A stretch of DNA of 38,106 bases, from contig CAZWUX010000004.1 of NCBI GenBank assembly GCA_964637665.1, positions 3,080 to 41,185 on the forward strand. The letters run 5' to 3'. This document shows positions 1 through 38,106 of this stretch, piece by piece; the stretch's first letter is position 1; each line of letters starts with the position of its first letter. Below the pieces are notes generated by a model, which saw only the letters and a program-made list of their open reading frames with translations, was not told the DNA's origin and did no database searches. The translations under genes were made by a program, and so were the position numbers. Origin of the DNA: an uncultured Anaerolineae bacterium (GTDB lineage: Bacteria > Chloroflexota > Anaerolineae > Aggregatilineales > UBA3940).

Positions 1-480
1 ATAGTAGTTGATGAGGTTATCGGTTGTTTTGTGCCCGTTGCACTCGAGGAAGGCAACGTCGGGGTTCGCGTCTGCAACCTCGTAAACGAAGTCGGCATAC
101 TCCGACGTGATGAAGATCATCTTGGCGCCGTCGTCGACGAACTGCTGAAGCGTGCGGCTGGCCTCATCCGAGAAGGGCATACTCTCCACCATCTCAGTTG
201 TGACATCGGGGTACGTTTCATCAACCGCCAGGCGCCCCTGATCGTGGGACCAGGTCCAGCCCTCATCTGAAACTGGGCCGACATGACCGAAGGCTACCAG
301 TACCGGTTCTCCTGGTCCTGCTTCCTCAACGGTTGTGGCCTCTTCCTCGGCGGGGGCGGCCTCTTCTTCCGCTGGTGCGGCCTCTTCCTCGGCGGGTGGC
401 GCAGGCTGGGCGCATCCCACGAGGAGCAGCGCTGACAAAATGACCAGAGGTAGCCACCAGGCTGATTTTCTGGTTAACAT
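1..480 (-). CDS. BMP-family (PnrA/Med-like, nucleoside-type) ABC transporter substrate-binding lipoprotein; N-terminal 160 codons only, gene continues past the window start
   Basis: Absent from the ORF track because it runs off the edge. Reverse-strand translation from ATG 480-478 stays open to position 1: MLTRKSAWWLPLVILSALLLVGCAQPAPPAEEEAAPAEEEAAPAEEEATTVEEAGPGEPVLVAFGHVGPVSDEGWTWSHDQGRLAVDETYPDV...DANPDVAFLECNGHKTTDNLINYY. It has a signal peptide with lipobox LLVGC and an E/A/P linker. The VGPxxDxGWxxxHxxG and PDVxF..G.KTxDN patterns are ones I recognise from BMP/basic-membrane-lipoprotein SBPs. SD CAGGAGG lies upstream of the ATG. Confidence 0.7.
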   Translation of the reverse strand, partial: MLTRKSAWWLPLVILSALLLVGCAQPAPPAEEEAAPAEEEAAPAEEEATTVEEAGPGEPVLVAFGHVGPVSDEGWTWSHDQGRLAVDETYPDVTTEMVESMPFSDEASRTLQQFVDDGAKMIFITSEYADFVYEVADANPDVAFLECNGHKTTDNLINYY

Positions 481-645
481 CTTTTCCTCCTGACATTCTG
501 GGTGAATGTGAACTGGCCGAATAATAGGGAAATACGGGGGTTCTTCGCTGCGTCACCTCCTTGGAGTATGAAATCCCGGCTCGTTGGCCCCGGGTGGTTC
601 TTACGTAACCGGTGTCAGATAGTGCGGACAACTGCCGCGCCACGG

Positions 646-1668
646 CTAGTCAAGCTGAGCGATCAAGTCATCTATCTCCTGACCCCATTCCCTCCGCCAT
701 TGACGTTTGGTCGGATCAGGCAGCCAGGAGCCATCGATCCCGTTGAGAACAATCTCCCTGAAATCTTCCGGGGTGAACTGCATATGTTCGGCGCACAGGA
801 TGTACTCATATGTGGGGTCCGTATGGAACATCGGCGGGTCGTCCGAATTCAGCATGATCTTCAGGCCCTTTTCCTTCATTCCACGGACCGGATGCTGGCT
901 GTAGTCCTTCCCAAAATAGACGAAGGCTGTTGAGGCGACGCAGGCTGTGAAGACGACGCCTTCATCCCGACAGCGCTGCGTTATCTGCTCATCCCCGAGC
1001 ACGTGGTATCCGTGATCGATACGTTCACAGCCGAGAAGGTCGAGACAGGTTTCGATGTTGCGGGCCGGGGCATCCTCGCAGGCGTGCGCGGTCAGGTGAA
1101 GCCCACCCTTTGCACCCAGCCGAAACGCCTTCCAGAATTTCTCCGGCGGATTGCCCTCTTCGGCATAGTCCAGTCCCATGCCGATCAGCTCTTCGCGCGG
1201 GTGATCGAGCACGATCTCGATCATTTCGTACCCCTCTTCGGGGGACTTCATTCGATTAACGTCAGCAATCAGGCTGCACGTTATGCCGAAGTCCGTTTCG
1301 GCATCCCGAAGCCCGGCAATGATGCCATCGATGGCCGTCTCATACGAGACGCCCATTTCCAGGTGGTCCATCGGGCTCCAGAACATCTCGCGATGGCGTA
1401 CACTGTGTGCGTGGGCTTCTTCCAGCGTTTCATACATAATTCGGTGGAAGTCATCATGGTCGCGAACGCAGTGCCCCACAAGGTTGTAGATCTTCAAGAA
1501 GTCGAGGATATTGTCATACTCGTACAGGTCCTTGGGCGTTTCATACGCAGGCAGTTCAACGTCGTGTTTGGCAGCTAATTCCACTAAGGTTGAAGCCTGA
1601 ACCGATCCCTCCAGGTGGAGGTGCAGTTCAACTTTTGGGATCTTTTGAAGGAACTCCTGCATATTCAT
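646..1668 (-). CDS. add: adenosine/adenine deaminase family amidohydrolase
   Basis: 340-aa ORF with family signatures: N-terminal PKVELHLHLEGS metal site, LTAHACED, ERIDHG and C-terminal NSDDPPMF. SD AGGGGGG lies 5 nt before ATG 1668. I cannot tell from sequence whether the substrate is adenosine, adenine or another aminopurine. Confidence 0.88.
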   Translation of the reverse strand: MNMQEFLQKIPKVELHLHLEGSVQASTLVELAAKHDVELPAYETPKDLYEYDNILDFLKIYNLVGHCVRDHDDFHRIMYETLEEAHAHSVRHREMFWSPMDHLEMGVSYETAIDGIIAGLRDAETDFGITCSLIADVNRMKSPEEGYEMIEIVLDHPREELIGMGLDYAEEGNPPEKFWKAFRLGAKGGLHLTAHACEDAPARNIETCLDLLGCERIDHGYHVLGDEQITQRCRDEGVVFTACVASTAFVYFGKDYSQHPVRGMKEKGLKIMLNSDDPPMFHTDPTYEYILCAEHMQFTPEDFREIVLNGIDGSWLPDPTKRQWRREWGQEIDDLIAQLD

Positions 1669-1920
1669 TTTGTCCCCCCTTGTTGTTATAGGGCTAAAAA
1701 AGATGGGCCAGAGTTGAATCGGTGGAACGTGCGCCGTGCCCTCTGGACCGCACCGTACTGCTTAACGGGCCACAGCAGTTGTGTTATAATCAGGCCGCGC
1801 CGTCGACGCTCTAAGGTGTCACGGCGTTCGGTCGCCAGCACCGCTGCTGCCGCGAGCACACGAACAAGGTGTCATGCACCCGACACACGGACCTCGCCGG
1901 GAACAGTGGTATGGTTGGCC

Positions 1921-2108
1921 TGATAAACAGGAGCAGAGCGTTGTGCCGCTAACACGAAACGCTCTGCTCCTTCTCCTCGGAAAACGCAGTTGCCTGGTCT
2001 ATAAAGATGGCGGCTGGTAGCCTGGCTTAAGCCCGTTCCTTCCCCTGCACCGGGCTTTCACAGTTGCGGGACAGCGCTGGATTCTCACCGGCTTTCCCAG
2101 AAACGCAT
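1921..2108 (-). promoter_or_regulatory. cobalamin (B12) riboswitch, copy A, with terminator-type expression platform
   Basis: The reverse-strand RNA reads CUGGGAAAGCCGGUGAGAAUCCAGCGCUGUCCCGCAACUGUGAAAGCCCGGUGCAGGGGAAGGAACGGGCUUAAGCCAGGCUACCAGCCGCC. This matches the conserved Cbl core (GGGAA, GGUGAGAAUCC, GC.GUCCCGCAACUGU) and a B12-box-like AGCCAGG..ACC.GCC. A perfect 13-bp hairpin GGAGCAGAGCGUU/AACGCUCUGCUCC (1930-1970) plus UGUUUAU follows. It lies between the GntR stop (2142) and the add start (1668). Confidence 0.85.
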
Positions 2109-2141
2109 CGATGTTGGCCGCGCGTAATTTGACTTCTCTGT

Positions 2142-2903
2142 CTATCTCCTCGGATCGCGGTAGCGGATCAGATCAAAGCTCATATGATTACCGGGATAAA
2201 ATTCATAGGAATGCCATACGGGATGCTCGTCGGCGTTATAGCCGACCTCTTCGATGACGAGCACCGGGGTGTTCGGCGCCTGCGGCATGTCGGGGAAATC
2301 ACAGGCCGCGACCGTGCTGGCCTGGATCGATGCGATGTGGTAGTCGACGCGCTGCCCGCACCGTATCTCCAGAAAATCGAATAGAGGCTCGGTGATCTCC
2401 GGGTCCTGATCGATCTCCTTTACGATGCCGTCGCTGAAGACCCAGATGGGGATCGTGTTGACGCAGTAGATGACCGGCTCGCCGTCGGCGAAGAAGATTT
2501 TCTCGGCGCGTAACACCCGGCTGGCAGGCTCGATCTGGAGGGCGTCCGCCGCCTGCTCGTTCACTTCCTCGAAGGCAGCACTGACAAATTCCACGTCGTA
2601 ATCGAAGCCGTTGCCCGTGATGAGCGTCTCGAAATCCATCGCCTCGTTGAGTGGGTGAGAGAGCCGGGACAGCTTGCTGATGAAGTTCCCCACGCCGTGA
2701 CGGCGCACGATGAGTCCGCGCGCGGCGAGGGCGCTGATGGCGCTGCGGACGGTCGCGCGGCTGACCTTAAACTCGGCGGCGAGGTTGTGCTCCGGCGGCA
2801 GTTGTGTTTCGGGCGGGTAGATGCCCTCTTTGATGCGTTGAAAAAGGATCCCGCGCACTTGATGCGACAAAGGTGTTCCGCGCACAGGTGTACGAGAGGC
2901 CAT
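2142..2903 (-). CDS. GntR-family (HutC/UTRA subfamily) transcriptional regulator
   Basis: Winged-helix motif LPPEHNLAAEFKVSRATVRSAISALAARGLIVRRHGVGNFI followed by a UTRA-like effector domain of about 150 aa. I placed the start at ATG 2903 (MASRTPVRG...). The 40 extra upstream codons in the track ORF (to 3023) look non-coding. Confidence 0.8.
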   Translation of the reverse strand: MASRTPVRGTPLSHQVRGILFQRIKEGIYPPETQLPPEHNLAAEFKVSRATVRSAISALAARGLIVRRHGVGNFISKLSRLSHPLNEAMDFETLITGNGFDYDVEFVSAAFEEVNEQAADALQIEPASRVLRAEKIFFADGEPVIYCVNTIPIWVFSDGIVKEIDQDPEITEPLFDFLEIRCGQRVDYHIASIQASTVAACDFPDMPQAPNTPVLVIEEVGYNADEHPVWHSYEFYPGNHMSFDLIRYRDPRR

Positions 2904-3148
2904 TGGTCGCACCCCAATCAAATCAAACCGCCTTGGCAAGCTGCTGGCGAGGTCCCTGTGTGAACAGGCGAGTGGACACACCACAGCAGGAGTATCAAAG
3001 GGCACCGCGGAGATGGCAGCCATCTGACAACCCCAGCGTATAATAAGATAGGCGGGCTGTCAATATTCCTCGCCTAACCTGACAAAGTGGATGAGATTAG
3101 ATTCAGAGAGGAGCGAGGAAACGCACTGCGCTTTGTTCTCCTTCCTGC

Positions 3149-4981
3149 TTACAGATACATCGCGCTCAGGAAGTGCCGCTGAAATTCGGGGTGTGTGGTC
3201 AGCTCGACGTATTCCACGCGCCGCAGGAACGCGTCGATCACGCCCTGCTGCTCGTTCGAGAGCAGCACGCGCTGCGCGCCCATGCCCGCCGCGTTGCCGA
3301 CCTGCCGGAAGCGCTCGACGGGGATATCCGGGAACATCCCGATGCGGATCGCGTTCGGGACGTCGATGTACGTCCCGAACGCGCCCGCCACGATAAACGT
3401 CTGTATCTCGTCCGCCGGGATGCCCGCCTCGGCCAGCAGGATGTCGATCCCGGCCCGAATGGCCGCCTTGGCAAGCTGAATTTCGTTCACGTCGCTGCGG
3501 GTGATGGTGATATCGCGGCCATGTCCGGTTTTTTCCGCCGGAACGAGCACGAACTCCGGGGGTTTGCCGTCCCCCCCGGCCCTCACCTGCGGGTGATCGA
3601 CGATCAAAGCGCCTGTGTTCTCGATAATGCCCGCCGAGCGCATCTCAGCGACGGCGTCCAGAATACCCGACCCGCAGATTCCGACCGGCGGTGCGTCGTC
3701 GATCGTGTAGATGAGCGTGTCGCCCTCCGTCAGGCGGATGCGCTCGACCGCGCCCGCTGCGGCCCGCATCCCCGCGCGGATGTGCGCGCCCTCGAACGCC
3801 GGGCCGGAGGCGCACGAGCAGCTCAACAGGCGATCGCCGACCGCCAGCGTGATCTCGGTGTTCGTCCCGATGTCGAGGGCGATGGCCGGTTCGTCGAACT
3901 GCCAGATGCCGGTCGCCAGAATCATCGCGACGTGGTCGGCCCCGACGTAGCCCGCGATGTTCGGCAGCAGGTGGACGCGCGCCCCCGATGCCAGTTCGAG
4001 GCCGAGATCGTGCGCCCGCATGTCGAGCGCATCGCTCACGGCGGGCACGTAGGGCGACAGCGCAAGCTGCCGGACCGGAAGCCCGGCGAACAGGTGGTGC
4101 ATGGCCGTATTGCCCACGACGACGGCCTCGACGACGTGCTCAGGCGGTTGGCTCACCTCGCCGCACATCTCCGCCACCATGCCGTTCAGAGCCTCGACCA
4201 CCTGTTGTTGGAGCGCCCGGCGGCCCTGCGCCTCTTGGTTGGCGTAGGCGATGCGGCTGATCACGTCCTCGCCATAGGCGATCTGCGGGTTCATCGCCCC
4301 CCGCTGGGCTAACACCGCGCCGGTCGCCAGATCGAGCAGATAGGCGGCCATCTTCGTCGTGCCGATGTCGACCGCCAGCCCCAGCAGCCGCGTCTCAGGC
4401 GGCAGCACGGCGACGACCTCGCCGCGCCGCAGCGCCAGCCGGGCGGACCAGTCGGCTGCCCGCAGCCGGTCCGACAGATCGGCCAGCAGCGGCCACCCGA
4501 TCGCGACCGGCGAAATCCCCTGCTCGGCCAGCGCGTCTCTAAGCCGCGTCGTGTCCGAGCGTAAATCGTGCAATGTGGGCGGGCTGAGCGTCACGTCGAC
4601 GGCCTTTACCGGCGGATTTAGGTCCACGTCGGCCCGCTGGCCCTCGACCTGAAGCCGCTGCGGGGCGGACAGCGATTCGGGCGGGATGTCGATCCGAACG
4701 TCGCCCAGCACCCGCGCCTGGCAGGCCATCCGCAGGCCCCCGGCCAACTCGTCGGCAGTCAGGATATCCTCCTCCGCCGTCGTCGGCGGGGAGAGCCTGC
4801 CCTCCACCACCCGCACGATGCAGCTCTCACACCAGCCCTCGCCGCCGCACAGCGAGACGATCCCGACGCCCGCCGACTGCGCGGCGGCCAGCAGCGTCGT
4901 GCCGGGTTCGACCTCGATCCGGCGTCCGACCGGCTCCATGTCGACGAGCAGGTGTCCGGCGTCAGGTGGTGGCTGGCTCAT
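3149..4981 (-). CDS. corrinoid reductive activase (RACo/AcsV/RamA-like): N-terminal plant-type 2Fe-2S ferredoxin + ASKHA ATPase (DUF4445) domain
   Basis: 610 aa. The N-terminus has the cysteine pattern SLCGGEGWCESC...ACQ. ASKHA phosphate motifs follow: LAVDIGTTKMAAY, VVVGNTAMHHL, ALDIGTNTEI, CSCASGPAFEG. The start overlaps the upstream gene by 20 nt. Confidence 0.8.
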   Translation of the reverse strand: MSQPPPDAGHLLVDMEPVGRRIEVEPGTTLLAAAQSAGVGIVSLCGGEGWCESCIVRVVEGRLSPPTTAEEDILTADELAGGLRMACQARVLGDVRIDIPPESLSAPQRLQVEGQRADVDLNPPVKAVDVTLSPPTLHDLRSDTTRLRDALAEQGISPVAIGWPLLADLSDRLRAADWSARLALRRGEVVAVLPPETRLLGLAVDIGTTKMAAYLLDLATGAVLAQRGAMNPQIAYGEDVISRIAYANQEAQGRRALQQQVVEALNGMVAEMCGEVSQPPEHVVEAVVVGNTAMHHLFAGLPVRQLALSPYVPAVSDALDMRAHDLGLELASGARVHLLPNIAGYVGADHVAMILATGIWQFDEPAIALDIGTNTEITLAVGDRLLSCSCASGPAFEGAHIRAGMRAAAGAVERIRLTEGDTLIYTIDDAPPVGICGSGILDAVAEMRSAGIIENTGALIVDHPQVRAGGDGKPPEFVLVPAEKTGHGRDITITRSDVNEIQLAKAAIRAGIDILLAEAGIPADEIQTFIVAGAFGTYIDVPNAIRIGMFPDIPVERFRQVGNAAGMGAQRVLLSNEQQGVIDAFLRRVEYVELTTHPEFQRHFLSAMYL

Positions 4982-5666
4982 AGTGATCCTGGTAGCGGCA
5001 GGTTTCCCGCATACTGCAATAATCGCAGGTTCGCCCCCCGCTGTTGATTTCGGCCCCGATGCCCAGCACCATCGACAGCGATTTCCGGGGGATCATCGTG
5101 CCGTACTCGGTGAGGGTGATGTCGACCTCGTCCATCAGACTGAATATCTGCGGCTGACCGACTTCGACGGGCCAGCCGAGCATACCCGGACTCAGGGGGA
5201 TCGTCGTCTGCATACCGGAGAGGGCCGCCTCGTCCTCGAACTGGCGGCAGGCCCAGTTCGCCAGCGCCTCGACGGCGGCGGACCCCACGCCGTCGAGCGC
5301 CAGCCCATAGACCAGCTCGTCCTGAATCACGCGGGCGGACAGCTCCTCCAGCGACGGACCGATGGTGCAGATCAGCGCGACGACGCGCTCCGCCGGGCCG
5401 AGGTGCTGCGCGATCAGCGGGCCGCTCAACGTGCCTCCCCCGGCCAGCGTCAGCCGTTCGTGCCGCAGCCCTTCCACCTCGAACGTCTGGTAGACGGTCT
5501 GTGGCTGGAGCATCGCGCGGCCCACCTTCAGCGCGCGTGCCGCCGTCTCGACGAGGTGCGGGCTTCGAGCGCGGATAGCCGCAGGATCGGCACCCTGTCC
5601 GCGCAGCACGTCGTCCACGTCGATGGTGGGTTCCCAGTCTTCCAGCTTGGGCATTCCTCTCTCCAT
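4962..5666 (-). CDS. methionine-synthase (MetH) activation-domain-like protein (Met_synt_B12-like) with C-terminal Cys cluster
   Basis: 234 aa. SPGMLGWPVEVGQPQIFSLMD..ITLTEYGTMIPRKSLSMVLGIG resembles the MetH reactivation domain core (G(Y/W)P...Q..F.L....LTES..M.P..S.S). The C-terminus is CDYCSMRETC. The start may be ATG 5666 or ATG 5654 (MPKLED...), since the SD GGAGG sits between them. Confidence 0.6.
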   Translation of the reverse strand: MERGMPKLEDWEPTIDVDDVLRGQGADPAAIRARSPHLVETAARALKVGRAMLQPQTVYQTFEVEGLRHERLTLAGGGTLSGPLIAQHLGPAERVVALICTIGPSLEELSARVIQDELVYGLALDGVGSAAVEALANWACRQFEDEAALSGMQTTIPLSPGMLGWPVEVGQPQIFSLMDEVDITLTEYGTMIPRKSLSMVLGIGAEINSGGRTCDYCSMRETCRYQDHYEPATT

Positions 5667-5708
5667 CCTCCAGAGCTTGCGCCGCTTCGGGGCGCGCTCG
5701 CGATCGTT

Positions 5709-6326
5709 CTAACGCACGCCCAGCATCCCCAGAATCAGGTGGTGCGCCGTGCCGAACAGCTTCTGGAGATCGAAGGCGTCATTATCGACCAGATATTGGA
5801 CGGTCGCGCCCTCCATCAACGAGACCATCATGGCCGGGACGATACCGGCATACGCCGCGTCGAACTCGCCCCGCGCCACCCCCTCGTCGACGATGGCCTT
5901 GATCTCGGTCCGCCAGTTGGCGTACATGGACCGCAGCTTGTTGCGCACGTCCGCGTCGGTGGTTCCCTGCACCCAGAAGTTGTAGTACGTGTCCATGAGG
6001 TACCGGCGCTGCGTGATGATCTCCGCTTTCTGATCGAGGAAGCACGCCAGCTTGTCGGCGGACGAGCCGTCTAATTCCTGAAGCGCGCAGCGGCGCTCTT
6101 CTTTGAAGGTTTCGAGCATACGGTCGAGCAGCGCCAGAAAAAGCTCGGCTTTGGAGGGGAAATAATAGTGCAGGTTGCCCTGACTCATCCCCGCCCGGTC
6201 TGCGATGCCCCGCAGGGTGGTCCCGTCGATGTTGTGCTCTGCTATGGCGCTCAGCGTGGCGTCGAGGATCGCATTACGGGGTGATTCCCGCTCCACACCT
6301 GCGCCTTCGTCCACTGACTCGGACAT
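5709..6326 (-). CDS. TetR/AcrR-family transcriptional regulator
   Basis: HTH motif TLRGIADRAGMSQGNLHYYFPSKAELFLALL followed by a helical ligand domain. Start set at ATG 6326 (MSESVDEG...); the track ORF extends to 6401. Confidence 0.8.
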   Translation of the reverse strand: MSESVDEGAGVERESPRNAILDATLSAIAEHNIDGTTLRGIADRAGMSQGNLHYYFPSKAELFLALLDRMLETFKEERRCALQELDGSSADKLACFLDQKAEIITQRRYLMDTYYNFWVQGTTDADVRNKLRSMYANWRTEIKAIVDEGVARGEFDAAYAGIVPAMMVSLMEGATVQYLVDNDAFDLQKLFGTAHHLILGMLGVR

Positions 6327-6473
6327 GAAACGCCTCCCTGGGAGGAACTCCCGATCATCTGGCTTCAGATCGTAGCGCGGGGCGGGAGAGCCTACAAACA
6401 CCGGCCAGCGGTGGCCGGGTCGCCGCTCGCGCCCACCGGGGGCGCGAGCGGCACCTGAAAGTGGAGGGAGGCG

Positions 6474-7868
6474 CTAGTCCCAGGGTCCCTGCTCGAACGC
6501 GAGTCCGAGCGAGGACAGTTCTTCCTTCACCCGGCGGTAGCAGTCCTGCCATTCCTGCGTGGGCGTGACGGTCTTGACGTTGTAGGCTTCGGAGAAAGGC
6601 TTGCCGCGCTTCGGATTCTTGAACGTGTCTTTGTACTTTTCGAGCAGCGTGAGGGCGATCTCGTTGGCCTGCTCGCGGGTGATCCCGGCGCGGGTCGTCG
6701 CGCGGGCCACCTCACCCTGGAAGCCACATTCCAGCCCGGTGTGGTGATCGACCAGGTTGCCGCCCGTGCTGCCGACGCCGTGCTGCGTGAAGCTGCACAC
6801 CTCGCCCAGCATGGCGTGCCCGGCCACCTCGTAGAGCAGCTCGTCGGTGCAGGGGCCGCACATGCAGAAGGGGTCGTCCGTGTAGACGAGGTGCGTGTTG
6901 CGCCCCATCGCCTGCCCGACGGTCGACAGGACGTACATGCCCCAGGGATCGGAGTTGTTCGTCCACTTGATGTGCGTGATGCTGAGGTAGTGATAGGTGG
7001 CGAAGTAGCAGATCACGCCGATCAGGAACTCGGCAACCGAGACGATGGCGACACCCTCCGGTGGCCCACCGACCCCGCCCGTGAGCGGCGTCATCAGGTT
7101 GACGATGTGCGATCCGTAGTTAAGTAGATGCGGAACGCGGGCAAGCTGATCGTCGTCGACCTTCAACTCGCACATCTGGGCGACCAATCGCCCATCACAG
7201 GGTCGCAGACCGTTGACCGGCTCGCTCGCCGCCATCTTGCCGATGGCGGTCATGCCGGTCGCCGCGTCGCCGATGTGCATCCCCGGACGCCCGACCCGGC
7301 GCACGGCCTCGCGCGCGCTGGCGGCGTCGCGCTGGACGGCCATGACCTCCGTCAGCGTTCTCGCCATGATGTCGTAGCCGTTGTAGGTCAGCGTCGCGCC
7401 CGACTCGATGGCGTCCACGTAGGGTTCCTGCGCGTAGCTGATCAGCAGCGGCAGGTAGTAGTCCTCGCTGCACGGCTGCCCGGCGGGGCCGGTGAGATTG
7501 TACGACGGGCTGGGGTCCTCGACGCCGCGATGCTTCGCGACGACCATATCCGCGCCCTCGCCCAGCCGCAGCTCGGACGGCGCGTACCGCAGGGCCTCCA
7601 TGATCTCCGAGCGGCTGAACTTGATCACCCGCTGGGTGTCGAGGTGGTAGCAGCCCACGTCGAGCAGAAGCTGCACCCCGGCCTCAAACAGCCGGTCGGC
7701 CATCGCGTCATCTGACGGGCAGACAAGCTGCGGGTCATAGGTGATCTCGTATTCTCTCGCGAGTTCTACCACGCGGCGTCCGACCATCAGGTCGAACTCG
7801 ACTTCCTTCATGAACGGGCCTGAGCGCGAGCGCTGGTAGATCTCCATCAAACGGTCGTTCATGAACAT
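6474..7868 (-). CDS. MtmB-family (monomethylamine:corrinoid methyltransferase-like) protein lacking pyrrolysine
   Basis: 464 aa and uninterrupted. Blocks shared with my recollection of archaeal MtmB: GRPGM, ELKVD, PLTGGVGG, HIKW, CGPCTDE, TGLE..GEVARAT, AYNVKTVTPTQEW. The gene follows the corrinoid protein gene with a 2-nt gap. Confidence 0.75.
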   Translation of the reverse strand: MFMNDRLMEIYQRSRSGPFMKEVEFDLMVGRRVVELAREYEITYDPQLVCPSDDAMADRLFEAGVQLLLDVGCYHLDTQRVIKFSRSEIMEALRYAPSELRLGEGADMVVAKHRGVEDPSPSYNLTGPAGQPCSEDYYLPLLISYAQEPYVDAIESGATLTYNGYDIMARTLTEVMAVQRDAASAREAVRRVGRPGMHIGDAATGMTAIGKMAASEPVNGLRPCDGRLVAQMCELKVDDDQLARVPHLLNYGSHIVNLMTPLTGGVGGPPEGVAIVSVAEFLIGVICYFATYHYLSITHIKWTNNSDPWGMYVLSTVGQAMGRNTHLVYTDDPFCMCGPCTDELLYEVAGHAMLGEVCSFTQHGVGSTGGNLVDHHTGLECGFQGEVARATTRAGITREQANEIALTLLEKYKDTFKNPKRGKPFSEAYNVKTVTPTQEWQDCYRRVKEELSSLGLAFEQGPWD

Positions 7869-7870
7869 GG

Positions 7871-8545
7871 CTATGCTTCCTTTCGAGCAGCGAGAAGGGA
7901 ATTGGCAACCTGCACGGCGCCCGACGCCGAATCGGAATAGCCGTTCGCGCCGATCTCGTCGGCATATTCCTGATCGATGGAGCCGCCGCCGACGATGAAG
8001 AGGTACTTATCTTCCAGGCCAAGCTCGCGCAGCAGGTCGGCGACCTCGCGCGCACCGGCCCGCGTGATGCTCATCAGGGCCGACGCGGCGATCACGTCCG
8101 CGCCGTTGCTCTCGGCGGCATCGATGAAGTCCGCCGCCGCCACGTCCTTGCCGAGATCCACCACCTTGTAGTTGTGGGCCTTGAACAGGCTGGCGACGAT
8201 GTTCTTGCCGATGTCGTGGATGTCGCCCTTGACCGTGCCCAGAATGACGAGGCCCTGCGCTTCCATCGCGCCGCCCCGGCTGGTGATGGCATCCTCGATG
8301 ACCTTCGAGGCCGCGTTGCCCGCCTCGCCTGCCGCCATCAACTCAGGCAGGAAAATTTCGAGGTCCTCGAAGCGCCTGCCGACTTCGGTCAGGGTGGGGA
8401 CGATCACCTGCTGGACGAGGGCCAGCGGCTCGATGCCCCCCTCCAGCGCCGCCTCCGTCGCGGCGGCTGCGGCCTCGCGGTCGCCCTGAGCCAGCGCCGA
8501 CGCCAGTTTCTCGGCTACGTCGTTTGGAATGGTAGATGCGGTCAC
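7871..8545 (-). CDS. cobalamin-binding corrinoid protein (MtmC/MttC/MtbC-like, B12-binding cap + Rossmann domain)
   Basis: 224 aa with the DxHxxG signature GDIHDIGKN, SALMSIT and GGG motifs, and an N-terminal helical cap. GTG start at 8545 with SD AGGAGGGAG 6 nt upstream. Confidence 0.85.
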   Translation of the reverse strand: MTASTIPNDVAEKLASALAQGDREAAAAATEAALEGGIEPLALVQQVIVPTLTEVGRRFEDLEIFLPELMAAGEAGNAASKVIEDAITSRGGAMEAQGLVILGTVKGDIHDIGKNIVASLFKAHNYKVVDLGKDVAAADFIDAAESNGADVIAASALMSITRAGAREVADLLRELGLEDKYLFIVGGGSIDQEYADEIGANGYSDSASGAVQVANSLLAARKEA

Positions 8546-8656
8546 GTTCGCTCCCTCCTGTTTGTGTGGAACATAGTGGTGAGCACCCAGTTAAAGGCCC
8601 ATCATGTCTGGGAAATATCGTTTTTCGGTCGGTGAACGCCCTGCGCGGCACATATA

Positions 8657-8845
8657 CAAAAAGGAGCAGGGCCACATACGCTGACGGTACATGGGTCTGC
8701 TCCTTCTCCTCGGAAAAATGCAGTTGCCTCTGGAAATCGCGGCTGGTGATCTGGCTTCGGCCCGGTTTAGCTCACGCCGGACGCCTCACAGTTGCGGGAC
8801 AGCGCCGGATTCTCACCGTCTTCCCCCGCCGCTTTTCCTTGTTGT
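8657..8845 (-). promoter_or_regulatory. cobalamin (B12) riboswitch, copy B, with intrinsic terminator
   Basis: The reverse-strand RNA reads GGGGGAAGACGGUGAGAAUCCGGCGCUGUCCCGCAACUGUGAGGCGUCCGGCGUGAGCUAAACCGGGCCGAAGCCAGAUCACCAGCCGCG. It has the same core and B12-box as copy A. The terminator follows: GGAGCAG...CUGCUCC + UUUUUG (8657-8703). It sits about 110 nt upstream of the corrinoid protein start. Confidence 0.85.
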
Positions 8846-9054
8846 GTCAGGTTGTCAGAAGGCTCCTTCGCGCCAGCGGGCCTGATCGGCAGCGATTCTC
8901 GGCCCAGAAAAGGGAGATGGCATGTGCTCAGGCTGGTGTTCATTCGGTCAACCGACCTAATTTGATCCAAGCATAGGGGACATTCACCCGGCGCTCAACT
9001 GACGAATGTCACCGTCCACCTGTGACGTTTGTCAACCAGAGGGGGCGAATCCAC

Positions 9055-9092
9055 TCAAAAGAAAAGCTCCGCCGGAGAAACTTCCGGCAGAG
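9055..9092 (-). terminator. intrinsic terminator after the MttB-family gene
   Basis: Reverse strand: CUCUGCCGGA-aguuuc-UCCGGCGGAG (10 bp including one G-U) followed by CUUUUCUUUUG, about 40 nt after the stop at 9132. Confidence 0.75.
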
Positions 9093-9131
9093 CCTTACAT
9101 AACACCAGGCGCGATCGGCTGCCGCGCCCCA

Positions 9132-10592
9132 TCACCTGAGCGGCGTGGGGAACGTCACCTCGCCGATGATCTGCTCGATCTGCGCCTGCACCTCCGGGGG
9201 CAGCGGCGGGACCTCGTGCGTCGCGATGATTTTCCGCAGTTTCTCCTCGACCCGGTCTCCCAGCGTCTTGCCGCCCGACCCTTCCCACAGGGTGTACGCC
9301 TGCCGGTCCAGCACGGTCGGCACCCATATCTCCCGGCGGCAGACCTCGACCGAGCGCGGCTCCGCGAGGTAGTGGCCGCCCGGCCCGATCTGCTCGATCA
9401 GATCGAGCATGATCGTCTCCGCGCTGACCTCGATCCCGCGCAGCATGTGCCGGACCATGCCGATGATCTCATCGCACATCACGACCAGCGGCAGCGACCC
9501 GATGTGGCCGCTGTCCATAAAGCCCAGATCATGCACCATCGCCGCGCTGCTCAGCGCTGACATGATGACCTGCGCCGTGACCTCGATGGCCGCCTGCTGG
9601 TCGAGCACCTTGCTCTCCGTCGCCCCGGCGGTCCCCATAAACGGGATGCCCAGCCAGCGGCACAGGTCGGACCCGGCGGCGCTGAGCTGGCTCATCTCCG
9701 GCGCACCGTAGGCGGGCCGCGTCGTGCGCAGATCCATCGGCTGGGGCACCCAGTCGGTGACGAAGGGCGCGCCGCGCCGCTTAAGCTGGACGATCGCCAG
9801 CCCGCTCAACATACCCGCGAGGTAAAGCGCCAGCGCGCTCGCCCCGGTGAACGGCGCGGTCAGCCCCGGATTGGGGCCGCCTGAGTAAATGACCGGGATG
9901 CCATGCTCCGCCGCATAAAGGACGCTGCCCATCTCGTCGTTCATGTGCTTGAGCGGCGGCTGGAAGGTCGTGAACAGCGCGAAATTCGGGCGCTGCCGGA
10001 AGGCCCGCTCGCCCCCGGCGGTGGCTGCCGCCATCCGGTGGATGGCCGCCAGATTTTCCGGCCCGTAGGCCCACGCCACGATGGGCTTGGTCGTGTTCGC
10101 CAGCATCTCCGCGAACTCATAGACCGGCACCCACGCCGGGTCGGGCACGTCGTCGATCAGGCCCAACCCCATCACATAGTCGACGTTGGGCAGCGCATCG
10201 CACACCCGCGCCGTCAGGCCGGGGTCCCCCCGGCGCGATTTCCGCTTCTCACCCGTGTTCGGGTCGACGAAGTACGTGCTCGTCAGGCCCGGCCCGAAGT
10301 GGACGCGGCCCTGCGCGATCTGGATCGCCTTCGCCGGATCCCGCCCGTACAGCGTAAAGCCGCGTGGGGCCGACGCCAGCGCATCGCGCACGATGTGCGC
10401 CGGGATGGTCACCCGGTCGCCCTCGGCCTGCGCTCCGGCCCCGACCAGCAGATCGCGCGCCTCCTGATTGTAGACGAGGACCCCTGTGCGCCGGAGAATC
10501 TCATACGCGGCGTCGAGCAGGATCCTGCATTTTTGCTCCGAAAGAACGTTGAACTGTGGCGTCTGGTGATCGGCGTTGCTCGTGATGATCAT
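9132..10592 (-). CDS. MttB-superfamily (trimethylamine methyltransferase-like, COG5598) non-pyrrolysine methyltransferase
   Basis: 486 aa with no in-frame TAG. The overall pattern is typical of MttB homologues: N-terminal LSEQKCRILLDAAYEILRRTGV, GPGL, the FMGTAG..ESK region, and GPGGHYL near the C-terminus. Confidence 0.75.
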   Translation of the reverse strand: MIITSNADHQTPQFNVLSEQKCRILLDAAYEILRRTGVLVYNQEARDLLVGAGAQAEGDRVTIPAHIVRDALASAPRGFTLYGRDPAKAIQIAQGRVHFGPGLTSTYFVDPNTGEKRKSRRGDPGLTARVCDALPNVDYVMGLGLIDDVPDPAWVPVYEFAEMLANTTKPIVAWAYGPENLAAIHRMAAATAGGERAFRQRPNFALFTTFQPPLKHMNDEMGSVLYAAEHGIPVIYSGGPNPGLTAPFTGASALALYLAGMLSGLAIVQLKRRGAPFVTDWVPQPMDLRTTRPAYGAPEMSQLSAAGSDLCRWLGIPFMGTAGATESKVLDQQAAIEVTAQVIMSALSSAAMVHDLGFMDSGHIGSLPLVVMCDEIIGMVRHMLRGIEVSAETIMLDLIEQIGPGGHYLAEPRSVEVCRREIWVPTVLDRQAYTLWEGSGGKTLGDRVEEKLRKIIATHEVPPLPPEVQAQIEQIIGEVTFPTPLR

Positions 10593-10682
10593 GAAGCTGT
10601 ATCTTTATTCAGGCTACAGACCTCGCACCGGGCGAAGTCCCCACGTCGAAAACGGACAAGCTGCCCCGGTTAGCAGCGCGAA

Positions 10683-12971
10683 TCAGCCCCGGCTCTGTAT
10701 CGCCGCCCGGACGCGCATCGGCGTGGCCGGGATCGTGCGGATGCGCGCGCCGATCGCGCGTGACACGGCGTTGATGACGGCAGGGGCCACCGGCAGCGTC
10801 GGCGATTCACCCAGCCCTTTCGCCCCGAACGGGCCGCGATAGCTGGGCACCTCCACCAGCTCGACGATCATGTCCGGCATCTCCCCGATCATCGGGATCA
10901 CGTAATCCGCGAGTCCGGTCGTCACGCCCGGCTGGTAGTCCTCAGTCAGCGCCGAGCCGATGCCCATCATGATCGCCCCCTGCACCTGCCCCTCAGCGTC
11001 CGGCGGGTTGATGGCCCGTCCCACGTCGTGCACGGCGACGACCCGCAGCACGTTCACCTGCCCGGTCTCCACGTCGACCGCCACCTCCGCCAGATGCGCG
11101 CCGGTCGTCAGGTTGGGTGTGTAGGTGAAGGGCCGCTCTCCGGGATACAACGGCCCGGCATCATACGCGCCCACCACCCGCCGCGAGAGGCCCATCCGGT
11201 CGAGTTCCGCCGCGACCTCCGCCAGCGACACCGCCCCCGGATCGCCCCCATCACAGCGCAGCACATCCCCGGCCAGCGCCAGATCGTCCGGGCTGCACTC
11301 CAGCATCTCGGCAGCCGCCGCGACGACGCGGTCTTTCAGGCGGATCGCCGCGTCGCGCACCGCATTCCCCACCCAGTACGTCGCGCGCGACGCCCCCTGA
11401 ATGCCACTATCTGGCGCGCGGGCGGTGTCTGCGTTGACGAGTTCGATCCGGTCGCGGGGCACGCTCAGCGTCTCCGCCGCGATCTGCGCCATCACCGTGC
11501 CGATGCCCTGCCCATAGTCGGCAGCGGTGCAGTACACGACGAAATGCCCATCCCCGGCCAGTTCGGCGTGGGCCTCGACCCGCAAATTCCCCGACTTCCC
11601 GAAGCGATGCCACATCCCCGCCAGCCCGATCCCGCGCCGCACCGGCCCGCCGGGGTGATCGGCATTGTAGGCGTCTACTTCCTCGCGGAACGCATCATAA
11701 TAGGGGCGGATCCGGTTCAGCACCTCCTCGTACCCCAGCGACTCGTCGACCGGGTAGCCGAGGAACGACCGCTCACCCTCCCGCAGTCGGTTCTCCAGCC
11801 GGAAGGCGATTGGGTCGGCATCGAGCGCCTGGATCAGCTCATCGAGCGTGCACTCCAGCGCATAAGTCGACTGCGGCGTGCCGAATCCCCGGAACTGCCC
11901 GCACTTCGGGCCGTTGGTGTAGACGCTCTGCGCCATCGCGTCGACCGCCTGCCAGCGGTACGGGCCGCCGCTGGCCGTCACGGCGTAATCGGGGATGTGC
12001 TGGCCGTCGCAGTCGTAGGCCCCGGTGTTCGCCACGATGCGCACGTGGATGCCCGTCAGGCGGCCTTCGCGCGTCGCGCCGATCCGGTAGTCGAGCGTGT
12101 AGGGGTGGCGCTTGGGGGATGCGTCGAAGGATTCCGAGCGCGCCATCGCGAGCCGGACGGGGCGCTTCAGCAGGTAGGCCATGACGCCCACGGCGACGAG
12201 CGGCCAGGGGTCCTGTTTACCACCGAAAGAGCCACCCGTCGGCGGGGTGATGAACCGCACCTGCCCGGCAGGGATGCCCACCGCCGCCGCGATCCAGTCA
12301 CGCTGCCAGTGCGGTTCGTGCGTGCCGCCCATCACCGTCAAACGGCCCTCGGCGTCGAACGTGCCCAGCGCCGTCTCGCGCTCAAGCGCAGCGTGCTCCT
12401 GAAACGAGGTGACGTACCGCCGCTCGATCACGACGTCGGCGGCGTCGAAGGCGGCTTCCATGTCGCCGTGACGGATCGCAAAATCGCTCAGCAAGTTGCC
12501 ACCGGGGTAGATCGGCTCGGCATCCGGGCGCAGCGCATCCAGCGCATCGAACGTGTGTGGCAGCGGCGTGTAATCCGCGCCGACGCGGCCTGCCGCCGCC
12601 CTCGCCGCCTCGCGTGTTTCGGCGGCGACGAACGCCACCGGCGCGCCGCGCATCTTCGCGATCCCCCCGACCGGGACGAGCAGCGGCTCGTCGACGCTGT
12701 ACCCCGGGAAGCCATTGACGCCGGGGATGTCCCCCGCCGTGAACACGCGCACGACGCCCGGCATCCGCGCGGCTTCCTCCACATGCAGGGCATCCAGCCG
12801 CGCGTGGTGATGCGGGCAGCGCACGACGTGCGCGTGCAGCAGCCCATCGAGCGCCATGTCCTCGACGTACTGCGTGCGGCCCGTCACTTTGCCGAGCGAG
12901 TCGATGCGGGTCGTCTGGCCGCCGATGGGACGGCGGGGTTTCGGTTTGTCGGGGGCGGGGTGCCGGGTCAT
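10683..12971 (-). CDS. xanthine dehydrogenase/aldehyde oxidase-family molybdopterin-binding subunit
   Basis: a/b-hammerhead N-terminus (RIDSLGKVTGRTQYVEDM). Molybdopterin-domain motifs: GGSFGGK, GFGTPQ, DYGQGIGTVMAQIAAE, AKGLGESPTLPVAPAVINAV. Start moved to ATG 12971 (MTRHPAPDK...). The first 114 codons of the track ORF (GTG 13313) overlap the ptsH promoter region and look non-coding. Confidence 0.8.
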   Translation of the reverse strand: MTRHPAPDKPKPRRPIGGQTTRIDSLGKVTGRTQYVEDMALDGLLHAHVVRCPHHHARLDALHVEEAARMPGVVRVFTAGDIPGVNGFPGYSVDEPLLVPVGGIAKMRGAPVAFVAAETREAARAAAGRVGADYTPLPHTFDALDALRPDAEPIYPGGNLLSDFAIRHGDMEAAFDAADVVIERRYVTSFQEHAALERETALGTFDAEGRLTVMGGTHEPHWQRDWIAAAVGIPAGQVRFITPPTGGSFGGKQDPWPLVAVGVMAYLLKRPVRLAMARSESFDASPKRHPYTLDYRIGATREGRLTGIHVRIVANTGAYDCDGQHIPDYAVTASGGPYRWQAVDAMAQSVYTNGPKCGQFRGFGTPQSTYALECTLDELIQALDADPIAFRLENRLREGERSFLGYPVDESLGYEEVLNRIRPYYDAFREEVDAYNADHPGGPVRRGIGLAGMWHRFGKSGNLRVEAHAELAGDGHFVVYCTAADYGQGIGTVMAQIAAETLSVPRDRIELVNADTARAPDSGIQGASRATYWVGNAVRDAAIRLKDRVVAAAAEMLECSPDDLALAGDVLRCDGGDPGAVSLAEVAAELDRMGLSRRVVGAYDAGPLYPGERPFTYTPNLTTGAHLAEVAVDVETGQVNVLRVVAVHDVGRAINPPDAEGQVQGAIMMGIGSALTEDYQPGVTTGLADYVIPMIGEMPDMIVELVEVPSYRGPFGAKGLGESPTLPVAPAVINAVSRAIGARIRTIPATPMRVRAAIQSRG

Positions 12972-13217
12972 CGTTCTCCCGTGATGGTTGGATGTGCTTG
13001 CGATGAGGGCCTGATCAGCCGCGTTCCTCTGCGCCGCCGGGGGCTTCCACCCTACGATATCCTGAATCGCCGCGAAATCAAAATACGACGAGATCGCCGG
13101 AAAGGGAGGGGCGACCCGCTCCACCATCTCGCGGACACCTGACGCTCCACCGCGCGATACGTTATCATTGACGCAGCCGCGCCGCAGCCCGCGTCTCGCG
13201 GCCCGGTGCGCGGCATC

Positions 13218-13246
13218 TTGACTCGGCCCGGAATCCGGGATAGATT
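13218..13246 (+). promoter_or_regulatory. sigma70-like promoter for ptsH
   Basis: TTGACT (13218-23), 17-nt spacer, TAGATT (13241-46). The spacer contains the palindrome CCCGGAATCCGGG. Confidence 0.5.
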
Positions 13247-13336
13247 TGCCCATTGTGAAATTCGTATCACACATATGAGAAAAACAGCGGTCCGGCGCGC
13301 TGGCCGAACGCACACACCCCCCTGGAGGCAGTTCCC

Positions 13337-13606
13337 ATGCCAGAAATCACACTCACCATCGAGCACCCGGTCGGACTCCACGCTCGCCCGGCGGCGGCCT
13401 TCGTCAAGGAAGCCAACGAGTTCGAGAGCGACATCACCGTGCTGCACGGCGAGCGCACCGCCAACGCCAAGAGCATCCTCAACGTGCTGACCCTCGGCGC
13501 GCATAAGGGCGCGCAGATCGTCATCCGGGCGGAGGGCGCCGACGCCGATCAGGCGCTCGAAGCGCTGAAAGAGATGGTCGAAAACAACTTCGGCGAAGAG
13601 GTGTGA
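13337..13606 (+). CDS. ptsH: phosphocarrier protein HPr
   Basis: 89 aa with the His15 site HPVGLHARPA and the Ser46 regulatory site NAKSILNVLTLGA. SD GGAGG lies upstream. Confidence 0.9.
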   Translation: MPEITLTIEHPVGLHARPAAAFVKEANEFESDITVLHGERTANAKSILNVLTLGAHKGAQIVIRAEGADADQALEALKEMVENNFGEEV

Positions 13607-13882
13607 TAGACTCTCGCGGACAGCTTTATGTGATGAACCAAAAATCCGACCGGGGCACAGCGCCCGCCCTGACGCCCCGGTCAGCATGATCCCTTCCACC
13701 TCTGCACGGCGGTCTATCCCCGGCAGGCGTCCCGCTCACCGGCTAAGTCACCGAGCGGCGATGCGCTCACCGGCCCGCGCGGTGCTTCCCAACCTCTCTA
13801 GCCGGAAAGCATCCCCTTATACCGCTCGTAAGCGCGTTCCCACGCCGGGGTCGACCGCGAGGACTGTTTTGCCGCCACTCGC

Positions 13883-13891
13883 TGGTATAAT
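13883..13891 (+). promoter_or_regulatory. extended -10 promoter element upstream of the SDR gene
   Basis: TGgTATAAT about 35 nt before ATG 13926. There is no convincing -35. Confidence 0.4.
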
Positions 13892-13925
13892 CCAACGTCA
13901 ATAACGGGAAGGGGAGCCAATACAC

Positions 13926-14798
13926 ATGGCCGTACTTAGCGGAAAAACCGTCGTCATCACCGGCGGCACGCGGGGTTTTGGGCTGGCGGCGGCGCTGGCC
14001 TGCGCGCGTGAAGGGGCAGCCATCGTTGTCGCTTCTCGCTCTGAAGACGCCGTCAAACAAGCCGTCGAATCGATCCGCGAGGCGGGCGGCGCAGCCAGCG
14101 GCCTTCGCTGCGATGTGGGCGATATGGCGCAGGTCGAGGCGCTGGCCCGCCACGCCATCGATACCTGCGGCGGGTTTGAGGTATGGGTCAACAACGCGGG
14201 GATTTCCCCCACGTACGGGCCAACGCTGCATATCCCCCCGGATGAGTTTATCGCCACCACGCACACGAACATCATCGGCACGTACAACGGCACACGGGCG
14301 GCGATGCAGCACTTTCTGCCGCGCGGAACCGGCAAACTGATCAACATCTCCGGGCGGGGAGCGCGCGGCCCGGTGCCTTTTCAGAACGCCTATGCCTCGA
14401 GCAAAGCATGGATCAAGTCCTTCACGCTCGCGCTGGCAGATGAGTATAAAGATTCAGGCGTCGAGGTGATGCTTTTCAGCCCCGGCATGATGCTGACGGA
14501 TATGATGACCGATGTTGGTGTCGTAGAGGGCTACGCGGCCCGGCTCGACTCTTTTGAGACCGTACTGCGGATGTGGGCATACCCGCCGGAGGTTCCGGCG
14601 GAAAAAGTCGTATGGCTTGCATCAGATGCAACGGATGGCAAAACGGGCCTTTCAGAAAATGTGCTGGGGCCGTTCACTATGCTGCGCGGCGCGCTGCGTG
14701 AAGGGTTGCGCAGGCTGTTCGGGCGGCCTGCTCAGGACCTCGGTGTCGAAGTGCACACCGTAAAGTCGGCATTCCACCCGCTGCCCGATAAAGGCTGA
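13926..14798 (+). CDS. short-chain dehydrogenase/reductase (SDR) family oxidoreductase
   Basis: TGGTRGFG dinucleotide-binding motif, NNAG, and catalytic YASSK (YxxxK). 290 aa. Confidence 0.85.
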   Translation: MAVLSGKTVVITGGTRGFGLAAALACAREGAAIVVASRSEDAVKQAVESIREAGGAASGLRCDVGDMAQVEALARHAIDTCGGFEVWVNNAGISPTYGPTLHIPPDEFIATTHTNIIGTYNGTRAAMQHFLPRGTGKLINISGRGARGPVPFQNAYASSKAWIKSFTLALADEYKDSGVEVMLFSPGMMLTDMMTDVGVVEGYAARLDSFETVLRMWAYPPEVPAEKVVWLASDATDGKTGLSENVLGPFTMLRGALREGLRRLFGRPAQDLGVEVHTVKSAFHPLPDKG

Positions 14799-14900
14799 AC
14801 GTACAGGCCGGGGTGTGCGCGCCCGGTTCCCCGCGCGGCGTGCGAAATTCTTAAGGAAAGCCACTGGCGCTATCGTACGAAACGTGATAGGCTTACGTCC

Positions 14901-15002
14901 ATGAACGAGTTACTGTCCAGCAACCCGGCGCGAATGTCGATGTCCATGTATATGATGATGCATGGCGCCTTCCGGCAGCCAGGTTGCTTATTGACTCGTT
15001 AA
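14901..15002 (+). CDS. candidate Met-rich leader peptide (33 aa) of the metA-metY operon
   Basis: Too short for the ORF track. ATG 14901 to TAA 15000-15002 gives MNELLSSNPARMSMSMYMMMHGAFRQPGCLLTR. There are six in-frame ATG in codons 12-20. The SD is weak (GATAGG). A terminator follows. Confidence 0.55.
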   Translation: MNELLSSNPARMSMSMYMMMHGAFRQPGCLLTR

Positions 15003-15032
15003 CCGGCGCGATTTTTCCCGCAGCGAGAGTTC

Positions 15033-15070
15033 AGAGAGCTAACCAGGCTGGTTAGCTCTCTTTTCTTTTG
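15033..15070 (+). terminator. intrinsic terminator (attenuator) in the metA leader
   Basis: AGAGAGCUAACC-aggcu-GGUUAGCUCUCU (12 bp) followed by UUUCUUUUG. It lies 92 nt upstream of the metA ATG, and no gene ends here. Confidence 0.8.
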
Positions 15071-15161
15071 CGCCGGGCCGTCGTTATCTCACGAAATATG
15101 GAGTTTTCGCCTGATGGCGAAAACTCCCAGTTGAGCGCGTAGCGCTCATACGGAGCGTTGT

Positions 15162-16226
15162 ATGCCACTCGTCGAACATACCCATCTACCGGCATTCGGA
15201 CGCCTGCGCCAGCGCGGTCAGGAGGTGCTGACGCTCGAACGCGCATTGACGCAGGATATCCGCGAGCTACACATCGGGTTCCTCAACATGATGCCCGACG
15301 CGGCGCTCCGCGCCACCGAGGAGCAGTTCATGCGGCTGGTGGGCAACTCGAACCAGATCGCCCAATTCTACGTCCACCCTTTCTCCATCGACGGCGTGCC
15401 GCGCGGCGCGGAAGCGCAGGCATACATCGACCAGTACTACACCACGTTCGATCAGCTTCGCGCGGACGGGCTGGACGCCCTGATCATCACCGGGGCCAAC
15501 GTGACGAACCCCGATCTGGAGAACGAGGATTTCTGGGGGCCGCTGACGGAGGTGATGGAGTGGGCGTCCGAGTACGTCACCTCCGTGCTGTGTTCGTGCC
15601 TCGCCACGCACATTCTCATGCAGTGTTTTTACGGCATCAAGCGGCGGCATCTCCCCCAGAAACGCTGGGGGGTGTTCAACCATCGCCTCGCCTATCCGGG
15701 CCATCCCCTGCTGCGCGATGTCAACACCCGCTTCGACGTGCCCCACTCGCGCCACAACGAGATCACCCGCGAACAGCTTGACGAGGCAGGCCTGACCGTG
15801 CTCATCGACAGCCCGGAGGCCGGAGTCCACATGGCCGTCAGCCCCGACCAGTTCCGGCGCGTGTTCTTTCAGGGCCACCCGGAGTACGACATCAACAGCC
15901 TGCTCAAGGAGTACAAACGGGAGGTGCGGCGCTACCTGAACGGCGAGCGCGGCTGTCCGCCATACCCCGCCAACTACTTCTCGCCGGAGGCGCAGGCCAT
16001 CGCCGGTGACTACATCGAGCGCGCGCTCCGCACCCGCCACAACGGCACCAAGCCGCCGCCGTTCCCTGAGGGGGACATCCTCCCCCATGTCGATAACACG
16101 TGGGGCGACACGAGCAAGGCGGTGTTCAACAACTGGCTGGGGCTGGTCTACCAGCTAACACACGTCGACCGCCACGTTCTGTTCATCGAGGGCGTCGATC
16201 CCGACAATCCGCTGGGGCTGCTCTGA
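15162..16226 (+). CDS. metA: homoserine O-acyltransferase (MetA/HTS family; probably O-acetyl given the MetY partner)
   Basis: 354 aa, collinear with E. coli MetA as I recall it: IGFLNMMP, ALIITGA, WASEYVTS, VPHSRHNE, GHPEYD, NWL..VYQ. Confidence 0.9.
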   Translation: MPLVEHTHLPAFGRLRQRGQEVLTLERALTQDIRELHIGFLNMMPDAALRATEEQFMRLVGNSNQIAQFYVHPFSIDGVPRGAEAQAYIDQYYTTFDQLRADGLDALIITGANVTNPDLENEDFWGPLTEVMEWASEYVTSVLCSCLATHILMQCFYGIKRRHLPQKRWGVFNHRLAYPGHPLLRDVNTRFDVPHSRHNEITREQLDEAGLTVLIDSPEAGVHMAVSPDQFRRVFFQGHPEYDINSLLKEYKREVRRYLNGERGCPPYPANYFSPEAQAIAGDYIERALRTRHNGTKPPPFPEGDILPHVDNTWGDTSKAVFNNWLGLVYQLTHVDRHVLFIEGVDPDNPLGLL

Positions 16227-16341
16227 TCGAGGGGGAGGTTGAGAAACGCTGGGCGTTTCTCACGCGCAGCGAGGCAGAGGGGATTTTCGCACGAAATCAA
16301 CGCACTTTTTCGCAAAACACATAGCCATTCGAGGAGACATA

Positions 16342-17613
16342 ATGAAGCCGGAAACCATCGCCATACACGGCGGCTACGAAAGCGACCCCACCACGAAGGC
16401 CGTCGCCGTGCCCATCTACCAGACCGTCGCCTACGAGTTCGACAACGCCCAGCACGGGGCCGATCTGTTCAATCTGGCCGTGCCGGGCAACATCTACACG
16501 CGCATCATGAACCCCACCAACGACGTGCTGGAGAAGCGCGTCGCCGCACTGGAGGGCGGCGTGGGAGCGCTGGCCCTCAGCGCGGGCAGCGCGGCGGTGA
16601 ACTACTCCGTGCTCAACATCACCGCCGCAGGGAACAACGTCGTGTCCGTGCCGCTGCTCTACGGCGGCAGCTACACGCTGTTCGCCCACATGTTCCCCAA
16701 ACAGGGCATCGAGGTCCGTTTCGGCGAGGACGACAGCCCCGCCGCGCTCGAATCCCTGATCGACGATAAGACGACGGCGGTTTTCTGCGAGTCGATCGGC
16801 AACCCCGCCGGGAACATCCCCGATCTCGAAGCCATCGCCGAGATGGCCCACGCGCACGGCGTCCCCGTCATCGTGGATAACACCGTCGCGACCCCCATCC
16901 TGATCCGCCCCTTCGACTACGGCGCGGATATCGTCGTGCACTCCCTCACCAAGTACATGGGCGGCCACGGCAATTCCCTGGGCGGCATCATCGTCGATTC
17001 GGGACAATTCCCCTGGGCCGAGCACGCCGAGCGCTTCCCCATGCTCAACGAGCCGGAGCCGTCCTATCACGGCGTCGTCTACACCGAGGCGATGGGCGAG
17101 GCGGCCTACATCGCCCGCGCCCGCACCGTCCCGCTGCGCAACACGGGGTCGGCCCTCAGCCCGTTCAACACCTTTTTGATTTTGCAGGGCATCGAGACGC
17201 TCCCCCTGCGCATGGAGCGCCACTGCGACAACGCCGCCGCCGTCGCGGGTTATCTCAGCCAGCACCCGAAGGTCAACTGGGTGAGCTACGCCGGGCTGCC
17301 CGACTCGCCCTACTACGATCTGGCCCAGAAGTATACGAACGGCAGACCATCCGCCCTGCTGTCTTTCGGCGTCGAGGGCGGGTTCGACGCCGGGGTGAAG
17401 GTCTACGACGCGCTCAAAATCTTCAAGCGGCTGGTCAACATCGGCGACGCGAAGTCGCTGGCCGCCCATCCCGCCTCCACCACGCACCGCCAGCTTTCGG
17501 CGGAGGAGCTTGCGGCGGCGGGCGTCACCGACGACATGATCCGCTTATGCGTCGGCATCGAGAACATCGACGATATTATTGGCGATCTGGATCAGGCCCT
17601 CGCCCTCGTCTGA
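16342..17613 (+). CDS. metY: O-acetylhomoserine sulfhydrylase / aminocarboxypropyltransferase (PLP-dependent)
   Basis: 423 aa. Motifs: PIYQT.AY.F, YTRIMNPTNDVLEKRVAALEGG, the PLP-lysine motif SLTKYMGGHG, and LVNIGDAKSLA.HPASTTH. Confidence 0.9.
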   Translation: MKPETIAIHGGYESDPTTKAVAVPIYQTVAYEFDNAQHGADLFNLAVPGNIYTRIMNPTNDVLEKRVAALEGGVGALALSAGSAAVNYSVLNITAAGNNVVSVPLLYGGSYTLFAHMFPKQGIEVRFGEDDSPAALESLIDDKTTAVFCESIGNPAGNIPDLEAIAEMAHAHGVPVIVDNTVATPILIRPFDYGADIVVHSLTKYMGGHGNSLGGIIVDSGQFPWAEHAERFPMLNEPEPSYHGVVYTEAMGEAAYIARARTVPLRNTGSALSPFNTFLILQGIETLPLRMERHCDNAAAVAGYLSQHPKVNWVSYAGLPDSPYYDLAQKYTNGRPSALLSFGVEGGFDAGVKVYDALKIFKRLVNIGDAKSLAAHPASTTHRQLSAEELAAAGVTDDMIRLCVGIENIDDIIGDLDQALALV

Positions 17614-17658
17614 GCATTCCCCGATCCGTCGTCGCCGTGTCGTTTCCGGCGTTATAAC

Positions 17659-17696
17659 CTGCGCCATCCCCGGCTCATTGGCCGGGGATGGCGCAG
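17659..17696 (+). terminator. GC-rich 16-bp hairpin after metY (no U-tract)
   Basis: CUGCGCCAUCCCCGGC-ucauug-GCCGGGGAUGGCGCAG, 46 nt after the metY stop. It lacks a U-run, so its role as a terminator is uncertain. Confidence 0.45.
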
Positions 17697-17721
17697 GCGA
17701 CCCGCCGGAGTCACGCGCGCG

Positions 17722-17752
17722 AAAAACCCCACCGGTCGTCAATCCGGTGGGG
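17722..17752 (-). terminator. intrinsic terminator for the minus-strand small ORF (and possibly the LuxR transcript)
   Basis: Reverse strand: CCCCACCGG-auugacga-CCGGUGGGG followed by UUUUUC, 27 nt after the stop at 17779. Confidence 0.6.
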
Positions 17753-17778
17753 TGATGTGTTTCCCGTCGGGGGCCGGT

Positions 17779-18015
17779 CTATCGCCACGATCGGGTCTGG
17801 TGGTCCGGGCACGATACGAGGATCATGTGCGGCCCGACCATCGTCGGGCGCAGCACGCGGGCATCCTCCCGGCAGGGGCCGGTCGCCGCTGCGGGTTCGA
17901 CCCGCGCCCGGCCCATTTCCATCGCCGCCGCCCGCCCGCTTCCCTCAGCGCATCCTGCTTCGACATCCCGCGCCGGGCCAAACAGCCAGCCTGTCCGCTT
18001 GAGTGTACCTAACAT
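17779..18015 (-). CDS. hypothetical 78-aa protein downstream of the LuxR regulator
   Basis: ATG 18015 is preceded by SD GGAGG at a 10-nt spacing, and a terminator lies 27 nt after the stop. The product is MLGTLKRTGWLFGPARDVEAGCAEGSGRAAAMEMGRARVEPAAATGPCREDARVLRPTMVGPHMILVSCPDHQTRSWR. The A/G/R-rich composition is also what a non-coding high-GC frame would give. Confidence 0.4.
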   Translation of the reverse strand: MLGTLKRTGWLFGPARDVEAGCAEGSGRAAAMEMGRARVEPAAATGPCREDARVLRPTMVGPHMILVSCPDHQTRSWR

Positions 18016-18134
18016 CTCGTTTTTCCCTCCTGCCAGTAAGTGTGTCAATCTGGCCTGATCATACGGCACGGAGGGGGTAGTTGAGATCACCCAGAAGAGG
18101 TAGATCGCCCCTGCGAAGGGGGTATTTTTTCTGC

Positions 18135-20744
18135 TTAGATCAGATGGATTTCGGCGGCTTTCGTCACCGCCTGCGTGCGGTTGCTCACCGCTAATTTCTG
18201 GTAAATGTTCCGCGTGTGCACCTTGACCGTGCCCACCGCCAGCACGAGCTGATCCGCGATCTCCCGGTTCGTCATGCCCGCCGCAAGTAAGCCAAGCACC
18301 TCCATCTCACGCTCGGTGAGCGGCTCCGGCAGCGCTTGGTTGGCCTGTTCCTGAACGTCCCCCGGCTGCACATCCACGATCGCTTCGATGGTCGCCACCG
18401 CGTCGAGTGCCGACCCGCGCTCCCACGCCCTGAGATACGCTGCCTCGCCCAGCCGCCGTTCGAGGTCGGCCTGCACGCATTCCAGGTGCGCCCAGCGGTC
18501 CAGCCAGCCCGTGCCGTAATCCGGCAGCCGCCGGATGAGGGCCAGCAGTTCCGCCGCCCCCTCCAGATCGCCTTCCTCATAGCGCACCACCGCCTCCAGC
18601 GCCAGCACCATCGATCCACCCGTCGGATCGTCATACGCCTTCCAGAACAACTCTGTGTACCCGCCCCGCACCATCTCGAAGTCGCCCAGCCCGCAGGCCG
18701 CGAACGACAGCCCGGCCCGTGTGAAGGGGTCGACGTACGAGTGGAACGCCCGCTCCCCGACCGCCTGTGACTCCCGCGCGAGGTCCATCCCGGTTTCGTA
18801 GTCCTCTTCCAGCAGACAGGCCAGCGTCGCCAGCAGGCCCAGCGCGCTGAGCTCGCCCTCCGGGTTATCGACGCTGCGCGACAGCCGAAGCACCTCCTGC
18901 GCGGTCTCCCGCGCCTCTTCTAAATCCCCCCGGCTCAGCCCGACCCGCCCCAGCGTCGTCAGGCTGCTGATGATGCCCTTGATGCTCCGGTATTCCCGCA
19001 GCAGGGCCGCCGCCTGCTGGATGGTGCTCACCGATTCGGGGTAGCGCCTCAGGTCGTAGTAGGCGTGCCCCAGGCTGTGCATCGCCCATGCCGCGCCGTG
19101 CCGGTCGCCCATCTCATGCCGGATGTCCAGCGCCTCCAGCTGGTGGGCCAGCCCTTCCTCGGATCGCCCCAGATTCATCTCGGCCATGCCCAGCCACGTG
19201 AGCGCGTCCGACACGTAAAAGGGAACGTCCAGCGCCCGGAATTTGGCGAGCGCCTCCCGCATCGGCTCGGCGGCCTCCTGCGATATCTGGACCATCAGGT
19301 AATGCGGCTGCTTGTACACGTACATCAAGTCATCGATGCCCAGCAGGTACAGGCAGAACGCCTCGTCGGCGGGCGACTCGTGCTCGCGGGCGACGGCCAG
19401 GCATGTGTTTAGCTCGGCCCGCAGGTCGCTCTCGTGCTCCAACCCGCCGAACAGGATCATGCGGATGATCTGCGCCGTGACCCGGCTCACGAACAGCGGC
19501 GAGCCGCCGGTCTCCAGCGCCATCCGCAGCAGCTTCACGCCGAACGGGTACTGCGTCCGCATGTCGCAGTACAGGCTCAGGTTTTCCCACGCGTTCTCGA
19601 TGGCCTCATAATCCCGCCGTTCGACCGCCCGCTCCCACGCCCGGCGGATGTTCCCGATGTCCCCTTCGATCCGGTCGAGCGCGGCCAACTGCTCGGCGGA
19701 TTTCAGCGGAGCGTCGCGCAGCATCGCCATGAAATAGGCCATGTGCCGGTCGCGTAGATCGGAGCCCGCACCCTCGACGTACTGCCGCAGCAGTTCGTGG
19801 ATCGTGTACCGCCCGTCCGCGTTCAGGTGCAGCAGCGACTTATTCACCAGCAGCGCGAGCGTCTGGAACGACGCCCCCGCGACGGCGTCCGCCGCCTCCC
19901 GCGTGAACCCGCCGCAGAACACCGTCAGCCGCCGGAAAACGTCCTGCTCCTCCTCCGTGAGCAGTTGCAGGGAGTGGTCGAAGACGATCCGCATACTGCG
20001 ATGCCGCTGCGCGACGTTCCGCCGGGTCGAGGTCAGGATGTCGATGTTCCGGCGAATCTCCCGCGCGATATCCGCCGGGGTCAGCGCGTTGACCCACCCC
20101 GCCGAAAGCTCGATCGCCAGCGGCATCCCCTCCACCAACCGGCAAATCTCGACCACGCTCGCCAGGTCGAGCGTGTCAGGCCGCCGGACCTGCCCCGCCC
20201 GGTCGAGGAACAACTGCACGGCGCTGGTTCCCTCCGGGTGGTCGTCCGCCTCCGGCAGCGCCATCCCCTCGATGCGCCGCACCCATTCCTCCTGCAAATT
20301 CAGCGCCTCGCGGGAGGTGACGAGCAGCTTGACGCCCGGCGCGCGGCCCACCATCTCGCTCAGCAGCGGGGCGCGATCGAGCAGGTGCTCGAAGTTGTCG
20401 AGCACGAGCAGCAGATTTTTCGTCTCAAGGTAGTTGAGGAACGCCTGCCGGGGGTCGTACGGCTCCTGCTGGGACTCGAACGGCGTCGCGTCGATCATCG
20501 CCCCGACGATGTCGTCTGCCGGCCCCAGCGTCGTCAGCGGCGCGAAGTAAACGCCGTCCGGGAAGTGGTCTATCACCCGGTTCGCCACCTCGATGCTGAG
20601 GCGCGTCTTGCCGACCCCGCCCGGCCCCACGAGCGTCAGCAGGCGGCAGTCGGGATCGGTCAGCAGGTCGATGATCTCGTCGATCTCGTCATCCCGCCCG
20701 ATGAACGAGGTCTGGGGGGCAGGGATGTTGAGCATCGCTTCCAT
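18135..20744 (-). CDS. LAL-type (large ATP-binding LuxR family) transcriptional regulator: NB-ARC/AAA P-loop + TPR-like repeats + C-terminal LuxR/GerE HTH
   Basis: P-loop [13 protein letters not shown], Walker [10 protein letters not shown], and a long helical-repeat middle region. The C-terminus is [45 protein letters not shown]. Start set at ATG 20744 (MEAMLNIP...) with SD GGGGGAGG 7 nt upstream. Confidence 0.85.
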
Positions 20745-20764
20745 CAGGAACCTCCCCCTGTGCG

Positions 20765-20797
20765 GCAAACACAGTTTGCGGCAAACACATCGTTTGC
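20765..20797. repeat. two tandem palindromes GCAAAC-N3/5-GTTTGC in the LuxR gene leader
   Basis: GCAAACacaGTTTGC (20765-79) and GCAAACacatcGTTTGC (20781-97). They lie between a TATAAT box (20837-42, minus strand) and the SD/ATG of the regulator gene. Confidence 0.8.
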
Positions 20798-20836
20798 ATA
20801 CCACAGCAATCGCGGCCAATCAGGACGACCATGCCG

Positions 20837-20842
20837 ATTATA
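20837..20842 (-). promoter_or_regulatory. -10 box (TATAAT) of the putative LuxR-gene promoter
   Basis: The reverse strand reads GGTTGGGTATAATCGG. The -35 is weak (TGTTCT at 17 nt). Confidence 0.4.
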
Positions 20843-21136
20843 CCCAACCGGGTGCGTCTAGAACATAGGGGCGAAAACCTGCCCCCGATGGGGAAACAGA
20901 GCCGCCCGCCGCGTTCCGGGAGCGTCTACCCGGCGCGTCGTGCTACTTCTTTTAGGTCTTTTTTACGTTTCACATTCGCTTTTTATAGGGATGAAGGTTT
21001 ACGCTGAATAATGAATGGCAAACCGCTCTGCGGATTTGCTTAACGGGTTGGAGTGTTTTTCCCGCGAGCGCTGGCTCACCCGATTACTGGTATGAGGGTC
21101 CCTGCGGGGGTTCTCAACTAAGGAGGCAACATTACA

Positions 21137-22336
21137 ATGCGTGGAGGCTTGAGCTTAGGCCGCATTTTTGGTATCGAAATTCGCATCGACTGGAGCTGGC
21201 TGCTGATCTTCCTGCTCGTGACGTGGAACCTCGCGTCGCTGTTCGGGCAGACACACTCCGACTGGTCGACCGGCCAATCGCTGCTGCTCGCCGTCGTGGC
21301 GGCGATCCTGTTCTTTGGGTCGGTGCTCGCCCACGAGCTGGCCCACTCCCTCGTCGCGCAGGCACGCGGCGTGCCCGTGCGCAGCATTACGTTATTCCTG
21401 TTCGGCGGCGTGTCCAACATCCAGCGCGATCCCGACTCGCCCGCCGCCGAGTTCCTGATCACCATCGTGGGGCCGGTCATGAGCCTCGTCATCGGCGTGG
21501 TGCTGCTGCTTGCGGCGGGCGTCGGCCTCGGAACCACCTCGCAGGCCATCAGCGACCCAACAACCATCATCCAGCAGTCCGGCCCGCTCACCACGATGGC
21601 GCTCTGGCTGGGGTCGGTTAACCTCATGCTGGGGGTCTTCAACCTGATCCCCGGCTTCCCGCTCGACGGCGGGCGCGTGCTGCGCTCGATCCTGTGGGCC
21701 GCCACCGGCAGCGTGCGGAAGGCGACGCGCTGGGCTTCGTACGTGGGGCAGGCCATCGCGTGGGCCTTCATCATCATCGGCGTCTCGATGATCTTCGGCG
21801 TGTCGATCCCCTTCTTCGGGCAGGGCTTCATCAACGGCCTGTGGCTGGCCTTCATCGGCTGGTTCCTGAACAGCGCCTCGATCCAGAGCTACCAGAACGT
21901 CGTCATTCAGGACGTGCTGGAACACGTCCCCGTCGAGCGCATGATGCGCACCGACCCGCCCACCGTGCCCCCCGACATCACCGTGAGCACCTTCGTCCAC
22001 GATCACCTGATGGGGTCGGACGAGCAGTCGTTCCCCGTCATGGCAGCGGATGGCGCGATGCGCGGCATCGTCACGCTGGACGATGTGCGCCGCCTGCCCC
22101 GCGACCGCTGGGACGACACCCCCGTGATGGACATCATGACGCCCGCCAGCGAGCTTCTGACGGTACCGACGGATGAGGACGCCGCCGATGCATTCAACAA
22201 GCTGATGGAGCGCGACGTGCGCCAGCTTCCCGTGATGCGTGATGGCAAGCTCGCCGGGATGCTCCGCCGCCGCGACATCGTCCGCTGGCTCCAGTTCCAC
22301 TCTGACGTGGAGGCAGGCCGCGCGATGCCCGTCTGA
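21137..22336 (+). CDS. site-2 protease family (peptidase M50) membrane metalloprotease with C-terminal CBS pair
   Basis: HELAH zinc motif in TM3, a second M50 motif NLIPGFPLDGGR, and two CBS-like repeats (residues about 280-399). Strong SD AAGGAGG. Confidence 0.85.
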   Translation: MRGGLSLGRIFGIEIRIDWSWLLIFLLVTWNLASLFGQTHSDWSTGQSLLLAVVAAILFFGSVLAHELAHSLVAQARGVPVRSITLFLFGGVSNIQRDPDSPAAEFLITIVGPVMSLVIGVVLLLAAGVGLGTTSQAISDPTTIIQQSGPLTTMALWLGSVNLMLGVFNLIPGFPLDGGRVLRSILWAATGSVRKATRWASYVGQAIAWAFIIIGVSMIFGVSIPFFGQGFINGLWLAFIGWFLNSASIQSYQNVVIQDVLEHVPVERMMRTDPPTVPPDITVSTFVHDHLMGSDEQSFPVMAADGAMRGIVTLDDVRRLPRDRWDDTPVMDIMTPASELLTVPTDEDAADAFNKLMERDVRQLPVMRDGKLAGMLRRRDIVRWLQFHSDVEAGRAMPV

Positions 22337-22350
22337 GGCGACCTGGCTAT

Positions 22351-23139
22351 CTACGACTCCGGCTGGCAGGACGGGCAGTAATAGCCCGTCCGCCCGCTCA
22401 CGTCGATCTGTTCGATTTTTCCCCCGCAGCGCGGGCACTCTGCCCCTTGCTCGCGGTGCGGGATGAGCCAGTCCGCCGGGAACTGATCCGGCTCGGCGTG
22501 GCAGTCGATGGCCGTGTTGAGCACGTCGCACATGGCATGGTAGATCGCCCGAAGCTCGCCGTCGTCGAGGTCGGCGAGCTTCGTCCGGGGCCATATTCCG
22601 GCCTGGAATAAAATCTCGTCCGTGTACACGTTGCCCAGACCGGCTATCACGGTCTGGTCCATCAGCGCCGATTTGATCATCCCCCGCCTATCGTCCAGAC
22701 GCTTTTTGAAGCCCTCGACATCCAGCGACAGCGCGTCCGGGCCGAGGCCCTTGCCCGCCACGAACGCATCCACATCGTCGATCAGGCGCACCGCGCCCAG
22801 CTTGCGCGGGATGTCGTAGGCGAGATGGTAGCCGTTCTCGAACGCGATCAGCAGGTAGTCGTACTCCGGCTCCTTCGCCATGTCCTTGAAGTAGACCGGG
22901 CGGCCCGTCATGCCGAAGTGCATGACCAGGCAGCCGCCCTCCGACAGCGCGATGAACAGGTATTTCCCCCACCGCTCCGTCGACTCGAACTGGTTTCCGG
23001 TCAGCCCGTCCTTCAGCGTGTCGACCGCCGTTCCCTTCACGATGCGCTTAGCCCGCACGGTCACGTCCGCGATGGTCTGGTGCAGTGACGTGGCGTCGAT
23101 GTACTGCTTAAACACCGCTACGTCGGGCAGCTCTGGCAT
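22351..23139 (-). CDS. Fpg/Nei-family DNA glycosylase/AP lyase
   Basis: The N-terminus MPELPDV carries the catalytic Pro2/Glu3. H2TH region ALMDQTVIAGLGNVYTDEILF. C-terminal zinc finger CPRCGG...YYCPSC. Confidence 0.85.
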   Translation of the reverse strand: MPELPDVAVFKQYIDATSLHQTIADVTVRAKRIVKGTAVDTLKDGLTGNQFESTERWGKYLFIALSEGGCLVMHFGMTGRPVYFKDMAKEPEYDYLLIAFENGYHLAYDIPRKLGAVRLIDDVDAFVAGKGLGPDALSLDVEGFKKRLDDRRGMIKSALMDQTVIAGLGNVYTDEILFQAGIWPRTKLADLDDGELRAIYHAMCDVLNTAIDCHAEPDQFPADWLIPHREQGAECPRCGGKIEQIDVSGRTGYYCPSCQPES

Positions 23140-23438
23140 GGGATGTCCTTTCCTCGCTCAACTGTGCAGCACGGCAAAGTCACGCCGGTTTTTCCACAAA
23201 AAGAACCGCCAACCCGGTGATGCGTCTGCAAGTCCGGAAACTGTGGTGATGTGAACCCGCCCGCCGGGCAGCCCGCCCACCTGAAGCCCATTTTTCACAC
23301 ATCCCTTCTGGTCCGCACCCGGACGTTCCCCCCATTCTTTCATCACCATAAACCCCTGCTGCTAAAAAGTTCACAAGCCATCCTAAATAAACCCTGAAAG
23401 TCGTGCCACCGGCCCCAAAAACTCCCCCTGAAATCCTC

Positions 23439-23466
23439 TTGCATTCTGCTTCAACCTGACTATAAT
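23439..23466 (+). promoter_or_regulatory. strong sigma70-like promoter facing the acidic-peptide gene
   Basis: TTGCAT (23439-44), 16-nt spacer, TATAAT (23461-66), about 330 nt upstream of ATG 23797. Confidence 0.55.
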
Positions 23467-23503
23467 CCGGGCCAATCCGCGCGACCCTGTATCGCGCTGC
23501 AAA

Positions 23504-23555
23504 GCAAACCGACGGTTTGCCGCAAACTTCTGGTTTGCCCAAACCTACGGTTTGG
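23504..23555. repeat. three abutting palindromes (G/C)CAAAC-N5-GTTTG(C/G)
   Basis: GCAAACcgacgGTTTGC (23504-20), GCAAACttctgGTTTGC (23522-38) and CCAAACctacgGTTTGG (23539-55). Centre-to-centre spacing is 17-18 bp. The array starts about 32 nt after the predicted transcription start. Confidence 0.8.
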
Positions 23556-23796
23556 CACTCACTGCCCTGTTGGGCTGCTTTACAGGAGGCAGAAACACAA
23601 ACAACACAGGGAATTAACTGGCGCAACCCTATCAGGAAAACGGTTAACGTAGAAACCGCATCATGGCTCCTGTACATCGCCTGGCGCAGGGGCGGCCAAA
23701 CACAATTTTTCGATATACGCCGAAAACCGGATACCAGCCATATACCTTCCGGTTTTCCCAGGCTCAATAACCATCCATCAAGGGGAGAAAAGCACG

Positions 23797-23982
23797 ATGA
23801 ACGGTTGGCTTGAAGAGGAACTGGTGCTGCGCGCGCCGGGGCCGCAGGAAGACGATGAGGAGTGGGACGACGAAGAATGGGACGACGACTACGAGGACGA
23901 CTGGGATGACGATTACGACGACGACGAGTGGGACGACGACGACGATTGGGATGACGACTACGACGACTGGGACGAGGAATAA
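23797..23982 (+). CDS. 61-aa hyperacidic peptide with nine (W/Y)-(D/E)3-5 repeats
   Basis: MNGWLEEELVLRAPGPQEDDEEWDDEEWDDDYEDDWDDDYDDDEWDDDDDWDDDYDDWDEE. SD AGGGGAG lies about 9 nt upstream. Third-position G/C is high (GAC preferred). The stop is followed by a 10-bp GC hairpin terminator. Confidence 0.55.
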   Translation: MNGWLEEELVLRAPGPQEDDEEWDDEEWDDDYEDDWDDDYDDDEWDDDDDWDDDYDDWDEE

Positions 23983-24020
23983 CCCGTCGTAGGCTTCACC
24001 CCATCACGCTGAGTGAAAAT

Positions 24021-24050
24021 GGGGGCGCGGCAGATGATCACCGCGCCCCC
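24021..24050. terminator. bidirectional terminator hairpin between the acidic-peptide gene and tpiA
   Basis: GGGGGCGCGG-cagatgatca-CCGCGCCCCC. It is followed by GUCCUUUAU on the plus strand and AUUUUCAC on the minus strand. Confidence 0.6.
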
Positions 24051-24085
24051 GTCCTTTATGGCGTGATCGAGCGCCCGCCCGACTG

Positions 24086-24865
24086 TTACTCCTCCATCCC
24101 CTCCATGACCTCGGCGGTGCCGCGCACGAGTTCGATGAAGCTCTCCGGGTCGAGCGACGCGCCGCCCACCAGCCCGCCGTCGATCTCCGGCTGGGACATC
24201 AGCTCGCGGATGTTCGACGGCTTGCAGCTTCCACCGTACTGGATCACCATGTCCTCGGCCACGTCCTTGCCGTAGAGCTTCGCCAGCGTCCCGCGCACGA
24301 CCTCCCCGATGATCTGGTTAGCCTGCTCCGGCGTGGCGGCGCGGCCCGTGCCGATCGCCCAGATCGGCTCGTAGGCCACGACGATGCCACGCGCCTGCTC
24401 GGCGCTGATGCCGTCGAACGCGGCCCGCACCTGCCCGCTGACCCAGGACTCCGTCTCGCCCGCCTCGTTCTGCTCCAGGCTCTCGCCCACCGCCACGATG
24501 GGCTTGATGCCGTGCGCCAGCGCGGCTTTCAGCTTCTTGTTGACCGTCTCGTCCGTCTCTCCGAAGTACTGGCGGCGCTCCGAGTGCCCGATGATCACGA
24601 GGTCGGCCACCCCTTTCAACATCAATGGGGAAACCTCGCCCGTGTAGGCCCCCGCTTCCTCCCAGTACATATTCTGCGCGCCGACCATGACCTCGCTGTC
24701 CGCCAGTACGTCCGACAGGGCGGGCAGCGCCACGAACGAGGCGCAGACTGCCTTGTCCACCCCTTCGATCTCGGCCAGCGGGCCTTTCACCGCGTTGGCG
24801 AAGGCCACCGCCTCGTCGATGGTCTTATGCATTTTCCAGTTTCCGGCCAGGAACGGTGTCCGCAT
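24086..24865 (-). CDS. tpiA: triosephosphate isomerase
   Basis: Motifs AGNWKMH, IIGHSERR, AYEPIWAIGTG and GGASL. Start set at ATG 24865 (MRTPFLAGNWKMH) with SD AAGGAG; the track ORF is over-extended to 25069. Confidence 0.92.
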   Translation of the reverse strand: MRTPFLAGNWKMHKTIDEAVAFANAVKGPLAEIEGVDKAVCASFVALPALSDVLADSEVMVGAQNMYWEEAGAYTGEVSPLMLKGVADLVIIGHSERRQYFGETDETVNKKLKAALAHGIKPIVAVGESLEQNEAGETESWVSGQVRAAFDGISAEQARGIVVAYEPIWAIGTGRAATPEQANQIIGEVVRGTLAKLYGKDVAEDMVIQYGGSCKPSNIRELMSQPEIDGGLVGGASLDPESFIELVRGTAEVMEGMEE

Positions 24866-25235
24866 CCCAGACTCCTTATTGCTTAGGGCCGCCGGTGGCG
24901 GCTGATGTGAGTAGTTCAGGGGAAGGCGCGAAGCCGGTACAGCGCTCGCGCCCGTTGGTATGTGCATCCCGGTGTCGTTTTTTTCGCCGCGCTGCGCGGC
25001 GGTCGATGCGCCCATCAATACCCCGGAATGCACCTGCATTGTACCACACTGGCGGCGTCGACCGGGCATATCCGGGCGCGCCGTCCGCCCGTAATCGTGC
25101 CATCCTTCACATGGTACTTAAGTAAGGCGGTACATCTCCCCATTTAGATTTTACCTGTCCTCTCCTACACTTTAAGTGAAGGTGATTACAAACGCAGGGG
25201 CAGATCGAAACTCGCAAAGGGATTTATTCTTTAAG

Positions 25236-25946
25236 ATGCAGCGCTCAACCACCAGAACAAAGACACTCGAACAACCCGACACGACTCCGATGGTGTACGC
25301 GACCATCTTGATAATCCTCGTCGGCCTCGCCGTAGTGGTAACGTTCAACTGGTACAGTCAGCCGGGTCGCAACGCCATGACCGCCTACCTGAGCGGGCAC
25401 GAGGCGCACACGGATCATGACGCCGCCGCGACGACCTATCGCTGGAACAAAACCGACCTGACCTACAGCATCGCCAACTGCCCGCCCTCGCTCGACTGCG
25501 AGGCCGCACGTGAGGCCGTCCGGCAGGCGGCGCAGGCGTGGGCCGACGTGACGGCCCTGACAATAACCGAGGTCCCCGCCGACGGCGACATCGTCGTGAG
25601 CTGGGCCGCCAGCGGCTACGGCAACCGCCACGCCTTCGACGGGCCGGGCGGCAAGGTCGCCCAGACATATTACCCGTATTCTGGCGGGGCCGTCTGGTAC
25701 GACGGCGACATCGTCCTCGACGAATCCGAGAACTGGGTCACCGGGACGCCCACGCAGGGCTTCCCCTACCAGGTCCACCTGGGCACGACCGTCATGCACG
25801 AGATGGGGCACGCCCTCGGCCTGCCTCACAGTTCGGTTCGCAGTTCGCTGATGTGGCCCGTCTACGCCGGGGTGCGCGGATTGGCCCCCTCCGACGTGGC
25901 AAACGCGCAGGCATTATACGGAGCGCCAGCGCTGGTATCTCAGTAG
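25236..25946 (+). CDS. matrixin-like (peptidase M10) zinc metalloprotease with N-terminal membrane anchor/signal
   Basis: HEMGHALGLPHS (HExxHxxGxxH) plus the Met-turn SLMWPVY. N-terminal hydrophobic segment YATILIILVGLAVVVTF. The start is uncertain: 25176 GTG, 25236 ATG or 25290 ATG. Confidence 0.75.
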   Translation: MQRSTTRTKTLEQPDTTPMVYATILIILVGLAVVVTFNWYSQPGRNAMTAYLSGHEAHTDHDAAATTYRWNKTDLTYSIANCPPSLDCEAAREAVRQAAQAWADVTALTITEVPADGDIVVSWAASGYGNRHAFDGPGGKVAQTYYPYSGGAVWYDGDIVLDESENWVTGTPTQGFPYQVHLGTTVMHEMGHALGLPHSSVRSSLMWPVYAGVRGLAPSDVANAQALYGAPALVSQ

Positions 25947-26006
25947 CCCGGAAACGGGCACCGCTGCCTCCTCAGCGGCGGCCATTTCTTCTCCTCCTTT
26001 AGCAAG

Positions 26007-26036
26007 AAGCCCTCCGTTTGCGGGGCGGAGGGCTTC
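26007..26036 (+). terminator. hairpin after the matrixin gene
   Basis: GAAGCCCUCCG-uuugcggg-CGGAGGGCUUC (11 bp). The U-tract is weak. Confidence 0.5.
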
Positions 26037-26057
26037 TCTGCTGTCTGGGCTCTATGG

Positions 26058-26096
26058 ACGGGCGGTGATCATCTCACCGCCCGTTGTTTGTTTTTT
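26058..26096 (+). terminator. intrinsic terminator (plus strand), overlapping the stop codon of the convergent DUF11 gene
   Basis: ACGGGCGGUGA-ucauc-UCACCGCCCGU followed by UGUUUGUUUUUU. Confidence 0.7.
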
Positions 26097-28749
26097 ACAG
26101 GCGGCGCGAGGCGCTCGACCACCGGAAGATCGCCCATCCGACGGTCAGGAACAGCCCGGCGCCCACCACGAAGAGCAGCCACAGGCCGCCCGACGCCACG
26201 TCCAGCGGCGGACGCCCACCGCCGAGCGCGGGCAGTTCCTCCGGGAAGACGTTCACGCAGGCCTCGTTCGACTGCACGTCTCCGACGAAGGCCACGTTGC
26301 ACGAATCGGGCGGCGCCGCGAGGTCGTTCGCGACCGTCTCGACGTTGATCACCGCCGATTCGCCCGGCTCCAGCGTCCCGATGTTCGCCGTGATGCTGTT
26401 GCCAGCCGCCGAGGCGTCGCCCTGGCTGGTCGACACCCGTACCACCTCGAACATCGACGGAACGGTGTCCGTCACGACGACGTTCTCCATCGTCCCGCTC
26501 GTCGGGTTGCTGACGTTGATAGTCCAGATCACCGTCTCGCCGGTCACGGCGTCCTCAGGCGTCACCGACTTGAGCAGCGCCGGATCGGTGATCAGCGCGC
26601 TGCCTGTCGAGGTGTCTGCCGATGGCGAGCTGGACGAGGTGCTGGGCTTATCCTCGTCATCGTCATTATCAGTTGGCGTGCCCGGCGGGTTGATCGTCAC
26701 GTCATCCTGATCGTCCTCACCCGGATCGCCGTTATCGGGCGTCGAGTCGGGGTCAGGTAGATCGCTTGACGTGATCTCCGAGACGTTCGAGACCGGCGGG
26801 GTGACCGCCAGTTCGACCTGAACGGCCAGCGTCTCGGATTGACCAACGGCCAGAGCGCCCACCGTCCACACGCCGGTAGCGGTGTCATAGGAGCCCTGTG
26901 TCGGGCTGGCCGCTGCGACCGTCACGCTGGCATAGTCCGAGTTGGCAGTCGTCAGCGAGTCGTCCGTCACCGTCACGCCGGTCGTGTCGTTCGGGCCGCT
27001 GTTCGTCACCTCGATCATGTAGGTGACCACGTCCCCGACATCCGCAGTCGACGCGCTGACTGACTTGTCGAGCGAGAGGTCCGCCACCGGCTCGCCTTCG
27101 CCCACCACCGTGTCGATGTCGTTATCCGTCTCCGGCGGGTAGTCGTTGCCGAACTCGTCTGTGTAGTCGATGGTCGCCACGTTTTCGAGCAGCGTGCCAC
27201 CGGCCAGACCGGAGTCGACCAGCGCATTGACCGTCACCGTGCCGCTGTTCGCGGCGGCGTTGACGCCGGGCAGGATGATGTTGGGGTAATCGTCGTGGCC
27301 GGTCAGATCGACCTCGACGAGGCCCGATCCGCCGTTGTACGAGCATGTGCCGATCAGCGGCGCGTTGACCGTGCAGCTGTCGAACGTCATGCCGGACGGA
27401 AGCTCGTCCGTGAGTTCGATGGCGTCGCCGGGCAGCGGCAGGGCCGCGCCCACGCCCTCGTTCGTGATCGTGATCGTGTAGCTCGTCGAACCCGGCGAGC
27501 TGACGATCTCCACACCGTCGTCCTTGTCGATGGTGAGCTGCGGCAGGTCAGGCGGCTCGACGAACAGGTCGTAGCCCGGAACCTCAAGCGAGTACTGGTT
27601 GCCGCCGTCGACACAGATTTCCGCGCGCCACACACCGGCGGGTGGGTTGCTCGTCGCATCACCCGTCAGGTCGCCGCCCGGAATGTCGAACGTCTCCAGA
27701 TCGCCGAAGGACGGACGCCCGTATTCGCCGTCGTTCCACGTCGTGTTGCCTGAGCGCGTCCCCTGGATCGCGCCAGCGGGGACCGATCCATCGGCACACG
27801 TGCCCTCGACACCCGGCGGGAAGTAGCACGGGATGCCCGCGCCATAGGACGGCTCGTCGTCCAGGTCGAAGTTGATGACGTAAAGCTGGGGGTCACCTTG
27901 CTCGACGAGCCAGTAGAAGTCCTGGCAGTCGTTCGAGGAGTGCTGGTAAGACAGCGAGCGCAGCCGGACCTGAATCTCGTCTCCGGTGCCGAGGATGCCA
28001 TCCGGGCCGGGGACGAGGTTCGGGGCGTTCTGGCTGTCGACGATGCGCAGCCGCCACGCGTTGTCGTCGTTGTTCAGCCCGAGAAGCTGCTCCACGTCGA
28101 TGCCGTCCACGTCTTCGATCGAGCCGCTCGTCGGCAGCCCGCCGACCTCGGCCTGATCGTTGCCGGTGTAGGTCTCGACGACGTAATCACCGCACGGATA
28201 GGGGTTGTCGACCTCTATCGTCGCGAGGGTATCCCACGCGCCCGCCGAGTCGCCCGGCGAATAGGTGGTCGATGCAACTTCCGCACCGGTCGGGTCGAAC
28301 AGCCAGAAGGTCGTGTCATCATACCAGTTCTGGTCATCCGTGTCGTCGTTGAAGCCGTCGCGCGGCTCGTCGATGCCCGTTGCATCGTCAATGGCCGGGT
28401 CGAAGATGTCGAACGTCCACAAAGTGCCCGGCAGACAGGGTATTGCGACCACCATCTGGTGCGTCGTGTTGTCGCCAAAGCCCTCCGGGTCGCGCCCTTC
28501 CTCATCCGACACCGAGATCGGGTGATTGGTTCGGTAGTCCCCGATGCCCAGCTCGGCGAGCGGGCCGGTCGTCTGGATATAGACCGGTAAGGACTCGTCC
28601 GGGATAGTGAGGTCGGCCATCGCCGCCGGGACGATGACGAACAGGGCTACTAGAATCAGGCCGCCCAGCAGCGATAGGCGGGCGGTCGGCGCTGACCGCT
28701 GGCGTTTGCGGCGCACCTGTGGAACACTAGATCGAAAATGCGCAGGCAT
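26095..28749 (-). CDS. large secreted/cell-surface protein with DUF11 (conserved repeat domain) repeats and a sortase-like C-terminal sorting signal
   Basis: 884 aa with an N-terminal signal/anchor (RKRQRSAPTARLSLLGGLILVALFVIVPAAMA). There are at least three DUF11-type repeats, for example DLSLDKSVSASTADVGDVVTYMIEVTNSGPNDTTGVTVTDD and LLKSVTPEDAVTGETVIWTINVSNPTSGTMENVVVTDTVP. An acidic S/T/D linker is present. The C-terminus is LPALGGG + hydrophobic helix + RWSSASRRL. Confidence 0.8.
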   Translation of the reverse strand: MPAHFRSSVPQVRRKRQRSAPTARLSLLGGLILVALFVIVPAAMADLTIPDESLPVYIQTTGPLAELGIGDYRTNHPISVSDEEGRDPEGFGDNTTHQMVVAIPCLPGTLWTFDIFDPAIDDATGIDEPRDGFNDDTDDQNWYDDTTFWLFDPTGAEVASTTYSPGDSAGAWDTLATIEVDNPYPCGDYVVETYTGNDQAEVGGLPTSGSIEDVDGIDVEQLLGLNNDDNAWRLRIVDSQNAPNLVPGPDGILGTGDEIQVRLRSLSYQHSSNDCQDFYWLVEQGDPQLYVINFDLDDEPSYGAGIPCYFPPGVEGTCADGSVPAGAIQGTRSGNTTWNDGEYGRPSFGDLETFDIPGGDLTGDATSNPPAGVWRAEICVDGGNQYSLEVPGYDLFVEPPDLPQLTIDKDDGVEIVSSPGSTSYTITITNEGVGAALPLPGDAIELTDELPSGMTFDSCTVNAPLIGTCSYNGGSGLVEVDLTGHDDYPNIILPGVNAAANSGTVTVNALVDSGLAGGTLLENVATIDYTDEFGNDYPPETDNDIDTVVGEGEPVADLSLDKSVSASTADVGDVVTYMIEVTNSGPNDTTGVTVTDDSLTTANSDYASVTVAAASPTQGSYDTATGVWTVGALAVGQSETLAVQVELAVTPPVSNVSEITSSDLPDPDSTPDNGDPGEDDQDDVTINPPGTPTDNDDDEDKPSTSSSSPSADTSTGSALITDPALLKSVTPEDAVTGETVIWTINVSNPTSGTMENVVVTDTVPSMFEVVRVSTSQGDASAAGNSITANIGTLEPGESAVINVETVANDLAAPPDSCNVAFVGDVQSNEACVNVFPEELPALGGGRPPLDVASGGLWLLFVVGAGLFLTVGWAIFRWSSASRRL

Positions 28750-28946
28750 AACCTATGACCCCTCTCTAACAAGCGTAGACTGAGCGGGCCAGCTTATCAC
28801 CGGTCAAGGCGTGATAAAGCGTCGTGCTGGCAGGCACAACCGGCTTTAGCTGGCGGAGCGGGATTTTTTTCTGCTTCCTTGTACGGTGTCGTCAGGGAGC
28901 AGCCTGGCAGGTGGGACCAGAGTACTACGACTCTGTTCTTGATGCC

Positions 28947-28975
28947 ATTCTACAGGCGGATCGAGGGAATGTCAA
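28947..28975 (-). promoter_or_regulatory. near-consensus sigma70 promoter for the DUF11 surface-protein gene
   Basis: Reverse strand: TTGACA (28975-70), 17-nt spacer, TAGAAT (28952-47). It lies about 190 nt upstream of ATG 28749. Confidence 0.6.
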
Positions 28976-29053
28976 CGTCGATAAATTTGGCCGGAAATGC
29001 CGAGCATCGGCACACCCTGCTGCGATGCGTCAATTGGCCTGGATAGCGGGTAC

Positions 29054-29734
29054 TTAGATCAGCCGATCTTCGAACCCGTGCCTGCCGATCAGCGGCACGA
29101 ATCGTACGGGCGATAGATCCTCGGTGCGCAGGCCGCTCTCCGTCCGCGTGACCCGCCGCAGCGTTTGCGAGTAGTCGTCCCCCACCGGGATCACGAGCCG
29201 TCCGCCGACCTTCAACTGCCTGATGAGCGGTTCCGGCACGCCCGGCGAGGCCGCCGCGACGAGGATGCCGTCATATGGCGCGGCGCGGGCGTAGCCCAGC
29301 GTGCCATCCCCGACGTGCACGGTCACGTTGTCGTAACCCAGCGCCTTCAGCCGCGCCCGCGCCCCCTCGGCCAGTGTCGGGATGCGCTCGACGCCGATCA
29401 CCTCATCGACGATCTCGGCCAGCACCGCCGTCTGGTAGCCCGACCCCACGCCGATCTCCAGCACCTTATCGCCCGGCTCCGGCTTGAGGAGCTGCGTCAT
29501 ATAGGCCACGATGTATGGCTGGGAGATCGTCTGCCCGGCCCCGATGGGCAGCGGGCCGTCTGCGTAGGCCGATTTTTGCATCTCAGGCGGGATGAAGGCG
29601 TGGCGCGGCACGGTTCGCATCGCCCGCAGGACGTGTTCGTCGGTGATGTTCCGCCGTTCGAGCTGCTGGCGGACCATCCGCTCGCGCGCCTTTGCATGGC
29701 GGTCTTCAGATGGGTCTGGATTGTCGGGGGGCAT
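29054..29734 (-). CDS. pcm: protein-L-isoaspartate O-methyltransferase
   Basis: Motifs RHAFIP, TISQPYIVAYM and SAM motif I VLEIGVGSGYQTAVLA, plus VIPVG. A TATAAT box (29773-68) lies 34 nt upstream of the ATG. Confidence 0.88.
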   Translation of the reverse strand: MPPDNPDPSEDRHAKARERMVRQQLERRNITDEHVLRAMRTVPRHAFIPPEMQKSAYADGPLPIGAGQTISQPYIVAYMTQLLKPEPGDKVLEIGVGSGYQTAVLAEIVDEVIGVERIPTLAEGARARLKALGYDNVTVHVGDGTLGYARAAPYDGILVAAASPGVPEPLIRQLKVGGRLVIPVGDDYSQTLRRVTRTESGLRTEDLSPVRFVPLIGRHGFEDRLI

Positions 29735-29863
29735 GACAGGGCCATCCTCTCATCGCCGTGTTGCTTCATTATAGGCGAGGCAGTCCCCTCGCGAAACCGC
29801 CATCAACCTGAATAATACGTTCTCTCTTGTAGCTCAATCACATGCAGGGTAGCCCTTAAATGC

Positions 29864-29949
29864 AATTGGCGGCGCAGAGCGCCGCCAATTCTACAGGGGT
29901 TCAGGGGCCTGCGGCCCTGACGGGGGTCTGGGGGGCGACGCCCCCCAGA
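29864..29949 (-). terminator. cluster of three GC-rich hairpins immediately after secA
   Basis: Reverse strand, in order: UCUGGGGGGCG/CGCCCCCCAGA (29927-49), CAGGGCC/GGCCCCUG (about 29902-19), and the 12-bp AAUUGGCGGCGC/GCGCCGCCAAUU (29864-90). None has a clean U-tract. Confidence 0.45.
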
Positions 29950-29958
29950 AAATCATTA

Positions 29959-34056
<4,098 letters not shown>

Positions 34057-34272
34057 AGGTCAGTGTCTCTGATCGTTTGAGCGTCAAATGTGGCATCAGG
34101 AAGGTTAAAATCGCCTCGCTGCGCACTCTAAGATTACCGCAGCGGCGGGGGGCTTGCTACCGTCCGCCGCTCGCTTACGATTGTAGTACGTTTGTCCCTC
34201 ATGCTGCTGATTCTATCGCAGCCGCGCAGTCGAAAGGATATACTTAGGTTAATAGAACACTGTTTTTTACCC

Positions 34273-34298
34273 GATTCTAAGATGGATATGTTAGAATC
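34273..34298. promoter_or_regulatory. inverted repeat GATTCTAA-N10-TTAGAATC containing back-to-back TAGAAT -10 boxes (divergent promoters or operator)
   Basis: The plus strand reads TGtTAGAAT (extended -10, 34289-97). The minus strand reads TAGAAT at 34279-74. The repeat lies in the 430-nt lower-GC gap between secA (minus) and the GT39 gene (plus). Confidence 0.45.
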
Positions 34299-34474
34299 TG
34301 AAGTGTAGCTCGCCGCCACAGGTCGCATGTGGGCGAGCAGCAATTTTTGAGAGAGTCTGGCTGTGATGTGTGTGATCGTGGCGAATTGTGACATCAGCAC
34401 CGACCTGAGCGCGCCGGGGCGGGTGGCCGTCTGCGGCATCAACTGATTCGACGCCAATCGAGCACGCTAGCGGA

Positions 34475-34505
34475 ACGAAGGCGGCCTTGCCTTCGTCTCT
34501 TTTTT
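34475..34505 (+). terminator. intrinsic terminator in the leader of the GT39 gene (or 3' end of a ~200-nt RNA)
   Basis: ACGAAGGC-ggccuu-GCCUUCGU followed by CUCUUUUUU. It lies 54 nt upstream of the proposed ATG 34559, and no plus-strand CDS ends here. Confidence 0.65.
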
Positions 34506-34558
34506 ACAGGATTTTGTGGTTCGCTGTTTTTTCGCGTCGAGGAGCGCGTTTTATCGGT

Positions 34559-37015
34559 ATGATGACCCCAATCGAACGACCTGACCGCCGCCTCAGGGCC
34601 GCGCCGTTTGTGTGGCTTTCGGCGGCGGTGGTGCTGGCCGGATACGTACTGCGCATCGTCAACAAGATGGCGATGCCGCTGTACATCGATGAGGCCGTCT
34701 ACACAACCTGGGCGCAGGACGTGCTCCGGGGCGATCCCTTCATCGGGCTGACGCACAACAAGGTGCTCTACCCGATGGTGGTCGCCCTGTTCGACCCCGC
34801 CGGGCCGGAAGGCCCGTTCGTCACACGCTACGTCGCGCTGCTGGCCGGGCTGGTGAGCATCGCCGCGTGCATCGCGCTGGGCCGGGCGCTGGATGGCCGG
34901 GCGAGCGGCCTGTTCTCCGGGGCGCTCTACGCCCTGCTGCCCGTCGCCGTCCTGCACGAGCGCATGGCCCTCACCGACCCGCAGGTGGCGGCCTTCTCGC
35001 TCGTCGCCCTCCTGTTGGCGATCGTTCTCGCCCGCCGCCCACGCTGGCCGGTCGCCGTGCTGCTGGGGCTGACTCTCGCCGGCGCATACCTCACCAAGAT
35101 ATCCGCCGTTCCGATCTTCATGATGCCTTTCGTCGGCGCGCTAATCTTCGCGCGGGGCCGCGCTGGGCGGGTCAGGGCGCTGCTGCTCGCCGCGCTGGCG
35201 GTCGCCATCGGCGCCGGGCTGTCGCACGGCGTGTACGCGCTGGCGGCCAGCCGGGGCGTCGTGCCGATCATTCACAGCGTCGGCCTCGACGATTTCCTCC
35301 TGTTCCGCCTCGGCGATCCGTCGATCATCAACCGGATTTTGCGCGACGTATCCGACTACGCCAAGTTCCTGCGGGACTACGTCGGCCCTGCCGCACTGGT
35401 TTTCGTCGCGCTGGCCGCCGTGTGGATCGCCACCGGTCGGCGGCGCTGGGCGCTTATCTTTCTGTTGATTCCGGGGATCGCGTTCGCCGCTCCCCCGATG
35501 CTCGTGGACAGATACATCGTCCGGCTGCCGCCCCGCTACCTGCTGAGCACGTTCGGGCCACTCATCGTCGCGGTGGGAATCTCGCTCCGGCTGGGGGTCG
35601 ATGCTTTACACCGGCGCTGGCCGGGTGCCGCGCGCTGGGCAGGCGCGGCGGCGCTAGCCCTGATTCTCGCCCCTTATCTGGCCTTCGCCATCCTCCTGAT
35701 CCACGATGCCCGCGGGGCTCCGCTCACTTCGGCGGACCGCGCGATCTACGTCAACCAGGTTTCCGCCGGGTACGGCTACGAAGACGCGGCGCTGACGCTG
35801 CTCGACCGCCAGCGTGAAGGCAACGGCGAGCCGATCACGTTGATCACCATGAAGGGGATACCCGTCCAGGTGTATGCCTATCTGGGGCCGGAGATCGCTC
35901 AGACCGTCGATCTGGCGGAGGGCCTCAACCGCGACGTGCTGGCCCGCGCGCTGGCAGAGGGTTCGGACGCCTATCTCATCGAGGACAACCGCCATCCGCA
36001 GCTCATGGACATCCCGGCGAGCATCCAGTTGTTGTACGTTGGTTCCTACTACCACCGGGATACGTCGCTCAGCCTCTACCATCTGGAGCGCGTGACGGGC
36101 GACCTCGCCCAGCGTGTCTATGACTTCCGCACGCCAGAGGATGTCGAGCTGGCCGCCGATTACGCGGCGGCAGCCGGGGCGATCGCCGCCCACCCCGGCC
36201 CCCGGACGGTGCTTGTGTTCCCGCCCGCCCATGCAGAGGCGGTTGCCGAAGTCGTGCCAGGCCCCGTTGTGCCGCTCGGTATAAACGTCTGGCCCCCGAC
36301 GGAGCGGGCGGCTCAGGTGGCGCTGGGCGAGGCGCTGAACGGCGCGGAGGGTGGGAATATCGACCTGATCGTCGTGGCGGCGGGCAAAACCGATCCGGAC
36401 GGTATGCTGCAGCTGGCCGTGCGGCGCGCCCTCTACCAGACGAACGCCGTGTGGGCCGGATCGACGCGCGTGGACTCGTACGTCGGCGGCCCGGCGGAGC
36501 CGGAGCTAACCGCGCAGGGCGTGACGTTCGAGAACATCATCCATCTGGAACGCGCCGCCGTCATCGACGAGAGCGCCGATCCGGGCGGCGTGGTGCGCGT
36601 CGCGCTCGAATGGCGCACGACCGAGGCGATTGGGGATTCGTTCAAGGTGTTTGCTCACATCATCGGCGCGGACGGGCAGCTCGTCGCCCAGAGCGACTTC
36701 GTGCCGGGCGGCGGCCTGCTGCCGACGACGGCGTGGCAGGCCGGGCAGACCGTGCACGACCGGTTTGCCGTGCGTCTGCCCCCTGACCTGCCGCCGGGGA
36801 ACTACCGCCTGCGCGTGGGGCTGTACCGCCCATCGGACGGTCTGCGGCTGCGCGTGACGGCGGGCGAGCCTGCCGGGCCGGATCACGCCGTGCTGGGGAG
36901 CTTCACCGTCGGCACGCCAGACGAGCGCCGCGAGGCGCTGCTGCTGCTCGACGGGGCGGTTGATCCGTCGAGCGGCCAAGCAGCAACGCAGCTTCCACTC
37001 ACCTCCAATCGCTAG
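34559..37015 (+). CDS. GT-C fold glycosyltransferase, family 39/83-like (ArnT/PMT_2-type) polytopic membrane protein with large C-terminal extracytoplasmic domain
   Basis: The N-terminal ~420 aa is a series of hydrophobic helices. The first loop carries the YIDEAVY (DE) motif typical of ArnT/PMT enzymes. The remaining ~400 aa are soluble. Start set at ATG 34559 (MMTPIERP...); the track ORF starts at an upstream TTG that overlaps the terminator. Confidence 0.7.
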   Translation: MMTPIERPDRRLRAAPFVWLSAAVVLAGYVLRIVNKMAMPLYIDEAVYTTWAQDVLRGDPFIGLTHNKVLYPMVVALFDPAGPEGPFVTRYVALLAGLVSIAACIALGRALDGRASGLFSGALYALLPVAVLHERMALTDPQVAAFSLVALLLAIVLARRPRWPVAVLLGLTLAGAYLTKISAVPIFMMPFVGALIFARGRAGRVRALLLAALAVAIGAGLSHGVYALAASRGVVPIIHSVGLDDFLLFRLGDPSIINRILRDVSDYAKFLRDYVGPAALVFVALAAVWIATGRRRWALIFLLIPGIAFAAPPMLVDRYIVRLPPRYLLSTFGPLIVAVGISLRLGVDALHRRWPGAARWAGAAALALILAPYLAFAILLIHDARGAPLTSADRAIYVNQVSAGYGYEDAALTLLDRQREGNGEPITLITMKGIPVQVYAYLGPEIAQTVDLAEGLNRDVLARALAEGSDAYLIEDNRHPQLMDIPASIQLLYVGSYYHRDTSLSLYHLERVTGDLAQRVYDFRTPEDVELAADYAAAAGAIAAHPGPRTVLVFPPAHAEAVAEVVPGPVVPLGINVWPPTERAAQVALGEALNGAEGGNIDLIVVAAGKTDPDGMLQLAVRRALYQTNAVWAGSTRVDSYVGGPAEPELTAQGVTFENIIHLERAAVIDESADPGGVVRVALEWRTTEAIGDSFKVFAHIIGADGQLVAQSDFVPGGGLLPTTAWQAGQTVHDRFAVRLPPDLPPGNYRLRVGLYRPSDGLRLRVTAGEPAGPDHAVLGSFTVGTPDERREALLLLDGAVDPSSGQAATQLPLTSNR

Positions 37016-37727
37016 CCCACCACTCCGCGTGCGGCATCCCGTTGTCCCGCGCCGCCTGCACGACGGCCCCCGCGTCGACCGGCGTGCGCCGCAGTTCGAT
37101 CCCCAGCCTGCCGTCTTCCCAGTTGACGAGCGCGTATTCCGCCCAGGGCGGGTTGCGGTCGCCTGTGGGGAGGCGCTCGATAGGCAGGCCGACGCTGCCC
37201 GCGTTCACGAGAATCTGCCCCCGGTAACGCCGGATCATCTGGCCGTGCGTGTGACCGCCCGCCAGCACGAGGTCGTCGAACCCGGCCAGCATCGTTTCGA
37301 GGTCGTCTTCGGGGGTCGTGGGCGAGATAATGTCGTGGAAATTGCGCGGCGATCCGTGATAGCACAGCAAGCTGGCGTCCCCGCCCAGCGCCACCCGGAT
37401 CGTCGGGCGGAAGGCCCGCAGGTAGGCGGAATCCGCCGGGCTAAGCTGCCTGACGGTCCAGAAGCCGATATCCTCAAGGCGGCGCGTCCGGTCATCCTCC
37501 GGGCGGGTCGGCACGCCGGGGTTGAGCAGCCATTCATCTGTGTTGCCCATGACGGTGGGGAAGTCGAGCGCCCGCAGCCGCTCGATCGCCTGATGCGGCT
37601 GGGGACCGAACGCGGCCACATCCCCCAGACAGATGATGCGATCCGGGCGATCAGCTTCGATGCTCGCCAGCACGGCCTCCAGCGCAAACGCGTTCCCGTG
37701 AATGTCGGAAATCAGCGCGACTCGCAT
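36999..37727 (-). CDS. metallophosphoesterase (calcineurin-like, YfcE/MJ0936-type)
   Basis: Motifs ISDIHGN, CLGDV, MGNTDEW, GGHTHGQ and NAGSVG. SD AAGGGGGA. The 3' end overlaps the convergent GT39 gene by 17 nt. Confidence 0.85.
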   Translation of the reverse strand: MRVALISDIHGNAFALEAVLASIEADRPDRIICLGDVAAFGPQPHQAIERLRALDFPTVMGNTDEWLLNPGVPTRPEDDRTRRLEDIGFWTVRQLSPADSAYLRAFRPTIRVALGGDASLLCYHGSPRNFHDIISPTTPEDDLETMLAGFDDLVLAGGHTHGQMIRRYRGQILVNAGSVGLPIERLPTGDRNPPWAEYALVNWEDGRLGIELRRTPVDAGAVVQAARDNGMPHAEWWASDWR

Positions 37728-37820
37728 CGAGTTCCCCCTTTCTCCGCTTTACGCTGACCCCATCATAGACGATTTCACAGCAGGGGGGAACAGCGCCCGC
37801 CCGGCCCTTCGCCCACCAGA

Positions 37821-37852
37821 CAAAAAACCGCCGCTCCTGTGATGGAGCGGCA
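37821..37852 (-). terminator. intrinsic terminator after the ABC ATPase gene
   Basis: Reverse strand: GCCGCUCC-aucaca-GGAGCGGC followed by GGUUUUUUG. Confidence 0.75.
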
Positions 37853-37887
37853 GTCCGGGCGAACCGTAATGAGTGGCGGGCGTGAAG

Positions 37888-38106
37888 CTAGGCGGGTTCC
37901 GCCCCCACCACCGCATCCCGGCGGACCCCGGCCATCATCAGGCCGAGTTCCCCCGCCGTCGCCTCCCCCCGCTCGACGACGCCCATGATCTCACCCTCAT
38001 AAATAACCGCGATACGATCCGATAAATTCTGAATTTCGTCGAGGTCTTCCGAGATCAACAGCGTCGCGACGCCCGCCTGACGCTGGGCGATAAGCTGTTG
38101 GTGGAT
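37888..38106 (-). CDS. ABC transporter ATP-binding protein, C-terminal 72 codons (gene starts beyond the window end)
   Basis: Reverse-strand translation, open from the window edge: IHQQLIAQRQAGVATLLISEDLDEIQNLSDRIAVIYEGEIMGVVERGEATAGELGLMMAGVRRDAVVGAEPA*. The ISEDLDE..LSDRI.V...G.I pattern is the D-loop/H-loop end of sugar/nucleoside-type ABC ATPases. Confidence 0.7.
   Translation of the reverse strand: MHQQLIAQRQAGVATLLISEDLDEIQNLSDRIAVIYEGEIMGVVERGEATAGELGLMMAGVRRDAVVGAEPA

Follow-up and report, generated by a model that had tools for sequence, protein, structure and literature searches.

The window analysed here, a 38,106-nucleotide stretch of DNA from an uncultured Anaerolineae bacterium, carries on its minus strand (as are all features described below) a gene of 464 codons at 6474-7868 that begins with ATG, ends with TAG and has no internal stop. 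The encoded protein belongs to the MtmB family of methyltransferases: it matches Pfam PF05369 (MtmB) over profile positions 4-450 of 450 (E=5.5e-95, 319 bits for a cut-off of 25) and, in a phmmer search of the PDB, M. barkeri MtmB1 (1L2Q/1NTH, E=4e-67, residues 9-458), which is far above chance level. Its AlphaFold model (pLDDT 96, pTM 0.94) superposes on 1L2Q in Foldseek with TM scores of 0.94/0.96 and an rmsd of 1.4 Å over 454 columns, and the fold is thus the MtmB-type TIM barrel. This bears out the family assignment of a sequence-only reading of the same DNA, which had relied on motif blocks of the M. barkeri protein; the blocks are all present in the window protein (GRPGM, ELKVD, PLTGG, HIKW, CGPCTD, TGLE..GEVARAT and AYNVKTVTPTQE), but M. 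barkeri has AGPCTE and not CGPCTE. No NCBIfam model matches the protein, its 50%-identity cluster consists of Chloroflexota/Anaerolineae sequences only, and identity reaches at most about 44-48% with the other cluster representatives of the family and 28-31% with the pyrrolysine (Pyl) enzymes. It appears to have no close characterised relative and no characterised orthologue with a defined substrate was found, a point on which the sequence-only reading still stands. Exhaustive searching yields hundreds of other divergent clusters of non-Pyl MtmB homologues, across which the former Pyl site is a hypervariable residue.

The loss of pyrrolysine is direct to read. Because the HMMER alignment has no gaps around the site (GRPGMHI-G-DAATG against GRPGMGV-X-GPETS), Gly200, encoded by GGC at 7269-7271, stands opposite Pyl202 of M. 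barkeri MtmB, and the frame has no internal TAG, just as had been claimed. Throughout clade A, the clade of the window protein, the residue at this position is Gly in 94% of sequences and Ala otherwise. Comparison with 164 Pyl-MtmBs, in which 140 positions are conserved at a threshold of at least 95%, shows that the whole set of invariant residues around Pyl is replaced rather than Pyl alone: clade A retains 57 of these positions and alters 65, with Pyl202>G, G203>D, H228>R, E229>L, E259>L, Q260>M, M261>T, Q333>D, Y334>P and Y335>F each fixed at about 100%, and the D296-G297-P298 motif is also replaced in the window protein. The replacements form a clade-invariant set (D201, R227, L228, M232, C233, L258, M259, T260, D332, P333, F334, H351 and H363), and a substituted signature of 21 residues is invariant over clade sequences that are 58-96% identical. 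The adjacent M232-C233, considered as a possible counterpart of the Met/Cys positions reported for MtqB, the pyrrolysine-free homologue discussed below, is a pair unique to clade A among the representatives. The 38-kb window contains no tRNA genes. TAG is the stop codon of 9 of the 22 window genes, the MtmB-family gene included, which argues against amber recoding while not proving its absence.

Two nucleotides upstream (the junction reads TAG-CC-ATG) lies the gene of a 224-residue cognate corrinoid protein (7871-8545), with Pfam B12-binding_2 and B12-binding domains and with pyl_corrinoid/MtgC-like NCBIfam matches that fall under the equivalog cut-offs; the tight coupling proposed earlier is therefore real. 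The leader of this operon contains a cobalamin riboswitch aptamer (8723-8900; Rfam RF00174, 36.7 bits for a gathering score of 31.5), kept 5' of the corrinoid gene in the related loci L187, L167 and L189. Directly after the aptamer, folding of 8536-8740 and reading of the sequence reveal a GC-rich hairpin with a U-run (8658-8708) that is probably the terminator of the expression platform. A second cobalamin riboswitch (1995-2138; RF00174, 41.5 bits), conserved in L187, precedes the deaminase and BMP transporter genes described below; the presence of such riboswitches on both operons points to one common regulon.

Nearby genes encode a TetR-family regulator with a BetI-type C-terminal domain (5709-6401; Pfam TetR_N and TetR_C_6, weak BetI/RutR matches), a 234-residue protein resembling the MetH activation domain (4962-5666; PDB 1J6R, E=5.8e-6; Pfam Met_synt_B12 weak, E=0.28) and a RACo-type ATP-dependent reductive activase of corrinoid proteins (3149-4981). 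The activase had been recognised by the sequence-only reading, and its domains (Pfam Fer2, RACo_linker, Raco_middle and RACo_C_ter) and AcsV/RamA-like NCBIfam matches agree. Adjacent MT1 and corrinoid genes with an activase nearby agree with a bacterial three-component corrinoid methyltransferase system (MT1, corrinoid protein, tetrahydrofolate-specific MT2 and activase). The core operon of relatives runs corrinoid protein, MtmB homologue, Pterin_bind, MetH-activation-like protein, (TetR), RACo; the MetH-activation-like gene, whose product is 55% identical to the L005/L002 homologues, is kept there between MT2 or TetR and RACo, and the TetR gene of the window takes the slot that the pterin-binding MT2 holds in relatives. 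Such an MT2 gene comes immediately after that of MT1 in L184 and in 9 of 19 mapped clade A loci. By tblastn, no Pterin_bind (PF00809) homologue is present in the window, nor is there one in L187 or L188, and the window has no MTHFR gene; the MT2 of this lineage must be encoded elsewhere.

Taken together, these findings make it most likely that the 6474-7868 protein serves as the substrate-specific MT1 in a system that transfers methyl groups by way of a corrinoid to tetrahydrofolate, although we infer both catalysis and the tetrahydrofolate acceptor from context. Might the gene instead be a relic, catalytically dead or no longer a methyltransferase since Pyl was lost? Indeed, the catalytic Pyl has been lost together with the residues that partner it, and the window is without MT2. 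However, the gene differs from that of L187 (96% identical MT1) by 84 synonymous and 17 non-synonymous codon changes, and strong purifying selection therefore acts on it. The invariance of the 21-residue signature, the translational coupling to the corrinoid protein, the riboswitch-controlled operon and the synteny with MT2 and RACo genes in relatives also argue against decay, making a relic barely plausible. The earlier suggestion of a working MT1 is in this sense strengthened by the selection data and the conserved operon, which are consistent with it.

Purine-type genes lie on both sides of this operon. Beyond the activase, a GntR/UTRA (HutC-type) regulator (2142-3023, Pfam), which recurs beside MtmB paralogues in the neighbourhood maps of relatives, is followed by a 340-residue adenosine/adenine deaminase-family gene (646-1668; Pfam A_deaminase E=7.9e-72, TIGR01430 above cut-off, top PDB matches 4GXW and 3OU8) and by the 5' part of a gene for a BMP-family lipoprotein, the substrate-binding component of an ABC transporter, cut by the window edge (1-480, start approximate; tblastn 93% to the L187 Bmp). 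Its signal peptide and linker are intact; a suspected frameshift proved to be a shorter PAEEEAA repeat linker in an intact gene. On the other side are a non-Pyl methyltransferase of the MttB superfamily (9132-10592, 486 aa; Pfam PF06253 E=1.1e-78; PDB MtgB 9YCE/2QNE E=1.5e-52), which is its own transcription unit with a terminator-like hairpin at 9096-9063, and a molybdenum subunit of the xanthine-dehydrogenase family (10683-13313; Pfam Ald_Xan_dh_C and MoCoBD_1/2, XdhA-like NCBIfam matches below cut-off). The true start of the latter is likely near 12970; a fused FeS domain was considered and dropped, as the long ORF has a non-coding appearance over its first 110 residues. Genes for FeS and FAD subunits are absent from its immediate surroundings.

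The same gene types, namely the xanthine-dehydrogenase family, adenine/adenosine-type deaminases and BMP-family ABC transporters of nucleobase type, recur across a set of about 70 related loci. In clade A, 12 of 16 loci carry purine-type genes, as do 49 of 55 loci of the sister clade B (41 of the 55 have a BMP substrate-binding protein gene), against none of 110 Pyl-mtmB control loci, for which the flanks were 4 kb as compared with 10 kb in the test sets. L187 and L188 keep the gene order of the window, continuing into deaminase, Bmp, ABC ATPase and permease genes; deaminases and a BMP ABC transporter flank the clade A gene in the same orientation in L176 and L177; and L184 has a clade A gene of 75% identity that shares its operon with Pterin_bind and with xanthine-dehydrogenase genes for the FAD and FeS/Mo subunits. 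Moorella naiadis AZ13.I, the one carrier in culture that came to light, has an MtmB homologue 49% identical to the window protein and a locus (L183) with PucR, Bmp, corrinoid protein, MtmB homologue, Pterin_bind, a 5'-deoxyadenosine-deaminase-family enzyme and xanthine dehydrogenase, and a purine riboswitch 5' of a second xanthine dehydrogenase. Among solved structures, the substrate-binding proteins are most similar to AtzT (6PI5) and Brucella 3S99, both nucleobase binders. Because purine-type genes accompany most of the related loci and none of the Pyl-mtmB loci, we put forward a purine-type compound with an N-methyl group as the substrate; what is conserved around the gene favours purine-type N-heterocycles over simple amines.

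The enzyme might instead demethylate another cationic N-methyl heterocycle outside the purines, examples being trigonelline, N-methylnicotinamide and methylated forms of pterin, flavin or pyrimidine, and the molybdenum enzyme would next act on the demethylated ring as a hydroxylase. The xanthine-dehydrogenase family also hydroxylates nicotinate and further N-heterocycles, and its members here score under the xanthine-dehydrogenase equivalog cut-offs; BMP-family proteins also bind riboflavin and other heterocycles, and there is a weak "B6 ABC" match. Moreover, the invariant R227 could bind a carboxylate, and genes of the TadA/cytidine-deaminase fold adjoin clade A in L167, L176 and L177. The adenine, adenosine/adenine and 5'-deoxyadenosine deaminase families, PucR and the purine riboswitch are, however, all specifically purine-related, and we consider such a heterocycle quite unlikely.

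Several observations nevertheless run against the purine reading: (i), the neighbourhood signal is strongest in sister clade B and not in clade A; (ii), several clade A loci have their deaminase or xanthine-dehydrogenase gene in the operon of a neighbouring paralogue; (iii), the BMP transporter, since it is located behind a cobalamin riboswitch, could act in salvage of the cofactor or its lower ligand instead of substrate uptake; (iv), the window is without MT2, MTHFR or an FeS/FAD partner for the Mo subunit; and (v), the weakly BetI-like regulator, the MttB homologue next door and the precedent of MtqB all fit a quaternary amine. This last possibility would make the protein a quaternary-amine:corrinoid methyltransferase (choline, tetramethylammonium, betaine or similar), acting in the manner of MtqB and the non-Pyl MttB-family enzymes, with the purine genes as mere neighbours. 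The sequence-only reading knew of no substrate assigned to a non-Pyl MtmB-family enzyme, a point that no longer holds: MtqB (2026), the only pyrrolysine-free MtmB homologue with a known substrate, takes tetramethylammonium and choline (PMC13044021). BetI is also the top NCBIfam match of the adjoining TetR protein, far under cut-off, the MttB homologue is encoded at a distance of 1.3 kb upstream, and D201 and D332, which bring new acidic groups to the site, could accommodate a cationic nitrogen. In contrast, the reported MtqB clade comprises Methanococcoides, Methanosarcina, Asgard archaea and proteobacteria but no Chloroflexota (PMC13044021), and the 50%-identity cluster of the window protein is separate from all representatives, the next best being at 44%. 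None of the annotated related loci contains a BCCT/Opu-type transporter or a choline/betaine gene, while 61 of 71 carry purine-type genes; a quaternary amine is thus unlikely, if still credible.

A further possibility reconciles the family name with the purine neighbours. Enzymes of the adenosine- and adenine-deaminase families can free methylamine from N6-methylated adenines, and the neighbouring deaminases might thereby supply methylamine from N6-methyladenine or N6-methyladenosine to a Pyl-independent monomethylamine methyltransferase. MtqB itself has low monomethylamine activity without Pyl (PMC13044021). But the acidic invariants adjacent to Pyl (E229 and E259) are all Leu here, Gly200 removes the reactive group, and genomes carry four to six differently substituted MtmB-family paralogues, each with its own corrinoid protein, which rather suggests several larger substrates; we regard a monomethylamine enzyme as highly improbable.

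A pyrrolysine-independent MT1 with an N-methylated purine-type donor hence appears to be the best explanation, with a probability of about 0.45. In the mechanism that we envisage, the donor would be a purine-type base or nucleoside carrying an N-methyl group (a methylated adenine, guanine or xanthine, or a closely related N-heterocycle), taken in by the neighbouring BMP-family ABC transporter and bound in the middle of the barrel, where Gly200 and the clade-invariant set replace Pyl202 and its partners. MT1 would methylate the corrinoid protein at Co(I), the pterin-binding MT2 would transfer the methyl group from there to tetrahydrofolate, and RACo, with the MetH-activation-like protein, would re-reduce oxidised corrinoid. 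The demethylated purine would then be deaminated by the adenine/adenosine-type deaminase and finally oxidised by the xanthine-dehydrogenase-family enzyme. More tentatively, clades A and B could be the first corrinoid-dependent N-demethylases of methylated purine bases and nucleosides, feeding methyl groups to the tetrahydrofolate C1 pool and purines to deaminases and xanthine dehydrogenase, perhaps with one methylpurine per paralogue. Candidate methylpurines are RNA-derived methyladenines and methylguanines, and methylxanthines such as caffeine.

To our knowledge, no enzyme is known for the anaerobic N-demethylation of methylated purines, be they modified nucleobases derived from RNA and DNA or micropollutants of the caffeine type. 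Formation of 13C-methane from caffeine N-methyl groups in anoxic sediment is reported in a 2026 preprint, which names no enzyme and lists Anaerolineae among the taxa that became enriched. Clade A is a concrete lead to a possible new substrate class: the purine-like bases suggested by its conserved neighbours would be new to this enzyme type. If true, the proposal would connect the turnover of nucleic acids with C1 metabolism in Anaerolineae, which are abundant and uncultured, and would provide an example of a Pyl-dependent active site rebuilt for different chemistry. Metagenome studies, in which such genes are routinely labelled monomethylamine methyltransferases, would then need correction.

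Non-Pyl MtmBs have been known for years as a large family (PMC13044021), and MtqB of Methanococcoides methylutens Q3c, which also demethylates monomethylamine weakly, shows that the MtmB fold can methylate a corrinoid without pyrrolysine. Like the window protein, MtqB is encoded directly after its own corrinoid-protein gene, and its clade is placed near the Pyl-MtmBs (PMC13044021). MtqB is however archaeal and feeds methanogenesis via MtbA to coenzyme M, while the window system is bacterial with another genomic context; the reported placement of the MtqB clade and the cluster data are indirect evidence that the window protein is probably not an MtqB orthologue. The MtqB sequence itself was sought by molecular weight (49,382 Da), which gave no match, and by genome scans that returned Pyl-mtmB genes only (with an alignment led by M. 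barkeri MtmB) or Methanomassiliicoccales Pyl-mtmB genes (with P0245, which comes nearest to MtmB among the non-Pyl representatives). Along the pyl operon, a single locus proved to have a tRNA-Pyl gene, with no pylS beside it. A search seeded with the Methanolobus non-Pyl homologue led to P0319 of M. methylutens MM1, which was rejected as MtqB: it has no adjacent corrinoid gene and is another non-Pyl homologue. It belongs with orphan archaeal homologues (Methanolobus, Methanococcoides, Methanohalophilus; also L163 5629-7002) that are likewise non-Pyl, have a length of about 456 aa and share about 31% identity with the window protein, but without an adjacent corrinoid-protein gene.

M. barkeri MtmB (1L2Q/1NTH) shares the Pfam family, the TIM barrel (TM 0.94-0.96), about 30% full-length identity and the pairing with a corrinoid-protein gene. 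There are key differences: the Pyl enzymes have UAG/Pyl at 202 with E229, E259, Q333, Y334/Y335 and H228, all replaced around Gly200 in the window protein; their hosts are methanogens and not a Chloroflexota bacterium; their acceptor route is MtbA/CoM whereas relatives of the window protein carry a pterin-binding (tetrahydrofolate) MT2; and purine-type neighbours are seen only at the latter loci. The non-Pyl MttB superfamily (MtgB, MtcB, MtpB and MtyB, with partners of the MtqC/MtqA/RamQ type) is a different family (PF06253 versus PF05369, Foldseek TM about 0.5), whose substrates are betaines and carnitine-type amines and whose loci have no link to purine catabolism. It follows the same logic nonetheless: a Pyl-free MT1 related to a Pyl enzyme, present as many paralogues per genome, that works with a cognate corrinoid protein, a pterin-binding MT2 to tetrahydrofolate and a RACo-type activase, an arrangement that the window system would share.

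The MtmB homologue (6474-7868, minus strand) is an open reading frame of 464 codons, running from ATG to TAG with zero internal stops, which Pfam PF05369 (MtmB) covers end to end (profile positions 4-450 of 450, E=5.5e-95). M. barkeri MtmB1 (PDB 1L2Q/1NTH) matches it at E=4e-67, and because the alignment around the pyrrolysine is gapless (GRPGMHI-G-DAATG in the window versus GRPGMGV-X-GPETS in M. barkeri), Gly200, encoded by GGC (7271-7269), stands in the place of Pyl202. An AlphaFold model (75 homologues, pLDDT 96, pTM 0.94) superimposes on 1L2Q with TM 0.94/0.96 and an rmsd of 1.4 A, the next structural matches being MttB and MtgB at TM ~0.5. The sequence-only reading had described an MtmB-family frame with no in-frame TAG, Gly200 at the Pyl position and a 2-nt gap to the corrinoid-protein gene (the junction reads TAG-CC-ATG); this observation is correct in every detail, and the family-model search and structural comparison that it proposed returned a full-length match and a closely superimposable model. 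TAG is the stop of 9 of the 22 window genes, including the MtmB homologue and the corrinoid-protein gene, which would argue against amber recoding at the level of the window rather than of the whole genome; the 38-kb window holds no tRNA genes.

The loss of pyrrolysine is one of many changes. We collected 164 distinct Pyl-mtmB genes, methanogen and bacterial, that contain a single in-frame TAG, and aligned their products with 70 clade A sequences (clade A being the clade of the window protein) and 23 from its sister clade: among 140 positions at least 95% conserved in Pyl-MtmBs, the window's clade keeps 57, mostly Gly, Pro and scaffold residues, and changes 65, including Pyl202>Gly200, G203>D201, H228>R227, E229>L228, L233>M232, N234>C233, E259>L258, Q260>M259, M261>T260, D296-G297-P298>L-S-I, Q333>D332, Y334>P333 and Y335>F334. 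In this alignment E229, E259, Q333 and Y335, which we take to orient the pyrroline ring and protonate it, are invariant in Pyl-MtmBs and lost in the window's clade. The replacements are fixed, a 21-position signature being identical across clade members of 58-96% overall identity. Relative to a 96%-identical homologue, 84 codon differences are synonymous and 17 non-synonymous, with 88/104 nucleotide differences on third positions. As far as such comparisons tell, the MtmB homologue is no decayed MtmB but a functional protein whose pocket is new and conserved; that it is a dead enzyme is hardly credible.

Its relatives are numerous. A word-indexed search returned 144 homologues, among which clade A (~74 clusters sharing 58% identity or more with the window protein) carries the motif GRPGMHI-G-D[AC]ATGMT, all named members being Chloroflexi/Anaerolineales; sister clade B (43-52% identical), which includes Moorella naiadis, has Asn or Glu at the Pyl site, and in further clades the position is taken by Leu, Val, Ile, Thr or another residue. 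An exhaustive HMMER search of 1.84 billion representatives of 50%-identity clusters gave 1009 matches at E<=1e-3, of which 222 reach E<=1e-30. A single representative stands for the 50% cluster of the window protein, and the full-length representative that ranks next shares 44% identity with the protein; the top 150 representatives form ~70 groups at 40% identity, among which the Pyl-position residue is hypervariable. In GTDB species representatives, clade A occupies 15 loci, all in Chloroflexota/Anaerolineae MAGs, and clade B 68, most of them in Chloroflexota and the others in Moorella naiadis and a few Actinomycetota. One actinomycetotal MAG (Acidimicrobiia UBA4744, locus L226) holds an island of six MtmB paralogues, one 58% identical to the window protein, with Pterin_bind, RACo, a DadD-type deaminase and xanthine-dehydrogenase subunits, which suggests that the module as a whole has spread horizontally. 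Gene calling splits one MtmB paralogue into two overlapping ORFs in each of three Anaerolineae MAGs (L001 1126-2521, minus; L003 5448-6852, minus; L184 13673-15048, plus); the split sites differ and are not in-frame TAG codons, and these may be long-read assembly frameshifts or real pseudogenes.

The surrounding genes, all on the minus strand, begin with a xanthine-dehydrogenase-family Mo subunit (10683-13313, true start probably near 12970) and a non-Pyl MttB homologue (9132-10592; nearest relative of known structure MtgB, E=1.5e-52), then a terminator-like hairpin (9096-9063). The Mo subunit is alone, with no FeS or FAD partner, and the MttB homologue directly follows it; in L187, which with L188 is the closest related locus (96% identity), a transposase replaces the pair. 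Then come a first cobalamin riboswitch (8723-8900), a strong hairpin with a U-run on its 3' side (~8708-8658), the corrinoid-protein gene (7871-8545), the MtmB homologue, a weak hairpin (6418-6401), a TetR gene with a BetI-type C-terminal domain (5709-6401), a 234-aa relative of the MetH activation domain (PDB 1J6R, E=5.8e-6), the RACo activase, a GntR/UTRA regulator, a second cobalamin riboswitch (1995-2138), an adenosine/adenine-deaminase-family gene (646-1668) and the 5' part of a gene for a BMP-family lipoprotein, truncated by the window edge (~480-1). After its lipobox the lipoprotein carries a linker of PAEEEAA repeats, shorter than in its 93%-identical counterpart (L187 11998-13221). 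On the plus strand, ~1.8 kb beyond the methyltransferase island, lie metA/metY-like genes for a homoserine O-succinyl/acetyltransferase and a Cys/Met PLP enzyme (15162-17613). Because the strong hairpin, which resembles a terminator, directly follows it, the first riboswitch looks like an OFF switch that would silence a B12-dependent operon when cobalamin is bound, a logic that is paradoxical for such a pathway. It is kept upstream of the corrinoid-protein gene in L187 and in the related loci L167 and L189, and that upstream of the deaminase in L187 (L187 3227-3352 and 10173-10240; L167 9102-9218; L189 9011-9164).

In most relatives the core operon comprises the corrinoid protein, the MtmB homologue, Pterin_bind, the MetH-activation-like protein, in some cases TetR, and RACo. 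Pterin-binding MT2 and MTHFR are both absent throughout the window, and L187/L188 likewise have TetR in the MT2 slot and a region devoid of any MT2; the MT2 of the window's lineage must therefore be encoded elsewhere. The MtmB homologue has an intact fold, is under purifying selection and is translationally coupled to the corrinoid protein; RACo and the MetH-activation-like gene belong to the window's gene string and a THF-type MT2 to the relatives' operon. Very probably, then, the MtmB homologue acts as the substrate-specific methyltransferase (MT1) of a general MT1-corrinoid-MT2 scheme: it would demethylate its substrate and load the methyl group onto the corrinoid protein's Co(I), from which MT2 would form methyl-THF, and RACo would repair oxidised Co(II).

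What the methyl donor might be is suggested by the neighbourhood. In Anaerolineae islands as many as six MtmB paralogues from different clades stand together; every one has a corrinoid-protein gene to itself, and all share a single MT2, a single MetH-activation-like protein and a single RACo. Around them, in many arrangements, recur xanthine-dehydrogenase-family enzymes, GntR/UTRA regulators, BMP-family ABC transporters, deaminases (adenine deaminase, adenosine/adenine-deaminase-family and TadA/cytidine-deaminase-fold genes) and amidohydrolases that pass or approach the NCBIfam 5'-deoxyadenosine deaminase cut-off, with other strong matches to guanine and 8-oxoguanine deaminase; because the arrangements vary, this argues for selection on proximity. 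L187/L188 extend the window's gene order (deaminase, Bmp, ABC ATPase, permease); in L176 and L177 deaminases and a BMP transporter flank the clade A gene in the same orientation; in L184 a 75%-identical clade A gene is directly followed by Pterin_bind, a MetH-activation-like gene and xanthine dehydrogenase FAD and FeS/Mo subunits. The Moorella naiadis cluster (L183) runs PucR, Bmp, corrinoid protein, MtmB homologue, Pterin_bind, deaminase, xanthine dehydrogenase, and has a purine riboswitch (17731-17830, plus strand, 55.7 bits) upstream of a second xanthine dehydrogenase (FeS/Mo/FAD genes). Counting xanthine-dehydrogenase subunits, four deaminase types, BMP binding proteins and PucR, a purine marker accompanies 12/16 clade A loci, 49/55 clade B loci (BMP binding protein in 41) and 0/110 Pyl-mtmB loci, the control flanks being shorter and the test loci phylogenetically related, hence no independent trials. 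Among homologues of known structure, the BMP proteins are closest to AtzT (6PI5) and Brucella 3S99 (E=1e-61 to 1e-97), presumably binders of free purine bases, and the nearest to the window deaminase include 3OU8, which we take to be an adenine deaminase of its family. The BMP transporter could instead import a cofactor component, given that a cobalamin riboswitch precedes it, which would weaken the purine argument, yet not remove it.

We therefore tentatively propose (probability about 0.45) an N-methylated purine-type base or nucleoside as the substrate. Gly200 in place of the long Pyl side chain, together with Leu for E229 and E259, would give a larger and more hydrophobic pocket, where D201, D332, R227, H351, H363, N305 and Q384 could form hydrogen bonds to a heterocycle or accommodate a positively charged ring nitrogen. 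N-methyl heteroaromatics that carry a positive charge (such as 1-methyladenine, 7-methylguanosine and 3-methylcytosine) are chemically analogous to quaternary amines as methyl donors to Co(I), which would explain why pyrrolysine is dispensable; neighbouring enzymes could then deaminate and oxidise the demethylated base. Another N-methyl heterocycle such as trigonelline is a possible though rather improbable substrate. Were the deaminases to act on N6-methyladenine, they could supply a Pyl-free monomethylamine enzyme, but the hydrophobic replacements in the pocket make this very improbable. Our literature search found no paper connecting corrinoid proteins with methylated purines; a 2026 preprint reports that anoxic sediment makes methane from caffeine N-methyl groups, with no enzyme identified and Anaerolineae among the enriched bacteria.

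The earlier claim that no non-Pyl MtmB has an assigned substrate no longer holds. MtqB, a non-Pyl MtmB homologue from Methanococcoides methylutens Q3c whose gene follows that of its own corrinoid protein, uses tetramethylammonium, choline and, weakly, monomethylamine to methylate cob(I)alamin (Kashyap et al., Front Microbiol, March 2026, PMC13044021). This precedent, the adjoining BetI-like TetR and the neighbouring MttB homologue make a quaternary amine a reasonable alternative substrate, if in our view a rather unlikely one. The MtqB clade lies near Pyl-MtmBs and spans Methanococcoides, Methanosarcina, Asgard archaea and proteobacteria (PMC13044021); the window protein shares only 28-31% identity with Pyl-MtmBs and the non-Pyl proteins nearest to them, and this, together with its different 50% cluster and clade taxonomy, argues indirectly against MtqB orthology, MtqB being compared by description rather than sequence. 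A conserved ~456-aa non-Pyl homologue in Methanolobus, Methanomethylovorans, Methanococcoides, Methanohalophilus and Methanohalobium (L163 5629-7002, minus; L257 10001-11371; also L045, L048, L055, L083, L158 and L162) has no corrinoid gene of its own and is convergent with the Pyl-mtmCB operon in Methanolobus; it was rejected as MtqB. Methanolobus bombayensis also has a tRNA-Pyl gene (L042 7569-7640, minus) 2.2 kb from Pyl-mtmB, with no adjoining pylS, between an aminopeptidase-like and a hydantoinase-like gene. The feature is thus real and rightly described, a Pyl-free MtmB-family MT1 of an uncharacterised, mostly chloroflexotal clade, and, given its rebuilt invariant pocket and the consistency of its purine-type neighbourhood, a new substrate class is a plausible idea open to direct testing; as a kind, non-Pyl MtmBs are already known, one of them with a substrate, and the window's clade is no new category among them.

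Follow-up and report, generated by a model that had tools for sequence, protein, structure and literature searches.

The window, by which the whole analysed stretch of 38,106 nucleotides is meant, contains the genes metA and metY in an order that is also seen at the related loci L165, L166, L168, and L170. Its G+C content is 64.6%. The MetA protein is closest to Chloroflexota (Anaerolineae) MAG proteins, and the lineage is uncultured. An SDR gene (13926–14798) lies upstream, and a short open reading frame (ORF) followed by an intrinsic terminator is found between it and metA. The features of this region are as follows.

14864..14869, plus strand: -35-like hexamer CTGGCG, 18 nt 5' of the -10 element, a putative part of the promoter
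14885..14893, plus strand: extended -10 element TGaTAGGCT (hexamer TAGGCT, 14888–14893), ending exactly 7 nt before the ATG
14901..15002, plus strand: leader ORF, 33 codons and TAA, open in frame in 9/9 family members (33–40 codons)
14904..14925, plus strand: segment 1, candidate 5' strand of the anti-antiterminator, pairing with 14982–15000
14934..14960, plus strand: putative regulatory codon run M-S-M-S-M-Y-M-M-M, six ATG in nine codons, with 5/6 ATG triplets in invariant columns
14977..15000, plus strand: segment 2, 3' end of the ORF (codons Q-P-G-C-L-L-T-R), pairing with segment 1 or segment 3
15022..15049, plus strand: segment 3, the 5' arm and loop of the terminator with a short upstream extension, candidate antiterminator partner of segment 2
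15033..15070, plus strand: intrinsic terminator (segments 3:4), 13-bp stem and GGC loop followed by UUUUCUUUUG, the stem being kept in all members with one UA<->CG pair
15162..16226, plus strand: metA, homoserine O-acyltransferase (long form), the first gene under the proposed regulation (NF003776, 465.6 bits, cut-off 358)
16342..17613, plus strand: metY, O-acetylhomoserine sulfhydrylase, the second gene of the operon (TIGR01326, 635.9 bits)

The preliminary description of this DNA reported an unlisted 33-codon ORF with six ATG in nine codons. The ORF is present, running from ATG 14901 to TAA 15000–15002 with the product MNELLSSNPARMSMSMYMMMHGAFRQPGCLLTR, and the methionine codons occupy its codons 12–20. 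A 9-codon stretch with six ATG occurs only once in the 38 kb of the window in six frames, and the runners-up hold four. When the window was simulated 200 times with a first-order Markov model, the richest nine codons held 3 ATG in 163 simulations, 4 in 36, and 5 in one, and six were not reached. In 0.96 Mb, again in six frames, there are 11 runs with at least five ATG per nine codons, and eight of them are the Met leader of metA. Five leader peptides compared with Pfam and NCBIfam gave zero matches at E ≤ 10. The gene callers left the leader ORF uncalled on the leader-bearing contigs L161–L164, L166, L171, and L172.

The closest MetA homologues were examined on twelve contigs. Eight further leaders are found 5' of metA in uncultured relatives whose MetA is 70–92% identical, and seven of them are distinct in sequence. 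The family thus has nine members, eight of them distinct: the window, L161, L162, L163/L164, L166, L081, L171, L172, and the distant L001. All are directly upstream of metA. They contain 5–7 Met codons per 9–13 codons, and some of the relatives carry 3–6 Cys codons in or beside the Met run. Between the ATG triplets the residues vary (S, C, Y, G, H, V, T, A, W), as do the first 11–16 residues of the peptide. A search pattern for further members would be TAnnnT, 7 nt, ATG, 10–16 codons, at least five ATG per 10 codons, 10–14 codons, a stop codon, 25–45 nt, and AGAGRGCYAACC … GGTTRGCTCTC. Across the alignment of orthologous metA leaders, the ATG run and the terminator are kept and the flanking codons drift. 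Between the window and L161, the leader is identical at 102/102 nt, with 90% identity in metA and 84% in the flanks. Between L162 and L163, all of the changed codons (10/10) are outside both the Met run and the PGCLVTQ tail.

The family is narrow. The leader is absent from L165, L168–L170, L173, and L175, where MetA is 71–76% identical, and from about 150 more distant loci. The MetA search of genome and metagenome contigs gave 160 loci from Chloroflexota, Gemmatimonadota, and others, mostly 62–70% identical, among which the leader is seen only in L081 and L001. Most matches of a crude scan of the distant loci for Met runs were in upstream genes, in antisense frames. In sister lineages, a promoter with a conserved operator-like box takes the place of the leader, which illustrates a rapid turnover of met regulation.

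The terminator shares its strand with the SDR gene and lies 235 nt past the stop codon of that gene, and it might therefore belong to that gene and follow an ORF that arose by chance. The gene upstream of the leader varies in the family, however, being the SDR gene, proB, or divergent TetR, PadR, or membrane-protein genes (divergent in L081, L171, L166, and L172), yet the ORF and the terminator stay with metA. Besides, the Met run was reached in 0/200 simulations, and the leader is more conserved than metA. The probability of a chance ORF before an SDR terminator is negligible, and the comparative data effectively refute it. The distance from the T-run to metA is only 40–50 nt in L081, L171, L162, and L163, and no recognisable promoter was found in that interval at these four loci. 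In the homologues with a divergent upstream gene and no recognisable promoter past the terminator, metA must be transcribed through the terminator. In the window, the terminator is separated from metA by a longer interval, in which a hairpin at 15100–15127 was considered as a repeated REP-like element and rejected, as it is present in a single copy in the window.

The same arrangement bears on the possibility that the ORF encodes a micropeptide rich in Met, Cys, and His, for example one binding Cu(I) or another metal, with the hairpin as its own terminator and metA expressed independently. With its MxM, MMM, Cys, and His motifs, the peptide is similar to Met motifs that bind metals, and its length and composition are conserved. 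The element is nevertheless always immediately 5' of metA, whatever the farther neighbour is, and the four loci with the short interval offer neither room for nor a match to a separate metA promoter past the terminator. The ATG triplets are conserved but the putative ligands are not, as the window has Ser, Gly, or Tyr in place of Cys. Such a peptide has no match in Pfam or NCBIfam, and it would leave unexplained the pairing between segments 2 and 3 and the covariation at the terminator loop described below. We consider a metal-binding micropeptide very unlikely.

The leader ORF probably is translated from a leaderless mRNA. A -10 element of the form TGnTAnnnT ends exactly 7 nt 5' of the leader ATG in eight of the nine leaders, and the TAnnnT part is kept at -13..-8 in 8/9 despite the differing sequence of the 7-nt spacer. 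In the window, TAnnnT has a background frequency of 0.003 at a fixed offset. At the -35-like position, the homologues have CTGGCG, CTGGCA, TTGGTG, TTGACA, or TTTGCA. No Shine-Dalgarno sequence (GGAG, GAGG, AGGA, or AAGG) is seen within 20 nt 5' of the ATG in any of the leaders, unlike metA, which has GGAG. TAnnnT about 12 nt 5' of the start codon is a signature of bacterial leaderless genes (PMC3160421). The position of the -10 element, together with the lack of a Shine-Dalgarno sequence, points to leaderless translation, with a transcription start predicted at or beside A14901.

The met genes of bacteria are known to be controlled by SAM riboswitches, T-boxes, or the proteins MetJ, MetR, and SahR. 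No Rfam match to SAM-I, -II, -IV, -V, -VI, SAM/SAH, or T-box was obtained in the window at the gathering score, none to a SAM riboswitch or T-box at E ≤ 10 over 14780–15200, and none to either at the gathering score in the homologous loci L001, L162, L166, and L172. Twenty loci searched with Rfam at the gathering score gave nothing relevant. The best Rfam match near the leader, TD-2 at 15069–15155, is downstream of the terminator and was rejected (E = 0.077, 26 bits against a cut-off of 48.7). A riboswitch of an undescribed class, binding SAM, SAH, or methionine, with the ORF being incidental, would agree with the strong structure of the leader (z = -4.1), with its terminator-type expression platform, and with the genes themselves, since metA-metY-type genes are typical targets of SAM riboswitches in other bacteria. 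It is highly improbable in view of the following facts. Even at E ≤ 10 Rfam gives no match, and the consensus fold contains no conserved aptamer-like helices beyond the terminator. The 5' half is unconserved in sequence, and its pairing partner shifts between members. The conserved frame, the ATG triplets, and the spacing from the start codon to the -10 element are not required by a riboswitch.

The canonical terminator noticed at first reading at 15033–15070, 92 nt before the metA ATG (15162), is recovered by a pattern scan as a perfect 13-bp stem (15033–15061) with a 3-nt loop and TTTCTTTTG next to it, and it is supported by its conservation. Its hairpin energy is -20.0 kcal/mol. A GC-containing stem of 12–13 bp with a U-run is present in all members, and the compensatory pair UA<->CG splits 4:4 among the aligned members. 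RNAalifold on the MAFFT alignment recovered only the terminator and a 3-bp stem.

Two further pairings had been proposed, between segments 1 and 2 (1:2) and between segments 2 and 3 (2:3). The former holds in the window, where the pairing of 14904–14925 with 14982–15000 is the minimum-free-energy structure of the leader. The 1:2 duplex has -31.2 kcal/mol and z = -5.1 against dinucleotide shuffles, and the z = -4.1 of the whole leader fold likewise refers to shuffles. It is not universal in the family. In the relatives, where the N-terminal coding part aligns poorly, the 1:2 helix was judged by the duplex energy of each sequence against its shuffles, and the z-score is around -5 for the window and L161 and around -2 for L162, L163, L081, and L171, the helix being absent from L166, L172, and L001.

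The alternative pairing of segment 2 with segment 3 appears once segment 4 is left out. In all family members, the 3' end of the ORF retains a segment able to pair with the 5' arm and loop of the terminator, and folding the transcript without segment 4 gives 2:3 as the minimum-free-energy structure in 8/8 aligned members. In the alignment, 80.5% of the cells of the 2:3 columns are paired, versus 20–55% in slid controls. Against shuffles, the 2:3 pairing is not significant, as 119–151 of 500 of them match the observed values, and the z-scores of the 2:3 duplex are only -0.3 to -2.7. Covariation is thin, since 3:4 and 2:3 have a single compensatory pair each. The pair in 2:3 is an A-U<->U-A swap at a base of the terminator loop, and for this reason it is not explained by the terminator alone.

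Folding with a ribosome mask reproduces a three-state logic in the window. With no ribosome, 1:2 forms (-39.5 kcal/mol). When the ribosome occupies the Met run, the 2:3 antiterminator is the minimum-free-energy structure (-27.5 kcal/mol). When it is placed at the stop codon, segment 3 is free, 2:3 is lost, and the terminator can form (-20.0 kcal/mol). These are truncated co-transcriptional folds, which were substituted for equilibrium folds of the full-length transcript. The latter kept the terminator under every ribosome mask and gave no discrimination, and antitermination must therefore be kinetic, as in trp. The first reading also had a ribosome stalled on the Met run cover segment 1. The outcome of such a stall, 2:3 pairing, is given by the mask fold, but segment 1 is mostly 5' of the run.

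Based on these features, the leader is probably a transcription attenuator of the leader-peptide type, with charged elongator tRNA-Met as its signal and metA-metY under its control. The proposed mechanism is as follows. From the TGnTAnnnT promoter, transcription would begin at the A of ATG 14901 or an adjacent base, and translation would be leaderless. When Met-tRNA is plentiful, the ribosome would pass the six Met codons, reach the stop codon at 15000, and cover the 3' half of segment 2. With segment 2 masked, segment 3 would be free, the 3:4 hairpin would form, and RNA polymerase would terminate around 15070. When Met-tRNA is scarce, the ribosome would stall within 14934–14960 and separate segments 1 and 2, its footprint ending about 5 nt before segment 2. 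Segment 2 (14977–15000) could then pair with segment 3 (15022–15049) before segment 4 is made, allowing read-through into metA-metY. Without a ribosome, 1:2 would form in the window and transcription would terminate. The reading of the leader as a ribosome-mediated attenuator with Met codons is supported. Its sequence features are confirmed, all refuting conditions that could be checked in silico came out in its favour, and for its function in vivo the argument is comparative. From the same features, we infer translation of the ORF, stalling, a 3' end around 15070, and Met-dependent read-through. The Cys-containing versions in some relatives may report sulfur amino acids more generally. Among the points against the model is that starvation for methionine lowers fMet-tRNA, and the resulting decrease of leaderless initiation would favour 1:2 and termination in the window.

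The conserved tail of the ORF could be read in another way. The tail peptide, …R-Q-P-G-C-L-L-T-R-stop, might be a regulatory nascent peptide that, like TnaC or the MTO1 peptide of Arabidopsis CGS1, arrests the ribosome at or near the stop codon in response to a small molecule such as methionine or SAM. Such an arrest would hold segment 2 and enforce termination, together with or instead of stalling at the Met codons, and a ribosome at the stop codon does yield the terminated state in the mask fold. The tail motif is kept in 8/9 members. As A-x-R/Q-x-P-G-C-L-x-T-R/Q, it varies mostly at third codon positions, and the variation is mostly synonymous: Pro CCA/CCG, Gly GGT/GGA/GGG, Leu TTA/TTG/CTC, Thr ACT/ACG, and Arg CGT/CGA/CGG. 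Every unpaired position of 2:3 (columns 111, 114, and 120) is the third of its codon. The third-position variation of the motif is a hint that the peptide itself is under selection, which a simple attenuator model would not need. The same nucleotides, however, must mimic segment 4 if they are to pair with segment 3, which is highly conserved, and selection at the RNA level therefore explains most of the conservation of the tail. For Cys, only TGC is used, and the C of this codon is paired in 8/8 members. The motif is not strict, as L166 ends with GGLMC and L001 with IACLVMP, and the tail shows no similarity to known arrest peptides in Pfam and NCBIfam. A nascent peptide also leaves the invariant Met run unexplained, and we regard it as an unlikely explanation.

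It can also be speculated that the leader is a sensor with two inputs, in which stalling at the Met codons reports charged tRNA-Met, and the nascent tail on the leaderless message reports a second signal, such as SAM or free methionine, by modulating release at the stop codon. In members without the 1:2 helix, the lack of initiation would then default to ON, which would solve the paradox of initiation under Met starvation. If true, this would be a bacterial counterpart of the nascent-peptide SAM sensor of plant CGS1 combined with a classical attenuator. This combination is quite unlikely.

Returning to the Met-codon attenuator, its significance lies in the amino acid. Methionine is a conspicuous gap in textbook attenuation by leader peptides, and it seemed awkward for this mode of regulation, as the initiator tRNA draws on the same amino acid and the same synthetase. 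A conserved attenuator that relies on Met codons, on a message that is probably leaderless, would show that Met-tRNA can be sensed by ribosomes, and it would offer a clean system for studying how the charging of elongator and initiator tRNA-Met is distinguished in vivo. It would extend the biology of attenuators to an uncultured Chloroflexota-like lineage. In practice, the leader could serve as a compact, portable genetic part responsive to methionine.

A study of Actinobacteria found no attenuators for methionine operons (PMC1262725). A full-text search of the literature found no report of a Met-codon attenuator, so the statement in the preliminary description that no such leader has been characterised was not contradicted. 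For methionine, there appears to be no earlier description of attenuation of the trp/his type.

Like the nascent-peptide sensors TnaC, SpeFL, and the MTO1 region of Arabidopsis CGS1, the metA leader has a conserved tail just before the stop codon of the regulatory ORF. CGS1 is itself a gene of the methionine pathway, and its MTO1 region senses SAM. Unlike in these three, the conservation is explicable by RNA pairing, and there is no sequence similarity to any of them. With the SAM riboswitches and Met T-boxes, the leader shares its target genes, metA and metY, and its output, premature termination. It differs from them in having a translated ORF as the predicted sensor and no match to a covariance model.

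The classical attenuators are trpL, hisL, pheL, leuL, thrL, and ilvL in Proteobacteria, trp and leu in Actinobacteria, and his in Bacillus. Like them, the metA leader consists of a short ORF with a cluster of codons for the end product, directly before the first biosynthetic gene. The 5' arm of its terminator has an alternative partner in the last part of the ORF, and the position of the stop codon is such that a ribosome terminating there would mask segment 2. In the window, an upstream segment could also sequester the antiterminator. The differences from the classical systems are as follows. The regulatory codon is that of Met, which is absent from the described attenuators and has a single codon and a synthetase shared with the initiator tRNA. 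The ORF is apparently leaderless, whereas the classical ones are led by a Shine-Dalgarno sequence. In the window, the Met codons are outside segment 1, in the loop that segments 1 and 2 close. Some members lack the 1:2 helix. The host lineage is also a different one, an uncultured group with Chloroflexota-like MetA.

An experimental precedent is given by mycobacteria, in which leaderless poly-Cys short ORFs act as amino-acid-sensing attenuators (Canestrari et al., bioRxiv 10.1101/834739). As in this Cys "ribulon", the metA leader is predicted to be a leaderless short ORF and the first cistron of a sulfur-amino-acid operon, and pausing in a run of codons for a single amino acid is proposed to remodel the downstream RNA. 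Several relatives of the metA leader, with their 3–6 Cys codons, add to the likeness, but the dominant codon is Met, not Cys. For the mycobacterial poly-Cys loci, Seliverstov et al. found no conserved terminator hairpins (PMC1262725). Unlike that type, which works by unmasking of the ribosome-binding site without a terminator, the metA leader has a strong and conserved intrinsic terminator, which in the family lies 30 nt after the leader stop codon and 40–190 nt before metA, and in the window the metA Shine-Dalgarno sequence is at least 80 nt past it.

The region upstream of metA and metY shows the sequence features that define a leader-peptide attenuator of the classical type, and it quite likely acts as such a transcription attenuator that reads Met codons. 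Its components are as follows (window positions).

13926–14798: SDR oxidoreductase gene, unrelated, upstream of the leader
14885–14893: extended -10 sequence, TGaTAGGCT; a -35-like hexamer lies 18 nt further upstream (CTGGCG; TTGACA in the related locus L081)
14901 (ATG) to 15000–15002 (TAA): leader ORF encoding MNELLSSNPARMSMSMYMMMHGAFRQPGCLLTR
14934–14960: Met run, codons 12–20 of the leader ORF, six ATG
15033–15061: perfect 13-bp terminator hairpin, followed by TTTCTTTTG
15162–16226: metA (NF003776, 465.6 bits)
16342–17613: metY (TIGR01326, 635.9 bits)

The previously unlisted ORF is present exactly as in the preliminary description, and its six in-frame ATG codons are confirmed from the sequence. 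The intrinsic terminator described there, ending 92 nt before metA, was recovered by the terminator scan. The remaining window is ordinary chromosome, with SecA, Tpi, Fpg and corrinoid methyltransferase genes.

The G+C content of the window is 64.6%, and ATG is seen at 1.2% of trinucleotide positions. Six ATG in nine codons occur only once in the six frames, all other stretches having at most four, and were reached in none of 200 simulated windows (first-order Markov). The 0.96 Mb of fetched DNA contains 11 runs of at least five ATG in nine codons (six frames), and 8 of the 11 are the Met leader. The second-richest stretch of the window (14481–14510 (+), four ATG in nine codons of one frame, inside the SDR gene region) is probably due to chance.

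No close relative of MetA is found among GTDB species representatives; the best matches, 70% identical, belong to Anaerolineae or other Chloroflexota MAGs. Leader-bearing loci come from a metagenome scan and look-ups of the closest homologues in a protein search. The fetched loci (L numbers) are listed here with the MetA identity and the leader peptide.

L161: 92%, same peptide as in the window
L162: 80%, MSQATPPTVEARMCVTMHMGMMMCHDAYQRPGCLVTQ
L163/L164: 78%, MSQPTPSTAEARMCVTMHMGMMMCFDASQQPGCLVTQ
L166: 77%, MVAINTSLPKSQMQVSSMYMCMMCGNAFRQPGGLMC
L081: 78%, MSEIRVRIPQSMAAESMCMGMCMMMCCHACRLPGCLMTR
L171: 77%, the L081 peptide with two amino-acid changes (S11M, M23V)
L172: 72%, MSANTLRIQSNQMTSTMMMAMWMMCSGANRLPGCLMAR
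L001 (Anaerolineae MAG): 70%, MMNKIIFPGDKSQECMQRMCAMCMYKTASATRMIACLVMP; a more distant member whose terminator is homologous

The leader is absent from L165, L168, L169, L170, L173 and L175 (MetA 71–76% identical) and from about 150 more distant metA loci. This distribution indicates that the leader family is real but narrow. The upstream neighbour varies by locus (an SDR gene, proB, or a divergent TetR, PadR or membrane-protein gene); thus, the leader element travels with metA.

Four of the loci that lack the leader ORF have another element before metA, at about 1140–1210 in L165, 1860–1930 in L168, 1700–1770 in L169 and 1830–1900 in L170. They share the box GAATTGT(A/G)TCG(A/T)TTAAC, which adjoins the upstream side of, and overlaps, a TTGnnn-17-TA(C/A)AAT promoter. 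The box is probably the operator of a transcription factor. The leader in one lineage and the operator-like box in its sisters suggest that met regulation was swapped between close lineages. Met/Cys-rich short ORFs, such as MMPIFFTNIPHNMMMCGMPCCICTKRGRFCTRLVPIVR and …WMRMRCALCCFPCVL, precede metA in two further Chloroflexota loci, L074 (2740–2860) and L015 (2735–2830) (Ca. Leptofilum, Caldilineaceae MAG), with no recognisable terminator. These ORFs may be sulfur-amino-acid leaders that act on translation, either of separate origin or diverged. At 64–204 in L002 (Promineifilaceae MAG), a SAM-I riboswitch precedes metA by about 2.8 kb and possibly heads a longer met operon. In L004 (Litorilinea MAG), the opposite strand carries a DUF3800-III RNA (2710–2808 (-), 71 bits) some 200 nt upstream of metA.

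Among the metA leaders of relatives, the ATG run and the terminator are kept while other codons drift. Five ATG triplets occupy invariant columns of the 8-sequence alignment, with S, C, Y, G, H, V, T, A or W encoded in between. The ORF has 33 to 40 codons and its frame is open in every member; the N-terminal 11–16 residues are unrelated to one another. Between L162 and L163, all 10 changed codons are outside both the Met run and the C-terminal PGCLVTQ. Between the window and L161, the leader is identical over 102 nt, compared with 90% identity for metA and 84% each for the promoter region and the spacer from terminator to metA. Several relatives have 3–6 Cys codons in and after the Met run (six in L081); such leaders may respond to a wider range of sulfur amino acids. 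Most variation in the C-terminal motif A-x-R/Q-x-P-G-C-L-x-T-R/Q falls on third codon positions, which may mean that the leader peptide itself is functional, like an arrest peptide. The nucleotides of the motif must also mimic segment 4, the 3' arm of the terminator, however, and RNA-level selection accounts for most of the conservation.

The leader ORF is probably translated from a leaderless mRNA, the transcription start being placed by promoter position. A TAnnnT hexamer lies exactly at -13 to -8 from the leader ATG in 8 of the 9 members, against a background frequency of 0.003 at a fixed offset in the window. TG precedes it by one base in seven of these eight; in L001, TG abuts the hexamer. 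The 7-nt spacer to the ATG differs in sequence among members. In L172, the hexamer is 10 nt upstream of the ATG, which predicts a 3-nt leader. Such placement of TAnnnT has been described as the hallmark of leaderless genes in bacteria (PMC3160421). No Shine–Dalgarno-like tetramer is seen in the 20 nt before the leader ATG in any of the nine members, unlike the metA start, which has GGAG.

In L081, L171, L162 and L163, only 40–50 nt without promoter-like sequence separate the T-run from the metA start, and the upstream gene is divergent in L081, L171, L166 and L172. Therefore, transcription of metA must come from the promoter of the leader and pass through the terminator. This is the strongest argument for a regulatory attenuator, and it disfavours the hairpin being the end of an independent gene.

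Two other perfect hairpins lie between the terminator and metA: GGAGTTTTCGCC-TGAT-GGCGAAAACTCC (15100–15127, single copy in the window) and TGAGCGC-GTA-GCGCTCA (about 15132–15148). L161 (about 1005–1055) has the identical stem of the former with the loop ATCA, the reverse complement of TGAT, which would fit an inversion of the palindrome. Both hairpins are missing from more distant leader-family members. The Rfam TD-2 match in this region is weak (E = 0.077) and below threshold.

The terminator (segments 3:4) is kept in all members, with one compensatory pair (UA to CG, 4:4). The alternative pairing of segment 2 (14977–15000, the 3' end of the ORF) with segment 3 (15022–15049, the terminator 5' arm and loop) was folded on transcripts cut before segment 4, with the part behind the stalled ribosome removed. 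As proposed in the preliminary description, it is predicted to form: 2:3 is the minimum-free-energy structure in 8/8 aligned members, at -17.7 to -27.5 kcal/mol versus -14.9 to -22.4 for the terminator hairpins. Standard pairs occupy 80.5% of its alignment cells versus 20–55% in slid controls. One pair covaries from A-U to U-A (CAGCC/GGCUG in the window, CUGCC/GGCAG in L081) and involves a terminator-loop base unconstrained by the terminator itself. Because the shuffle control on the alignment is not significant and the duplex z-scores are modest (-0.3 to -2.7), the 2:3 helix is compatible with the family data, not proven by covariation. The proposed 1:2 pairing reaches -31.2 kcal/mol (z = -5.1) in the window, where it is very strong; it is moderate in L162, L163, L081 and L171 (z about -2), and by duplex energies it is absent in L166, L172 and L001. 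The position of segment 1 within the variable N-terminal part of the ORF differs between members, and in L162 and L163 segment 1 overlaps the Met codons.

Folding the leader of the window with no ribosome, a stalled ribosome or a terminating ribosome gives the three expected states. Without a ribosome, 1:2 forms (-39.5 kcal/mol). With leader nt 25–72 masked and the transcript extended to nt 149, the minimum is 2:3 (-27.5). With the ribosome at the stop codon (mask 85–115), segment 3 stays single-stranded and is available for the terminator (-20.0). Segment 2 begins at nt 77, downstream of the last Met codon, which ends at nt 60; therefore, a ribosome stalled anywhere in the Met run leaves segment 2 free. 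The full-length RNA at equilibrium retains the terminator in every ribosome state, so the decision must be kinetic, like that of the trp attenuator.

Stalling in the Met run would free segment 2 and 2:3 would form kinetically, and a ribosome at the stop codon would leave segment 3 unpaired and allow the terminator. On a leaderless message, initiation itself should also drop when Met is limiting. In the window, less initiation would tip the balance to 1:2 and termination; in members that lack 1:2, an untranslated leader would by default be read through. The interpretation as a Met attenuator is supported by all in silico tests available; the evidence is wholly comparative and comes from a small family.

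No match to SAM classes, SAM/SAH or T-box is found in 14780–15200, even in a permissive Rfam scan (E<=10). At gathering score, Rfam 15 gives no match in the homologous leaders of L001, L162, L166 and L172, and only two cobalamin riboswitches in the whole window, both away from the leader (1995–2138 (-) and 8723–8900 (-)). One heads a pair of corrinoid-protein and MtmB-like methyltransferase genes (7871–8545, 6474–7868), near an MttB-like gene (9132–10592) and RACo (3149–4981). The other heads an adenosine-deaminase-family gene (646–1668), an unusual B12 riboswitch target. The leader peptides match nothing in Pfam and NCBIfam, NCBI leader-peptide models included.

For the methionine operons of Actinobacteria, Seliverstov et al. 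state explicitly that they found no RNA element (PMC1262725), and the list of Naville and Gautheret contains no Met leader (PMC2965389). A full-text literature search, with most subscription journals outside its scope, yielded no Met-codon or methionine leader peptide or attenuator and nothing contrary to the preliminary description on this point; an earlier description is possible. A methionine attenuator would fill a long-noted gap, and raises the concrete, testable question of how cells sense the initiator and elongator forms of tRNA-Met. Mechanistically, it would belong with the trp, his, leu, thr, phe and ilv attenuators, and the amino acid would be new. The nearest functional analogue is the mycobacterial leaderless poly-Cys short ORF system, which, unlike the leader in the window, acts on translation without a terminator route (bioRxiv 10.1101/834739).
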